Shown: one piece after another, positions 1 to 64,000 of the stretch
Numbering within the stretch: position 1 is the first letter of the stretch
Layout: every line of letters starts with the position of its first letter
Assembly: GCA_963767925.1 (NCBI GenBank)
Contig: CAVYGB010000008.1
Location: forward strand, 928,001-992,000
Source: an uncultured delta proteobacterium
GTDB taxonomy: Bacteria; Myxococcota_A; Polyangia; Fen-1088
Direction: 5' to 3'
DNA: 64,000 nt
The notes under the pieces: generated by a model
What the model was told of the DNA's origin: nothing
What the model saw: the letters and a program-made list of their open reading frames with translations, nothing else
The model's database searches: none
Program-made: the position numbers and the translations under genes

Positions 1-400
1 CGGGAGAACGCAGCCGCGCCACCACCTTCCTGACGGGCAGATGGTCCGGTTCAAGGAAGAACCGCACCGCGAGCGACCGGCCCGTCACGGCCGCGAAGGT
101 CGTACCACCGGGGTCGGTGGCGCGCTGGCTCGATCCGTTCTTCCAACCACCCTGGATGTATTTGTGCTGGTCGCCGGTTCCGAAGTCGACGAGCAGGCCA
201 CCGGCCGACAGCTCGGCTCTTTGTGCCTCGTTGACCAGGGAGCGGACGCCCTCGCGCCGGGGACGTTCGCTGGGCGTGTCGCGGTTGGGCGTGGCTTCCG
301 CCGCGCGCGGAATCTCGACCGGTGTCGGACCGTCGGCCCGGCAGGCCGCCACGCCGGCGGCGCACAGGACGAACGCAGGCCAGGGGCGCCGTCGTGGCAT
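1..400 (-). CDS. Partial lipoprotein (N-terminus only, runs off window start); possibly the N-terminal region of a myxobacterial sulfatase-like lipoprotein
   Basis: Not in the ORF track. Manual translation from ATG at 400: MPRRRPWPAFVLCAAGVAAC (lipobox) ... LLVDFGTGDQHKYIQGGW..., open to the window edge. Family assignment is from recollection only. Confidence 0.6.
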   Translation of the reverse strand, partial: MPRRRPWPAFVLCAAGVAACRADGPTPVEIPRAAEATPNRDTPSERPRREGVRSLVNEAQRAELSAGGLLVDFGTGDQHKYIQGGWKNGSSQRATDPGGTTFAAVTGRSLAVRFFLEPDHLPVRKVVARLRSP

Positions 401-763
401 CACGACCGTCTCACGACGACGCGCATCGGAGTCCCCCGGGGGTTGACCTCGACCCGGTCGCGAAGTGCCGCCGTGGCCGTCCCGGATCGGGTGGTCGTGA
501 GGCTGGCCAGGGCGGCAACGGGCAATACGGGCGCGCGTGACGAACGTTGCGGCAATCTCCCTCCCATGGTTGTCGACTATCCCAGGAGCAGACGGCATGC
601 CACGCACTCGGAGGTGCGTTGCCGGCCGAAGCCGGACGGGGCGCAGGGATGGTCGGAGCTGCGGCGTGGCGAGGCGCCACACGTGGCGAACCGCCACGGC
701 CCCTGCGATCCCCGTTCAAGCCCTGAGCCGTCCGGAGGTGCCTCGCCGGCACGAGGTCGACAC

Positions 764-935
764 CCGGACGGCCTCGGCGTCGTCAGAAATCTGGCCGTCC
801 AGGGCCGGAGCCCGCGTTTCATCCTGATGACCGCCTTCAGCGAGCGAGCGCTGCACGCGGAAGCTCGGCGGCTGGGCGCTCTAGCCAGCCGTGTTCGACA
901 AGCCCTTCGATCTCGATGACCTGCGTCGCGCGTCC
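764..935 (+). pseudogene. Remnant C-terminal half of a response-regulator receiver domain, frameshifted
   Basis: PDGLGVVRNL..RFILMTAFSERALHAEARRLGALA is in one frame and VFDKPFDLDDLR is in another. The shift falls at the AGCC-AGCC duplication (883-890). No N-terminal receiver half is visible. Confidence 0.6.
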
Positions 936-1003
936 GTCACGTCGCCCTTCGACTGGCGCTCACCTGGTCCGCGCGGCGAGGTCCAGCAACCGCTCGCACC
1001 AGG

Positions 1004-2959
<1,956 letters not shown>

Positions 2960-3001
2960 GGCTCCTTGGTCGGGCGGGTGGGGGCGGGCGGTTGCGAGGA
3001 T

Positions 3002-3943
3002 TCAGCGCTGGTGGCCGGGCCGGACATCGATGGTCGGATGGCGGGACACCAGCGACCGGAGGTTGGCCAGGGCGGTGGCGTTGCCAGGCCCGTCCATCGA
3101 GAAGCTGCCGGGCTCGACCCCGTTGTCCCAGCCCCAGCGGGTGTGGCAGGTGTCGCCGGTGAGAAGGACCGGGCCGCGGGGCGTGCGCACCAGGTAGGCC
3201 GTGCTGCCGGCGGTGTGGCCGGGGACCCAGATGGCGGCCACCGAACCGTCTCCGAAGACGTCGATCACGCCCGCCTGGCGCTGGTCGGGGTCGGGGGTGA
3301 AGGCCCATTGCCGGAGCTCGCCGTGGCCCTCGAGCACGGAGTCCGTCGATCCCCGGCCGAACAGGTTGAGGAACGCCCGCTGGCTGGCCTCTCCGGGGCC
3401 CGTGTAGATGGCGGTGCCCCGCGGGACGTCGGGCAGGCCGATGATGTGATCGAGGTGCAGGTGGGTCAACAGCACGCCGGCCACGGGCTGTCCGAGGCGG
3501 GCCACCAGGGTCGCGGTATCGACGCCGAGGCGCATCTGTTCGGGGTGCAGGACCTTGCGCACGATCCAGCCCACTCCGAGGCTGCCTGCGTCCTCGACGA
3601 AGCGCCGGCTCACGCCGGTGTCCACGAGGAAGACACCCTGGGTCGGGTGGCGCAGCACGTGGGCATAGACCTGGATGGGCTCCTCGCCGTCCGTGAGCCG
3701 GGCGGTCTTCGCCTTCGGGTGGTCGAGGTTGATGAGGCCGGCGCGCGCGACCTTCCAGTCGGCGCCCACCACCGTCTCCACCTCGACTGGCCCAGGCTGA
3801 TCGACGACCGCCTCCAGGCCGCCGCTCGACCAGAGCTTGCCGAGGGTCGCCCGCCCGCTGGGGTGGGTGCTGGCGGCGCAGCCTCCCGGGCCGGCCCCGA
3901 TGGCGGCGAGCAGCGCTCCGAGAACTACGAGTCGTCCGGGCAT
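3002..3943 (-). CDS. Exported metallo-beta-lactamase-fold hydrolase (AHL-lactonase-like)
   Basis: Signal/lipobox (GGC), THLHLDH motif, PGHTAG, LTGD, terminal PGH; GGAGG 8 nt before ATG 3943. Confidence 0.85.
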   Translation of the reverse strand: MPGRLVVLGALLAAIGAGPGGCAASTHPSGRATLGKLWSSGGLEAVVDQPGPVEVETVVGADWKVARAGLINLDHPKAKTARLTDGEEPIQVYAHVLRHPTQGVFLVDTGVSRRFVEDAGSLGVGWIVRKVLHPEQMRLGVDTATLVARLGQPVAGVLLTHLHLDHIIGLPDVPRGTAIYTGPGEASQRAFLNLFGRGSTDSVLEGHGELRQWAFTPDPDQRQAGVIDVFGDGSVAAIWVPGHTAGSTAYLVRTPRGPVLLTGDTCHTRWGWDNGVEPGSFSMDGPGNATALANLRSLVSRHPTIDVRPGHQR

Positions 3944-4127
3944 GGTCATGACCTCCAGCCGCCAACTGTTGGCCGTTTCCGATCCAGAGACCATCTGTTA
4001 TCTTCGCTCCCGTTCTTCGACCCCCCGGAGCTCTGGCGCCAAGGGGCGCGCTGAACGCGTCCGGCAGGGGGCGGGCTACTTGCTCCGACCGTAGCGCGAC
4101 GCCCCTGGGCCGGCGGGGCGGAGAGGA

Positions 4128-5036
4128 TCAGGGCAGGAGGGCCCAGTCGATGGCGGCGCTCAGCAGGCGGAGGCCGGCGGCGCCCAGGTTCGGGGCGGCG
4201 TCGTCGGTGGCGAAGAAGCCGACCCGGCGGTCGGCGGCCACCACGGTGGCCATCATCGCGCCCTTGGGGTAGCCGAAGATCGCGACCTGATCGACGCTGC
4301 CTGGAATCGCCGCTACCGGCTCGGCGGCGGGCGCGGGCCGACCCCAACCCAGGTTCGAGGAGGCGCCCACCACGGCGATGGTGCCCTGAAGGCCAGCGGC
4401 CATCGGGTGGCCGGGCATCAGGATGGTCAAGGAACCACCCACCGATCGACCGAGGCCCGCCCCGGGGGCGCCGGTCATGCCCATGGTGTCGTAGACCGCG
4501 GCCTCGCTGCTGAGCAGGGGGACCATCACGTCCCGGTACTTCGTGGCCAGGGTGTTCGAGGAGCAGCTCCCGGAGAGCACGACGAGGCTGACGCCCGTCA
4601 CGTTGACGGCGGCGTTGTCGTCGACGACCCGCACGGTGAGCCCCCGGCCGAGCAGCGCGGTCCGGAGGCGGTTGTCGCCGCCGGACAACGTGCCCGGGAC
4701 ACCGACAACGAGCAGCGCGATCCGGGCGGCGGGCGCCTCCGCGGCGGCCTCCGTCGGTCCGTCGGCGATGGCGTTGACCTCGGGCTGGGCCGGCGGGCGG
4801 TCCGGCGAGGGGGCATCGACCCGAGGCGCCCGATCGATGCGGGCATCGACGGCGTCGACCCCGCCCTCCCGGCGGGGTGGCCCGTCCCTACCGGGAGGGG
4901 CTCCCGGTCCATCGGCGCTGGCGGGGGCGATCCGCGCGTCTTCCGAGACCGGGTCGATCACGCCGGCGCGGTCGACTCCCTGGGGAGCGCAGGCGATCGT
5001 GAGGAGCAAGCCAGCAAGGAATCGAAGCGGGGGCAT
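4128..5036 (-). CDS. Hypothetical lipoprotein (Pro-rich linker plus C-terminal alpha/beta domain)
   Basis: Lipobox LLTIAC, low-complexity linker, then a globular ALLVVG...DWAL domain. Confidence 0.75.
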   Translation of the reverse strand: MPPLRFLAGLLLTIACAPQGVDRAGVIDPVSEDARIAPASADGPGAPPGRDGPPRREGGVDAVDARIDRAPRVDAPSPDRPPAQPEVNAIADGPTEAAAEAPAARIALLVVGVPGTLSGGDNRLRTALLGRGLTVRVVDDNAAVNVTGVSLVVLSGSCSSNTLATKYRDVMVPLLSSEAAVYDTMGMTGAPGAGLGRSVGGSLTILMPGHPMAAGLQGTIAVVGASSNLGWGRPAPAAEPVAAIPGSVDQVAIFGYPKGAMMATVVAADRRVGFFATDDAAPNLGAAGLRLLSAAIDWALLP

Positions 5037-5180
5037 GGGGCACCTTGATAGCGGTTGGGTTGGTCAGGAGGGGTGAGCTGGCTCCTCCCGCCAGGCAAGC
5101 TTACACCCCGGAAGATCCCGCGGGCAGAGAGCATACCCTCCAGTAACAGAGGTGCGGTCTGCCGCGGGGGCACGGCCGGC

Positions 5181-6311
5181 CTACTGACTGGCCCAGGGGA
5201 GGAACGCACGGTCGGCCATGATCATGAAGGCCCGTTCGGCCCACAGCTTCTGGCCAGCCATGTTCAGGTGTCGGTCGTCTTCCATGGAGAGTCCGACGGT
5301 CGGAATGACCGCCGAGCGCGGGTCCCGCTCGGGCAACATCCGGAGCTGCGGGCGCACAATCCGGCCATATTCGCCATTGGGCGCGTAGATGCCCGTGCCG
5401 TCTTCGTTCCAGTCACCCACAAGCAACGGAAGGTCGGGGACGCCGAGGTCGGCGCGGACCTCGTTGATGATGCCGAGGATGCAGTCGCCGGTGCTGGCCA
5501 GGCCCTGGGAGCCGGTGTGGTACTCGGTGATGCCGAACATGGTGAACAGCCCGCCGAAGGTGACCTTGCCCTTCAGCTCGAGCGCTTCGTCCATGTACTC
5601 GCGGTACAGGGGGCGGCCCTTCCGGAAGTTGGGGCAATAGCCGATGGTGCTGCCGCTGTGGCCGTGCCCGATGGAGATCATGTACGCGTCGGGCGCCTGC
5701 TCGAGGCCCAGGCGCAAGATGGCCATGCCCGGCCCCGACTTGCCCGCCGATCCCTCGTCGCCGGCGGTGTTGGGCTCGCGCGCTTGCACGAAGCGCCCGC
5801 CGCGCTGGTAGACCCAGAGCTGGGGGTGGGGATCGAACATGAACGGGCGAAGGCTGGCTGGACCGGTGGCTCGACCGGCCATGTCGGAGTGGCCGATGTG
5901 CAGGAACACGATCGCCTTCTCCCGGGGTACGAATCGTCCTCCGATTGTGACCCCGACGGTGGCGGCCGGTGGGCCGGCGTCCACGGCAGGGGGAACGTTC
6001 GCGGCGGCGTCGCCCCTCACCGGGCCCGCGTCGGCGACCGGCCCGGCTCCGCCCGAGCCACCGGCCGGCCCGGCGGATCCCGCGGCGCCCGCGGTCGCCG
6101 GGGGAGCGACGGGACCGGACGTGCCTCCGGATCCCGCGGCGCCCGTCGACCCCGAAGCGCCCCCCGTCCCGGGAGGTGGCGGGGCCGGGTTGGGCGCCGC
6201 CGGGTTCTCTGGCTCCAGCTCGGGGTAGGGGTGCACCTTGACGCCGCAGGCGGCGGACAGCCCGACGACAGCGATCAGAAGGTGGAGGCGGCAGGGGAGC
6301 GAGATCGTCAT
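5181..6311 (-). CDS. Lipoprotein with SASA/CE6-like SGNH acetylesterase domain
   Basis: Lipobox LSAAC, Gly/Pro linker, IGHSDMAG (GQSNM-like) motif, C-terminal DDRH (DxxH). Confidence 0.7.
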   Translation of the reverse strand: MTISLPCRLHLLIAVVGLSAACGVKVHPYPELEPENPAAPNPAPPPPGTGGASGSTGAAGSGGTSGPVAPPATAGAAGSAGPAGGSGGAGPVADAGPVRGDAAANVPPAVDAGPPAATVGVTIGGRFVPREKAIVFLHIGHSDMAGRATGPASLRPFMFDPHPQLWVYQRGGRFVQAREPNTAGDEGSAGKSGPGMAILRLGLEQAPDAYMISIGHGHSGSTIGYCPNFRKGRPLYREYMDEALELKGKVTFGGLFTMFGITEYHTGSQGLASTGDCILGIINEVRADLGVPDLPLLVGDWNEDGTGIYAPNGEYGRIVRPQLRMLPERDPRSAVIPTVGLSMEDDRHLNMAGQKLWAERAFMIMADRAFLPWASQ

Positions 6312-6321
6312 GGGTGTCCTT

Positions 6322-7428
6322 CTAGAAGGGTGACAGCGCGAGGCCGACACCAGCGGTCCAGGGTTGCAGGCCGCTGACGTGGTAGGGGAGGGAGGCGCCC
6401 ACCAGGAGGGCGACCCAGTCCGTCGACCACTCCAGCGAGGCGTTGGCAGACAGCATCCAGGGCGGTCGATCGTCCGAGGCCAGCCCGCGGTCGCGGTCGG
6501 CGCCCCAGAACGCCGTGGCCGAGACCCCGATCGCCGGCACGACCGGACCGAGCAGGTAGCCGGCGTAGCTGTAGACGGTTCCAGAGGGGGCCCGGAAGTT
6601 CTCCAGCTGGTTGGCCCGGCCGGGATACGAGACCACGCCGCCGATGACCACCGGGCCCCACAGGTTGTCGAGGACGTGGTCGACGAGCAGACCGCCGCTG
6701 GGCTCCCCCACGCCGAGCTGGCGATCCTGGCGGAGGTAGTTGCCGAGGTGACTCGCCTGATGGCTGCCGGTCGGCAAGCCCAGCGAGAGGGTGACGGTCG
6801 TGGCGGCGATGGGGCCGAAGCGCCTGCTCAGGAGCAGGTTGACGTCGCCGAGGCCCTTGTTGGAAAGATCGAACCGCAGGCCGAAGGGGTCGGTGTGATA
6901 TTTGTAAAGATACGGGACCACCACGCCGACGTTCCAGCGGTCGCCGAGGTCGGCGCTGATCTGATTCTGGACCGAGTAGACGTAACCGTCGGAGAACCTG
7001 GTGTAGCTCACCTGGCTCTGCACGTTGACCAGGCCACCCGAGACATTGCGACCGATCCATTTTATCCCGCCGATGCCGGTGGAGCTGCCCGCCCCGCAAC
7101 CGGCCACCGAATGCCAGGTGGCGAGGAGGACGCCCGACCGCGTCGGAGGCAGGGGCGCGCGGGCTGACGCGAGCCGAACGCTGGCCGTCATCGCCCGGTC
7201 GGTTCGGTGCATCAGCACCGCCAGGCGCCGCTCGATATCGCGCAGCTCGGCGGCAAGCGAGCCCAGAAACACGCCCAGGATGGCGACCGCCAACGCAGCG
7301 CCCACCCGGCCCCAGGGGACTACCGACGAGTTCCGATGCGATGTGGAGAGGATCAACGGATCGAAAGGCACACCCAGCAGTGGCGTGAGGGGCACGGGAT
7401 CCTTCAAATGACCGAGCGCGGCCGCCAT
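6322..7428 (-). CDS. Hypothetical protein, probable outer-membrane beta-barrel (start uncertain)
   Basis: N-terminal TM helix, GLGDVNL and LGLPTG motifs typical of MetA-pathway/SphA-like barrels, alternating beta-strands, C-terminal Phe. Confidence 0.6.
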   Translation of the reverse strand: MAAALGHLKDPVPLTPLLGVPFDPLILSTSHRNSSVVPWGRVGAALAVAILGVFLGSLAAELRDIERRLAVLMHRTDRAMTASVRLASARAPLPPTRSGVLLATWHSVAGCGAGSSTGIGGIKWIGRNVSGGLVNVQSQVSYTRFSDGYVYSVQNQISADLGDRWNVGVVVPYLYKYHTDPFGLRFDLSNKGLGDVNLLLSRRFGPIAATTVTLSLGLPTGSHQASHLGNYLRQDRQLGVGEPSGGLLVDHVLDNLWGPVVIGGVVSYPGRANQLENFRAPSGTVYSYAGYLLGPVVPAIGVSATAFWGADRDRGLASDDRPPWMLSANASLEWSTDWVALLVGASLPYHVSGLQPWTAGVGLALSPF

Positions 7429-7480
7429 TGTGATCGCCCCCTGAAACGGAGACGCTCGGCGGCGGTATCCGGCGCGTGGA

Positions 7481-8221
7481 TCAGCGGCCGGCCAGGAATT
7501 TGAAGCGCTGGAAGAGCGGCTCCGGGACGTTGCGGACCACCGCCATGATCGCCCGCCAGTACCCCGGGACGTAGGCCTCCTGCCGCCCGCCCTCGATGCC
7601 GGCCACGACGCCGGCCGCTACCCGGGTGGGGGTGGCGAAGAGGGCGTGTTTTCGGTGGCCGGTGGTCATCGGCGAGTCGACGGGTCCCAGCTTGAAGGTG
7701 TGGACCGCCGTCCCCGCGGCGAACAGCCGGCTGCGCAGACCCTGCATGAACACGTTCAGCGCCGCCTTGGAGGCGCCGTAAGTGAAGTTGCGCGGGCGCC
7801 CCCGTTCGCCCGCCACCGAGGAGAGGACGGCCAGGTGGCCCCCTCGAGCGGCCTCGAAGTGCCGGGCCAGCGGGACGAGCAGCGACACCATCGAGAGGAA
7901 GTTGGTGCGGATCACCTTCTCCGCCTCGGCGTAGTCCCGTTCGGTGGCGAGCTGGTCGCCCAGCCAGCCGTGGGCGGCGATGGCCCAGTCGAGGCCGCCC
8001 AGGCGTTCGATGGCCCGGGCCACCCGGTCGGCGTTGGCCTCGGTGTCGTCGAAGTCGGCCACCTCTGCCCCCACCACCGCCCCGGCCAGGGAGGCGACGA
8101 GGGCGTCGAGCTTCTCCTGGGAGCGGCCTCCCAGCAGATACAGGCGGTGGCCGCGGGCGGCCAGCAGGCGGGCGATCTCGCCGGCGATGGCCGAGGTGGC
8201 GCCCAGGATGAGCGTCCGCAT
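7481..8221 (-). CDS. SDR oxidoreductase, DprE2-like (copy 2)
   Basis: MRTLILGATSAIA, SSVAGERGR, YGASK; start overlaps the upstream stop (TGATG). Confidence 0.88.
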   Translation of the reverse strand: MRTLILGATSAIAGEIARLLAARGHRLYLLGGRSQEKLDALVASLAGAVVGAEVADFDDTEANADRVARAIERLGGLDWAIAAHGWLGDQLATERDYAEAEKVIRTNFLSMVSLLVPLARHFEAARGGHLAVLSSVAGERGRPRNFTYGASKAALNVFMQGLRSRLFAAGTAVHTFKLGPVDSPMTTGHRKHALFATPTRVAAGVVAGIEGGRQEAYVPGYWRAIMAVVRNVPEPLFQRFKFLAGR

Positions 8222-8958
8222 CAGAACCCGATCTTCCGCATCACGAAGCGGGGCAGTGCCCGGATCACCGCCATGATCAGCGACCAGATGGCGGGCGCGT
8301 AGACCACCGGCGTGCCGCGGTCGATGGCCCGCAGGACCCGGCGGGCGACGTCGTCGGGCTCCCCCGCGAAGGGGGGCGGTCGCAACCCCGCGGTCATGTC
8401 GGTCTTCACGAAGCCCGGCTTGACGCAGATGGTGCGCAGCCCTTCGCCGTGGAACTTGTGGTCGAGGGCTTCGAGGTAACGGGTCAGCCCCGCCTTGGCG
8501 GCGCCATAGAACAGCACGGGCTTGCGGCCGCGTTCGCCCGCCACCGAGCTGAACACGCACAGGGTCCCGCCCCCCCGGGCCAGCAGCCGCTTGCGGGCCT
8601 CCTCGCAGAACAGGATGGTATTGGTGAAGTCGGCGGTGAGCAGCCGCTCGAGCGCGTGGCTGCTCTCTTCCAGCTCCTGCTGGGGGGCGAACAGCCCGGC
8701 GGTCACCACCACCACCTCGATGCCGCCGAGGGTGGCCTCGGCCTGGGCCAGCGCCGGCGCGAAGGTCTCGGGCCGCATGAGGTCGCAGGCGGCGGTTCCC
8801 ACCGCGGCCAGCTCGCCGCGGATCTCCAGGTCGCGGGCGCTCTTCTCGCTGGCGGCCGGATCCCTTCCCAGCAGGAAGAGCTGGTCTCCGCGAGCGGCCA
8901 TCTGGCGGGCCAGAGCCCGGCCCATGCCCCGCGTCCCTCCGAGCAGGACCACCTTCAT
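8221..8958 (-). CDS. SDR oxidoreductase, DprE2-like (copy 1)
   Basis: MKVVLLGGTRGMG, SSVAGERGR, YGAAK, KPGFVKT; ATGA overlap with the dprE1-like gene. Confidence 0.88.
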   Translation of the reverse strand: MKVVLLGGTRGMGRALARQMAARGDQLFLLGRDPAASEKSARDLEIRGELAAVGTAACDLMRPETFAPALAQAEATLGGIEVVVVTAGLFAPQQELEESSHALERLLTADFTNTILFCEEARKRLLARGGGTLCVFSSVAGERGRKPVLFYGAAKAGLTRYLEALDHKFHGEGLRTICVKPGFVKTDMTAGLRPPPFAGEPDDVARRVLRAIDRGTPVVYAPAIWSLIMAVIRALPRFVMRKIGF

Positions 8959-10439
8959 GGCCGCGGGCGCCCCGTCTCCCCGTCGCCATCCAGCAGGCGC
9001 GCCGACAGGGTGCTGCGCAAGTGTCCCTGCGGATCCCAGCGGCGGCGCACCTCCTGCCAGAGGGGCAGGCGGGGATCCATCTGCCGCAGGTGGGTGCGCC
9101 TCGTGAAGGCGTCCTTGGCGAGATAGATCCGACCCCCCTCGGCGATGACCAGCTCGTTGAGCGCGTCGACCACCGACTGGGTCCAGAACCGGACGGGAAA
9201 ATCCACGGCGATGGAGATCCCGGGCTTCGGGAAAGAGAGCAGCCCCTGTCCCTCGGCGCCGCAGTCCTTGATCACACAGAGGGGAGAGGCCACCCCCTGC
9301 TCGCTGATGATCTCCATCAAGCGGTGCAGGGCCCGGCGCCCGGCCGCGTGCGGGATCACGCACTGGTACTGGGTCAGCCCCGGCCTCCCGTACAGGCGGT
9401 GCCAGTTGTGCAGGCCGTCCAGGGGATAGAAAAACGCGTTGGGGTGCACGATGCCCCGCCGCCGCCGGGGGGCCCAGTAGTAGGCGGCGTTGAACAGGCG
9501 GCTGGTCGGGCGGGAGATCGCCCAGCGGGGCAGGCAAAACGGCACCGGCAGTCCGCCGCCCGCGGGGGGCGCATGGGCGGGCGCCTCGTGCGGCTCGGCC
9601 CAGCGCCCGCAGAACAGGATGCCCCGGCCCAGGGCGCGGCCCCGCGCCAGGCAGTCGATCCAGCCGGCCGTGAAGGGCCAGCGGGAGGCCGCGTCGCTCA
9701 GCCGGTCGACGAAGGCGTCGATGCCGTCGACCCGCTGGTTTTCGCCCCAGATCCAGGGCGAGGGGATGGGGACCATCTTGAAGGCCACCTCGAGGACGTG
9801 GCCGGTCAGGCCCATGCCACCGAGGGTGGCGCGGAACAGATCGGGCAGCACGGTGGGCGAACACTCCACGATCCGCCCGTCGGCCAGCCGCAGGCGCAAG
9901 GCCGTCACGTGGGCCCCGAAACAGCCGGCCTGGTGGTGGTTCTTGCCGTGCACGTCGGCGGCCACCATCCCGCCGAGCGTGACGAACTTGGTGCCGGGCG
10001 AGACGGGCACGAACCAGCGCCGCGGCAACATGATCCGGTAGATCTCTTCGAGCGAGAGCCCGGCCTCGGCGCGCAAGATCCCGGTCTGCGGATCGAAGGC
10101 CAGGAACCGGTTGGCCGGGGGTGAGCCGGCCACCCGATCACCCGGCGCCGGGAGCGAAGCGTCGCCGTAAGACCGGCCCAGCCCGCGGGATAGCCGAGCG
10201 TCGCGCGTCGCGCCCTCGAAGTCCTCGCTGAGGACCTCGCGCCCGGGTACGATCGGCTGGCGGCCCCAGCCCGTCAGATCGGTCAACGGGATGTCGCGCT
10301 CGCGGGGGGACGGGCCGGGGTCGACCGGCGCAGGCACGAGGTTGAGGGTGTTGGGGATCGCCAGGGTCCGCTCCCGTCGGAAAATCGCGCTCTCATTTAC
10401 ACCATGTGCGCGCCGGATGCTACCGGCGCCACGCGGCAC
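8955..10439 (-). CDS. FAD-linked oxidoreductase, DprE1-like (polyprenyl-phospho-ribose 2'-oxidase); start uncertain
   Basis: RGLGRSYGDA, PGTKFVTLGG, DVHGKNHH, GGMGLTG, QYQCV, GGRIYLAKD. Confidence 0.88.
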   Translation of the reverse strand: MPRGAGSIRRAHGVNESAIFRRERTLAIPNTLNLVPAPVDPGPSPRERDIPLTDLTGWGRQPIVPGREVLSEDFEGATRDARLSRGLGRSYGDASLPAPGDRVAGSPPANRFLAFDPQTGILRAEAGLSLEEIYRIMLPRRWFVPVSPGTKFVTLGGMVAADVHGKNHHQAGCFGAHVTALRLRLADGRIVECSPTVLPDLFRATLGGMGLTGHVLEVAFKMVPIPSPWIWGENQRVDGIDAFVDRLSDAASRWPFTAGWIDCLARGRALGRGILFCGRWAEPHEAPAHAPPAGGGLPVPFCLPRWAISRPTSRLFNAAYYWAPRRRRGIVHPNAFFYPLDGLHNWHRLYGRPGLTQYQCVIPHAAGRRALHRLMEIISEQGVASPLCVIKDCGAEGQGLLSFPKPGISIAVDFPVRFWTQSVVDALNELVIAEGGRIYLAKDAFTRRTHLRQMDPRLPLWQEVRRRWDPQGHLRSTLSARLLDGDGETGRPRP

Positions 10440-10502
10440 GTCCTTCCCTGTAGGGGCCTTCCAAGTTTTTCACCGCCCGACCCCGCGGCGGTTCCGCAGA
10501 GA

Positions 10503-11594
10503 TCACCGGTTGCTGTCGGCGTTCGTCCCCGCGATCCGGAGGACGGTCTGGCCTCGGGTGTGGCCCTCGCCCACGTGGTTGAGCGCGGCGGCCACCTCGC
10601 TCAGCGGGTAGCGGCGCTCGATGACCGGCCGGGCCTTGCCGGCTTCGATGATCGTCTTCAGCGCCAGGAGGTCGGCCTGGTTGGGAGTCACGACGAAGGT
10701 CTTGAGCCGCTGGCGGGTGAACAACGACGTCACGAGCAAGGTCCCGATCCGGAAGAGCCAGCGCCAGGTGGAGTTTCCCCCGGAGCAAGAGACGAAGGTG
10801 CCGGTCTCGGTGAGCACCTTTCGGCAGTCGGACACGGAACGGTTGCCGACCGTGTCCAGCAGGAGGTCGAAGCGGGCCCCGCCCTCGACGAAGTCCTGCT
10901 TCGTGTAGTCGATTACCTCGTCGGCGCCGAGGGCCCGGGCCATCTCCAGGTTGCGGGTGCTGCACACCGCGGTCACCCTCGCCCCGAGCGCCTTGGCGAT
11001 CTGGACCGCCCAGGTGCCCACGCCCCCCGAGGCGCCGTTGATCAGGACCCGCTGGCCGGCCCGCAGGCGTCCGAGGTCGCGCAGCGCCTGCAGGGGGGTG
11101 ACGCCCCAGGGGGCGGCCGCCGCCTCCTCGAACGACAGGTTGTTCGGCTTGGGGGCGATCAGGCGGGCGGACACCACGACGTAGTCGGCGTAGGCGCCGC
11201 CGAGGGCCTCGCCGTAGACGGCGTCGCCCGGCCGGAAGGCCGTGACCTTCGCCCCGACCGCCTCCACCTGGCCGGCCAAGGCCATGCCGGGCACCCTTTT
11301 CCTGGGGTGAGGAAAGCCGCCAAAGGGGGTGAGGCGGATGATGTACGGCTTGCCGGTCACGATGTGGTGATCACCCACGCTCGCGCCCGCCGCTTGCACC
11401 CGCACGAGCACCTCGTCCTCTCCCGGGACCGGTCGTGCGACCTCGCCCAGCGTGAGGACGTCCGGGGTGCCGTAGCGCCGATGCACGACGGCCCGCATGG
11501 TGCGAGCCTCCGCGGCGACGGCGGAGGTGGCGGCGCTGGTGGGGGCGCTGGTGCTGGGGACGAGGGGCGTCTTCATCTCGGTGACGGCGTGCAT
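10503..11594 (-). CDS. NAD(P)-dependent MDR-family alcohol dehydrogenase/quinone oxidoreductase
   Basis: YGTPDVL, VLINGASGGVG, LGADEVIDY. Confidence 0.9.
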   Translation of the reverse strand: MHAVTEMKTPLVPSTSAPTSAATSAVAAEARTMRAVVHRRYGTPDVLTLGEVARPVPGEDEVLVRVQAAGASVGDHHIVTGKPYIIRLTPFGGFPHPRKRVPGMALAGQVEAVGAKVTAFRPGDAVYGEALGGAYADYVVVSARLIAPKPNNLSFEEAAAAPWGVTPLQALRDLGRLRAGQRVLINGASGGVGTWAVQIAKALGARVTAVCSTRNLEMARALGADEVIDYTKQDFVEGGARFDLLLDTVGNRSVSDCRKVLTETGTFVSCSGGNSTWRWLFRIGTLLVTSLFTRQRLKTFVVTPNQADLLALKTIIEAGKARPVIERRYPLSEVAAALNHVGEGHTRGQTVLRIAGTNADSNR

Positions 11595-11635
11595 GGGTCT
11601 TCCCTTTCACTGGCGGATATGCGATTCACTCTTCT

Positions 11636-11697
11636 TACGTACACCGTACGTTGAACGTACGGTGTACGTATGTCAAGAGTAACTTACGGTGTACGTA
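11636..11697. promoter_or_regulatory. TetR-type operator: perfect 17-bp inverted repeat plus a third arm copy
   Basis: TACGTACACCGTACGTT-G-AACGTACGGTGTACGTA (11636-11670) and AACTTACGGTGTACGTA (11681-11697), between the divergent MDR and TetR genes. Confidence 0.85.
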
Positions 11698-11723
11698 TCC
11701 CCGGTCGCGACGAGAAGACCCAG

Positions 11724-12419
11724 ATGACGGAAAAGACCCGAAAAGCAGCCATCCGCCGCGCCCCGTTGAGCCGGGAGAAGGTGCTGCAGGCGGCGCTGCG
11801 CATGGCGGATCGGAGCAGCCTCGAAGCGCTCTCGATGCGCAACCTGGCCCAGGCGCTGAAGGTCAAGCCGATGTCGCTCTACAATCACGTGGCCAGCAAG
11901 GAGGACCTCCTGGACGGCCTGGTGGAGCTGGTGGCGGGCGAGATCGAGGTGCCGGCGATCGGCGGCGACTGGAAGGTGGCCCTGCGCCAGCGGGCGCGTT
12001 CGGCCCACGCGGTCCTCATGCGGCACCCCTGGGCGACGATGTTGTTCGTCGCGCGGATGAACATCGGTCCCTGCATGTTGCGCTACGTGGACGCGACCAT
12101 CGGCTGCCTGCGCGCGGCCGGCTTCTCCTATCCGATGGCCGATCACGCCTGGAACGCGGTCGACGCGTACATCTACGGCTTCACCCTCCAGAAGCTGAAC
12201 TTCCCGCTCGATCCCTCCGAATACGGGCCGGCCGCCCAGCAGTTCCTCCCCCTGATCCCGGTCGAGCGGTTCCCCTACCTGCACGGGATGTCCCAGGAGG
12301 TGATCGCCGGCCGCCACGACGGCATGCACCAGCTCGAGTTCGGCCTCGAGCACATCCTCGATGGACTCGAGCGGATGTGGGAGGGGAGCGGAGGCCCCGC
12401 GATCCGCGTCGGCAAGTGA
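11724..12419 (+). CDS. TetR-family transcriptional regulator (TetR_C-type)
   Basis: LSREKVL..LSMRNLAQALKVKPMSLYNHV..KEDLL HTH; EFGLEHILDG C-terminus. Confidence 0.92.
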   Translation: MTEKTRKAAIRRAPLSREKVLQAALRMADRSSLEALSMRNLAQALKVKPMSLYNHVASKEDLLDGLVELVAGEIEVPAIGGDWKVALRQRARSAHAVLMRHPWATMLFVARMNIGPCMLRYVDATIGCLRAAGFSYPMADHAWNAVDAYIYGFTLQKLNFPLDPSEYGPAAQQFLPLIPVERFPYLHGMSQEVIAGRHDGMHQLEFGLEHILDGLERMWEGSGGPAIRVGK

Positions 12420-12461
12420 ACCGGACCGGGCGGCGCTCGCCGCCGCCGGGCCTCCGGAGCC

Positions 12462-13994
12462 TCAGCGCTTCCGGATCCGGGGCAGCGCCCGCCGGGCCGC
12501 CATGCGGGCCAGGTCGACCCGCCCGGGCCGGGTCATCCGGGCCAGCTCCTCGAAGCGCCGTCGTCCCGCTCGCGTGCGATCCAGGTTGATGGCGGGGTGG
12601 GCCCGGTAGGCCCGGGAGAGGGCCTGCACCACGTCGGGCAACGTGGGGGCCAGGTTCACCGACTCGGTGAAGTCCCGGGACAGATCGTAGAGCTCGGCGG
12701 CGGCCGTCTTCCGCTGCACGAGGACCTTGAAGGGCCACTGGATGACGGCGAACTGGTCGGTCTCGTTGAGGACCAGGGTGCGCGGCTGCTCGTCGAGGGG
12801 GACCTTGACCAGGCTGGGCAGCAGGCTCCGGCCGGCGTCCATCGAGGGGGGGACGCGCAGGCCGAGCAGGTCGAGCAGCGTGATCGGCACGTCGAGCAGG
12901 CTGGCCGGGCGGGGGTCGTCGCCCCCCTCGAGTCCGGGGATGGCGATGGCCAGCGGGACGTGGACCAGTGGGTTGTAAAGGACGCGCCCGTGGTTCTCGG
13001 GCAAGCGGGGATCTTCCTGGAGGCTCTCGCCGTGGTCGGACGCGAAGACAACGATTGTGTCGTCGGCCAATCCCCGGCTGGCGATCCCCTCGAAGAGGCG
13101 GCCCAGGGCGGCGTCGGTGATCCCCAGGAGCGCGGCGTATTTCTCGGCGGAGTCCCGGGCTGCGCGCCCTTCGTTCTGGCTGGCGATCGCCGGGAGGTTG
13201 GCGGGGAACTGGTGGTGCTCGTGAAGGTCGAAGTAGTGGAGCCACAGGAAGAAGGGACCGCTCCGCTCCGGGCTGGCGCCGTCCAGCCAGCGGTCGATGA
13301 ACGACAGCCCCAGGTTCGTCGTGCGGTACGAGCTGACGCCCTGGGGGACGTTGGGCTTGCCGGGATCGGTCACGAGGATGTCGTGGCCCCGCAGACCGCG
13401 GGTCAACATCGTCTTGCTGGTGGCGCGCACCACCTCCCTCGGCAACACGGCGTGGCTGCGGAGCCCAGCGGCGCTCAGGATCTCGGGCAGCGTGAAGTCG
13501 GCGCCCGACATGGGATCCAGGCTTCCGGTGAGGAGCCCACCCATGCACAGGTCGGTCCCTGCGGCGGGGGCGAAGGTGTTGGTGAACCAGCGCGCGCGCT
13601 GTCGGAGAGCGGCGATGTTGGGCAGTCGGGCCAGGGTGGCCGGGTCCCCCAGCGGCTCCGCCCGCAGGGCGTCGACAACCACGAGGAGGATGTTCATGTC
13701 CCGGGCCCGCGCCAGCAGCGAGGCGACCTCCGGGTCCCGGCGCCAGCGTCGTCCGCGGGGCCGGGGGGCGTCCGCGCCTGGCAACAGCCCCGGCGGTCGG
13801 TCCTCCGGGCCGGGAGGAAGGGTGGCCGGGCCCGCGCTGCCGATGCGGACGGCGGGGGGGCCGGGATCGCTCTTCTCGCAGCTCGGACAGGCGACCGGGG
13901 CCGGGACCGGGTTGGCGCGCGCCGGGTCCATCGGCCAGGGCATTGCGCAGAGCAGCGCCGCAGCCGCCAGCGCCGGGAATGAGCGAACCTTCAT
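12462..13994 (-). CDS. Exported sulfatase-like hydrolase/transferase (alkaline phosphatase superfamily)
   Basis: Signal peptide, NILLVVVDALR, WLHYFDLH, ASDHGE, HVPL. Confidence 0.85.
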   Translation of the reverse strand: MKVRSFPALAAAALLCAMPWPMDPARANPVPAPVACPSCEKSDPGPPAVRIGSAGPATLPPGPEDRPPGLLPGADAPRPRGRRWRRDPEVASLLARARDMNILLVVVDALRAEPLGDPATLARLPNIAALRQRARWFTNTFAPAAGTDLCMGGLLTGSLDPMSGADFTLPEILSAAGLRSHAVLPREVVRATSKTMLTRGLRGHDILVTDPGKPNVPQGVSSYRTTNLGLSFIDRWLDGASPERSGPFFLWLHYFDLHEHHQFPANLPAIASQNEGRAARDSAEKYAALLGITDAALGRLFEGIASRGLADDTIVVFASDHGESLQEDPRLPENHGRVLYNPLVHVPLAIAIPGLEGGDDPRPASLLDVPITLLDLLGLRVPPSMDAGRSLLPSLVKVPLDEQPRTLVLNETDQFAVIQWPFKVLVQRKTAAAELYDLSRDFTESVNLAPTLPDVVQALSRAYRAHPAINLDRTRAGRRRFEELARMTRPGRVDLARMAARRALPRIRKR

Positions 13995-14142
13995 ACGGGC
14001 TTCGGATACTACATACAACGCCATCCCCTCCGCGATACCGCCGATGGGCGCGCTTCGTCGGAGGGCGCGTCCAGGCCCGCGCTCCGCGAGCCGCCCGGTC
14101 CGGTCGCGATGGGATACCCTGGTGGCATGGCGGGAGGGTGGC

Positions 14143-15324
14143 GTGGCAAGGCGTGAGGGCGCCTGGGTGGTGGGGCGGCCGCAGTACCTCCCGGACTACC
14201 AGCGGGCGTTCCAGCGACGCGGGTTCGCCATGGAGCTGGTCGACCCGGAGCAAGTCCTGGCCCGGCTGGCGGAGAGCGCCGTGCGGCCGACCTTCGTCGT
14301 CGATTGTGCGCCCCTGTCGCCGCTACACGCGCGCGTTCGGGAGGTGGGCGTCACCGTCGTCAACTTGCCCTTCGACCAGTGGTACTTCTCGCCCCGGATC
14401 ACGTTGCCGCCCTGCGAGGCGATGCCCGCCGAGCACCTGGTGTTCACGCTGGCGCCGGAGCAGGTCGCGCCCTTCCGGGCCGCCGGATATGCCCACGTGG
14501 AGCATATGTTGTTCGGCGTCGACATCGAGCACTTCGACGAGCGGCCGCTCGACGAGGCGGACGCCGCGCGCTACCGGGCCGAGGTCTGTTTCGTGGGCAG
14601 CTCCCTGCGCGACCACGTCCCGGTGGACGCGTTCACCCAGACGCTGCGCAAGCACCCCGACAACCCCGCGGTCCGGGACTGGATCGCGGAGCTGTCCCGG
14701 CGGGTGGCGCCGTTCGACTACCGCCTGCCGGAGATCCTGCAGGAGATGGAGCGCGAGGCCGAGCTGTCGATCGGCGACAGCTGGGAGCTCACCCCTGCGA
14801 AGGAGAGCTGGTGCATCCTCGGCGGGATCAAGCTGTCGGAGCGCGAGCGGCTGGGGGTGGTCCGGGCCCTCTCCCGGTTCGACCTGGCGCTGTACGGATC
14901 GCCCGACTGGCGCGCGCAGCTCGCGGGGGACGCGGCGCTGGGCTGTTACCGGGGCGAGGCAGACTGGGGGGAGGAGCTGCCGAAGGTCATCAAGGGCGCG
15001 GCGGCGAACGTCAACGTCTCGAAGGCGATGTTTCCCACCGGGGTCTGCCCGCGCATCTTCGAGACGCTGGCCTGCGGGCGGCTGCTGCTGTCCAACCCCA
15101 TCCCGGCGGTGCTGGCTACCTTCGAGGAGGACCGGGAGATCGTCGCTTACCGCTCGTATGCCGAGCTGATCGACAAGGTCCGCCACTACCTCGCCCACCC
15201 CGACGCGGCGGCCGAGATCGGCCGGCGGGGCCGGGCGGCCATCGTGGCCCGGCACGGTGTCCAGGCCCGGGTCGATCGCATCGTCCAGGTCCTCGAGGAA
15301 CGGGGCCTGGTGCGCCGGGTGTAG
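14143..15324 (+). CDS. Glycosyltransferase, CgeB/GT-B (Glyco_trans_1_2-like)
   Basis: GGAGGG then GTG 14143; VCFVG, PRIFETLACG, ELIDKVRHYL..H, R..G..A. Confidence 0.82.
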   Translation: MARREGAWVVGRPQYLPDYQRAFQRRGFAMELVDPEQVLARLAESAVRPTFVVDCAPLSPLHARVREVGVTVVNLPFDQWYFSPRITLPPCEAMPAEHLVFTLAPEQVAPFRAAGYAHVEHMLFGVDIEHFDERPLDEADAARYRAEVCFVGSSLRDHVPVDAFTQTLRKHPDNPAVRDWIAELSRRVAPFDYRLPEILQEMEREAELSIGDSWELTPAKESWCILGGIKLSERERLGVVRALSRFDLALYGSPDWRAQLAGDAALGCYRGEADWGEELPKVIKGAAANVNVSKAMFPTGVCPRIFETLACGRLLLSNPIPAVLATFEEDREIVAYRSYAELIDKVRHYLAHPDAAAEIGRRGRAAIVARHGVQARVDRIVQVLEERGLVRRV

Positions 15325-15728
15325 CTTCACTCGTCCCGACGGCGGTGGGCCGCGAGGGCGACGGCCCCCGTCGCGCGCAAGGAGTGCCGGTGGCTGAAGG
15401 TGGCTGGCGGACGCAGCGGCCATGGCCTTTCTCCGATGCAGGGGAACCCAGGAAAGCCGCGGCGTCCGCGTTCTGCGGGCAGGGCGATGCCCGGCCCGCC
15501 AGCGACGCCGGCGGTCTCTTCCCCTACTGGGCAGGAGGACTTTTTCGCCTGACGTCTTCCGCCAGGCAGAGGCGGCAGCCGCAGCTCCCGCTGGCGGCAA
15601 CCCCCGCCTCACGGCAGTCTCCAGACCGTGGAGGGACCGCCGGTCGAGGCCAGCGGCCACTCGGGACTGTCTCGCCTCGTCGCCGGCCTCCCTGGAATGG
15701 CGGTGGGGCCGGCGCCGGCGAGACGGGG

Positions 15729-17546
15729 CTAGGCGCCGCCGTCGGGGGGACCGCAGGTGGCGGTGGCGCTGGTGGGTGCCCCGCTGCAGGCCAGGCCGCC
15801 CTGGCAGGGCGTCTGCCCGTCACCCGAGCAGCAGCTCTGGCCCATGCCACCGCAGGGGCGGCAGGCCTCCATCGCGCAGCGGAAGCCAGCCTGGCAGGCC
15901 GGGCCGCTGATGCAGCAGGGCTGTCCCGTGCCGCCGCAGGTGGCGCAGGTCCCGGTCACCCCCGTGTCGGAGTTGCGGCCGCTGCAGCCGAGTCCGGCCC
16001 CGCAGTCGCCTTCGTCGCCGATCCCGCAGCAGGCCTGGCCGGCCGCGCCGCAGGCTCCGCACTTGCGTCCGGTGGGCGCGAGGATGCACGAGGTGGCCGT
16101 TGCGCACTCCATGACCCCGCCGCCGCCGCTGCAGCAGGCCTGGTCCGCGGCGCCGCAGGCGCCACAGGTGCCGGGGTTGCTGCCGATCCGGCCCGCACAG
16201 CCCAGGCCGGTGCTGCAGCCGCCGCCGCCGCCGGTGCCGCAGCAGGGCTGGCCCATGCCCCCGCACGCGCGGCAGGTGTTGCCGGCCGCGGCCACCACGC
16301 AGTCCATACCGCTCTGGCAGGCATCGCCGTCTTCGCAGCAGGTCTGGCCAGGCCCACCGCACGCCTGGCACATCCCCAGGGCTGTCGCGCTCCGGCCGAC
16401 GCAGGTCTGCCCGGTCTGGCAGTCCCCGCCGCCGCCGGTGCCGCAGCAGGGCTGGCCCGCGCCGCCGCAGGTGCCGCACTTGTTGCCCGCGGCGTTGCGC
16501 AGGCAGCCCAGGGCGCCTTCACAGGCCCGCCCGTCGCCGCAGCAGGCCTGGTCGTTCTTGCCGCAGGCCTGGCAGGTGCCCCCGGCGCCCATGGTCGCGC
16601 CCAGGCAGGTGAGGCCGGTCTGACAGTTGGCGCCCGGGCAACACGCGCCGCCGGCGGCGCCGCAGGTGGCGCAGGTGGCCTCCACCGCGCCGGGGGGATC
16701 GGAGCAGCCCAGCCCGCTGTTGCAGGAATCGTCCTCGCAGCAGCGCCCGCCCGCGGTCCCGCAGGGCAGGCAGCGATCCGGCGCGCCCGCCACGCCGTCG
16801 GCGCAGACCAGGCCGCCGTTGCAGACGTCGTCGGCGCAGCAGGCCTGATCGGCCGCTCCGCACTTGGCGCAGAGGTCGGGCTGTCCCATCGCTCCGTCGA
16901 TACAGGCCAGGCCGGTGCCGCAGGCGTTGGCGTCCGAGCCCTGACAGCAGGTCTGCCCGTCCGCACCACAGCCAACGCACATGCCGGCGGTACAGCGGGC
17001 CGAGTCGCCGGTGCAGAACCCACCGCTCAGCGCGCCGCCGTCACCCGGGGTGCCGCCGCAACAGGTCTGGCCGCTGGCCCCGCAGGGGGCGCCGCTGGCG
17101 CTCGCACAGGAGCCGGCGGTGCAGGTGCCGCTGGCGCCCGCGCTGGAACAGGACTGCCCGGCCGCGATGCAGACGCGGGCGCTCCCTCCGCTCGAGGTGG
17201 GGACGCAGCAGGCGGCCCCTTCACACACGTTCGAGGCACAGCAGGCCTGTCCGGGCGCACCGCAGGGCCCGGGCGCGGCCGGTCCGCCGGTGCCCCCCAT
17301 GGGCGCGCCGGCGCCCCCCATGGGCGCGGGGCTGCCGCCCACCGGGGCGGGGCCGCCGTCGCTCCCGCCGCTGCCGGCAGCGCCCCCCGCCGGGCTGTCG
17401 CCCCCGCCACAGGAGAGGCCCGGTCCGACCGCGGCCCATCCCAGCAGCACCACCGTCGCCGCCCTCAGGCTCCAGGCGAGGGACGGACGGTGACGGCGGG
17501 CGGCCTGGGTGGGGGTCAGTTGCTCTGGGCAAGGCTTGGTCGTCAT
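15729..17546 (-). CDS. Cys-rich tandem-repeat lipoprotein
   Basis: GAGGAGG RBS, lipobox GLSC, 14 CG-x2-[GD]-[QG]-x-CC units. Confidence 0.85.
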   Translation of the reverse strand: MTTKPCPEQLTPTQAARRHRPSLAWSLRAATVVLLGWAAVGPGLSCGGGDSPAGGAAGSGGSDGGPAPVGGSPAPMGGAGAPMGGTGGPAAPGPCGAPGQACCASNVCEGAACCVPTSSGGSARVCIAAGQSCSSAGASGTCTAGSCASASGAPCGASGQTCCGGTPGDGGALSGGFCTGDSARCTAGMCVGCGADGQTCCQGSDANACGTGLACIDGAMGQPDLCAKCGAADQACCADDVCNGGLVCADGVAGAPDRCLPCGTAGGRCCEDDSCNSGLGCSDPPGAVEATCATCGAAGGACCPGANCQTGLTCLGATMGAGGTCQACGKNDQACCGDGRACEGALGCLRNAAGNKCGTCGGAGQPCCGTGGGGDCQTGQTCVGRSATALGMCQACGGPGQTCCEDGDACQSGMDCVVAAAGNTCRACGGMGQPCCGTGGGGGCSTGLGCAGRIGSNPGTCGACGAADQACCSGGGGVMECATATSCILAPTGRKCGACGAAGQACCGIGDEGDCGAGLGCSGRNSDTGVTGTCATCGGTGQPCCISGPACQAGFRCAMEACRPCGGMGQSCCSGDGQTPCQGGLACSGAPTSATATCGPPDGGA

Positions 17547-17758
17547 CCTGGGTCCTCCTCGGGTGCGGGTGAGCGGCCTCCAGATTAGTGCCGCGATCCG
17601 CGTCGATGTCGTCAAAGGTACGGGATTGGCGCACGGTCGCGCAGGGCCGGACAGGATAGACCGAAAATGCTCAAAGAAACCGCTGGGCAACGTTCCTGGA
17701 GCAGCGCGCCCGGTCTTTTACCGGGACCCGCTGAGGAGGGGCGGCGCGGCAGGAACCG

Positions 17759-20700
17759 TCACTGTTCGCGGCAGTCGGCCGGGATCTCGACCGGGCCGAA
17801 GGCGTAGGGCCGAGCCTGCTTGATCACGAGGGAGCGGGTGGGTCCCACCAGCTTCCACTCCGATTCCATGGCGAACCAGCGGTTGGCGCTGCTCGGATCG
17901 ATGCGGGGGGCGAAGTGGCTGTGCACCGCCCGCATGAGGCAGGCGATGCGGGCGACCTCCGCGGGCTGCAGCACCGGGGTGGCGATCAGGCTGCTGCGCG
18001 ACAGATAGGTGGACGGCGGATCTTTCCACCAGGCGTAAGTCATCGACTCGCTCGCCACGCCGGGGGCCGGGTTGGTGACGCTGGCCTCACCGGCCTGGGC
18101 GTTGAGGTAGTGGACGCTCCCGTAGATCGGGTTGCTGATGTCGCGGCTGACCGCCACCCCGTTGGCCCGCTCCACCCCGTCGTAGGCCTGATGAACCAGC
18201 ACCGCCATCGCCACCTGGCTCTGGTCGACGTTGCCGAGCTCGCGCTCGTCGTAGGCCCGCTCGGCCCACAGGCTGGCCCACACCGCCCGCAGGCCGTCGG
18301 CGAGCACCCGCTCGGGATCGCCGAGCGCGGCGCTCACCGAGGTGTAGAGGCCCGCCCCGCTGAAGCTCGGCAGGTCTTCGGTGTTGCTGCTCGAGCGCAG
18401 ACGGAAGCGCGCCTCGCCGAAGGCGGCCCGGGCGCCGCTCTCCACCTGCGCCAGGAGGGCCGCGTCGACGGGGTGGCTCAGGATGGCGCTGCGAACCTGC
18501 TCGAGGGCGGTGGCCCGGATGGCGGCGTCGCGGGCGAACTCCGGCCGCGCCCGCCAGCCTTGGAGCAGGGCCCGGGCGCCGCTGCCCTCGAAGTGCTCGA
18601 GCGAATGGACCACGGGCAACGCGTAGGCCACCGGCGGCACCGGCACCGGTCCCGGGCAATCGGCCTCGGTCGACTGCACGCGCATCAGCTCCGCGAGCTG
18701 CGCCGCCTTGGCCCCCAGCGCGGGCAGGCGGTCCAGGCCATGTAGCCGCAGGTCCTGCAGGCCCCGCAAGGTGAGATCGATCCGGGGCAGGATCTTCTCG
18801 CCCCGGGGCTTGCGGGACTCCCAGAAGGCCTGGGCCTCGGTTGTCGTCGCCGCGCGCACGGTGAAGCCCCCGCCGTCGACCTGCAGGCGGACCAGCGTCT
18901 CGAACAGGGGGGCCAGGCGGGCGTCCTGACGGGCGGAGACCAGGGCCATGTTGGGCGTGCCCCGGTTCCGGGTCAGCACCCCCACGTGGGACAGGGGGGT
19001 CTGGAAGGCCTCCGTGATCAGCCCGCCGACAAGCGGCACGTCGTTGGGGACGTCATCGGTGACAACGATGACATCGGGACCCAGCCGGGCCCGGGCCAGC
19101 TCGGCGGCCGGAACGAAACGCAGGACCCCGAAGCCCAGACCGGGCGTGATGGGCTGGAAGGTCTGATCCCGGAACGGCGCATTCGGCTCGAGCAGGGGCA
19201 AGGTCCCTTCGATCGCCTTCAGAAGCGCCACTTGCCGTCCCTGGGCCCGGACCGCCCAGGCGCTCGGTCGGGGGGTGCGGGCTGCTACCGCGAAGAAGGC
19301 CCGCCGCATCTGCTCGGCGCTGATCAGATCGGAGCTATCGAACTCCAGGGTCTGGACCCCGGAGCCGCCGTGGCGAACCAGGGTGGCCAGCAGGAAACGC
19401 CGGCCCGCGGTCTGGAAGTACTCTCGATCGGAGAAGGCCCGCCACCCGACATCGAAGGTGGCGGCCTGCGCCGGGTCGCAGCGATCCAGCCGCGGCTCGC
19501 CGAAGATGCGCTCGCGGATGAAGGTGTAGTGCAGCGACCATTGCCGGGCAGCGAGGAAATGCACGGTGTCCCCCGCCGCCATGTCCACCACCACCTTGGA
19601 GGCCAGCCCCTCCAGCCCGGTGCCACCTTCGCCCAGGGCCTGCAGGTCGCCCGGCGTGAGGAGCTGGCGCACCCGGTCGCCCACCTCGCGCGCGGGCAGC
19701 GGGCCGCAGCGGTCGTTTGTCGCTCCGGGCGTGGCCCGGGCGCAGAGCCGGTAGGCCACCGCGCCGCCCGCGTCGTCGCTGGCGAGCGCCAGGGTGGCTC
19801 CCTCTGGTAGCGCCAGGAAGTCGAGCCGGTGCAAGGGGGTGGCGTCGGCCCGGCGGAAGATCGTCACCACGCCCTCCATCTGCGAGGACGTGGCGCTCGC
19901 GCCGAACAGGGCGGCCAGGGTGCCGGCGGGCAGCGGGACCATCAGCCGCTCGCCGGGTGCGATCGATCCGCCGCGGGGCCAGGCCAGCTCGATCCCGTCG
20001 CGCTCGCCCGCCCAGGCGCTGCCCGGCTCCAGGCGGGTCATGCGCAGGGTGTGGCCGGCGAGGTCCAGCGCGGTGGCGTCGAGGTTGGCCACCTCGACGA
20101 AGCCGCTGGGGCGCAGGGCGATCTCGGTGACGGCCAGGCTTCCGGCCGGCTGACCGAAGCCGCCGGGCCAGGTGAACCCGGCGAACCGCACCTCCTCCGG
20201 CAGCTCGGTGGGCAAGGGCGGCCCGCAGGTGGGGCCGTTGACCCGGCCCGGACTGGCGTAGCGGCAGATCGCGAAGCCGCCGCCGTCGGGGAACCGGGCG
20301 TAGGCCACGTTGGTCTCGAGCGCGGGATAGTCGATGGCGTCGGCCAGCGCCCCCCCCACCTCGCGCAGCTCGACCCGTCCCCCGCGGGCGGCCAGCCGGA
20401 AGCCGAGGTGGGCCGGGCCCTGCTCGGGCGATCCGTCGGCCCACAGGAGCGCGGTCTCTCCCGGCGCCAGCCGGCGCGCGGGCAGGGGGTGGGGACGCCC
20501 GCCGTCGCTCAAGGTGAACCCGGCCAGGTCGATCGGCGCGGAGCTGCCGTTGCGCAGCTCGATCCAGTCGTCGGCCTGTCCGACCTCGTCGATCTGGAAG
20601 CCGTCGTCGTCGGCGCACAGCTCGTTGATCCGGAGGCCGGCCCCCGCCGCGCTGTCCCCCGATCCGTCCCGCGAGCCGTCGGCCGGCCCACCGTCGCCTC

Positions 20701-20821
20701 CACCGGGCCGCGGCGGTGGCGATTGCCCGCCGCAACCGATGTCGGGCAGCGCTGCCGCGACAAGCGTCAGAATTGCGAGAGTCCGTCCGGCCCGGGCCGG
20801 GGTTGTCGGGGTGAACGGCAT
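17759..20821 (-). CDS. Lipoprotein with lamin-tail domain(s), phospho-His swivel domain and PEP/pyruvate-binding (PPDK_N ATP-grasp) domain
   Basis: Signal ending IGC; LRINELCADD..DWIELRN..DLAGFTLSD (LTD); GLITEAFQTPLSHVGVLTRNRGTP (swivel His); GAKAAQL, RLRSSSNTED..SGAGLY, VWASLW, MAVLVHQ, KQARP (ATP-grasp). Confidence 0.85.
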   Translation of the reverse strand: MPFTPTTPARAGRTLAILTLVAAALPDIGCGGQSPPPRPGGGDGGPADGSRDGSGDSAAGAGLRINELCADDDGFQIDEVGQADDWIELRNGSSAPIDLAGFTLSDGGRPHPLPARRLAPGETALLWADGSPEQGPAHLGFRLAARGGRVELREVGGALADAIDYPALETNVAYARFPDGGGFAICRYASPGRVNGPTCGPPLPTELPEEVRFAGFTWPGGFGQPAGSLAVTEIALRPSGFVEVANLDATALDLAGHTLRMTRLEPGSAWAGERDGIELAWPRGGSIAPGERLMVPLPAGTLAALFGASATSSQMEGVVTIFRRADATPLHRLDFLALPEGATLALASDDAGGAVAYRLCARATPGATNDRCGPLPAREVGDRVRQLLTPGDLQALGEGGTGLEGLASKVVVDMAAGDTVHFLAARQWSLHYTFIRERIFGEPRLDRCDPAQAATFDVGWRAFSDREYFQTAGRRFLLATLVRHGGSGVQTLEFDSSDLISAEQMRRAFFAVAARTPRPSAWAVRAQGRQVALLKAIEGTLPLLEPNAPFRDQTFQPITPGLGFGVLRFVPAAELARARLGPDVIVVTDDVPNDVPLVGGLITEAFQTPLSHVGVLTRNRGTPNMALVSARQDARLAPLFETLVRLQVDGGGFTVRAATTTEAQAFWESRKPRGEKILPRIDLTLRGLQDLRLHGLDRLPALGAKAAQLAELMRVQSTEADCPGPVPVPPVAYALPVVHSLEHFEGSGARALLQGWRARPEFARDAAIRATALEQVRSAILSHPVDAALLAQVESGARAAFGEARFRLRSSSNTEDLPSFSGAGLYTSVSAALGDPERVLADGLRAVWASLWAERAYDERELGNVDQSQVAMAVLVHQAYDGVERANGVAVSRDISNPIYGSVHYLNAQAGEASVTNPAPGVASESMTYAWWKDPPSTYLSRSSLIATPVLQPAEVARIACLMRAVHSHFAPRIDPSSANRWFAMESEWKLVGPTRSLVIKQARPYAFGPVEIPADCREQ

Positions 20822-20846
20822 GGAATCTTCCTCGCTCCCACCCCAC

Positions 20847-20949
20847 AGCAAGGGTCGGGCCGGACCCCGGGCCCTCGAGCGGGGCACCGGCGGGAGGTGG
20901 CCGCCGGTACGCCCCCGTCCCACGACCGGAATGTCGCGATCCGGTCGTG
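20847..20949 (-). promoter_or_regulatory. Putative sigma54 promoter with an upstream palindromic activator site
   Basis: Minus strand CGGCCC-GACCC-TTGCT (20847-20862; canonical GG..GC spacing); perfect 10-bp inverted repeat CACGACCGGA-N9-TCCGGTCGTG (20921-20949). Confidence 0.6.
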
Positions 20950-21034
20950 ATCTCCATCGGCACCCGGGCGCGAATCCCGAGCGAGCCCGGGGGATCCTGC
21001 CGCTGGTCGACAAACCGTGGCACAATGACCGGCG

Positions 21035-21340
21035 TTGAAGCGGGTCATCCTCGTCGTCGCGTTCGCGCTGTTCGCCGTGCAGGCGAGCGGTCTCGCCCAG
21101 GGGGTGGAGATCCCGTGCGCGGAGCGCTGCCAGGACGACGGGCCCGATGGCCGCTGCGCCCCCACCTGCCAGGATTGTCTCTGCTGCGCCCAGGTCCGGG
21201 TGTACCCGGCGGGCGCACCCACCGCGCTGGTCCCCACGCAGCCGGTCGCGCGGATCGCCTGGCCGGCGCAAGCGACGCCGGCTTCGCCCGACCCGGGTGA
21301 GATCCTGCGGGTCCCCAAGGGCGCTCCGATCCGAACCTGA
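21035..21340 (+). CDS. Small Cys-rich exported/leader protein (CzcI/DUF2946-like)
   Basis: Hydrophobic N-terminus, C-x3-C..C-x3-C-x2-C-x-CC cluster, Pro-rich tail with EILRVPK; directly upstream of the efflux operon. Confidence 0.65.
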   Translation: MKRVILVVAFALFAVQASGLAQGVEIPCAERCQDDGPDGRCAPTCQDCLCCAQVRVYPAGAPTALVPTQPVARIAWPAQATPASPDPGEILRVPKGAPIRT

Positions 21341-21501
21341 AGCGCCTGGCTGCCGCCAGGACAGAACGCCAGAGGTGACCCGGGGAGTCCCCGGGCGGCA
21401 CCCTGCGATGGTCAGCGTCCGCCGATCGCGCGCGCCTGTGCGTGCCGGCCGGGCGCGCCCGAACCACCCGATCCATCCGCGCCCACGTCGAGAGATCCAC
21501 C

Positions 21502-22725
21502 ATGTCCCGCAAGCTCCTGTCCGCGACGGCGGCGGCGTTGTTCACGCTGCCCGCCTGGCCAACCTCTGCCCAGCCGTCCCTCACCCTCGATCGGGCCCTC
21601 GTCCTGGCCCGGGAGCGGGCGCCGGCCGTGCTGGCCGCCCGGCTGCAGATCGAGGAGGCCCGGGGCCACCTCTCCGGAGCGCGCGCCTGGCTCGCCGAGA
21701 ATCCGACCCTGAGCGGAGGGCTGGGCCGGCGCCTCGGCGTCGGCCCCGCCCGCCCCCTGGAGGCGCAGGTCGAGCTGAGCCAGCCGGTCGAGCTCGGCGG
21801 GCGCCGCGCAGCCCGGATCGAGGCCGCCGACGCCGGGGTGGCGGCGGCCGCCGCCGGCAGCGAGGGGACGCTCCGGGAGACGGAGGCGCAGGTGGCGCGG
21901 GCCTTCTTCCGGGCTCTGTTCGCGGCCGAGCGGGCCCGGCTGGCGGCGGCGACCCAGGAGACGGCGGCCCACTCGGCGCGGGCGCTCGAGCGCAGGCATC
22001 AGGTGGGCGACGTGCCGATCCTCGAGGTGAACCTGGCCCGGACCGCCCTGGCGCGGGCGTCGGCCGAGGTCCGGGGTGCGCGGGCGCTCGAGCTGGCGGC
22101 GCTGGGGGACCTCGAGGTCCTCCTCGGCCTCGAGCCGGGGGCCAGCGTCGCGGTGTCGGGCCGCCTCGAGGATCAGCGCCGCTACGACCTCCCGCGCCTG
22201 CTCGAGCGGTCCGGACAGCGCTCCGACACGCGGGCGCTGCTGGCGGAGGCCCGGGCGGCGCGCGCCCAGGCGTCCCTGGCCCGGGCCGAGCGCTGGCCGC
22301 GCCTGGGCCTGGGCGGCTCGTTCGAGCGCGAGGACGGCGAGGACCTCGTGCTCGGGACGCTGTCGCTGGAGCTCCCCGTCTTCCAGCGCGGGCAGGGCCT
22401 GCGGGCGGCGGCGGAGGCCCGGGCCCGGCGCCTGGCCGGGCAGGCCGAGGCCACCCGGCGGGCAGCCGAGGCGGCGGTGCGGGTGGCGTTCGAGGTCCAC
22501 CAGCAGCGCCTGGCCGCCGCGCGCGCGCTGCAGGAGGTCCTGCCGCTGGTGGCCGACAACGAGGCGCTGGCCAGCCGCAGCCTGGAGGCCGGCCAGCTCT
22601 CCCTGGCCGACTGGCTGGTGGTCCGCCGGGAGGCGCTCGAGACCCGCCGGGAGTACCTCGAGCGCCTGCTGGAAGCGGCCGACGCCGGGGTGGGGCTGGC
22701 GCTGGCCGCCGGGGTGTCGCCATGA
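21502..22725 (+). CDS. czcC: TolC-family outer-membrane factor (CzcC-like)
   Basis: Signal peptide, ENPTLS, LSQPVELGGRRAARI, LELPVFQRGQG; first gene of a CBA triad. Confidence 0.88.
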   Translation: MSRKLLSATAAALFTLPAWPTSAQPSLTLDRALVLARERAPAVLAARLQIEEARGHLSGARAWLAENPTLSGGLGRRLGVGPARPLEAQVELSQPVELGGRRAARIEAADAGVAAAAAGSEGTLRETEAQVARAFFRALFAAERARLAAATQETAAHSARALERRHQVGDVPILEVNLARTALARASAEVRGARALELAALGDLEVLLGLEPGASVAVSGRLEDQRRYDLPRLLERSGQRSDTRALLAEARAARAQASLARAERWPRLGLGGSFEREDGEDLVLGTLSLELPVFQRGQGLRAAAEARARRLAGQAEATRRAAEAAVRVAFEVHQQRLAAARALQEVLPLVADNEALASRSLEAGQLSLADWLVVRREALETRREYLERLLEAADAGVGLALAAGVSP

Positions 22726-23933
22726 CCCGGCCGCGGCTCTCCGCGCTGCTGATCGCCGCCGCGACCCTGGCGGTGGGGGCCTGCAAGCGCGGGCATGAAG
22801 ACGGGCACGGGGACGACGATCACCCGCCCCGGGCCGGCGAGGCCGCCGGCGAGCACGCGCCGGTGAAGGCGGCCGATCCCGGGCTGCTGCGGGTCGATCC
22901 CGAGATGGTGCGCGACCTGCGCATCACGACCGCCCGGGTCGAGAGCCGGCCCGGCGACGAGGGGGTCACCCTGCTGGGCGAGCTGCAGGTCGATCAGGAG
23001 CGCTACGCCGAGGTGGGCGTCCCGGTGAGCGGGCGGATCCACCGCCTGCTCGCCGCGCCCGGCGATCGCGTGAAGGCCGGACAGGTGCTCGCCGAGGTCG
23101 AGAGCGTCGAGCTCGGCAAGGTCCGGGCGGCCGAGGTGGGGGCCCGGGCCCGGGCCGAGCTGGCCCGCCTGACTCTCGAGCGCAAGGGCCGCCTGGTGGC
23201 CGAGCGGATCCTGGCCGAGCGCGAGCTGGAGGAGGCCCAGGCCGACGCGAAGGCGGCGGAGGCCGAGCTGCGGGCCGCCCGCAGCACGCTCTCGGCGCTG
23301 GGGAGCGCGGCCGCCGGCGAGGGGGGAGGGGGGGCCCGCTTCGCCCTGCGCACGCCGGTCGCCGGCACGGTCCTCGAGCGGGAGGTGGCGCGCGGGCAAA
23401 GTGTCGACCCCGACAAGCGGCTGTTTCGCATCGCCGACCTCGGCAACCTCTGGTTGACCGTGCACGCCTTCGAGCGCGACGCCCTCCGGGTGCGCACCGG
23501 GGCCCAGGCCCGGGTGACCTTCCCCGCGCTGCCGGGACGGACCTTCAAGGGGCAGGTCTCCTGGGTCGGCAGCCAGGTCGACGTCACCTCCCGGACCATC
23601 CCGGTGCGGGTGACGGTGCCCAACCCCGAAGCGCTGCTCCGCCCGGGGATGTCGGCGAGCGCGTTCATCCTGGTGGGCGATCCCGCCAGCAAGGTCATCA
23701 CCGTGCCGGCGGCCTCCCTGCAGCGGCTCGATCGGGACTGGGTGGTGTTTCTCCCCGCCGACGCGCGCCACAGCTTCCAGGTGCGGCGGGTGGGCCGGGG
23801 CCGCGACCTCGGAGGCGAGGTCGAGATCGTGTCGAACCTGTCGGCCGGCGAGGTGGTGGTCGTCGATGGGGCCTTCCTGCTCAAGGCCGAGGCGGAGAAG
23901 GCCCGCGGCATGGGCGAGCGACACGAGCACTGA
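22722..23933 (+). CDS. czcB: RND periplasmic adaptor subunit (CzcB-like)
   Basis: Lipobox VGAC, His-rich N-terminus, GDRVKAGQVL, IADLGNLW, LRPGM, DGAFLLKAE; ATGA overlap. Confidence 0.9.
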   Translation: MTRPRLSALLIAAATLAVGACKRGHEDGHGDDDHPPRAGEAAGEHAPVKAADPGLLRVDPEMVRDLRITTARVESRPGDEGVTLLGELQVDQERYAEVGVPVSGRIHRLLAAPGDRVKAGQVLAEVESVELGKVRAAEVGARARAELARLTLERKGRLVAERILAERELEEAQADAKAAEAELRAARSTLSALGSAAAGEGGGGARFALRTPVAGTVLEREVARGQSVDPDKRLFRIADLGNLWLTVHAFERDALRVRTGAQARVTFPALPGRTFKGQVSWVGSQVDVTSRTIPVRVTVPNPEALLRPGMSASAFILVGDPASKVITVPAASLQRLDRDWVVFLPADARHSFQVRRVGRGRDLGGEVEIVSNLSAGEVVVVDGAFLLKAEAEKARGMGERHEH

Positions 23934-23941
23934 GGAACGCC

Positions 23942-26900
23942 ATGACCCTCGTCGACCGCGTCGTCGCGACAAGCTTTCGCCGGGCCCCGGTGGTCCTGGT
24001 CCTGGTCCTGGCCGGGGCCGCCGCCGGCGTGCTCGGGTTCGGGCAGCTCCGCCGGGACGTGTTTCCCGACCTCTCGGCGCCGGTGTTCAACGTCATCGTG
24101 CAGAACGCCGCCATGGGCGCCGAGGAGCTGGAGATCGGAGTGGCCGTCCCGCTCGAGGCGGCCCTCGCCGGTCTGCCCGACGTCCGCCGCATCCGCTCGA
24201 GCTCCCAGCTCGGCGTGGCCCAGGTGACCATCGAGTTCGAGGCCCGGGCCGACTACCACCGGGCCCGCCAGCTCGTGGCCGAGCGGGTCGCCCAGGCGGC
24301 CCCCCAGCTCCCCGCGGGGACCGACCGGCCCCTGGTCTCCAGCCTGACCGGCCGGCTCAACGAGATCCTGGAGTTCACCCTGGAGGCCCGCCCCGGGGTG
24401 GCCGACCTGATGACCTTGCGCGACCTGGCCGAGTTCGAGGTGCAGAACCGCCTGCTGGCGGTGCCGGGGGTGGCGGCGGTCGAGATCCTGGGCGGCTACC
24501 TCCGGCAGTTCCAGATCCTCCTCGATCCCGATCGCCTGGCCGCGCGGGGCGTGACCCTCGACGAGGTCATGCACGCCGCCGAGGGAGCCAACCTCGACGC
24601 CTCGGGCGGCTTCCTGGTGCGCGGGCCGACCGAGTGGTCGGTGCGGGCCATGGCGCGGGCCGGTCGGGTCGAGGACATCCGCTCGACGGTCGTGGCGGTG
24701 CGGGGAGGGACCCCGGTCAACCTCGGCGACGTGGCCGAGGTGCGGGAGGGGCCGGCGGTGCGGCGGGGCATCGCCCACCGCCTGCGGGGAGAGGTGGTGA
24801 GCTGCCGGGTGGTCAAGCAGTTCGGGGCCGACACGGTCAAGGTGGCGGACGAGGTGCGCCGGGCCATCGCCGAGCTGGCCGTCGGGCTGCCCCGGGGAGT
24901 GGCCTTGCGGGTTGTGTACGACCAGGCCGATCTGGTGCGGGCCTCGCTCGACGGGGTGGGGCGGGCGGTGCTGGCGGGCGCGGCCTTCGTGGTCCTCGTC
25001 ATCTTCCTGCTGCTCGGCAACCTGCGGGCCGCCCTCGTCGTGACGGTCACCATCCCGCTGTCGCTCGCCCTGGCCGGGCTGGTCCTCGAGCAGATCGGCG
25101 TGGGCCTCAACGCCATGACCCTGGGGGGGCTGGCGGTGGCGGTCGGCCTCCTGGTGGACGCCTCGATCATCGTCACCGAAAACGTGGTCCACAGGCTGAA
25201 CCAGGAAGGCAGCGCCGATCGGCGGGAGCGGGTGATCGCAGCCGCCCAGGAGGTCGGCCGCCCCATCGCCTTCGCCACCCTGATCGTCGTCGCCGTCTTC
25301 GCGCCCCTCATCGGGCTGACCGGCCTGGAGGGGCGCATGTACCAGCCGCTGGCCATCGCGGTCATCGCCTCGGTGCTGGCCGCGCTGGCGCTGTCGTTGA
25401 CCCTGGTGCCCCTGCTGGCGAGCCTGCTCATCCGCGGCCGGCCCGGCGCTGGCCCGGACGGGGGCGACGTCTGGCTGATCCGGGCGGTGAAGGCCCGCTA
25501 CCGGCCGCTGCTCGCCTGGTGCCTGCGGCGGGCCGGGCTGGTGCGCCTGGCGACGCTGGGGTTGACCCTGCCGGCGGTCGCCCTGGCCCTGACCATCGGC
25601 ACCGACTTCATGCCCCGGATCGACGAAGGCGCCCTGCTGCTGCAGACCGTGCTGCCCGCGGAGGCCTCGCTCGACGAGGTCGACCGGCTCAACCACCGGG
25701 TCGAGGACGTGTTGCGGAACTTCTCCGAGGTCGACGACGTCGTCCGCCGCACCGGCCGGGCGGAGCGCACGGAGGATCCCATGCCCCACACCGTCTCGGA
25801 CGTGCTGGTGGTGCTGCATCCCGATCGAGCTCGCTCCCGCGAGGAGCTGGAGCGGGCCATGCGGGCCGCCCTGGCGAAGGTCCCGGGGGTGTCGGTCCTG
25901 TTCACCACCCCGCTCGGCATGCGCATCGACGAGGGGCTGGGCGGCACCCCCGCCGACCTCGCGGTCCGGATCTTCGGCACCGATCTCACGGTGCTCGGGC
26001 AGCTCGCCGGGCAGGCCGAGGCCATCATGACCCGGGTGCGGGGGCTGGCCGACCTGCGCAGCGAGCAGCTCGGCGGCTTGCCCCAGCTCCGGGTCAACGT
26101 AGATCGGGCGGCGGTGGCCCGGGTGGGCCTCACCCCCGGCGACGTGGTGCGGGCCGTGCGCATCGGGCTGGTTGGCGAGCAGGTCTCGGAGATCTGGGTG
26201 GGGCAGCGGCGCTTCGATCTCATCGTGAGGTTGCAGGACGAGCGCCGGAGCAGCGCCGAGTCGATCCGGGCCCTGTTCATCGACGGCCATGACGGCACCC
26301 GCATCCCGCTGGGCCAGCTCGCCGAGATCGAAGAGGCCTTCGGCGCCGGGGCCATCCGGCGGGAGGCGGGTAGCCGCCGGATCGCGGTGGAGGCCTCGGT
26401 GGGGGGACGGGACCTCGGCGGCGCGGCGGCGGAGGTGCGGCGCGCGCTCGCCGCCGACCTGAAGCTGCCCCCCGGCTATTTCTTCGACGTGGGCGGGCGG
26501 GCCGAGAGCCAGGCCCGGGCCACCCGCGCGCTGGTCGTCGCCCTGGCCCTGGCCCTGGTGGCGGTCTTCCTCCTGCTCTACCTGGCTCTCGGCAGCCTGG
26601 CCGAGGTGCTCGTCATCCTGGCGACCCTGCCCGACGCGTTCGTCGGTGGCATCCTGGCGCTGCTGATCGCGGGGGAGACCTGGAACGTCTCCTCCCTGGT
26701 GGGCCTCATCGGCCTGTTCGGGATCGCCGTGCAGAACGGGCTGGTGCTCGTCTCGCAGACCCGCGACCTGCTGGCCGCGGGCCTGCCCTTCGATAGGGCG
26801 CTGTCGGAGGCCTGCCTGGGCCGGGTGCGGCCCAAGCTGATGACGGCGGCCACCGCGATCCTCGGCCTCTTGCCCCTGCTGGTGTTGCCCCTGCACGGCA

Positions 26901-27046
26901 CCGAGATCGAGCGGCCGCTGGCGGTGGTCATGATCGGCGGCCTCGTCACCTCGACCCTCTTCACCTTGCTGGCGTTGCCGACTTTCTATGTTCTGGTCAA
27001 TCAGCTGCGGGTTTCCTGGCGGTCGCGGCGAGGCAAGAACGCGTGA
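23942..27046 (+). CDS. czcA: Heavy-metal RND permease (CzcA/CusA family)
   Basis: DVFPDLS, GLLVDASIIVTEN, FMPRIDEG, RVRPKLMTA, GTEIERPLAVVMIGGL; substrate metal uncertain. Confidence 0.9.
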   Translation: MTLVDRVVATSFRRAPVVLVLVLAGAAAGVLGFGQLRRDVFPDLSAPVFNVIVQNAAMGAEELEIGVAVPLEAALAGLPDVRRIRSSSQLGVAQVTIEFEARADYHRARQLVAERVAQAAPQLPAGTDRPLVSSLTGRLNEILEFTLEARPGVADLMTLRDLAEFEVQNRLLAVPGVAAVEILGGYLRQFQILLDPDRLAARGVTLDEVMHAAEGANLDASGGFLVRGPTEWSVRAMARAGRVEDIRSTVVAVRGGTPVNLGDVAEVREGPAVRRGIAHRLRGEVVSCRVVKQFGADTVKVADEVRRAIAELAVGLPRGVALRVVYDQADLVRASLDGVGRAVLAGAAFVVLVIFLLLGNLRAALVVTVTIPLSLALAGLVLEQIGVGLNAMTLGGLAVAVGLLVDASIIVTENVVHRLNQEGSADRRERVIAAAQEVGRPIAFATLIVVAVFAPLIGLTGLEGRMYQPLAIAVIASVLAALALSLTLVPLLASLLIRGRPGAGPDGGDVWLIRAVKARYRPLLAWCLRRAGLVRLATLGLTLPAVALALTIGTDFMPRIDEGALLLQTVLPAEASLDEVDRLNHRVEDVLRNFSEVDDVVRRTGRAERTEDPMPHTVSDVLVVLHPDRARSREELERAMRAALAKVPGVSVLFTTPLGMRIDEGLGGTPADLAVRIFGTDLTVLGQLAGQAEAIMTRVRGLADLRSEQLGGLPQLRVNVDRAAVARVGLTPGDVVRAVRIGLVGEQVSEIWVGQRRFDLIVRLQDERRSSAESIRALFIDGHDGTRIPLGQLAEIEEAFGAGAIRREAGSRRIAVEASVGGRDLGGAAAEVRRALAADLKLPPGYFFDVGGRAESQARATRALVVALALALVAVFLLLYLALGSLAEVLVILATLPDAFVGGILALLIAGETWNVSSLVGLIGLFGIAVQNGLVLVSQTRDLLAAGLPFDRALSEACLGRVRPKLMTAATAILGLLPLLVLPLHGTEIERPLAVVMIGGLVTSTLFTLLALPTFYVLVNQLRVSWRSRRGKNA

Positions 27047-28185
27047 CGGCGGGGAGCCGGGCGGGCCTCAAGTGTCCGTGCACAGGCGTCGATGTATGCC
27101 CCGTGGGCGGGGTGCTTTCGGCGGGGCGCGGGCGGGGGCATCTCCTCGGCCTGCTCCTGCTGGTGGCCTGCGGAGGTGAGCCGATCGATCCGGCCCGAGA
27201 TGGCGGGATCGGCGCCGATGCCCCGGGCGGGGGTGGGGCGCCGGGAGGGGGGCTGTTCCCGGCCAGCGCGCCCTGGTACCGGGACATCCGGCAGGCGCCC
27301 CTCGATCGCGAGTCGGCCCAGATTGTCGCTGGCCTGCAGGCCCGGGGAGGCTTCGGGACCGGGAGCGTGCGCATCGACTTCTCGATCGAGGTGTTGCGGG
27401 CCGAGCCGGGGCTCGCCGGCCGCACCTTCCAGCCCAGCGACGACTTCTTCGAGCCGGACTGCGACCACCTGCCGGTGCCGCTGCCGCCCGGCGGCCGGCT
27501 GGAAGGCGAACGCAGCTACGCCTGCGCGGACGACGGGGACTGCCACCTCATCGTCGTGCAGGGCAGCCGGCTGTTCGAGATGTGGCGGGCCGACGTCAGC
27601 GGCGGGCAGGCCAGCGGCGGCACCTTCGCCGGGGGCTGCCTGGCGGTCTGGGATCTGGGCCGGGACTACTGGCAGGCCGACGCCACCAGCGCTGCGTTCG
27701 GGCGGGGGGACCAGTGCACGAGCGCCGATGCCGCCGGCTACCCCATCGCCGACCTGCTGTTCGACGCCGACGAGGTGAAGGCGGGCGAGATCCGGCACGC
27801 CATCCGCTTCATCTTGCCCAACGATCGCATCCGCAAGGGTGAGTTCGTCCGCCCGGCCACCCACTCGGGCGCCGGGCGCGGCACGCCCAGCAGCGACACC
27901 GTCCCCTATGGCGCCCGCTTCCGGCTCAAGGCCGGCTTCGACCTGGCCCGCCTGCCCAGCGAAGGCGCGCGGGTGGTGGCCCGGGCGCTCCAGCGCTACG
28001 GGATGTTCCTCGCCGATGGCGGCAACATCGCCCTCACCGGCCGCTCCGACAGCGGGACCAGCGCCAAGTGGAGCGGCCTGCTCGGCACGCGTGACCTGGC
28101 CGCGCTGGCGGTGAGCGACTTCGAGGTGGTGGACGGCGGCCCGCGCATCCCGCTGACCCTCGACTGCCGGCGCACCCCGCTCTGA
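27043..28185 (+). CDS. Hypothetical lipoprotein (start uncertain)
   Basis: Lipobox LLVAC; globular domain with SADAAG.P, GEIRHAIRF, YGMFLADGG motifs; possible GTGA overlap with czcA. Confidence 0.75.
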   Translation: MTAGSRAGLKCPCTGVDVCPVGGVLSAGRGRGHLLGLLLLVACGGEPIDPARDGGIGADAPGGGGAPGGGLFPASAPWYRDIRQAPLDRESAQIVAGLQARGGFGTGSVRIDFSIEVLRAEPGLAGRTFQPSDDFFEPDCDHLPVPLPPGGRLEGERSYACADDGDCHLIVVQGSRLFEMWRADVSGGQASGGTFAGGCLAVWDLGRDYWQADATSAAFGRGDQCTSADAAGYPIADLLFDADEVKAGEIRHAIRFILPNDRIRKGEFVRPATHSGAGRGTPSSDTVPYGARFRLKAGFDLARLPSEGARVVARALQRYGMFLADGGNIALTGRSDSGTSAKWSGLLGTRDLAALAVSDFEVVDGGPRIPLTLDCRRTPL

Positions 28186-28222
28186 CCCCTGGAGCCCGGT
28201 CGGACAGCCGTCTCGCGGAGGT

Positions 28223-28324
28223 GGACACCTGTCCGCCGTCGATCCGGACATTCCCGGACGTTCCCGGACGTTCGCCTCTGGTCGCGGCGGACCGGCGGGG
28301 GAACCGCGTGGCACGCCTCTTGAT
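28223..28324 (+). promoter_or_regulatory. Putative sigma54 promoter with three 10-bp tandem repeats upstream
   Basis: TGGCACG-CCTC-TTGAT (28309-28324); CCGGACATTC-CCGGACGTTC-CCGGACGTTC (28244-28273); GGACA-CC-TGTCC (28223-28234). Confidence 0.65.
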
Positions 28325-28371
28325 GAGGAGCGGGCCAGGTCCCGATCACCTCTCACCGAAAGCAAGCCACC

Positions 28372-29762
28372 ATGACAAACCTCCCCACGCGCCTGCTGGT
28401 CTCCTCGGCCCTCCTCCTCGCCGCGCCTCTCCTCGGCGCCGGCTGTGGCGACGATCCGTCCGCCCCCGCCCAGCCGTCCGGGTCACCCGGCGAGCCGCCC
28501 ACCTACGCGAAGGACGTGGCCCCCATCCTCGAGGCCAAGTGCACCAAGTGCCACCGCGAGGGCGGCATCGGCCCCTTCCGGCTCACCAGCTACGAGCAGG
28601 CCCGCACGATGGCCTTGCCGATGGCGGCGGCGACCCGGGCCGGCACCATGCCGCCCTATTACATCACCCACGACGGGACCTGCGGCGACTTCGACGACCA
28701 CGAGGCGCTGAGCCCCGGCGAGATCGAGACCCTCTACGCCTGGGCCACCGGCGGGCAGAAGGAGGGCACCCCGGTGGCCCTCCCCCCGGCGGCGTCGGTC
28801 ACGAGCCTTCGGGCCAACGTCGAGCTGCGCACGCCGACCATCAGCCCCGTTGCCCAGGGTGGGCCGCTCGCGATGAACGACGAATACCGCTGCTTTCCCA
28901 TGGAGAGCGGGGGCGGCGCGGATCGCTTCCTGATCGGCTACGACATCGTCCCGGGCAATCCGGCCATCGTGCACCACGTGGAGGCCTTCTTCGTGAACGC
29001 CGAGCAGCGGAACAGCGCGGGCAAGACCGGAGCGGAGGTCATGCAGGCCCTCGACGACGCCGACCCGGACCGACCGGGCTGGCCCTGCTTCAGCTCGGCG
29101 GCCGACGACCTCGGCGATCAGAACATCCCGATCATCTGGGCGCCCGGCCAGGGACCCATCGTGTTCCCGGCGGGCATGGGGTGCGGCAGCGCAAGAGCGA
29201 TCGTCTGATCGTCCAGGTGCACTACAACCTCGGCCACGCCGGCCACGGCCACGGGGTGGCGGCCGCGGGCGCCTCGGACTCGACGACCCTCCGGCTCCAG
29301 TACGCCGACTCGGTCGAGCGCCAGGCGGTGGTGATGCCGATCGACCTCTTCCTCTCGACAATCGCCCAGCCGGAGCCGGCCTCCCTCCCTCCGGGGATGC
29401 CCTCCACCCGCTTCACCGGCCGGATGACGGGCGCCGACATCGGGCTCGGCTCGGAGGTCCCTTGGGTCGAGGTCGTCAGCATGATGCCGCACATGCACGG
29501 GCGCGGGCTGGGCCAGGAGATGCGCTTCCGCCAGCCAGGCGAGCCGAGCCAGTGCACCTCGAAGCTCGAGCGCTGGAACTTCAACTGGCAGAAGGTCTAC
29601 TTCTACCAGGGCACGCGCCCGCGCATCACCGCCGGCACCGAGATCGAGGTGTCCTGTGACTACGACACCTCGCGGGACACCTCCCCCGTGTTTCCCGGCT
29701 GGGGCACCGAAAACGAGATGTGCAGCGCCATCATGATGGTCGCCTTGCCTCCCGGCCTGTGA
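28372..29762 (+). pseudogene. c-type haem plus copper type II (PHM/DBH-like) monooxygenase lipoprotein, split by a 1-nt deletion (pseudogene or sequencing error)
   Basis: Lipobox GAGC, CTKCH and VHHV are in one frame; QVHY, PHMH and NEMC are in another. One extra G in the run 29178-29181 restores GMGVRQRKSDRLIVQVHY. Confidence 0.8.
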
Positions 29763-29776
29763 GCCTCCGGGGCAGC

Positions 29777-30145
29777 TCAACCGCCCGTCGGGCGCGGACC
29801 GTCGCTGTCGCGGTTCGCGCCCACGACCATTTCGGGAGGATCGAGGTAGAGCTCCTCCGGCGGCAGCGGCATCAACACCCAGAGCGCGATGTAGACGATG
29901 AGGCCGGAGCCCCCGATGACCGTCGCCAGGATGAAGGCCAGCCGGATCAGCGTCACCGAGATGCCGAACTCCTCGGCCAGGCCGGCGCAGACCCCGGCGA
30001 TCTTCCGGCCCCGGCGGGACCGCTGCCAGGAGCGCGGGGCAGAGCCGCTCTCGAGCCGGCTGCTGCAGTAGCGGCACTTGATGGCCTCGACGCGGATCTC
30101 CTCGGCACAGTAGGGGCATCGCTTGGTCGACATGGCGTCAGACAT
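29777..30145 (-). CDS. Zinc-ribbon plus PspC domain protein
   Basis: CPYCAEEI..CRYC; RKIAGVCAGLAEEFG..IRLAF..YIALWVLMP. Confidence 0.88.
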   Translation of the reverse strand: MSDAMSTKRCPYCAEEIRVEAIKCRYCSSRLESGSAPRSWQRSRRGRKIAGVCAGLAEEFGISVTLIRLAFILATVIGGSGLIVYIALWVLMPLPPEELYLDPPEMVVGANRDSDGPRPTGG

Positions 30146-30611
30146 GGATCTCCTCCGGTAAACGCAGGCGCTGTCGGGCCGCCAGCAGCGGCACCGAGGC
30201 GCAAGCCAGGGCGAGCAGCAAGGCCAGGAACAGGGCGAGGCTGCCCACCAGGTACGACGTCAGGTAGACGGGCAGAAAGCCGCTCAGCAGGGAATGGGCG
30301 GTGCGCACGACCTGGGCGTTGGCCGCGACGACGAGAGGCAAGAGCGCCGCCATGGCCGTCAGCGCCCAGACCAGCCGACGGCGGGGCTCGCGCACCCGGG
30401 CGGCGTTTTCGGCCAGCAGGGGCGCGGCCGCCGCCAGGATCCGCTCGAGGCTGCCCGGGCGCGGATCGGCGACCGGGTAGGCCTGCAGCCGCTGGCCCAG
30501 GGCGATCGCCTGTCCGGCGCCCGCCGCGCAGCGGAGGCAGCCCGATCGGTGAATCGTCGCCCCGGGCGATCCCCCCAGCACGAGCGCGGTCTCGGCCTCT
30601 TCGCAGGTCAT
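30138..30611 (-). CDS. Putative membrane anti-sigma factor (ZAS-like)
   Basis: MTC..HRSGCLRC (HxxxCxxC), two TM helices; ATGA overlap with the ECF sigma gene. Confidence 0.75.
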   Translation of the reverse strand: MTCEEAETALVLGGSPGATIHRSGCLRCAAGAGQAIALGQRLQAYPVADPRPGSLERILAAAAPLLAENAARVREPRRRLVWALTAMAALLPLVVAANAQVVRTAHSLLSGFLPVYLTSYLVGSLALFLALLLALACASVPLLAARQRLRLPEEIHV

Positions 30612-31144
30612 GCGGCTTCTTCTTTCCCCAGGAGGGCCGCCAGCCGGGCGACGGCCTGGTGCAGGCGGCTCTTCACGGTGCCGCGCGGGCACTCCAGGAT
30701 GGCGGCGGTCTCCTCCTCGGAAAAGCCGTGGTAATAGCGCAGGATCATCGCGCTCCTCTGGGCCTCGGGCAGGCGCGCGACGAGTGCCCGCGCGTCGAGG
30801 GCGTCGTCGGGAGAGGGGCTGTCCGTCCCCGCGCCGAGCACGCGCTCGGCGGTCTCCGGCGCGACGGGTGGCTCGGCCGCCCGGCGGCCCTGGTCGCGGC
30901 ACAGGTTGAGCGCGATCTGGAACAGCCAGGTGGAGAACCGCCGGGAGGGGTCGAAGCGGGGCGCGGCCCGCACCACCCGGAGCCAGGTCTCCTGCCGCAG
31001 GTCCTCCAGGTTCTGCGCCGGCTGGCCCCCGGTGTGGCGGGACAGGAAGGCATGGAGGCGCCGGTCCCAGCGACCGAGCAGATCGGCCAGGGCGCGGCCG
31101 TCGCCCCTGGCCAACCGGCCGACGAGGTCCTCGTCGCTCGCCAT
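30608..31144 (-). CDS. ECF RNA polymerase sigma factor
   Basis: EDLRQETWL, FSTWLFQIALN, GTVKSRLH. Confidence 0.92.
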   Translation of the reverse strand: MASDEDLVGRLARGDGRALADLLGRWDRRLHAFLSRHTGGQPAQNLEDLRQETWLRVVRAAPRFDPSRRFSTWLFQIALNLCRDQGRRAAEPPVAPETAERVLGAGTDSPSPDDALDARALVARLPEAQRSAMILRYYHGFSEEETAAILECPRGTVKSRLHQAVARLAALLGKEEAA

Positions 31145-31166
31145 GCGCGGGCCATCATGGCACGGC

Positions 31167-31577
31167 CTACTGGGTCCAGGTCCCGGCGTCGCCGCCGCTG
31201 GCGGGCTTGTTGCCGAACAGCTTGCGGACCATGTCGCTCAGGCGGGTAACCGCGCGCACGAGCGGAGGCTCGTGCCCCGGCTCGCGCGGGATCACCAGCC
31301 AGAGGCCCACGTAGGCGACCGCGCCAACCAGGTGGAGCAGGGTCAGCACCACGAAGGACAGGCGGATGGGGGTCACCGGCAAGGCCAGCGACTGGGCCAG
31401 GGCCGTGCACACGCCGGCGACCTTCTTGTCCGGGTGGGCCCGGTGCCAGCGCTGCGGATCGCGCAGGTTGAGCCGGCTGCGGCAGTGCGGGCAGAGCACG
31501 GCGCGGGGGGAGATGTTCTCGGCGCAGTAGGGGCAGGGCCGGGTCTGGTCGTCGTCCATGTTGGCGTTGGCCTCCAT
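31167..31577 (-). CDS. Zinc-ribbon plus PspC domain protein (second copy; start 31577 or 31559)
   Basis: CPYCAENI..CPHC; KKVAGVCTALA..IRLSF..YVGLWLVIP. Confidence 0.85.
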   Translation of the reverse strand: MEANANMDDDQTRPCPYCAENISPRAVLCPHCRSRLNLRDPQRWHRAHPDKKVAGVCTALAQSLALPVTPIRLSFVVLTLLHLVGAVAYVGLWLVIPREPGHEPPLVRAVTRLSDMVRKLFGNKPASGGDAGTWTQ

Positions 31578-31583
31578 GCCCGT

Positions 31584-31611
31584 AATACGCAGCTCCGGCC
31601 CCCCAGGTTCA
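31584..31611 (-). promoter_or_regulatory. ECF-type promoter (TGAACC-N16-CGTATT)
   Basis: Minus strand -35 GAACC (31606-31610), 16-nt spacer, -10 CGTA (31586-31589), directly upstream of the pspC-sigma operon. Confidence 0.7.
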
Positions 31612-31656
31612 ATCGCTCCGGAGAATCTCGAAGTTTTCTCCAAGGCCGCGAAAGGA

Positions 31657-31679
31657 CGGGCCTTTTTTCGGGAGGCCCG
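31657..31679 (-). terminator. Possible terminator hairpin after the DUF853 gene
   Basis: CGGGCCT..AGGCCCG stem; only a weak U-tract. Confidence 0.35.
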
Positions 31680-31697
31680 ACCCCTGGTCTGCGCGAT

Positions 31698-33269
<1,572 letters not shown>

Positions 33270-33314
33270 GGCCCTACGCTATCCAGACCGGCAGACCAGA
33301 GCAAACCGGCCGGG

Positions 33315-34277
33315 TCAGTGGTGGTCGGCGAACTTCTCGCCCGCCTCGACCGCCACCTTGAGGCGGTTCCGGGGCGGGGGCAGGGGGCAGGTGGCGTAGG
33401 CCGTGAACGCGCAGGGGGGCGTGTAGGCCTTGTTGAAGTCGAGCACCACCTTGTCGTCCTTCGGCAGGTCGGTGTAGACGAAACGCCCCGCGCCGTAGGT
33501 CTGCCTGCCGGCGGTCGTGTCGCGGAAGATCACGAACAGGCGCTGATCGCCCTCCGCCTCGATGACAGGGTCCAGCGACAGGTCCCGCGTGCCCAGCCGG
33601 AAGTGGAGGCGGCCCGGGCTGACCATGTCGGTCGTCCCTCCGAGCACGCTCGGAACCTTGACCTTGATTGGCTGGGCGTGGGGCACGAAGCGGGCGACGA
33701 CCTTGTAGCTGGCGTCGGTGCGGTAGTACTCGAGGCCCTTGAAGGCGGTGCGCTTGGGGCTGCGCAGGTCCCGCACCCGGATGCCCATCCGCCCCTCGCG
33801 GTCGATCACGAAGAAGCGCACGTCGCCGATCGCCACAACGTCGTAAGGACCGGGGAAGTCGTCGTTCAGCTCGGCCTTGACCAGGGGCCGGTCTTCGCTC
33901 CCCACCCTCAAGGTGGCCTTGGCCTCGGGCGCCACCTCGACCGTGACCCGACCGTTGGCCAGGGTCAAAACGCCCGCCCGGGCCGGCACCGAATGGCCCG
34001 GCAGGACCACCGCGTTGGTGGCTGCGCTGCCAAAGGGGTTGGCGCCCGGCTTCAGCCAGATCAGGCCAGAGACCACCAGCCAGCCCTCGTCGGAGGTGAG
34101 GCGGGTGAGCCGCTGCTTTTGCCAGGCCTCGATCTCTTTCCCGTAGGTCTCGTCAGCCTGTGCGAGGGGGCCCGTCATGACCGCTGCCAGCGCGAGCGCC
34201 GCCGGGCCGGCCAGGAGCCATCCACGTCGGTTCGCCACATGTCTGTCCTTGCGCATGGTGAAGGGGGAGTCTGTCAC
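33315..34277 (-). CDS. DUF1684 family exported protein
   Basis: LFVIFRDTTAG..TYGAGRF, LDFNKAYTPPCAFTAYATCPLPP, AGEK. Confidence 0.9.
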   Translation of the reverse strand: MTDSPFTMRKDRHVANRRGWLLAGPAALALAAVMTGPLAQADETYGKEIEAWQKQRLTRLTSDEGWLVVSGLIWLKPGANPFGSAATNAVVLPGHSVPARAGVLTLANGRVTVEVAPEAKATLRVGSEDRPLVKAELNDDFPGPYDVVAIGDVRFFVIDREGRMGIRVRDLRSPKRTAFKGLEYYRTDASYKVVARFVPHAQPIKVKVPSVLGGTTDMVSPGRLHFRLGTRDLSLDPVIEAEGDQRLFVIFRDTTAGRQTYGAGRFVYTDLPKDDKVVLDFNKAYTPPCAFTAYATCPLPPPRNRLKVAVEAGEKFADHH

Positions 34278-35167
34278 CGGGTGGACGGGCTGACCACCCC
34301 CTCGCTGGTCGGCCCGGTCGGGCGGCTGCCCACCGGCCGGCGGGCGGCCCGCAGCAGCGGCGCGGTCGGAGGGAGGCGGCCGACGACCAGCTCGACCGCC
34401 CGCGCGGCCTGATGCACGAGCATCGGCAGGCCGTCCTGGTAGCGGGTGGATCGCCGGCGGGCCAGGGCGGCCAGCGGGGTGGCGTCGCCGTAGGCCATCT
34501 CGAGCACGGCGGTGGCGCGCTCGAGGCCCTTCATCCCCGCGGCGGCCTCCGCCTCGGCCCAGGCCGAGGCCGGGACCGCGGAGACAAGCGCGGTGGCGCC
34601 CTCGAGCGCGCGCTCGAGGCGGTCGGGCGTCCAGGTCGACACCGAGATGCGGGCGCGCGCGCGTGCGGCGAAGCGACCGCGCAGGGCGCGGGCGGGGCCC
34701 GGGCGGCGGGCGATCAGGCGCACCGACGCCCCCGCCGCGATCAGGGCGGCCAGCCCCCCGGCGGCGGCCCCACCGGAGCCCACCAGCACGAAGGTCTGCT
34801 TCGGTCCGGCCTGGATCCCGAGATCGCCCAGCGCGGTGATCAGCCCGTAGCCGTCGGTGTTCTCGGCCCGGATGCGCCGCCGCTTGCCCCGGCCCCGGAA
34901 GACGAGGGTGTTGGCGGCGGCCATCGCGTGCACCAGCGGCGCGGCGCTGTCGGCGATCGCGGCCGCCTCGCGCTTGTGGGGGATTGTGACGTTGAGGTAG
35001 TCGAAGCCACCTTCCCGCAGCCGTTCGACCAGGGGGGCAAAGCCGGCCGGGTCCACGCTGATGGCCTGGTAGCTGCCGTCCAGGCCCAGCGCCCGGAAGG
35101 CGGCGGTATGGATGGCCGGGGATCGGCTGCGGCTCACGTCGGCGCCCAGCACCGCCCCCCGGATCAT
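34274..35167 (-). CDS. aroE: Shikimate dehydrogenase
   Basis: SRSPAIH, NVTIPHK, ANT, NTDGYG, GSGGAA, DGLPMLVHQA. Confidence 0.9.
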   Translation of the reverse strand: MIRGAVLGADVSRSRSPAIHTAAFRALGLDGSYQAISVDPAGFAPLVERLREGGFDYLNVTIPHKREAAAIADSAAPLVHAMAAANTLVFRGRGKRRRIRAENTDGYGLITALGDLGIQAGPKQTFVLVGSGGAAAGGLAALIAAGASVRLIARRPGPARALRGRFAARARARISVSTWTPDRLERALEGATALVSAVPASAWAEAEAAAGMKGLERATAVLEMAYGDATPLAALARRRSTRYQDGLPMLVHQAARAVELVVGRLPPTAPLLRAARRPVGSRPTGPTSEGVVSPSTR

Positions 35168-36768
35168 GGCTTCTTCTCCGGGGCCAGCGCGACGCTCTCG
35201 ACCCGCGTCCCGACCTCGCCGTCCCGGAACAGCACCTGCAGCGCCTCGCCCGGCTGCACCGCGGAGGCGGCCGTGACCACTTGCCCGTCGGGCCGGCGGG
35301 CCAGGCTGTAACCCCGGTCCAGGACCGACAGCGGCGACAGCGTGGCCAGCTTGGCGGTCAGCCCCTCGAGGCTCCGTCGCCGCTGGCTCAGCCGGCTGGT
35401 GGCCGCCGCGCCCAGGCCCCGCTCCAGGCGGGCCAGGGTCGCCCGCTGCTCGGCGATGCGCCGCTGCGGATGGGCCCGCAGCAGCCGCGCCTCCAGGGCG
35501 CGCAGCAGCTCCCGCTGGCGCCGGACGCCGGCCCGGAGGGCGGTCCCGGCGCGAGCCTGCAGGTCGTCCAGCCCCTGGCGGCGGGCCTCGACCAGGCGGC
35601 GCGGCGCCGGCAGCCGCCTGCCCAGGCGCTCGAGCGCCAGGCGGCAGGTCCGGATTTCGCCCTGGGTCGCCCGGGCCAGCCGCCGCCCGAGGACCTGCAG
35701 CTCGAGCAGCAGGTCGGCCGCCACCGGCACCGAGATCTCGGCGGCGGCCGAGGGGGTGGGGGCCCGGCTATCGGCCACGAAGTCGGCGATGGTGAAGTCG
35801 GTCTCGTGGCCAACGCCGGAGATCACGGGCACCCGGCAGGCGGCGATGGCCCGGGCCAGCCCCTCGTCGTTGAAACACCACAGGTCCTCGGCCGAGCCGC
35901 CCCCCCGGGCCAGGATGACGACGTCGACGTCGCGGACCGCCGCCACCGAGCGGAGCGCCGCCACGATCGAAACGGCGGCGCCGTCACCCTGGACGGGCGT
36001 GGGCGCGAGCAGGATCGGGACGGGGAAACGCCGGTGGGCCACCCGCACGATGTCGCGGATGACGGCGCCGCCCGGGGAGGTCACCACCCCGATGCGCCGG
36101 GGCAAGAAGGGCAGGGGTCGCTTTCGCTCGGGCGCGAACAGCCCCTCCGCGGTGAGCTTGCGCTTGAGCTCCTCGAAGGCCTGCGCCAGCAGGCCCGCGC
36201 CCGCCGGCTCGATGGCGGTAACCGAGAACTGGAACTTGCCCCGCCCCTCGTAAATCGTGAGGCGCCCGCGGCAGCGGACCTGCAGGCCGTCGGCCAGCGG
36301 GATGCGCAGCCGATTCGCCTCGCGCGAGAACAGGACGCAGTCGATCTGGGCCTCGCCATCCTTGAGGCAGAAGTAGAGGTGCCCCGGCCCCGACTTGCGG
36401 CAGCCCGACACCTCGCCCTCGACCCGGACGTCCCCGAAGCGGGTCTCGAGCGACAGCCGCGCCGACCGCACCAGCTCGGTGACGCCGAAGATGCGGGGAG
36501 CAGCGGCCCTGGGGGCCGGTTCGCCGGGCGCCTCGGCCCGGAGGTCGCCCTCCTCCATGTCCCCCCGGTCCCACAGGTCGAGGGGCGGCCCCTCGCCGTC
36601 TTCAATACGGTCTCCGTCGCGGTCCGGGCCGGCGTTTTCGCTGGCGCTCTCGCTGGTTTGCCCGGGCTGGACGGCCTGACCGACCGCCCGCAGGCGGGCC
36701 TCGAAGAACGAGAGTTGCCCGTCCCGGCTCTCCTCCGGCGCGAACGGCCGTCCCCGGCTGCGGGCCAT
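35164..36768 (-). CDS. xseA: Exodeoxyribonuclease VII large subunit with N-terminal extension
   Basis: GHLYFCLKD, IGVVTSPGGAVIRD, ARGGGSAEDLW, SGVGHETD, PTPSAAAE, LSPLSVLDRGY. Confidence 0.93.
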   Translation of the reverse strand: MARSRGRPFAPEESRDGQLSFFEARLRAVGQAVQPGQTSESASENAGPDRDGDRIEDGEGPPLDLWDRGDMEEGDLRAEAPGEPAPRAAAPRIFGVTELVRSARLSLETRFGDVRVEGEVSGCRKSGPGHLYFCLKDGEAQIDCVLFSREANRLRIPLADGLQVRCRGRLTIYEGRGKFQFSVTAIEPAGAGLLAQAFEELKRKLTAEGLFAPERKRPLPFLPRRIGVVTSPGGAVIRDIVRVAHRRFPVPILLAPTPVQGDGAAVSIVAALRSVAAVRDVDVVILARGGGSAEDLWCFNDEGLARAIAACRVPVISGVGHETDFTIADFVADSRAPTPSAAAEISVPVAADLLLELQVLGRRLARATQGEIRTCRLALERLGRRLPAPRRLVEARRQGLDDLQARAGTALRAGVRRQRELLRALEARLLRAHPQRRIAEQRATLARLERGLGAAATSRLSQRRRSLEGLTAKLATLSPLSVLDRGYSLARRPDGQVVTAASAVQPGEALQVLFRDGEVGTRVESVALAPEKKP

Positions 36769-36770
36769 GG

Positions 36771-37346
36771 CTACTTGCCCGCCCGGCTGGCCGCGCGCTC
36801 CTGATCGGCCGCGTTGTTGCGGATGGTCTCGAGGTCGATCACCGCCCGCCGCTTGCGCTCCTCGGCCTCCGCGGAGAACCCGGAGTACCCCCAGCGGCCG
36901 TCGGTTCCCCGGCGGAACCGGAGGGGGGAACCTCCCGCGGGGAGGGCCTCCTGCTCGTCGGGGCCGACCGCGACCAGCGGGGGCGCTGCGCGAGAAGGTC
37001 CCAGCAGGCGGCCGAGCTCGGCCCAGCGGGCCTCGGACATCTCCTCGGCGAACAGGGTGGCCTCGTCCTCGCTGAGCGCGCCGGCCTCGAACCGGCGGGT
37101 CGCCTGATCCCGCGCCGGCCCCTCCGGCAGGTTGCTCAGCAGGATGTCGTAGGCCTCGCGGTGGGTCTTGCGGATGGTCATCAACGACCAGCGCGTCGGC
37201 AGGTCGAGGACCCGGTAGAGGTCGTCGGCCCGTTTCGCGCTCACCGCCTGCACGAGGCGATGGTACGCCTCCTCGGGGGTTTTTGCCCCCCGATTGCAGG
37301 CGCAAACCGTCGCCGCCGCCAGCAGCACCCAGCCCACGATTCGCAC
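36771..37346 (-). CDS. Hypothetical lipoprotein
   Basis: GTG start with AGGGA RBS, lipobox VCAC; stops 2 nt before the xseA start. Confidence 0.7.
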   Translation of the reverse strand: MRIVGWVLLAAATVCACNRGAKTPEEAYHRLVQAVSAKRADDLYRVLDLPTRWSLMTIRKTHREAYDILLSNLPEGPARDQATRRFEAGALSEDEATLFAEEMSEARWAELGRLLGPSRAAPPLVAVGPDEQEALPAGGSPLRFRRGTDGRWGYSGFSAEAEERKRRAVIDLETIRNNAADQERAASRAGK

Positions 37347-37446
37347 AGCGTCCCTGGTTGACCGCACCAGGGCCCCAGATACCGGAATCCAGTGTCCCGG
37401 GCAAGGGCCCTGGGGCCGCGCGCGTGCTAAAGTGCCGCGCTCGACG

Positions 37447-38547
37447 GTGAGCGAAGTCGAATCAAGATCTGGACCGCCGGGTGGTCCCGCGGCGGCGGGT
37501 CCCGCGCCCGACGAGTTCGCCCATATTCCGGGCCGCTCGGGGCGGCCCCCCCTGCTGGCACTCCTGACGGTGGCGGTGGCGGTGTTCCTCATCGCGCGCC
37601 TGCGGCACGACGTGGGGTATGCGCTGTCCTCGGGTGCGCCGGCCGAGCTCGGCGACGCGCGGGCGCTGGCGGGCCAGCCCCTCGAGCGGCTCCCCCTCAA
37701 CCGTTACGTCCGGCTCTCTGGCCTGCCCGAACGGGAGAGCGCGGTCATCCTCGATCCCCGGGGCTCCTGGGAGTTCTCGCAGCTCTTCCGGCTGCACGGC
37801 ACCGGCGGCCGCCTGTTCGTGCGCCGCCGCGCGGACCCGTTGCCCCCCGCGCTGGCCGAACGGGACGTCTTCACCGGCCGGCTCATGCGCTTTTCCGATC
37901 TGTCGTTCGCCGAGTCGATCGGTCGCCACTTCGCCGAGCGGGTGACCGCTACCCACTTCTTCCGGGCCAGCGACCTGGCGGCGGCTCTGGCGCGCCCGGG
38001 CGGCTCCCTCGTGGTGCCCGACCGGACCGGCGAAGCGGTGACCCTGTCGGCCAGCGACCGGCTCGCCTTCGACGTGTTACGCCCCGGCGAATACCACCTC
38101 GAGCTGCCGCGCGAGCGGTTCGCCCAGCGGGCCCAGGTCGAGGCGGCGGTGCAGAAGGCCGGCCTCCGGGTCACGCAGACCCGGGAGGCCGGAGCCGTGT
38201 GGGCCGTCATCGGGGCCGTCCCCGACGCCGATCGGGACCGCGCGCTCTCGGCGCTGGCCGAGCTCGACCGGGCGGTCCGTTTCCGGCCGGGCCGCGACAC
38301 CTTCGAGGTCAAGCCGGGCGAGGTGCGGGCGACGCCGGCCGCCTTCGACCTCGGCCCCCCGGCCGGGCTGGTCCCCTTCGACCGGGTGGCCGCCATCCGC
38401 ACGCTTACCGCGGTGCGGGTCCCCGACGACGCCGTCCTGCTGCTGGAGGGGGAGGCGCCCCGCTCGCAGGTCAAGGCGGTGGTGATCCTCGCCGTCCTGG
38501 TCGTGTTCGGAACGGTCAGCTTGCTGGCGCTGCGCCGTCCAGCCTAA
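37447..38547 (+). CDS. Hypothetical membrane protein (N- and C-terminal TM helices)
   Basis: Two hydrophobic segments, coding-like GC3, 9 nt upstream of cysS. Confidence 0.7.
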   Translation: MSEVESRSGPPGGPAAAGPAPDEFAHIPGRSGRPPLLALLTVAVAVFLIARLRHDVGYALSSGAPAELGDARALAGQPLERLPLNRYVRLSGLPERESAVILDPRGSWEFSQLFRLHGTGGRLFVRRRADPLPPALAERDVFTGRLMRFSDLSFAESIGRHFAERVTATHFFRASDLAAALARPGGSLVVPDRTGEAVTLSASDRLAFDVLRPGEYHLELPRERFAQRAQVEAAVQKAGLRVTQTREAGAVWAVIGAVPDADRDRALSALAELDRAVRFRPGRDTFEVKPGEVRATPAAFDLGPPAGLVPFDRVAAIRTLTAVRVPDDAVLLLEGEAPRSQVKAVVILAVLVVFGTVSLLALRRPA

Positions 38548-38556
38548 ATACCCACC

Positions 38557-40032
38557 ATGTCCTCCACGCTGCGCGTTCACGACACCCGCCTCCGGCGCAA
38601 GGTGGCCTTCGAGCCGAAGACCCCCGGCCAGGTGGGCCTCTACGTGTGCGGCACAACGGTCTACGATCTGTGCCACGTCGGGCACGCCCGCACCTTCGTC
38701 GCCTTCGACGTCATCGCCCGCTACCTGCGCCGCCGCGGCTTCGCCGTGACCTTCGTCCGCAACGTCACCGACGTCGACGACAAGATCATCCGCCGCGCGC
38801 AGGCCGAGGGGAAGACCGCCACGGAAATTTCGACCACCTACACCGAGGCGATGCGCGAGGATTTCGCCGCCCTGGGGCTGGCCCCGCCCGACTCCGAGCC
38901 GCTGGCCACCGCCCACATCCCCGACATCGTCGATGTCATCCGCCGCCTCGAAGAGAAGGGGCTGGCCTACGCCGCCCAGGGGGACGTCTACTACTCCGTC
39001 GGGCAGTTCGAGGCCTACGGGGGCCTCTCCGGGCAGAGCACCGACGAGCTCAAGGCTGGAGCGCGGATCGAGGTGGGTGAGCAGAAGCGCAGCCCGCTCG
39101 ACTTCGCCCTCTGGAAGGCGGCCAAGCCGGGCGAGCCCGCCTGGGAGAGCCCCTGGGGCCCGGGCCGGCCGGGCTGGCATATCGAGTGCTCCGCCATGGC
39201 CCGCTGCTGCCTGGGGGAGAACTTCGACTTTCACGGCGGGGGCACCGACCTCATCTTCCCCCACCACGAGAACGAGATCGCCCAGTCCGAGGGGGCCTTC
39301 GGAGCGGGGACCTTCGCCCGCCACTGGCTCCACTCGGGCATGGTGAACTTCGGTGGCGAGAAGATGTCCAAGTCGCTCGGGAACGTGGTCTCCATCCGCC
39401 GGGTGGCCGAGACCCACGATCTCGAGGCGCTGCGGCTGCTGCTGATCAGCGTCCACTACCGCAGCCCCCTGGCGTTCACCATCGGGCCCGAGGAGGACGG
39501 GCGGGCCGGCCTGCCCGATCTCGACGACGCCGAGGCCCGCCTCGAGTATTTCTACCGGACGCTCGAGCGGCTCGAGGCGGTGGTGGGCCCGCAGGCCGCG
39601 GCCCCCGGCGCGCCGACCGAGTTCCGGACCCGCTTCGAAGCCGCCATGGACGACGACTTCAACACGGCGGCCGTCGTGGGCCACATGTACGACGCCTTCG
39701 TGGCGATGAACAAGCTGCTCGACGAGCCCAAGGCGCTGCCGAAGGCCGAGCGGCTGGCCACCCTGTCCGCCCATGGCCGCGATCTGCGCGAGGCCGGCGT
39801 CACGCTGGGCATGTTGCAGCGGCCAGCCAGCGCGTTCCTGCTGGCCCGCCGGTCCCGCCTGTGCAGCCGGCGCAAGATCGATCCGGCGGCGGTCGAGGCG
39901 GGGATCGTCGACCGGACGGCCGCCCGAGCCGCCCGGGACTTCGCTCGGGCCGACGAGATCCGGGCCGAGCTGCGCGCGCGCGGCATCGAGCTGATGGACA
40001 CCCCCGCCGGCACGACCTGGCGGGTGGCCTGA
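38557..40032 (+). CDS. cysS: Cysteine--tRNA ligase
   Basis: YVCGTTVY..HVGHAR, GRPGWHIECSAM, DLIFPHHENE, KMSKS. Confidence 0.97.
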   Translation: MSSTLRVHDTRLRRKVAFEPKTPGQVGLYVCGTTVYDLCHVGHARTFVAFDVIARYLRRRGFAVTFVRNVTDVDDKIIRRAQAEGKTATEISTTYTEAMREDFAALGLAPPDSEPLATAHIPDIVDVIRRLEEKGLAYAAQGDVYYSVGQFEAYGGLSGQSTDELKAGARIEVGEQKRSPLDFALWKAAKPGEPAWESPWGPGRPGWHIECSAMARCCLGENFDFHGGGTDLIFPHHENEIAQSEGAFGAGTFARHWLHSGMVNFGGEKMSKSLGNVVSIRRVAETHDLEALRLLLISVHYRSPLAFTIGPEEDGRAGLPDLDDAEARLEYFYRTLERLEAVVGPQAAAPGAPTEFRTRFEAAMDDDFNTAAVVGHMYDAFVAMNKLLDEPKALPKAERLATLSAHGRDLREAGVTLGMLQRPASAFLLARRSRLCSRRKIDPAAVEAGIVDRTAARAARDFARADEIRAELRARGIELMDTPAGTTWRVA

Positions 40033-40089
40033 GACCCGGCCCGATTCGGGCCATTCCGAAACCGTCCCGGCCGCTCCGGACGAACAGCC

Positions 40090-41031
40090 TCAGCGGGAGT
40101 CGTTTTCGCCGCCCGCCAGGTAGGCGAGGATGACCTCGTCGAGGCTGCGATCGGCGACCGGCTCGGGAGCGGGCGGGGCGGCGGGCGGGGCGACGGGCGC
40201 GGCGGCGGTGCGGGGGCTGACCGCGCTCACCGGGGCGGCGGCAGGCTGCAGCGGCAGATCGAGCTGCGAGGCCTTCTCCGGCGGATCGGCCAGCGGGTGC
40301 GTGCCCTCCTTGACGACGTAGGGGATCGACTGCGCGGGCCGCCGCGCCCGCATCGGCGGGCGGGCGCTCGCGGCGTCGCCGCCACCTCCCACGCCCACCG
40401 TGCGCTGGACCACCACGGGCCCGCCCATCACCGGCGTTGGCTTGGGCACCCGCCGCCGCTCGGCGGAGACGGTGGCGTATGCCCCCGTGATGGTGGGCGG
40501 AGCCGGGATGGCCACGGGCGTCGGAGTGGCAAGCTCGGCCAACTCCTCGATGACGTCGGTCGCGGACGAAACCGCTGAATATTCTGGCGGATCGAGCGTG
40601 GTCGGCTCGTCATCGAACGTGTCGGCAAACGTGGTCGTCAGTGCGACATCCGCGGGCGCCGGCGGCTTGACCGGCTCGGGAGCCGCGTCCAGATCCAGGG
40701 CCTGGGTTTCCTTCGCCTCGGCCGCCGGTGCGTCCAGCGTTTCGCCACGAGAGTGGAAAAACGCCGTGATCCGGACCTCGTGTTTGCCGCTCTTGAGCTC
40801 CTTGAGGATGGCCTTATGCTGGCTCTGCATGAGCGCGCGCACGACGTCTTCAGCAGCGTTGGGATCGTACTCGAGCTTCTTGGATGCGAGGATCGTGCCG
40901 CCGAAATAAAGATGGGTGAAGATACGGGGACTGATAGGACCCGAGTCTTCGGTCTGGACGTGGAAAATCCGGCCGCGATATTTTACGTTGTGATTGAAGC
41001 CGAGTACGGGGCTCCGAATCGGCTTGGCCAT
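40090..41031 (-). CDS. Hypothetical protein (globular N-domain, long disordered linker, C-terminal helix)
   Basis: GFNHNVKYRGRIFHVQTEDSG..QHKAILKEL; Pro/Ala-rich middle; SLDEVILAYL; TATAAT 8 nt before ATG. Confidence 0.8.
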   Translation of the reverse strand: MAKPIRSPVLGFNHNVKYRGRIFHVQTEDSGPISPRIFTHLYFGGTILASKKLEYDPNAAEDVVRALMQSQHKAILKELKSGKHEVRITAFFHSRGETLDAPAAEAKETQALDLDAAPEPVKPPAPADVALTTTFADTFDDEPTTLDPPEYSAVSSATDVIEELAELATPTPVAIPAPPTITGAYATVSAERRRVPKPTPVMGGPVVVQRTVGVGGGGDAASARPPMRARRPAQSIPYVVKEGTHPLADPPEKASQLDLPLQPAAAPVSAVSPRTAAAPVAPPAAPPAPEPVADRSLDEVILAYLAGGENDSR

Positions 41032-41090
41032 TGATCCCGATTATAGCCGGGCTCAAGGCTGTGCTAAACTCTGACGAAGGAGTCGGTAGC

Positions 41091-41393
41091 GTGGTCAGCG
41101 TCACCGCTCGCAAGATACGAGACACGAGCCGGGACCGCATGTCTCCGATGGCGCTCGGCCGCGCCTACACCGGATACCTCATCAGCTATCCGACGATCGG
41201 CCGTGGCATGGTGATCTTTCGTGATCCCAACGGCCACCGGATGGTCACCACCCCAGTGCGGCGCGTGCTGGGCGAGTTCGGTCGTGAAGAGGTCTACGTG
41301 GAGACGGAGAACTCGGTCTATCGGCTGACGTTCCGCTCCGGGACCCGCACTGCGGCGTCCCGCCCGATGGTCAAGGAAGCCAGCGAGCGCTGA
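41091..41393 (+). CDS. Small hypothetical protein
   Basis: TGCTAAACT then AAGGAG then GTG 41091; beta-rich TTPVRRV..VETENSVYRL. Confidence 0.65.
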   Translation: MVSVTARKIRDTSRDRMSPMALGRAYTGYLISYPTIGRGMVIFRDPNGHRMVTTPVRRVLGEFGREEVYVETENSVYRLTFRSGTRTAASRPMVKEASER

Positions 41394-41465
41394 TCCGGGC
41401 CGGTCGACGACCCGCCGAGGGCTGCCGCTGGCCCCCGGGCCCCGGTTGTGAAATCCTCCGACCCG

Positions 41466-43448
41466 ATGCTGCGGCAAGCGCTGATCCTGGCGGCCGGGCG
41501 CGGCCGACCGGTGGCGGCGCCCGAGGTGCCCAATTGCCTCGCCCTGGTGGGCGGCGCGGAGCTCTTGCTCCGGCAGCTCCGGGTTTTGCGACGCGTCGGC
41601 GTCCGCCGGGTCGCCATCACCCTCGGGTGGCAGGGGGCCCTGATCGAGGCCCGCGTCGACCGCTGGCGGGCGGCCGAGCCGGTGGCCAGTCTCCCTGACG
41701 AGATCTGCTTCTTCCACAACCCCGGCTGGGACCGTCCCAACGGCCTCTCGGTGCTCGCGGCCCGGTCCTTCGTCACCGAGCCAACGCTGCTCCTGATGGC
41801 CGATCAGATCGCGGCGCCGGGGCTGGTCGAGCGGCTCGCCGTCCGACCGGCGGGCGACCTGACCGTGCTGGGGGTGGACCGGGAGCTGTCGCGGGTCTAC
41901 GACATCGACGATGCCACCAAGCTCACGCTCGACCAGCTCCACGCCGGCGACGATCAGGCCCGGCGCGGGCGCCTGCGGGTGCGGGCAATCGGCAAGGGCC
42001 TCAACGACTATCAGGCGGTCAGCACCAGCCTGTTCGCCCTGGCCCCCTCGCTGATCGACTGCCTGGACGCCCTGCCCGAGCCCTCGCTGACCGAAGGGGT
42101 GGGGGAGGCCGCCCGCCGGGGCCTCGTCGACGCCGTCGATGTCACCGGCTCGGTCTGGCAGGACGTTGATTCGGCGGAGATGCGCCTGCACGCCGACTGG
42201 CTGCTGCGCGCGTACGGCGACGAGCTGCTGCGCCCCTCCGTCCAGGCCGAGGGTCCGGCCCCGGCCAGCGACACCCTGGACCTGGTCGAACGGCTGCTCG
42301 CGGAAAAGGACGCCCCCCGCTACGTCCTGTTCAACCCGGGGCCGGTGATGACCTCGGCCCGGGTCAAGGCGGCCCTGGTCCACCACGACATCTGCCACCG
42401 CGACGAGGACTACGAGGGCGTCGTCCACCGGCTGCGGGACAAGCTGCGCCCGGTGTTCGGGGCCTCGCCCCAGCACGACATCCTCCTGCTGACCGCCTCG
42501 GGCACCGCCGCCATGGAGGCGGCGCTGGTCTCCGGCGTGCCGCCCGGCAAGAAGCTGCTGACGGTCTCGAACGGGGCCTTCGGCGAGCGGCTGGCGGAGA
42601 TCGCGGAGACTCATGGGATGCCCCACCGGCGGCTCGAGCTGCCCTGGGGAGAGCCGATCGAACCGGATCAGGTGGCGGCGATCCTCGCCCAGGATCCGGC
42701 GATCGGGGCGGTGGCGATGATGCGCCACGAGACCTCGGTCGGGCTGCTCAACCCCGTGCCGGCCATCGGTCGCATCTGCCAGGAGCGGGACGTCCTGCTG
42801 CTCGTCGACGCCGTCTCGGCCCTCGGCGCCGAGGAGGTGGACGTGGTGGCCGACAGCATCGACATCTGCTTCAGCTCGTCGAACAAGTGCCTGCACTCGG
42901 CGGCCGGGGTGGCCCTGGTCTGCGTGTCGCCCCGGGTCTGGCCGCGCATCGCCGGCGCCCGCCCGCCGACCTATTACCTCGATCTCTCGCGCTACCGTCG
43001 GGCCGCCGACCAGCGCGGGCAGACCCCCTTCACCCCGGCCGTGTCGGCCTTTTTCGCCCTCGAGACCGCGCTCGACGAGCTGCGGGAGGGCGGGGGCGTG
43101 CCGGGCCGGCGGGAGCTCTACCGGCGGCGCAACCTGCGCATCCGGCGGGTGCTGAACTCGCTCGGATTCCAGTCTTTCACCAACACCGGGCGGGAGTCGC
43201 AGACCATCTCGACGGTCAAGGTGCCGCCCTGGGTGTCGGTGCAGGAGCTGTACGACCGGCTCAAGCAGCGGGGTTACGTCATCTACAAGGCCAAGGGGAT
43301 CCTGCAGGCCGATCACATCCAGGTGGCCAACATGGGCGAGCTGCCCGACGACACAATCGACGCCTTCCTGCAGGCCCTCACCGAGGTGGTCGAGCGCTTG
43401 CGGGAGGAATCGGACGCCGGCCAGCCCGCGCGCCGGAGGTCCGTCTAG
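41466..43448 (+). CDS. Fusion: NTP-transferase (LicC/IPCT/PntC-like) plus class V PLP aminotransferase (PhnW/AEP-transaminase-like)
   Basis: N-domain: ALILAAGRG, LLMADQ, DATK, IGKGL, WQDVDS. C-domain: LFNPGPV, SGTAAMEA, HETS, DAVSALG, SSNKCL (PLP Lys), PFTP. Confidence 0.85.
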   Translation: MLRQALILAAGRGRPVAAPEVPNCLALVGGAELLLRQLRVLRRVGVRRVAITLGWQGALIEARVDRWRAAEPVASLPDEICFFHNPGWDRPNGLSVLAARSFVTEPTLLLMADQIAAPGLVERLAVRPAGDLTVLGVDRELSRVYDIDDATKLTLDQLHAGDDQARRGRLRVRAIGKGLNDYQAVSTSLFALAPSLIDCLDALPEPSLTEGVGEAARRGLVDAVDVTGSVWQDVDSAEMRLHADWLLRAYGDELLRPSVQAEGPAPASDTLDLVERLLAEKDAPRYVLFNPGPVMTSARVKAALVHHDICHRDEDYEGVVHRLRDKLRPVFGASPQHDILLLTASGTAAMEAALVSGVPPGKKLLTVSNGAFGERLAEIAETHGMPHRRLELPWGEPIEPDQVAAILAQDPAIGAVAMMRHETSVGLLNPVPAIGRICQERDVLLLVDAVSALGAEEVDVVADSIDICFSSSNKCLHSAAGVALVCVSPRVWPRIAGARPPTYYLDLSRYRRAADQRGQTPFTPAVSAFFALETALDELREGGGVPGRRELYRRRNLRIRRVLNSLGFQSFTNTGRESQTISTVKVPPWVSVQELYDRLKQRGYVIYKAKGILQADHIQVANMGELPDDTIDAFLQALTEVVERLREESDAGQPARRRSV

Positions 43449-44479
43449 TGCGGGCCGCCCTGTTTCGGGGCTTTGGCGGGCCGGAGGTCATGGAGGTGGG
43501 GGAGGTCCCCGATCCGGTGGCCGGGCCGGGCGAGGTGCTGGTGCGGGTGCGGGCCGCCGCCCTCAACCACATGGATCTCTGGCTGCGCCGGGGCCTGCCC
43601 GCGCTGCGGGTCCCCTTGCCCCACGTCCCGGGCGGCGACATCTGCGGGGTGGTGGCGGGGCTCGGACCGGGGGCGCCGGCCCTCCCGGAGGGCCAGCGGG
43701 TGGTGGTCAATCCCGGGCTGTCCTGCGGCCGCTGCGCGCGCTGCCTGTCGGGCGAGGACAACCTCTGCCCGGAGTACCGGATGGTGGGCGAGCAGACCTG
43801 GGGCGGGCAGGCCGAGCTGGTGGCGGTGCCGGCCGCCAACCTGGTGGCCGCGCCCGCGGGCGTCGACGACGCCGAGCTGGCCTCCCTGCCGATCGTGTTC
43901 CTCACCGCCTGGCAGATGCTGGTGGACAAGGCCCGGATCCGCCCGGGCGAGACCGTGCTGGTCATCGCCGCCGGCTCGGGGGTGGGGGTGGCGGCGATCC
44001 AGATCGGCCGGCTGTTCGGGGCCCACGTCATCGCCGCCGCCTCGAGCGACGCCAAGCTGGCGCGGGCCCGCGAGCTGGGGGCCGAGGTGGGCATCAACCA
44101 GACGACGAGCGACCTGCACGCCGAGCTCAAGCGGCTCACGGGCGGCAAGGGCGTCGACGTCGTGGTCGAGCACACCGGCGGCGACGCCTTCCGTACGGCG
44201 GTGCGGGCCTGCGCCAAGGGCGGCCGGATCGTCACCTGCGGCGCCACCGCAGGCCACGAGCCGCCCCTCAACCTGCGCTACGTTTTTTGGCACCAGATCT
44301 CCATCCTGGGCTCCACCATGGCCCCCAAGGGTCGCCTCCACCGCATCCTGCAGCTGGTCGGCGAACGCAAGCTGCGGGGGGTTGTCGACCGGGTCTTGCC
44401 CCTGGCCCAGGTGGCCGAGGCCCACGCCGCCCTGGAGGCCCGCTCGGTGATCGGCAAGCTCGTCCTCTCGCTCGACTGA
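43448..44479 (+). CDS. Zn-binding MDR dehydrogenase/reductase
   Basis: TAGTG overlap; structural-Zn motif CGRCARC..NLC, AAGSGVG, GSTM. Confidence 0.9.
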   Translation: MRAALFRGFGGPEVMEVGEVPDPVAGPGEVLVRVRAAALNHMDLWLRRGLPALRVPLPHVPGGDICGVVAGLGPGAPALPEGQRVVVNPGLSCGRCARCLSGEDNLCPEYRMVGEQTWGGQAELVAVPAANLVAAPAGVDDAELASLPIVFLTAWQMLVDKARIRPGETVLVIAAGSGVGVAAIQIGRLFGAHVIAAASSDAKLARARELGAEVGINQTTSDLHAELKRLTGGKGVDVVVEHTGGDAFRTAVRACAKGGRIVTCGATAGHEPPLNLRYVFWHQISILGSTMAPKGRLHRILQLVGERKLRGVVDRVLPLAQVAEAHAALEARSVIGKLVLSLD

Positions 44480-44508
44480 GCCGCGGGGGCGCGTTGCGAG
44501 GCGCCGGC

Positions 44509-45909
44509 TCAGCGCCGGCCGGAGGCGAGGTTCTGGATCTCGGTGGCGGAGAGGACCCGGGTGTAGATGCGGACCTCGTCGATGTGGCCGTCGAAGTCGC
44601 GATCCGTGTCGCCGTCCCCGTGGCGGCCCACCCAGAGCTCGTCGCCCGCGATGTAGTCGACGTTCCCGTCCAGGCCGTTCGAGCAGCGCTCCTGGCCGTC
44701 GAAGTAGACCTTCATGCCGGAGGTCGAGGTGCTCGCCGCGACGTGGTGCCACTGGCCGTCGAGGCTGTTGCCGACGGTGCCGAGGCAGCGCTCGAACCCG
44801 CCCGAGGTGCGCTTGACGAACTGGGCGCCCGTGGGAAAGAGGCGGAGCATGTACTGATCGCCGGCGCTGACCAGGTCCGAGCCGGGATCGGCGTTGTCCT
44901 GGTCGACGCGGGTGGCCCGGTACCAGACACTGATCGTGAAGCTGTTGGCCGGCCGCAGGGCCGCGGGCAGGGTCGCCAGGCGCACGCCCTGGCGGGCCGA
45001 GATGGCGAAGGACCGGCTGCGCGGATCGGGGAACATCAAGGTCGGGACTTCGGTCGAGGGCTGGGGCGAGCTGCTGTTGCCCGTGTATTGGCCCTCGAGA
45101 CCGTTGCCCGACCCATCGAGGGCGGTGCTTCCGCTCGTCTCGTCGAAGCTCCAGTACAGCGCGGGGGTCGTGCCGGCCGCGACACAGGCGTCGATGAAAC
45201 AGACGTTGCCGGCGGTGCATTGTGCCCCGCCGGTGCAGCTGGTGGCGCAGGCCGAGGCCCCGCAGACGAAGGGGGCGCAGCTCCGGGCCGACGCAGGCAG
45301 ACAGGTGCCGCGGCCGTCGCAGCCGGAGGCGCCCGTCTCGGTCGAGCCGGTGCAGCGGGACGGCGCGCAGGTCGTCCCCACCGGCTGCAGGCGGCAGGCG
45401 CCCGCGCCATCGCACCCCCCGTAGCGGCCACAGGTGGCGGCGGTCTGGGCGGGACACTCAGAGCGTGGATCGGCCCCCACCGGCGCGATGGTGCAGGTGC
45501 CGACGGTGCCGAAGATCTTGCAGCTCCGGCAGAGCTGCAGGCAGGCCTGGTCGCAGCAGACCCCCTCCGAGCAGACCCCCGACTGGCAGGCGTCCCCTGC
45601 CACGCAGCCGACCCCGTTGGCGAGCAACGCGCCGTCGGGCGGCCGGGTGTCGGGCCCCGGCCCATCCGGTGCTACCAGGTCGGGCGGTCGTCCGTCCGGG
45701 ATCGGGAGGTCGGACAGGAGGGTATCCGCCACCGGGCCGTCGGGCGGCGGGGGCTCGAGGGGGCGGTCCCGACCGGGCGTCGCGTCATGGACGGCCGAGT
45801 CGGGATCCATGGCCGTGGGGCCGTCCTCGGAGAAAATGATGGTCGGTGGTGTGAGGTTCACACAGCCCGCAACCAGCGCCAGAAGCGCCAGCCGAAGGTA
45901 TCGCGACAT
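44509..45909 (-). CDS. Cys-rich lipoprotein with C-terminal LamG domain
   Basis: Lipobox VAGC, CSEGVCCD myxobacterial Cys motifs, YWSFDE..WHHVA..FDGHIDEVRIY. Confidence 0.85.
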   Translation of the reverse strand: MSRYLRLALLALVAGCVNLTPPTIIFSEDGPTAMDPDSAVHDATPGRDRPLEPPPPDGPVADTLLSDLPIPDGRPPDLVAPDGPGPDTRPPDGALLANGVGCVAGDACQSGVCSEGVCCDQACLQLCRSCKIFGTVGTCTIAPVGADPRSECPAQTAATCGRYGGCDGAGACRLQPVGTTCAPSRCTGSTETGASGCDGRGTCLPASARSCAPFVCGASACATSCTGGAQCTAGNVCFIDACVAAGTTPALYWSFDETSGSTALDGSGNGLEGQYTGNSSSPQPSTEVPTLMFPDPRSRSFAISARQGVRLATLPAALRPANSFTISVWYRATRVDQDNADPGSDLVSAGDQYMLRLFPTGAQFVKRTSGGFERCLGTVGNSLDGQWHHVAASTSTSGMKVYFDGQERCSNGLDGNVDYIAGDELWVGRHGDGDTDRDFDGHIDEVRIYTRVLSATEIQNLASGRR

Positions 45910-45989
45910 GCTGCAGCGATCATCGGTATCTCAGGGAATTTCCTTGAATCCTGGGCGGGCTGCGCCGCCTTTTGCCGCGGAGTTTGCGC

Positions 45990-46039
45990 TTGACGAGGTG
46001 GGGGGGGCGGTTCTATGACTCTTACGTGAGCGTAAGGGT
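45990..46039 (+). promoter_or_regulatory. sigma70-like promoter and MerR-type operator palindrome of the isc operon
   Basis: TTGACG (45990) N18 TATGAC (46014); ACTCTTACG-TGAG-CGTAAGGGT (46018-46039). Confidence 0.65.
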
Positions 46040-46046
46040 TTGAATC

Positions 46047-46535
46047 ATGGACGTCCCCGCACAGACGCTGTCGCTCCTCAAGGTCGGGGAGCTGGCTCGC
46101 CGTACCGGCAAGACCGTGCGGGCGATCCATCTGTACGAGGAGCTGGGCCTGCTCACCCCTGCGGTCCGCTCCAAGGGCGGCTTTCGACTCTACTCCGCGC
46201 GGGCGGCCTCGCGCATCGAGTGGATCCAGAAGCTCCAGGACATGGGCTTCTCGCTCACCGAGATCAAGGCCTTCCTCCGGGTGTGGGAGGCGAGCGCCAC
46301 CGCCCCCAAGGCGATGGCCACGGTACGGGAGATCTTCGCCGACAAGCTGCGCGAGACCCGCGAGACCATCGCTCGGCTCAGCCGGCTGGCCGACGAGCTG
46401 CAGGAGAGCCTGGCCTACCTGGATAGCTGTCGCTCGTGCGAGCCGGTGCACACCCAGCCCGAGTGCGGCACCTGCGAGCTTCACGGACACGAAGGTCGAG
46501 CCCCACTCCTCGTTGACGGCATCACAAAGCACTGA
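46047..46535 (+). CDS. MerR-family regulator with C-terminal CX2CX8CX2C motif
   Basis: [39 protein letters not shown]; tail [19 protein letters not shown]. Confidence 0.9.
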
Positions 46536-46536
46536 C

Positions 46537-47754
46537 ATGGCAATCAAGCTCCCCATCTACATGGACAACCACGCCACCACCCCCGTCGATCCGAGGGTGG
46601 TCGAGGCGATGTTACCCTTCTTCACCGAGCACTTCGGCAACGCCGCGAGCCGCTCGCACGCGTTCGGCTGGGCCGCGGAGAAGGCGGTCGACCGAGCCCG
46701 CGAGCAGGTCGGGGCCCTGATCGGCGCCAGCGGCAAGGAGATCGTCTGGACCTCCGGGGCCACCGAGTCGAACAACCTCGCCATCAAGGGCGCGGCCGAC
46801 TTCTACCGCGACCGGGGCAATCACATCGTCACCGCCCAGACCGAGCACAAGGCGGTGCTCGACACCTGCAAGCGCCTGGAGAAGCAGGGCTTCCAGGTGA
46901 CCTACGTCCCGGTCGATCGCGACGGGCGGGTCAACCCCCAGGTGGTGGCCGCGGCGATGACCGACAAGACCATCCTCGTGTCGATCATGCTGGCCAACAA
47001 CGAGATCGGCACCGTCAACCCGGTGCAGGAGATCGGCCAGGTGGTCAAGAGCCGGGGGGCGCTGTTCCACATCGACGCCGTCCAGGGCGTCGGCAAGATC
47101 CCCTTCGACGTGACGAGCGCGAGCGCCGATCTGGTCTCGCTCTCGGCCCACAAGATGTACGGGCCCAAGGGCGTTGGCGCGCTTTATGTCCGGCGCAAGC
47201 CCCGGGTGCGGCTGCAGCCCCTCATCGATGGCGGCGGCCACGAGCGGGGGATGCGTTCGGGGACGCTCAACGTGCCGCTCATCGTCGGCTACGGGCTGGC
47301 GGCGGAGATCGCCCAGAACGAGATGGCGGTCGAGAGCGCCCGGATGCTGAGCTTGCGCGAGCGGCTGCGGCAGGGCATACAGGCCCGCGTGAGCGACACC
47401 TTCGTCAATGGATCGATGGAGCATCGCCTGCCCGGCAACCTCAACATCAGCTTCGCCTACATCGAGGGGGAGGCCATGTTGATGGGGCTCAAGGACGTGG
47501 CGGTCTCCTCGGGCTCGGCCTGCACCTCGGCCTCCCTCGAGCCGTCTTATGTCCTGCGGGCGCTGGGGGTCGAGGAGGAGATGGCTCACACGTCGATCCG
47601 GTTCGGGCTGGGACGATTCAACACCGAGGAAGAGGTCGACTACGTGACCGAGATCGTTGTCGACAAAGTCAACAAGCTGCGCGAGATGTCGCCTCTTTAC
47701 GAGATGGCGAAAGAGGGCATCGACATCAAGAGCGTGCAGTGGGCGGCCCACTGA
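46537..47754 (+). CDS. iscS: Cysteine desulfurase IscS
   Basis: [37 protein letters not shown]. Confidence 0.97.
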
Positions 47755-47781
47755 TTATCGAGAGCTCAGGAGACAGCAAAC

Positions 47782-48216
47782 ATGGCGTACAGCAACAAGG
47801 TGATTGACCACTACGAGAACCCGCGCAACGTGGGGAGCCTCGACAAGAACGACCCTTCGGTGGGGACCGGCCTGGTCGGCGCGCCCGCCTGCGGCGACGT
47901 CATGAAGCTGCAGATCAAGGTGACCCCCGACGGGGTGATCGAAGACGCGAAGTTCAAGACCTTCGGCTGCGGCTCGGCCATCGCCTCCTCGTCGCTCGCC
48001 ACCGAGTGGATCAAGGGGATGACGGTCGATCAAGCGATGGCGATCAAGAACACCCAGATCGTCGAGGAGCTGAACCTCCCGCCGGTCAAGATCCACTGCT
48101 CGGTGCTGGCCGAAGACGCCATCAAGAGCGCGATCGCGGACTACAAGAGCAAGCAGGGCCAGGCCCAGGCTCCGGGGGCCGAGCCGGCGCCCGCCGCCCC
48201 CCCGGCCGGCCGGTAA
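47782..48216 (+). CDS. iscU: Fe-S scaffold IscU
   Basis: DHYENPRNVG, APACGD, FGCGSAIASSS, LPPVKIHC. Confidence 0.97.
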   Translation: MAYSNKVIDHYENPRNVGSLDKNDPSVGTGLVGAPACGDVMKLQIKVTPDGVIEDAKFKTFGCGSAIASSSLATEWIKGMTVDQAMAIKNTQIVEELNLPPVKIHCSVLAEDAIKSAIADYKSKQGQAQAPGAEPAPAAPPAGR

Positions 48217-48278
48217 CCCCCGGCCCGCCGGAGCATCGAAGCCAGAGAAGCAGGCGACAAGGAAAAGGAGAACAGGCC

Positions 48279-48614
48279 GTGGCCATCCAGGTGTCCGAAC
48301 GAGCGGTGAAGGAGATCCAGCGGGCCGCCTCCGGCCGACCGAACAGCCCCAAGGGGTTGCGCGTCGGCATCCGGGGCGGCGGCTGCACCGGGTTTTCCTA
48401 CATGTTCGAGTGGTCCGACCAGGAGCCGCGGCCCGAGGACACCGTGCTCTCCTACGAGGAGGGGGTGGTCCGGGTGTTCATCGATCCCAAGAGTCTGGTC
48501 TTCCTGGACGGATCGACCCTGGACTACGCCACCACGCTGATGGCTCGAGGATTCAAGTGGCAGAACCCCAACGCGAAAGGGACCTGCGGCTGCGGCGAGA
48601 GCGTCCAGTTCTAG
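48279..48614 (+). CDS. iscA: Fe-S A-type carrier IscA
   Basis: AAGGAG RBS, GGGCTGFSY, NPNA..CGCGES. Confidence 0.93.
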   Translation: MAIQVSERAVKEIQRAASGRPNSPKGLRVGIRGGGCTGFSYMFEWSDQEPRPEDTVLSYEEGVVRVFIDPKSLVFLDGSTLDYATTLMARGFKWQNPNAKGTCGCGESVQF

Positions 48615-48651
48615 TTCCGGATCCCCGCGAGGGGAGACCGGAGGGAAGCCG

Positions 48652-49317
48652 ATGATCTGCTGGTCGTGTGAGAAGGACGCGGGACGTGGCGTCTCGTGCC
48701 AGGGCTGTACCGCCATCCAGCCGGCGGTCTCCGGGCTGGACCACTTCGCCGTGCTGGGCGCCGTGCCCCGCTTCGCCGTCGACGAGGGCGAGCTCGAGCG
48801 GCGGTACCGCGAGGTGAGCCGGCAGGTGCATCCCGACCGGTTCGCGCGGGCGGACGCCCGGGCCCGCCGGGCCTCGCTGGCCCGCTCGGTGCAGCTCAAC
48901 CAGGCCTGGAAGACCCTGCGCGATCCGGTCAAGCGGGCCGAATATCTGCTCGAGCTGGCCGGCATCGAGGTCGGCGCCGAGGAGGGGACCCGTCGGACCG
49001 GCGCGGACGGCAAGAAGGAGCGGGTGCCGGTCCCTCAGGAGCTGCTGCTCGAGGTGCTGGAGCTGCGCGAGACCCTGCAGGAGGCGCGGCAGGCCGGTGA
49101 CCGCGCCCAGATCGCGACCCTGACCGCCGACGTCCGCGCCCGCAAGGCGCGGGCGATGGCGGCGGTGGCGGCGGCCCTGGGGAGCGAGCCGCCCGGGCTG
49201 GAGATCGCCTCCCGGGAGCTGGTGGCGGTCCGCTACCTGGATCGCTTCCTCGCAGAGGTCGCCTCCCACGAAGACGGCGCGTCGTCGCCCGGCCCGGAGG
49301 TGGCGCGTGCCGGCTGA
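48652..49317 (+). CDS. hscB: Co-chaperone HscB
   Basis: J-domain [20 protein letters not shown]-terminal CxxC..CxxC. Confidence 0.93.
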
Positions 49318-51298
49318 GGCCCTCTTCCAGATCTCGGAGCCGGGCGCCTCGCGGTCCAAGGAGGCCTGTGCCCCCGGGACCTCGCGGGCGGTCGGGATCG
49401 ACCTCGGCACCACCAACTCGCTGGTGGCGGTGGTGGCCGATGGCGTCCCCACCTGCCTCGCCGACGACGTCGGGGCGACCCTGGTCCCCTCGGTCGTCCA
49501 CTACGCCGCGGACGGCAGCGTGGTGGTGGGAGGGCGGGCCAAGGACGAGCTGGCGCCGCAGCAGCCCCAGGACACCATCGCCTCGGTGAAGCGCTTCATG
49601 GGTCGGGGCAGCGGCGATGCCGACGCCACCCGGGCGCTCACCACCTACCGCTTCGTCCCCGCCGATCCCGGCGCAGGGGTCGTGCGCTTCGCGGTGGCCG
49701 GCGGCGCGCGGGCGGTCACCCCGATGGAGGTCTCGGCCGAGATCCTGCGGGTGCTCAAGGCCCGGGCGGAAGCCGCCCTCGAGGGACCGCTCGACGGCGC
49801 CGTCATCACGGTGCCGGCCTACTTCGACGAGGGACAGCGCCAGGCAACCCGGGACGCGGGGCGGCTGGCCGGCCTCGAGGTCCTGCGCCTGCTCAACGAG
49901 CCGACCGCGGCGGCGCTGGCCTACGGGCTGGACAAGCAGGCGGAGGGGACGTTCGCCGTATTCGATCTCGGCGGTGGGACCTTCGACATCTCGGTGCTCG
50001 CCCTGCAAGGTGGGGTCTTCGAGGTCAAGTCCACCGGCGGCGACTCCGCCCTCGGCGGCGACGACTTCGACCGGGCCATCGCCGGCTGGATGCTGGAGTG
50101 GATGGCCCTGCCGGCCGACGCAGGCGGGGATCCGGCGCTGGCTCGCCGGGTGCTCGACGCCGCCCGCGCCGCCAAGGAAGCCCTGACGGAGGCGCCCGCC
50201 ACCGACGTCACCATCGCGCGGGGCGGGGGGGCAGCGGCCTTCTCGGCAACCCTCGATCGGGCCACCCTGGAGGCGCTGGTCCAGCCGGTCCTCGACCGCT
50301 GCGGGCCGCCGGTCCGGCGGGCCCTCCAGGACGCCGGGGTCCGGCGCGAGGATCTCCAGGGGGTCATCCTGGTGGGCGGGGCCACCCGCATGCCGCTCGT
50401 GCGCCGGTTCGTGCGCGACCTGTTTCAGCGCGACCCGCTGGCCGACATCGATCCCGACCAGGTGGTGGCGCTCGGCGCGGCCATCCAGGCCGACCTGCTG
50501 GCTGGCTCCGGTCGCGATGACGTCGTGTTGCTGGACGTGGTGCCCCTGTCGCTCGGGCTCGAGATGATGGGCGGGGTGGTCGAGAAGCTGGTCCACCGCA
50601 ACACGACCGTCCCGGCGGGCGCCACCCAGACCTTCACGACCTACGCCGACAACCAGACCGGCTTCGACCTGCACGTGCTGCAGGGCGAGCGGGAGCTGGC
50701 CGCCGACTGCCGCTCCCTTGCCCGCTTCAAGCTGACCGGCATCCCCCCGCTGCCCGCCGGCCTGGCCCGGCTGGAGGTGACCTTCCTCGTCGACGCCGAC
50801 GGGATCCTCCACGTCTCGGCCCGGGAGCTGGCGACCGGCAAGGAGACCGCCATCCAGGTCAAACCGAGCTACGGCCTCACCGACGAGGAGGTCGAGCGCA
50901 TGTTGCTGGACTCGTTCACCCACGCCGAGGCCGACCTCTCTCGCCGTTCGCTGGCGGTGGAACGGGTAGAGGCCGAGCGCATCCTCATGGCGACCCGATC
51001 GGCCATGGAGGCCACCCCCGATCTGCTGACCGAGGAGGACCGGAAGGGGATCGCCGCCGGCACCCTCGAGGTCGAGCGGGCCCGCACGGGAGCCGACGCC
51101 GGGGTCCTGCGCGCCGCCGTCGAGGGGCTCGACAACGCCGCCCGCGCCTTCGTCGAACGCCGCATGAACCGGGCCCTCGAGGTGGGGCTCCGCGGCCGGA
51201 AGGTCGACGACGCCCTGGCCGAGATGGAGAGCGCGCCCGGCGCGCACCCCGCCGGCGAACACTCTCACGGCGGTGAGCACCGCCACGGAAGTCGATGA
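49307..51298 (+). CDS. hscA: Hsp70 chaperone HscA
   Basis: [42 protein letters not shown]. Confidence 0.95.
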
Positions 51299-51675
51299 TG
51301 CCGAAGCTGCGATTCGAACCGGATGGCATCGAGGTGGAGGTCCCGGTGGGGAGCACCATCCTCGAGGCCGCCCGCCGGACCGATGCCCACGTCGGATCGG
51401 CCTGCGGGGGCGTGTGCGCCTGCTCGACCTGCCACGTCTACGTGAAGGACGGCCTGCAACAGCTCTCCTCGGTGAGCGACCGCGAGGAGGACATCATGGA
51501 CAAGGCCTTCGACGTGCGGCCCACCTCCCGGCTCGGTTGCCAGGCCAAGCTGCTGGCCGAGCGGACCTACGTGATCGAGATCAGCCCGGAGAGCCGCAAG
51601 GCCTTCCTCGACGAGCATCCGGAGATCCGCAACGCGCTGGCCTCGGCGCAGACGGTGGGCCGGGCCGCGCCGTGA
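51295..51675 (+). CDS. fdx: [2Fe-2S] ferredoxin (ISC type)
   Basis: [21 protein letters not shown]. Confidence 0.93.
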
Positions 51676-52121
51676 GCGCGCCCCACATCATCTTTTACGA
51701 CGGCGTCTGCGGCCTGTGCGACCGGCTGGTGCAGTTCGTCCTGCGACGGGATCCGGGCGGCCGCTTTCACTACGCCACCCTGCAAGGGGCCTTCGCCGGC
51801 CGGGAGCTTCCCCCCCGGGGTGGCCGGCCGGCCGACCTCGACACGGTCCTGGTGCTGACCGCCGACGGGCGGCTCCTGCACAAGTCCCGGGCGGTGCTGT
51901 TCGTGCTGCGCGAGCTGGGCGGAGCCTGGGCGGCCGTCGCCTGGCTGCGGGTGGTGCCCCCGGCCCTCACCGATCGAGCCTACGACCTGGTCGCGCGCCT
52001 GCGCTACCGGTGGTTCGGACGGCTCGACGCTTGCCGGGTGCCCGGCCCCGGCGAGCGGGATCGTTTCATCGAAGATCGATCGGAGCCGCTCAGGGCAGCG
52101 ATCCCTGCCAGGGGCCGTTAG
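51672..52121 (+). CDS. DCC-family (DUF393) thiol-disulfide oxidoreductase-like protein
   Basis: FYDGVCGLC, YDLVARLRYRWFG..C; GTGA overlap with fdx. Confidence 0.88.
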   Translation: MSAPHIIFYDGVCGLCDRLVQFVLRRDPGGRFHYATLQGAFAGRELPPRGGRPADLDTVLVLTADGRLLHKSRAVLFVLRELGGAWAAVAWLRVVPPALTDRAYDLVARLRYRWFGRLDACRVPGPGERDRFIEDRSEPLRAAIPARGR

Positions 52122-53124
52122 CCTCCCGGCCGGCCCAGGCCATGGGTCGGCTGGCGGAGGCCGTCAGCTCGCCCGCCGACACGACGATGATGCCGGTGGG
52201 GGCCTTGTCGCCGATGAGGGCCACCGCCCGCTGGGCCGCCTGCTGGGCGCTCGCGCCCGCCGCCAGCCAGCCGTGGACGGTGTGGGCGAGCATGGCCTCC
52301 ATGATCCGCTCGCCGGTGCCGGTGGCGGCCGCCGCCCCGTGGGAGCCGGCGAACAGCCCGGCGCCGTAGATCGGGACGTCACCCACCCGTCCGCGCAACA
52401 TGACCGCGGTGCCGCCGGTGGAGAGGGCCACGCCGAACCGACCGTCGGGGGCGCGAACCGCCACCCCCACCGTGTCGGTGCCGGCGTCGCTCGCCTGCAG
52501 GCCGAGGGTGCGCGGGTCGAGGGCGTAGTTCCAGCGCGCGCGCCACTCGGAGGTGCGCCAGAATTCGGGCAGGTCGGGGGCGGCCTGCCGGATCTTCTCC
52601 TTGATCTTCTCGGTCGACTCCCGCCGGGCCGGGGTGGCGGTGTCGTAGTCGGCGTGCCCGAGCGCGCGGGCAAAGCGGGTCGCGCCGTCGCCCATCAGCA
52701 ACAGGTGGGGCGTGTCGAGCACGGCGCGGGCGACGAGCACCGGGTTCTTCACCCGCTCGAGGCCGGCGACCGCCCCGAAGCGGCCGCTGGAATCCATCAC
52801 CGAGGCGTCCATCTGGATCGAGCCGTCGAGGCGGACGATGGCCCCGGTGCCGGCGTTGAAGCGGGGGTCGTCCTCGAGGAGGGTGACCGCCTTGACCGCC
52901 GCGGCCAGCGGGTCGCCGGTCACCCCCAGCTCGGCCAGGGCGGCGTCCACCGCCGCCCGACAGCCGTCGGCGTGCTGGGGGTCCGAACCGACGCCGCCGT
53001 GGGCGACCGCCGCGGCCTTCCAGGGCGTGGGCGGTCGGGCAGCCGGCTTGTTCATGGCGTCGGTCGAATCCCGGCAGCCGACCGCCACCAGGAGCAGGGC
53101 CCCGACAAGCAGGGAGCTTCGCAT
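52090..53124 (-). CDS. Isoaspartyl peptidase/type 2 asparaginase (Ntn hydrolase) with lipoprotein signal
   Basis: HGG, LEDDPRFNAG, MDASVM, DTVG (Thr nucleophile), STGG, GRVGD, TGTGE; lipobox AVGC. Confidence 0.9.
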   Translation of the reverse strand: MRSSLLVGALLLVAVGCRDSTDAMNKPAARPPTPWKAAAVAHGGVGSDPQHADGCRAAVDAALAELGVTGDPLAAAVKAVTLLEDDPRFNAGTGAIVRLDGSIQMDASVMDSSGRFGAVAGLERVKNPVLVARAVLDTPHLLLMGDGATRFARALGHADYDTATPARRESTEKIKEKIRQAAPDLPEFWRTSEWRARWNYALDPRTLGLQASDAGTDTVGVAVRAPDGRFGVALSTGGTAVMLRGRVGDVPIYGAGLFAGSHGAAAATGTGERIMEAMLAHTVHGWLAAGASAQQAAQRAVALIGDKAPTGIIVVSAGELTASASRPMAWAGREANGPWQGSLP

Positions 53125-53134
53125 GGCGCCGACG

Positions 53135-53872
53135 CTACCATGTCTCCGGCTCGACCTCCGCGTCGGTCACGGCGATGAACCCGCCCGGCGGCAGATCGAC
53201 CGGCAAGGCCAGCCGGCCGAAGGAGACGCGACACAGGCCCAGGACGTGGCTGCCGAGGGCGGCGAAGATGCGCTTGACCTCGTGGTAGGCGCCCGCCGCC
53301 AGGGTGATACGAGCGAAGGTGGTGGCCTCCGGCGGGCGGGCCAGGCTGGGGTGCAGGTCGGTGGCAGCGAGGGGGGCCAGCTCGAGGATCGAAGGGCGGT
53401 GGCCGTCGGCCAGCACCAGACCCGGCTCGAGCGGGCGGTGGGGGCGCGCGAGCGCGGCCTGGTAGGTGCGGGGCAGGGCACGCTTTGGGTGGGACAGGCG
53501 CTGCAGCCAGCGGCCGTCGGTGGTCCAGACGAGGAGCCCGGTCGCGTCGAGATCCAGCCGCCCCACCGACCGCAGCTCCGCCCAGAGCGGCGCTCCGCGC
53601 AGCAGCGCGTGGGCCACCGGGTAGCGGTCGTCCCGCAGCGCGGTCACGTGCCCCGCCGGTTTGTTCAGGGCGACGTGGACGCGGTCGTGCAAGGGCAGCG
53701 GCTTGTCGAGCCAGGTGACCAGCAGCGGCAGCCGGTCCGACTCCACGCGGGCCCGGGGATCGAGCGGTGCGCCCGGGGCCGCGGCCACGACCTCGCCGGC
53801 CGCCATGCGGCGGCGGGCCTCGGTCTTCGAGCAGTCGAGGTTGCGCGCTACGAGATCGTCGAGCCTGGGCAC
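53135..53872 (-). CDS. rsuA: rRNA pseudouridine synthase (RsuA family)
   Basis: S4-like N-terminus, NKPAG, VGRLDLDATGLL, YHEVKRIF. Confidence 0.85.
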   Translation of the reverse strand: MPRLDDLVARNLDCSKTEARRRMAAGEVVAAAPGAPLDPRARVESDRLPLLVTWLDKPLPLHDRVHVALNKPAGHVTALRDDRYPVAHALLRGAPLWAELRSVGRLDLDATGLLVWTTDGRWLQRLSHPKRALPRTYQAALARPHRPLEPGLVLADGHRPSILELAPLAATDLHPSLARPPEATTFARITLAAGAYHEVKRIFAALGSHVLGLCRVSFGRLALPVDLPPGGFIAVTDAEVEPETW

Positions 53873-53957
53873 CGGCCCGACTCTACTCGCCCCGAACGCG
53901 CCGTGCCGGGCCCACTTGCCCGGGACCTCCCGGTCTGGCGTATCCTGGCGCCGGCAG

Positions 53958-54449
53958 ATGCGCGCGCTGCACATCGTCCTCGTCGAACCCGAGATCCCCT
54001 GGAACGCCGGCAACGTCGGCCGGACCGCCCTCGCCGTGGGGGCGGTCCTGCACCTGGTGCAGCCGCTGGGGTTCTCGCTCGACGACCGGCAGGTCCGGCG
54101 GGCCGGGCTGGACTACTGGCCCCGGGTGCCGCTGCGGCTCTGGAGCGACTGGCGCGCGCTCGAGCGGGCCTTGCCCGACCTGGGGGCGCCCTTCCTGCTC
54201 ACCGCCGCCGCGCCCCGCAGCTACTGGGAGCCGCGCTACCCCGAGCGCACGGTGCTGGTGCTGGGTCGGGAGAGCGTCGGGTTGCCACCCGAGTTGCTGG
54301 CCCGCCACCCCGAGGAGACGGTTCGCCTCCCGATGCTGGATTCGGAGCTGCGGTCCTTGAACCTCTCGACCGCCGCCGCCCTCGCGTCGTATGAAGTCAT
54401 TCGGCAGTGGAACGCGCAGCCAGGCACCAGCCCGGCCAACCAGGAGTGA
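53958..54449 (+). CDS. trmL: tRNA (cytidine/uridine-34-2'-O)-methyltransferase TrmL
   Basis: LVEPEIPWNAGN, RRAGLDYW, GRESVGLP, RSLNLS. Confidence 0.93.
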   Translation: MRALHIVLVEPEIPWNAGNVGRTALAVGAVLHLVQPLGFSLDDRQVRRAGLDYWPRVPLRLWSDWRALERALPDLGAPFLLTAAAPRSYWEPRYPERTVLVLGRESVGLPPELLARHPEETVRLPMLDSELRSLNLSTAAALASYEVIRQWNAQPGTSPANQE

Positions 54450-54455
54450 CGTCCA

Positions 54456-55418
54456 GTGAGCAACAGACCGCAAAGGCAGAAGACTCGGGGAGGCAAGGGG
54501 TGGTCCGCGGCCGGCCGCCTGGGATCTTCGGCCCTCCTGGCCGCGCTGCTGCTGGCCGTCGGGGCCCCGAGCGCGGCCGCTCAGGACCCCGATCGGATCG
54601 CGGTGTTGCCGCTCGAGATCGTGGGTGACATCCCCGCCGGCCGCCCCGCGCTGGAGGCGGCGGTGCTGCGCGGTCTCACGGTGGCGGCTTCGCCGACGAT
54701 GTCCTCGGAGGAGGCGGACGGCCGCCTGCAAGGGGGCAGCGCGCGCCTGCCCTGCGACTCGCCCGATTGCTGGTCCGCCGTCGGCAAGGCGGTCGAGGCC
54801 CGCTACCTCGTCACCGGCCGGGTCGAGCGCAAGGAGAACCTCTTCCAGGTGGAGTTCAGGGTGATCGACGCCCGCGCCGGCCGCCTGCTGGCCAGGGAGA
54901 CGAACAGCTGCGCGGCCGACGACTGCTCGGTGGCCGAGCTGTGCCGCCTGGTGGTGCGGGAGCTCGCCCGGCAGACCCTGACCCAGCCCGACGTGACGGC
55001 CGCCCCCGCCGCCGACAGCAACGGCGACCTTCCGCCGCCCGCCCCGCTTGTCGATACGGCGACCGGAGGGCCAGCCGCGGACCAGCCCGCCACCTGGTGG
55101 ACGCCCCGGCGGAAGTGGGCGGTCGCGGCCCTCGTCGGCGGCGCCGCCATCGGCGCCGGCGGCGGCTACCTGATCTACGTCCACAACTCCTGCGCCGAGC
55201 GGTTTCCCGACCAGACCATGCTCTGCGCCCGGCGGCGGGGGTCGGACAAGAACGAGGCGCTCATCGGGGGAATCGCCGCGGCCGGCGCGGGGGTGGGGCT
55301 GGTGACCACCGGCATCGTCATGTTGCTGACCGGCCGGCCCGCGGACGAGGTCTCCCCGGGCTCCGCCCTGGGGCTCTCGATCGCCCCCGGGCACCTGCTG
55401 CTATCGGGCCGGTTCTGA
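54456..55418 (+). CDS. Hypothetical envelope protein
   Basis: Signal peptide, IAVLPL..C...C domain, glycine-rich TM-like segments, C-terminal LSGRF. Confidence 0.7.
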   Translation: MSNRPQRQKTRGGKGWSAAGRLGSSALLAALLLAVGAPSAAAQDPDRIAVLPLEIVGDIPAGRPALEAAVLRGLTVAASPTMSSEEADGRLQGGSARLPCDSPDCWSAVGKAVEARYLVTGRVERKENLFQVEFRVIDARAGRLLARETNSCAADDCSVAELCRLVVRELARQTLTQPDVTAAPAADSNGDLPPPAPLVDTATGGPAADQPATWWTPRRKWAVAALVGGAAIGAGGGYLIYVHNSCAERFPDQTMLCARRRGSDKNEALIGGIAAAGAGVGLVTTGIVMLLTGRPADEVSPGSALGLSIAPGHLLLSGRF

Positions 55419-58094
55419 GGGCTGGGTCTCTTCGGCCGGGGCCTGCCGGCCCATCGCCTCGTTGGCCTTGCGCAGCCCTTCGCGGGCCCGCGAGTCGGAC
55501 GGGGCGAGCTTGAGCGCCCGGTCGTAGGCCCGGGCCGCGCTCGGGTAATCCTGCATGTTCCGGTAGATCTTCCCGAGCTGGATCAAGCCCTCCGCCCCGG
55601 CGCCCTTCTCGGTGGCCTCGTTGGCGGTGTTGATCGCCTCGACGAAGCGGCCCTCCTGGAAATGGTTCTCGCTCTCGATGAGCAGCACCGACAGGTCGGG
55701 CGGGGGGCCCGAGATCAGCGCGCGCCGGCGGGGGACCGGCTCGGCGGCAGCCGCGGGCCGCCGGACGCGCAGCGGATCCGTGCTGGTCGCCGCCAGGGGA
55801 AGGGCCCCGGAGGTGGAGCGTGGGCCGGCGACGACGGGCCGGGAGGTGGCCGCGATCCCGGCCGAGGCCGGGGCGGGCGGGGGAGGGGCCGCCGGTTTGC
55901 TGGCGCCGGATGGCGGCCCCACCTTCGCCGCCGCGGCGGGGGCGCCGGTCGGCGGTCCGATGCGGGCCGGCGCCGCCGTGGTGATGACCGGCGTGGGCGG
56001 GCGTCCGTCGGGGCCGACCGCTCGGTCGACGAGCAGCGCGGTCACCCCGGCCACCGAGCCCCCGACGGCCAGGAGCAACATCGCCGCCCGATTCCGGCGC
56101 TGCGCGCGCCGATCGGCGTCATGGACCAGCGAGGTGACCGAAGGCGCCCGCACCAGGGCGCTGACCCCCACCGCCCGGAGCCGCTCGATGGCGGCCAGCA
56201 GGTCCCGGCGCAGGATCTCCATGGAGGAGGGGCGCCGGGCCGGCTCGCGGGCCAGGCAGCGGGCCACCAGCGATTCGATGTCCTGGGAGAGGTCGGTGCG
56301 CCAGCGGCGCACGGGCAGGGCCTCCTCGGTCATCTTCTTGCGCCAGACCGCCTCCACCGAGTCGCCCTCGGTGGGCGGGTGGCCACCCGACAGCATGAAA
56401 TACAGCAGCCCGCCCACGGCGTAGATGTCGACCCGGAAGTCGATGTCGTTGCCCCGCTCGATCTGCTCGGGGGCCATGTATTTCGGGGTGCCGACCGCGG
56501 CGTCGACCTGGGTGAGCTGGCCGCCGTGCTGGGCGGGATCGGCCCGCAGGAACTTGGCCACCCCGAAGTCGAGCACCTTGACGAAGTCGGCGTCCTCGTG
56601 GGCCCGATCGCGCAGCAGCATCACGTTCGAGGGCTTGAGATCGCGGTGGATGATGCCGGCCTTGTGGGCCGCCTCGAGCGCCCGGCAGACCTGCACGCCG
56701 ATCAGGAGGGCGCGCTCGACCGGGAAAGGGGTCTCCTGGCGCACCAGGTGGACCATGTCGATCCCGTCGATGAACTCCATCACGAAGAAGAACCGCCCGT
56801 CGGGCGTGTTCCCGCAGTCGGTGACGTCGGCGATGTTGGCGTGCCGGATCTGAGAGGCGGCCTGGGCCTCCAGCCGGAAGCGCTGGACCATCTCGCGCTT
56901 CCGGCGCTCGCCGTGGCGGGGGATCTTGATGGCCACCCGCTTGCCGATGCCGGTGTGGTGCCCCTCGTAGACCCGGCCCATCGCCCCTTCGCCCACCAGT
57001 CGCCGGAGGAAATAGCGCTCGGCCAGCACGGCGCCCAGCAGGGGGTCGCCGTCGCCCGCGCCGGAGAGCACCGACGCCGCCCGCACGTTGTTCGACCCGC
57101 TCGGCTGCGACAGGATGGTCACCGCGTGCTTGACGAGGCCCTCCCGTTCGGTCGCCTCCGCCTCGATGTCGCTGTCGAACAGCGCCCCCATGAAGTCGGC
57201 GAGGGCCAGCTTGCCCGCCTCGCGCGGCATGTGCACGGTGAGGGCGGCGCTCATCTCCTCCCCGGTCTGGTAGCGCTCGGCGGGGTCCTCGGCCAGCGCC
57301 TTGCGGACCGCCATCTCCAGCTCGGGCGGGATGTTGGGGTTGAAGCGCGAGGGCGGCGGGATCTCGAAGTCGGTGGCCCGCGACTCGGGGCTGGGGAACA
57401 GTTGCCGGCCGGTCAGCAGCTCCCAGAGGATGAGGCCGGCCGAGAACAGGTCGCTGCGGTGATCGACGGCCTTGCCCAGGTGCTGCTCCGGGGACATGTA
57501 GCCGATCTTGCCCCAGTTGATCCCGGTGGCGGTCTCGGCCAGCTTGCTGTTCCACTTGGCCAGGCCGAAGTCGATCAGCTTGACCCCGCCCGTGTACGAG
57601 AGCATCACGTTCGAGGGCGAGACGTCGCGGTGGACGAGCTTCATGTCGCGGGCCCGGTGGGCATAGCCCAGCCCCGCGCACAGCTCGCTGACGATGAAGA
57701 GGGAGGTTCCGATGGGGAAGCCCACGCCCCGCTGGGCGCAGCGGTTCCACAGCTCGGTCAAGGTCTTGCCTTCGAGGAACTCCATCGCCAGGTAGCCCTG
57801 GCCGCTGACGACGCCGTAGTCGAAGACGAAGACCAGGTTCTCGTGCGAGAGCTTGGTGACGACCTTGGCCTCGTCGAGGAAGCGGGCCGACAGCTCGTGG
57901 GGATCCCGATCGCGGGCCAGGTCGCGGATGATCTTCAGCGCGCACACCCGCTGGGCGCCGGGCTCACCGGTGACGCCCATGTAGACCTGCCCCATGCCGC
58001 CCGAGCCCAGCTCCTTGAGCAGGACGTAGCGCTCGGAGAACCGCTGGGGGAAGTCGAGGCGGGATCGCGATTCGGACGAGGTTTCGGTCGCCAC
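55401..58094 (-). CDS. Membrane Ser/Thr protein kinase with two tandem kinase domains and a C-terminal TPR
   Basis: Kinase 1: GSGGMG/ALK/HRDVSPSN/DFG/YMSPE. Kinase 2: GEGAMG/AIK/HRDLKPSN/DFG/GTPKYMAPE. Then a TM helix and TPR (LGKIY..A..AYDRAL.L.P). Confidence 0.93.
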   Translation of the reverse strand: MATETSSESRSRLDFPQRFSERYVLLKELGSGGMGQVYMGVTGEPGAQRVCALKIIRDLARDRDPHELSARFLDEAKVVTKLSHENLVFVFDYGVVSGQGYLAMEFLEGKTLTELWNRCAQRGVGFPIGTSLFIVSELCAGLGYAHRARDMKLVHRDVSPSNVMLSYTGGVKLIDFGLAKWNSKLAETATGINWGKIGYMSPEQHLGKAVDHRSDLFSAGLILWELLTGRQLFPSPESRATDFEIPPPSRFNPNIPPELEMAVRKALAEDPAERYQTGEEMSAALTVHMPREAGKLALADFMGALFDSDIEAEATEREGLVKHAVTILSQPSGSNNVRAASVLSGAGDGDPLLGAVLAERYFLRRLVGEGAMGRVYEGHHTGIGKRVAIKIPRHGERRKREMVQRFRLEAQAASQIRHANIADVTDCGNTPDGRFFFVMEFIDGIDMVHLVRQETPFPVERALLIGVQVCRALEAAHKAGIIHRDLKPSNVMLLRDRAHEDADFVKVLDFGVAKFLRADPAQHGGQLTQVDAAVGTPKYMAPEQIERGNDIDFRVDIYAVGGLLYFMLSGGHPPTEGDSVEAVWRKKMTEEALPVRRWRTDLSQDIESLVARCLAREPARRPSSMEILRRDLLAAIERLRAVGVSALVRAPSVTSLVHDADRRAQRRNRAAMLLLAVGGSVAGVTALLVDRAVGPDGRPPTPVITTAAPARIGPPTGAPAAAAKVGPPSGASKPAAPPPPAPASAGIAATSRPVVAGPRSTSGALPLAATSTDPLRVRRPAAAAEPVPRRRALISGPPPDLSVLLIESENHFQEGRFVEAINTANEATEKGAGAEGLIQLGKIYRNMQDYPSAARAYDRALKLAPSDSRAREGLRKANEAMGRQAPAEETQPSEPAR

Positions 58095-58259
58095 GGTCGA
58101 GCGCGATCCTATCCAGGTCGCCTGCGCTGTCGAGCCGGAACTACGCGATCGATGAGGCCGTTTTTCTTATCTACAGCGCGTCATGGGTGGCATTGCCGTC
58201 GGGTCCCGTCCAAAAAATTGCGGGAGATGGGGCCAGCTCTGATACTGGGTCAGGGCTGC

Positions 58260-58565
58260 ATGCGCCGGGACGTCAAGAAGGCCTGGGTGGTGCGGGGACT
58301 CGGAGCAGCTTTGCTGGCCCTGACGTTCGGGTACGTTCCCTACCACCTCTACAGCCGTTCGGGATTTTCCCGGTATCTGGAGCTCAGGGCCGAGCTGCAT
58401 TCGATCCAGCAGGAGATTGCGCGCATGCGATTGGAGAACGGCCAGCTCGAACGGGAGGCGGCGGCCCTGCGCTCGGATCCCAGGCTGATCGAGCGGGAGG
58501 CGCGGGCCCGCCTGATGTGGGTCAAGCCGGGTGAGGTCATCTTCGACCTCGGTGCGCCGCCGTGA
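58260..58565 (+). CDS. ftsB: FtsB/DivIC-like septum formation initiator
   Basis: Short N-tail, TM, coiled coil, IEREARARLMWVKPGEVIF. Confidence 0.8.
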   Translation: MRRDVKKAWVVRGLGAALLALTFGYVPYHLYSRSGFSRYLELRAELHSIQQEIARMRLENGQLEREAAALRSDPRLIEREARARLMWVKPGEVIFDLGAPP

Positions 58566-60748
58566 GGGCCCACCGGCTGCAGAGCTGGCGGGCCCGGGTC
58601 GGGCCCCTGCTGCAAGCGATCCAGGCCTTCTGGGGCCTCGCCGTCGTGGCGGTGTTCGTCGTGCTGCTGTCCCGGGGCTGGTTCCTGGGCCTCGCCCACG
58701 GCCAGGGCGACAGCAGCCTGCGGGCGGCGGCGGCGGCCTGCCTGGTGGCGGTGCTGGTCGCCAAGATCGCCGGGCGGCTGCGCATGAGCGAGCGGCGGCG
58801 AACCAGCACCCGCGAGGTCCTATCGGACATCGAGCTTGGCCTGCTCCTGTTGACCGCGACCTATGTCTTCCTGGCCGTGCTGGGTGGGGTGGGGTCGCCG
58901 GTGTTCCCCCTGGTCTATGCCCTGGTCAGCTTCCTGGTCACCTTCCACCGCATGCGGGTGGGGATCCCCCTGGCCCTGGCGGCCATCGCCCTCGAGGCGG
59001 CGATGGCCTTCGGCCCCGGGGCGGCCCCCTCGGCGGGGGGCTTCTTCCCCAGCCACGCCGTGTTCATCGCCGTCTTCGCCGGCCTCAACGTGGCCTTCCT
59101 GCACGCCGAGGTGACCCGCCAGCGTCGCGAGCACCGGCGCCGCCTGGAGACCGAGGTGGCGAGCATGCGCGAGGAGGCCCGTGACTTCCGGCTCAGCTCG
59201 AAGGGCCTGCCCAGGGAAAGCCGGGGCCGCTCCCGGGCCGAGGAGGAGGAGAAGCTCTCCCAGGGCTCGGTGGCGACCATCCACCAGCAGCTCTTCGCCA
59301 CCCTCGAGCTGCTGCGCAAGTCGCTGGCCCTGCAGACCTGCGCCTTGCTCTGGCTCGACGAGGCGGGCGAGAGCCTCAAGATCAAGGAGGTCGTCAGCGA
59401 CGGACGGCGCCTGGCGGAGGGACCCTTCCCCGCCCGCACCGGGGTCCTGGGGGCCATCCTCAAGGAGCGCAAGCCGCTCGGCCTGGAGGCCCCTCGCCCG
59501 CAGCTTCTGCCCTATTACGAGGGGCCGGTGGAGGTCGACGCCTTCCTGGGCGTCCCGGTGATGGAGCGGGGCTCGCTGCGCGGGATCCTGGTGGCCGACC
59601 GGCGCGGCGGGGGGACCTTCCCGGCCCGGGAGGTGGAGCTGGTGACCAGCGCCGCCGCTCAGGTCCTGCGCATCGTGCAGTCCGAGCGGGTGTTCCAGGC
59701 GGTGGAGCGCTCGAAACACGAGCACGAGCGGTTTTATCAGGCCTCGGCGGCGCTCAACCGGGCCCTCACCCTGGCCGAGGTCTACGACGCCGCCATCGAG
59801 GGGGCCCGGGGGGTGTGCGAGTTCGACTTCGCCGCGGTGGCGATCCACGACCCCGCCGACGGCAGCCACACCGTCCGGCGGGTGGTGGGCGAGGGGGCGG
59901 AGGCGCTCGACGGAAAGCGCTTCCGGGACCCCTCGGCGCTCGCCTCGATGGTGGTCAAGAACCGCCTGGCCCTGCCGACCGACGGCGAGTGGGGCGATCG
60001 CGACGACGCCGCCTTCGACGCCAGCGTCCGGCTGGCCGAGTTCCACTCGCTGCTGATGTTGCCCCTGCCGGTCAAGGACGAGGTCATCGGCACCCTCACG
60101 GTGGCGGCGCGGCGGGCGGGGGCCTTCCCCAGCGACCGCCGGGAGATGCTGGGGGTGATCGCCAACCAGGTCGCCATCTCGGTCCAGAACGGCCGCATGT
60201 ACCAGACCCTCGAGGAGCAGGCCACAACCGACGGCCTCACCGGCCTGGTCAACCACCGCACCTTCCAGGAGCGGTTCTCGGCCATGTTGACCCGGGCCGA
60301 GCGGCACAACTTCACGGTGGCGCTGCTCCTCACCGACATCGACCACTTCAAGAAGATCAACGACACCTACGGCCACCCCACCGGGGACGAGGTGCTGCGC
60401 CGGGTGGCGGCCCTGCTGGCGGTGAGCGCGCGCAAGATCGACATCACCGCCCGCTACGGGGGCGAGGAGTTCGCCCTGGTGCTCGAGTCAACCCAGCGCG
60501 AGGGGGCCTTCCAGCTCGCCGAGCGGATCCGGCAGGAGATCGGCGAGCAGGTGTTCGAGTCGAGCAAGGGCCCGTTCTCCGCCACCATGTCGCTCGGCAT
60601 CGCGCTCTACCCCCACGACGGGCGGGCCAAGAGCGAGCTCATCAAGAACGCCGACGCGGCGCTCTACGCCGCCAAACACGGGGGGCGCAACCGGACGGTC
60701 CACTTCGGGGACCTCGACAAGCGAGCCAAAGCCAAGGCGGCGAGCTAG
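58562..60748 (+). CDS. dmxA: Diguanylate cyclase TM-GAF-GAF-GGDEF (DmxA-like)
   Basis: Several TM helices, two GAF-like domains, DGLTGL, DIDHFK.INDTYGH, RKID I-site, GGEEF; GTGA-coupled to ftsB. Orthology to M. xanthus DmxA is inferred from architecture and synteny. Confidence 0.85.
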   Translation: MRAHRLQSWRARVGPLLQAIQAFWGLAVVAVFVVLLSRGWFLGLAHGQGDSSLRAAAAACLVAVLVAKIAGRLRMSERRRTSTREVLSDIELGLLLLTATYVFLAVLGGVGSPVFPLVYALVSFLVTFHRMRVGIPLALAAIALEAAMAFGPGAAPSAGGFFPSHAVFIAVFAGLNVAFLHAEVTRQRREHRRRLETEVASMREEARDFRLSSKGLPRESRGRSRAEEEEKLSQGSVATIHQQLFATLELLRKSLALQTCALLWLDEAGESLKIKEVVSDGRRLAEGPFPARTGVLGAILKERKPLGLEAPRPQLLPYYEGPVEVDAFLGVPVMERGSLRGILVADRRGGGTFPAREVELVTSAAAQVLRIVQSERVFQAVERSKHEHERFYQASAALNRALTLAEVYDAAIEGARGVCEFDFAAVAIHDPADGSHTVRRVVGEGAEALDGKRFRDPSALASMVVKNRLALPTDGEWGDRDDAAFDASVRLAEFHSLLMLPLPVKDEVIGTLTVAARRAGAFPSDRREMLGVIANQVAISVQNGRMYQTLEEQATTDGLTGLVNHRTFQERFSAMLTRAERHNFTVALLLTDIDHFKKINDTYGHPTGDEVLRRVAALLAVSARKIDITARYGGEEFALVLESTQREGAFQLAERIRQEIGEQVFESSKGPFSATMSLGIALYPHDGRAKSELIKNADAALYAAKHGGRNRTVHFGDLDKRAKAKAAS

Positions 60749-60760
60749 AAAACCGGGGCC

Positions 60761-61306
60761 ATGTACCTGTTCGTAAAGGCCCTGCACCTGGTGGGCATCG
60801 TGAGCTGGTTCTCGGGGCTCCTCTACATCGTCCGGCTCTTCATCTACCACCTGGAGAGCGCGAGCAAGCCGGAGCCGGAGCGAAGCATCTTGCACGCCCA
60901 GTTCGTGATCATGGAGCGGCGGCTGTGGAAGGCGATAACCGTGCCCGGCATGGTCGTCACGGTGGCCTGCGGCAGCTACCTGGCGGTGGTCTACCTCGGC
61001 GCGAACAAGCATCAGCTCCAGGTGGCGAGCTGGCTGTTCGTGAAGCTGGGGCTGGTGGGCGCCCTGCTGATCTACCACCTGTTTTGCGGGAGCATCCGCC
61101 AGGAGCTGGCCGACGGGGAGTGCCGCTGGACCTCGACCCGCATGCGCCAGTGGAACGAGCTGGCGACCCTGCTGCTGGTGGCGCTCATCATGCTGGCGGT
61201 GCTCAAGGCGATGTTCAACGCCGTCTGGGGCACCCTGGCCCTGGCCGGGTTCGGCGTCTTGCTGGCCATCGCCGTCAAGCTGGTCCGCCGCCGCCTCGCC
61301 CCCTGA
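60761..61306 (+). CDS. hemJ: Protoporphyrinogen IX oxidase HemJ
   Basis: [41 protein letters not shown]. Confidence 0.88.
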
Positions 61307-63449
61307 CCGGGCGGCGCCTCGTGTGCTGGGTGCGGAAGGGCTTCTCGGATCGGCGGGGGGCAGGGGCGGGGGCGTGGAGGGTGCCTTCGGACGGAACGAG
61401 CTGATCGGGGCCATTTCCGATCAGGTCGGCGCGCCCCAGGCGGCGCAGGGCCTCCCGCAGCAGCGGCCAGTTGGCCGGATCGTGGTAGCGCAGGAAGGCC
61501 TTGTGCAGCCGGCGCACCCGCAGGCCCCGCGGGACGTGGACCCGCTCGGGATCTTTGCGCCGGAGGCGGCGCAGCGGGTTGAGGCCCGTGTGGTACATGG
61601 CGGTGGCGGTCGCCATCGGCGAGGGCAAGAAGGCCTGCACCTGGTCGGCGCGGAACCCGTTGCGCTTGAGCCAGAGGGCGAGCTGCACCATGTCCTGATC
61701 GGTGGTGCCGGGATGGGCGGCGATGAAATAGGGGATGAGGTACTGCTTCTTGCCCGCCTCGCGCGAGTAGCGGTCGAAGAGGGTCCGGAAGCGCTCGTAG
61801 GCCCCGATGCCCGGCTTGAGCATCATGGCCAGGGGCCCCTCCTCGGTGTGCTCGGGCGCGATCTTGAGGTAGCCCCCCACGTGGTGGGTGGCGAGCTCGC
61901 GAACGTAGTCCGGGGAGGTCGCCGCCAGGTCGTAGCGGACCCCGGAGGCGATGAGGACCTTCTTGATGCCCGCGATCGCCCGGGCCTTGCGGTAGAGGGC
62001 CACCAGCGGGGCGTGATCGGTGCGGAGGTTGGGGCAGATGTCGGGATGCACGCAGGAGGGCAGGCGGCAGGCGGCCTCCACCTCCGGATCCTTGCAGGCC
62101 AGCCGGTACATGTTGGCGGTCGGGCCGCCCAGGTCGGAGATGACGCCGGTGAAGCCGGGGGTCTGGTCGCGTACCCGCTCGATCTCCCGCAGCACCGAGG
62201 CCTCGGAGCGGTTCTGGATGATGCGGCCCTCGTGTTCGGTGATCGAGCAGAAGGTGCAGCCGCCGAAGCAGCCCCGGGTGATGGTGACCGAGGCCTTGAT
62301 CATGTCGTAGGCCGGGATGGGAGCGCCGTCGTAGCGGGGGTGGGGCCGGCGGCGATAGGGCAGCTCGTAGACCGCGTCCATCTCCGCGCTGGTCAGGGGC
62401 AGCGGCGGGGGGGTGAGCCAGACGTCGCGGTCGCCGTGGCGCTGCACGAGGGCCCGGGCGTTGCCCGGGTTGGACTCGAGGTGCAGCACCCGCGAGGCGT
62501 GGGCGTAGAGCACCGGATCGGTCACGACCTCCTCGAAGGCGGGCAGCCGGATCACCGTCCGGGCGCGATCCCGCCGGGGGCGCAGCCGCACCAGGGGGGC
62601 CGCGGCCGGCGCGGCGCCGCCCTCGGCACAGGGAGCAGTCGCCCGGGCGCTCTCGTCGGCGTAGGGGTCGGGCGGGGGCGGCGCCGGTCCGGGGGCATCG
62701 ACCCGCGTCGAGTCGAGCTCCTCGAAGTCGGGGGGCGCGGCGCCGCCGCGCCGGGCGAAGGCGGTACCCCGCACGTCGGTCAGGCTGGCGGGGGGCTCGC
62801 CGGCGGCGAGTCGGCGGGCGATCTCCACCACCGCCCGCTCGCCGTTGCCGTACACGAGCAGGTCGGCCTTCGCGTCGAGCAGGATCGAGCGCCGCACCTT
62901 CTCGGACCAGTAGTCGAAGTGGGCGATGCGGCGGAGGCTGGCCTCGATCCCACCGATCACCAGGGGCACGCCGGGGAAGGCCTCCCGGCAGCGCTGGGCG
63001 TAGACGATCACCGATCGGTCGGGGCGCAGCCCGGCGCGGGCTCCGGGCGAATAGGCGTCGTCGCTGCGGATGCGCTTGTCGCTTGTGTACCGGTTGACCA
63101 TCGAGTCCATGTTGCCGGCGGTGACCCCCCACATCAGCCGGGGCCGACCCAGGCTGGCGAAAGCCTCGGCCGAGCGCCAGTCGGGCTGGGCCACGATCCC
63201 GATCCGCAGCCCTTCGGCCTCGAGCAGCCGGCCAATTACCGCGGCGCCGAAGCTGGGGTGATCGACGTAGGCGTCGCCGGTCACCAGCACGACGTCGCAT
63301 TCGGTCCAGCCCAGGGTGGCCATCTCGGCCCGGGAGGTCGGCAGAAACGGCGCCACCGGTCCCCGGCGGGGGCCGGTGAGCAGGCTGGGCACCAGGTGGT
63401 CGGGGGAGACCACCTGGAAGCCGGCGCGGGTGGAGAGGGGGCCGTTCAC
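61275..63449 (-). CDS. ygiQ: YgiQ-family radical SAM protein (UPF0313)
   Basis: [49 protein letters not shown]. Confidence 0.93.
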
Positions 63450-63535
63450 GAGGCGGGGGAGTCTAGCAGCCGGCAGCCTCGGGCGGGCCGGTCTCGCTGG
63501 CTACTTCGTTGCCTTGCTCCCTTGCCCAGTCCGCC

Positions 63536-64000
63536 CTATTCGGGCTGAACGGGGCGGCGCGGCTCTTTTCGCATGGAGTAAACCACCCGGGTGTGGGCAC
63601 AGAGGTCGTGCACCGCCCGCCGGTTGCGGTCGAAGATGGCGAACAGGAACCCCGCCATCCAGGGGAGGGCGAGGGCGATGTTGGGCCCCCAGAACAGCCG
63701 GACCAGGTCCTCGACGTTGGTGTCGAGGAAGGGGATCTCCCCCCAGCCCAGCAGCCGGTTGACCTCGTCTTTCACCGTGCGGACGTCGGCCGATCCGAAG
63801 GTCCAGGCCAGGCTGAAGTGGAGCATCAACATGGCCACCAGCGGCCCCCAGAACTTCACCACGAAGCGAAGCAGGAGCCGGGGCACGGTGAGCGCCCGGC
63901 TGGTCCCCTGGATGCTCAGCCGGAACAGCCGCTTGCCGAGCGTCTGCCCCCACCTGCGGTGACCCAGCACGGTGTAGACGCCGAACAGGGTGAAGGTGAT
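63536..64000 (-). CDS. RDD-family membrane protein (C-terminal part; begins beyond the window)
   Basis: GQTLGKRL, LLRF, RRAVHDLCAHTRVV. Confidence 0.8.
   Translation of the reverse strand: MTFTLFGVYTVLGHRRWGQTLGKRLFRLSIQGTSRALTVPRLLLRFVVKFWGPLVAMLMLHFSLAWTFGSADVRTVKDEVNRLLGWGEIPFLDTNVEDLVRLFWGPNIALALPWMAGFLFAIFDRNRRAVHDLCAHTRVVYSMRKEPRRPVQPE

What the first reader, a model, noticed from the sequence alone, without database searches (positions are those of the whole stretch)
17759..20821. Apparently exported lipoprotein 'dikinase' with glucan-water-dikinase-like domain order
Seen: lipoprotein-type signal (TLAILTLVAAALPDIGC), a lamin-tail domain, a probable second Ig/LTD-like unit, an uncharacterised domain, a phospho-His swivel motif (GLITEAFQTPLSHVGVLTRNRGTP; His codon 18986-18988) and a C-terminal PPDK_N ATP-grasp (GAKAA, RSSSNTED, QARP). 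There is no pyruvate-binding TIM barrel. Known: PPDK, PEP synthase and rifampin phosphotransferase are cytoplasmic with an N-terminal ATP-grasp, whereas plant glucan water dikinases run binding modules, His domain, C-terminal ATP-grasp. Inference: a periplasmic or surface enzyme that uses extracytoplasmic ATP to phosphorylate a polymer, surface protein or small molecule through a phospho-His relay. I know of no characterised example.
Basis: partly seen in the sequence, partly recalled or inferred. Interest (0 to 1): 0.82.

Follow-up and report, generated by a model that had tools for sequence, protein, structure and literature searches.

The report
Exported starch-dikinase-like enzyme with CotH module
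This myxobacterial gene encodes a membrane-anchored, exported relative of plant starch-phosphorylating enzymes with an unstudied acceptor domain, and its relatives often sit beside polyphosphate-handling genes, which suggests an untested way for bacteria to move phosphate groups outside the cytoplasm.

Summary
Observation confirmed. The 1020-aa ORF (17759-20821, minus strand) has a lipoprotein signal (Cys30), two lamin-tail domains, an unclassified 176-aa domain, a phospho-His swivel (His612) and a C-terminal RPH/PEPS-type ATP-grasp. It has no pyruvate barrel.

It belongs to a large, mostly signal-bearing family (56 of 151 genomes of its phylum). His612 is kept in 143 of 144 aligned members. 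The unclassified domain has a second invariant His (431) with Lys409 and Arg474, and no clear structural match (best Z 4.4; a weak lead to PHPT1). The swivel scores towards glucan-water dikinases rather than PEP-utilisers.

The window gene is an orphan, but relatives lie within 10 kb of VTC polyphosphate-tunnel genes (9 of 113 loci, 0.43 expected; then 6 of 12 in a second set), with DUF4956, efflux adaptors, CotH kinases and phosphate porins. In this genome 7 of the 8 other lamin-tail proteins are CotH kinases.

Best reading: an envelope water-dikinase serving that phosphate module, acceptor unknown (0.45). Rival: ATP regeneration from exported polyphosphate (0.25). Nothing is assayed. The scan noted the dikinase-VTC link before on other DNA.

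The parts
17759..20821 (-). Whole gene, 1020 aa exported dikinase-like lipoprotein (P0001)
20829..20833 (-). Shine-Dalgarno-like GAGGA, 7 nt before the ATG
   Evidence: read from sequence
20732..20821 (-). Lipoprotein-type signal peptide, residues 1-29, and Cys30 (codon 20732-20734); Asp at -3 is atypical
   Evidence: heuristic, not SignalP
20222..20653 (-). Lamin-tail domain 1 (res 57-200, with tail); its only phmmer hit elsewhere in this genome is on a CotH kinase
19694..20152 (-). Lamin-tail domain 2, divergent (res 224-376)
   Evidence: (LTD E 0.0014)
19163..19690 (-). Unclassified 'K/H' domain (res 378-553), presumed acceptor site: Lys409 (19595-19597), His431 (19529-19531), Tyr468, Arg474, Asp498
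18806..19159 (-). Phospho-His swivel domain (res 555-672), His612 at 18986-18988
17762..18772 (-). PPDK_N-type ATP-grasp (res 684-1020): Lys705, Arg809, Ser828, Glu988, Gln1002, Arg1004

Best explanation
A lipid-anchored, extracytoplasmic water-dikinase. The ATP-grasp hands the beta-phosphate of ATP to His612, releasing AMP and Pi. The swivel then carries it to a pocket in the K/H domain, where His431 acts as general base on a hydroxyl acceptor (an envelope glycan, lipid head group or surface protein) and Lys409/Arg474 hold the phosphate. The lamin-tail domains place it where this genome's CotH kinases are placed. Like CotH, it is a client of an envelope phosphate module (VTC tunnel enzyme, DUF4956 membrane protein, adaptor, outer-membrane channel) that probably supplies phosphate-bond energy as polyphosphate. 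Shown: anatomy, conserved residues, folds of swivel and ATP-grasp, gene association. Inferred: export, beta-phosphate chemistry (from RPH/GWD), role of His431, direction, acceptor, and the source of outside ATP.
For: Catalytic set kept: H612 143/144, K705 143/144, R809 143/144, S828 143/144, E988 142/144, Q1002 143/144, R1004 144/144, and H612 67/67 in a wider set. K705, R809 and S828 line up with RPH Lys22, Arg117 and Thr136 as I read the alignments (residue roles from PMC4844700 passages). The ATP-grasp is closer to water dikinases (RPH Z 31.0) than to PPDK (Z 16.7). The swivel matches GWD1_pHisD in 8 of 26 members and PEP-utilizers in 0 of 26. H431 is 144/144, K409 137/144, Y468 141/144, R474 139/144, D498 134/144, and H431 opens a helix in both models. 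Export: lipobox in 81 of 118 close relatives, lipobox or h-region in 100 of 117 distant ones, against a lipobox in 139 of 920 neighbouring ORFs. N-terminal modules vary (LTD, FN3, Calx-beta, CarboxypepD_reg), as expected of targeting modules. Association: 9 of 113 loci within 10 kb of VTC against 0.43 expected; 6 of 12 non-LTD loci in a second set; spread over three clades. 46 of 56 genomes with the family have VTC (28 of 95 without) and 49 of 56 have CotH (30 of 95 without). 7 of the 8 other LTD proteins of this genome are CotH kinases. Forward thermodynamics are strongly favourable (textbook values, recalled).
Against: No assay or localisation exists. The periplasm is generally held to lack ATP, and no ATP source is shown. 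The window's own LTD clade is almost always an orphan: VTC in 2 of 80 closest loci (one LTD-type), CotH in 1 of 80, and VTC in 0 of 8 LTD loci from relatives. The module link for this gene is therefore indirect. 10 of 56 genomes with the family had no VTC hit. Genome co-occurrence is confounded by kinship and genome size. The K/H domain has no convincing fold match (best Z 4.4), so its role as acceptor site is an inference from position and conservation. In the most divergent clades K409, R474 and D498 vary or are unaligned (55, 59 and 54 of 67). Whether bacterial VTC domains make or break polyphosphate is unknown.
Confidence: 0.45

Rival explanations
1. Envelope ATP regenerator. Exported polyphosphate binds the basic K/H pocket and loads His612 (as phospho- then pyrophospho-His). 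The swivel delivers the pyrophosphoryl group to AMP in the ATP-grasp, making ATP for co-localised CotH kinases.
For: Dikinase, VTC, DUF4956, adaptor and outer-membrane factor form compact clusters, often with no CotH inside the fetched stretch (L085, L139, L141, L150, L151). It shares the LTD module with CotH kinases. The pocket residues are basic. It would solve the missing-ATP problem. AMP + polyP(n) to ATP + polyP(n-2) is roughly neutral to mildly uphill (textbook values, recalled).
Against: I know no precedent for polyP loading a swivel His. Kinases make ADP, whereas this ATP-grasp type works with AMP. CotH/VTC/DUF4956 occur without it: 30 of 95 genomes lacking the family have CotH, and the four extra genes of the S. 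intermedius pel operon include no dikinase. A single phosphoryl from polyP plus Pi plus AMP would be far uphill.
Confidence: 0.25
2. Ecto-nucleotide phosphate scavenger. The K/H domain is a PHPT1-like phosphohistidine phosphatase whose acceptor is water, so ATP from lysed prey becomes AMP + 2 Pi. Phosphate porins and Na/Pi transporters take the phosphate in and VTC stores it.
For: Weak fold match to human PHPT1 (2nmm, Z 3.5, rmsd 4.2, 88 of 113 residues aligned). PHPT1 uses Lys21, His53 as general base and Arg78 (passages), recalling K409/H431/R474. Neighbours include Porin_O_P (L138, L086), a Na/Pi cotransporter and a nucleotide pyrophosphatase (L022), and metallophosphoesterases (L129, L142).
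Against: Z 3.5 is inside background and ranks 8th. No sequence link to PF05005 was found (one search was uninformative). A three-domain relay is a costly way to do what simple phosphatases do. Adaptor/TolC-type genes point to export rather than uptake.
Confidence: 0.15
3. The window's LTD clade has left the VTC/CotH module and phosphorylates (inactivates or tags) a small outside molecule, in the way RPH inactivates rifampin.
For: No conserved neighbours among the 80 closest loci or 8 loci from relatives. The closest solved structure is RPH.
Against: One LTD-clade locus (L022) sits in a VTC, Na/Pi, DUF4956, pyrophosphatase cluster. Free LTD genes occur in the short-form clusters (L085, L086, L098), so the fusion looks like part of the same system. 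The outside-ATP problem remains.
Confidence: 0.12

Closest known systems
Alpha-glucan water dikinase / phosphoglucan water dikinase (GWD/PWD; Pfam PF22973 + PF01326)
   Same: Order: binding modules, acceptor region, His swivel, C-terminal ATP-grasp. The swivel scores towards GWD1_pHisD (8 of 26 members, best E 7.9e-5). I recall that plant GWDs share the family's EDL..GAGLY stretch; that is from memory and not tested.
   Different: Bacterial, with a lipoprotein or Sec signal; LTDs instead of starch-binding modules; a small alpha/beta K/H domain; all PF22973 scores shown are under the cut-off; no conserved glucan genes nearby.
Rifampin phosphotransferase (RPH) and PEP synthase
   Same: Same ATP-grasp subtype (5hv1 Z 31.0, rmsd 1.9) with the phosphate-binding residues kept, and a swivel His.
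   Different: Reversed domain order; no rifampin-binding domain or pyruvate barrel; NCBIfam scores 47 against cut-off 999 (RPH) and 42 against 740 (PEPS); exported. The genome has two separate signal-less RPH-like proteins.
CotH / VTC-domain / DUF4956 accessory genes (S. intermedius pel operon; C. perfringens NELoc-2)
   Same: The same three gene families neighbour this enzyme family; function is unknown there too.
   Different: No dikinase among the genes described there. The Gram-negative clusters add an adaptor, an outer-membrane factor or porin, and two unnamed lipoprotein families.
PHPT1/Janus phosphohistidine phosphatase (PF05005)
   Same: Possible likeness of the K/H domain: Lys on a first strand, His at a helix start, a conserved residue in a later strand-helix loop; 88 of 113 residues aligned.
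   Different: Z only 3.5; no sequence match; a helical insertion; here fused to a His donor.

Membership tests
GWD/PWD | His swivel followed by C-terminal PPDK_N ATP-grasp | tested here: met
GWD/PWD | GWD1_pHisD (PF22973) above its curated cut-off | tested here: inconclusive
   window domain E 0.18, 11.8 bits against 27; 8 of 26 members match weakly, best E 7.9e-5
GWD/PWD | N-terminal starch-binding modules (CBM45/CBM20; recalled) | tested here: not met
   Pfam finds LTD only
GWD/PWD | Phosphorylates alpha-glucan | not testable with these tools
   needs an assay
PPDK / PEP synthase | N-terminal ATP-grasp and C-terminal pyruvate-binding barrel | tested here: not met
   ATP-grasp is C-terminal, no barrel; TIGR01418 42.2 bits against 739.75
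PPDK / PEP synthase | Swivel domain with catalytic His | tested here: met
Rifampin phosphotransferase | ATP-grasp, rifampin-binding domain, C-terminal His domain | tested here: not met
   order reversed; NF041857 47.1 bits against 999
PHPT1/Janus (K/H domain only) | Same fold | tested here: inconclusive
   2nmm Z 3.5, rmsd 4.2, 88 aligned, rank 8; no significant Foldseek row
PHPT1/Janus (K/H domain only) | Sequence match to PF05005 or to PHPT1 chains | tested here: inconclusive
   none among 41 members or with the domain profile; profile-profile comparison could not be run
PHPT1/Janus (K/H domain only) | Catalytic Lys/His/Arg at superposable positions | not testable with these tools
   no residue-level superposition is returned; the likeness rests on secondary structure, paper passages and recall
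CotH/VTC/DUF4956 module | Gene lies in the cluster (this locus) | tested here: not met
   flanks hold a metal-efflux-type RND operon and a Cys-rich protein; VTC, CotH and a weak DUF4956 hit lie elsewhere in the genome
CotH/VTC/DUF4956 module | Family members lie in the cluster more often than chance | tested here: met
   9 of 113 against 0.43 expected; 6 of 12 non-LTD loci
Bacterial lipoprotein | Lipobox Cys after a hydrophobic stretch, conserved in relatives | tested here: met
   heuristic only, Asp at -3 in this copy

The most novel reading that the evidence does not exclude
These enzymes regenerate ATP outside the cytoplasm from polyphosphate made and exported by a bacterial VTC-DUF4956 machine, through a (pyro)phospho-His relay, and so power the many exported CotH kinases. 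Their K/H domain is a prokaryotic cousin of PHPT1, and the family is the bacterial sister group of starch dikinases.
Probability: 0.2. Interest if true: 0.93.

Novelty: new variant of a known kind. Interest (0 to 1): 0.76.

Why it matters
The characterised swivel-His dikinases that I know of work where ATP is at hand. Here is a large family (796 clusters at 50% identity with E up to 1e-30) that is built for export, keeps a full catalytic set and is tied to polyphosphate-tunnel and CotH genes of unknown purpose. It gives a direct biochemical handle on an open question: what fuels exported kinases in the bacterial envelope? One purified protein, labelled ATP, AMP and polyphosphate decide among the three mechanisms. 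It also offers an acceptor domain with no clear structural match and a candidate bacterial relative of the starch dikinases. A cultured genus carries all main forms (Sorangium).

Tried and rejected
Fold searches of the K/H domain gave nothing above background: 48,161 chains, none at Z 5 or more; Foldseek PDB and viral, none at E 0.001 or less; second look best Z 4.5. This is not evidence of a new fold. The domain profile found no PDB sequence but one chance hit and no recurring Pfam family in 41 members. The Atlas gave only leads under 0.9: an unnamed Myxococcota cluster (0.81) and a GWD1_pHisD cluster (0.76). A search for stand-alone K/H domains of 70-342 aa gave 12 hits; the 7 I read look like fragments or frameshifted members; longer fusions were not searched. 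PF05005 rang in 0 of 151 genomes and 0 of 14 controls, which is uninformative. Folding the K/H domain with the swivel as two chains gave no answer (score 0.26, mark 0.32). No RNA holder was listed. No sigma-70 promoter or intrinsic terminator was found at 15300-21500. An operon with the window's neighbours was rejected: of 7 neighbour proteins only CzcA hit any of 100 related loci (2 loci). The adjacent OEP/HlyD/AcrB genes are an ordinary RND pump, not the VTC-type adaptor. Degenerate pseudo-enzyme, cytoplasmic PEPS/PPDK/RPH and wrong-frame artefact were rejected. Paper searches found no description of this family; the library lacks most subscription papers, and no supplements were read. A recalled polyphosphate-uptake operon name was not confirmed. 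The first tree run was killed; a FastTree run replaced it.
Full report
1. Observation. The ORF at 17759-20821 (minus) gives 1020 aa. Pfam finds LTD (57-165, plus a second stretch) and PPDK_N (701-897). NCBIfam hits to RPH, PEP synthase and PigC/RedH cover only the ATP-grasp and lie far below their cut-offs. The quoted motifs and the His codon (18986-18988, His612) are as stated. The second N-terminal unit is a divergent LTD (E 0.0014). The lipobox has Asp at -3, where the two closest relatives have Gly.

2. Family. The core (res 378-1020) found 1527 proteins at E up to 1e-10 among 8000 scored candidates. The best 120 are 53-100% identical, mostly about 1000 aa with LTD + PPDK_N, and where named they are mostly Polyangia/Myxococcota. 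Among 50%-identity representatives, 796 score E up to 1e-30, though the weaker ones may include ATP-grasp-only matches. A 26-sequence profile hit 56 of 151 genomes of the phylum at 1e-60, up to 9 matches per genome. It hit 2 of 301 genomes in the phylum of a record titled Sphingobacterium, one being that record, with only 4 candidates scored per genome. Named members also come from Fibrobacterota, Cellvibrionaceae, Prolixibacteraceae, Pseudobdellovibrio and Fusobacteriota. The window's genome has two further paralogues with lipoboxes and two signal-less RPH-like proteins.

3. Export. By my heuristic, 81 of 118 scorable close relatives have a lipobox; most of the 37 misses begin inside the protein or just before the Cys. 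Of 117 scorable distant representatives, 69 have a lipobox and 31 a hydrophobic region only. I dropped 2 of 120 and 30 of 147 as truncated or lacking the K/H domain. Control: 139 of 920 neighbouring ORFs have a lipobox and 152 more a hydrophobic region. N-terminal add-ons vary: LTD, FN3, Calx-beta, CarboxypepD_reg.

4. Catalytic anatomy. In 144 aligned sequences H612 is kept in 143; the exception, P0145, also lacks a PPDK_N hit. K705, R809, S828, E988, Q1002 and R1004 are kept in 142-144. By my reading of the alignments, K705, R809 and S828 match RPH Lys22, Arg117 and Thr136, which position ATP for attack of His on the beta-phosphate (PMC4844700, passages). The AF2 core model (pLDDT 96, pTM 0.92) has an RPH-type ATP-grasp (Z 31.0 against 16.7 for PPDK) and a swivel domain (Z 8.4-10.0). 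The swivel scores towards GWD1_pHisD in 8 of 26 members and towards PEP-utilizers in none; the window copy itself scores only E 0.18.

5. The unclassified domain (res 378-553). It folds confidently alone (pLDDT 95.8). H431 is invariant (144/144; 41/41 in a more divergent domain alignment), with K409, Y468, R474 and D498 nearly so. These four vary more in the most divergent clades. No fold search gave a match above background. Rank 8 was human PHPT1 (Z 3.5, 88 of 113 residues aligned), whose site uses Lys21, His53 as general base, and Arg78 (PMC4817053 and PMC11277029, passages). The Lys-strand / His-at-helix-start layout looks alike, partly from recall, so this is a lead only. Position and conservation make this domain the likely second active site.

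6. Context. The window locus shows nothing special: a divergent RND efflux operon upstream and a Cys-rich repeat protein downstream, neither conserved. The 80 closest loci share no recurring partner. Short, LTD-less clades behave differently. In one 151-genome sample, 9 of 113 family loci (split hits merged) lie within 10 kb of a VTC gene, against 0.43 expected (Poisson P 1e-9; kin are not independent). As a second set I fetched 20 of the 52 rows of a relatives search, chosen by rank and contig size: 6 of 12 non-LTD loci and 0 of 8 LTD loci had VTC within 4 kb; at least three of those 8 appear to repeat earlier records. VTC-linked members fall in three clades, including the LTD clade through L022; several of those loci were fetched because of VTC. 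The clusters hold VTC, DUF4956, a HlyD-type adaptor, an outer-membrane factor or phosphate porin, CotH kinases, free LTD proteins, a Na/Pi cotransporter or phosphoesterases. 46 of 56 genomes with the family have VTC and 49 have CotH, against 28 and 30 of 95 without it. The reverse dependence is weaker (46 of 74; 49 of 79), so the enzyme looks like a client of the module. In the window's genome, 7 of the 8 other LTD proteins are CotH kinases by my own profiles, and two VTC genes, at least 13 CotH matches and one weak DUF4956 hit lie elsewhere.

7. What is known. Yeast Vtc4 makes polyP from ATP and the complex translocates it, while other tunnel enzymes are phosphatases (PMC4641920, passages). 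[quoted passage not shown] GWDs are described as tracking starch in eukaryotes (10.64898/2026.09.25.754361, passages). Searches (listings only) found no account of this family. After I had found the VTC link, the scan's notes showed that two earlier follow-ups reported an exported dikinase beside VTC/DUF4956 on other DNA; these are not independent evidence.

8. Mechanism. Best reading (0.45): forward water-dikinase chemistry in the envelope, ATP to His612 to a hydroxyl acceptor activated by His431, with energy ultimately supplied by the VTC module. It fits thermodynamics, the characterised relatives, the GWD-like layout, the variable targeting modules and the paralogue numbers. It leaves the ATP source and the acceptor open. 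Rivals: ATP regeneration from exported polyP (0.25), which solves the ATP problem but lacks precedent and is not needed by CotH everywhere; hydrolysis of scavenged ATP by a PHPT1-like site (0.15); a decoupled small-molecule kinase (0.12). The shared core of the first three, an exported pHis-relay enzyme tied to envelope phosphate handling, I put at about 0.75.

9. Verdict. Real, apparently undescribed, a new variant of the swivel-His dikinases. It works like GWD/RPH by anatomy but is a member of neither. Interest 0.76.

Noticed in passing
window 21035-27046 (+): Divergent operon: small Cys-rich secreted protein (101 aa), outer-membrane factor, CusB/HlyD adaptor and AcrB-family pump; looks like a Czc/Cus-type metal efflux system.
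   Followed up: partly
window 15729-17546 (-): 605-aa protein with a signal-like start, 90 Cys and 11 CGxxGxxCC repeats, about 210 nt downstream of the dikinase on the same strand; no Pfam or NCBIfam hit, and not found near 100 related loci.
   Followed up: partly
window 28372-29762 (+): Copper monooxygenase-like lipoprotein whose N-part (frame of 28372-29208) and C-domain (frame of 28221-29762) lie in different frames; probably a frameshift or sequencing error.
   Followed up: no
L084, L085, L099, L101, L105, L114, L121, L123, L133, L174, L175, L177-L179, L182; own genome G000:C10 just after 1677320: Unnamed Cys-containing lipoprotein family ('lipA', about 350 aa) is the most frequent neighbour of the short dikinases; no NCBIfam family in 3 tested, no Pfam hit in 10 tested, Atlas clusters unnamed.
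   Followed up: partly
L114, L115, L124-L127, L129, L130: Second unnamed lipoprotein family ('lipB', about 260 aa) with conserved GGNHHND and YHSSFG motifs beside one dikinase clade; possibly a metal site.
   Followed up: partly
L121:10256-12391, L140:3503-5563, L143:11453-13465: The HlyD-type adaptor of the VTC clusters carries an extra C-terminal domain with weak DUF6929/DUF6910/phytase-like scores.
   Followed up: no
L149 (G000:C2:1918000-1936000) and L148 (G000:C13:208000-226000): The genome's two VTC genes: one between a thymidylate-kinase-like protein and a Na/Pi cotransporter, the other downstream of a TonB-receptor-like barrel.
   Followed up: partly
VTC genes of L098, L138, L139, L141, L142, L148: 6 of 8 VTC proteins begin with R-x-E-x-K-Y: Arg where tunnel phosphatases have their first acidic-patch Glu, but the second Glu kept, so polymerase versus phosphatase stays open.
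   Followed up: partly
L112, L117, L137: A divergent dikinase clade (about 1050-1150 aa, with a C-terminal extension after the ATP-grasp) is followed by FGE-sulfatase-domain lipoproteins.
   Followed up: no
P0150 (3227 aa), P0236 (2025 aa): Giant secreted proteins with two PPDK_N units each, plus FN3/Calx-beta or AIR9-type Ig domains.
   Followed up: no
control genomes: The same three of 14 control genomes (B. thetaiotaomicron, C. glutamicum, M. acetivorans) ring for VTC, DUF4956 and CotH; B. subtilis rings for CotH only.
   Followed up: no
L046, L026, L045, L049, L056: LTD-clade members in records titled Sphingobacterium and Cellvibrionaceae; the three of them placed on the tree nest among myxobacterial sequences; transfer or mis-binning not resolved.
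   Followed up: no
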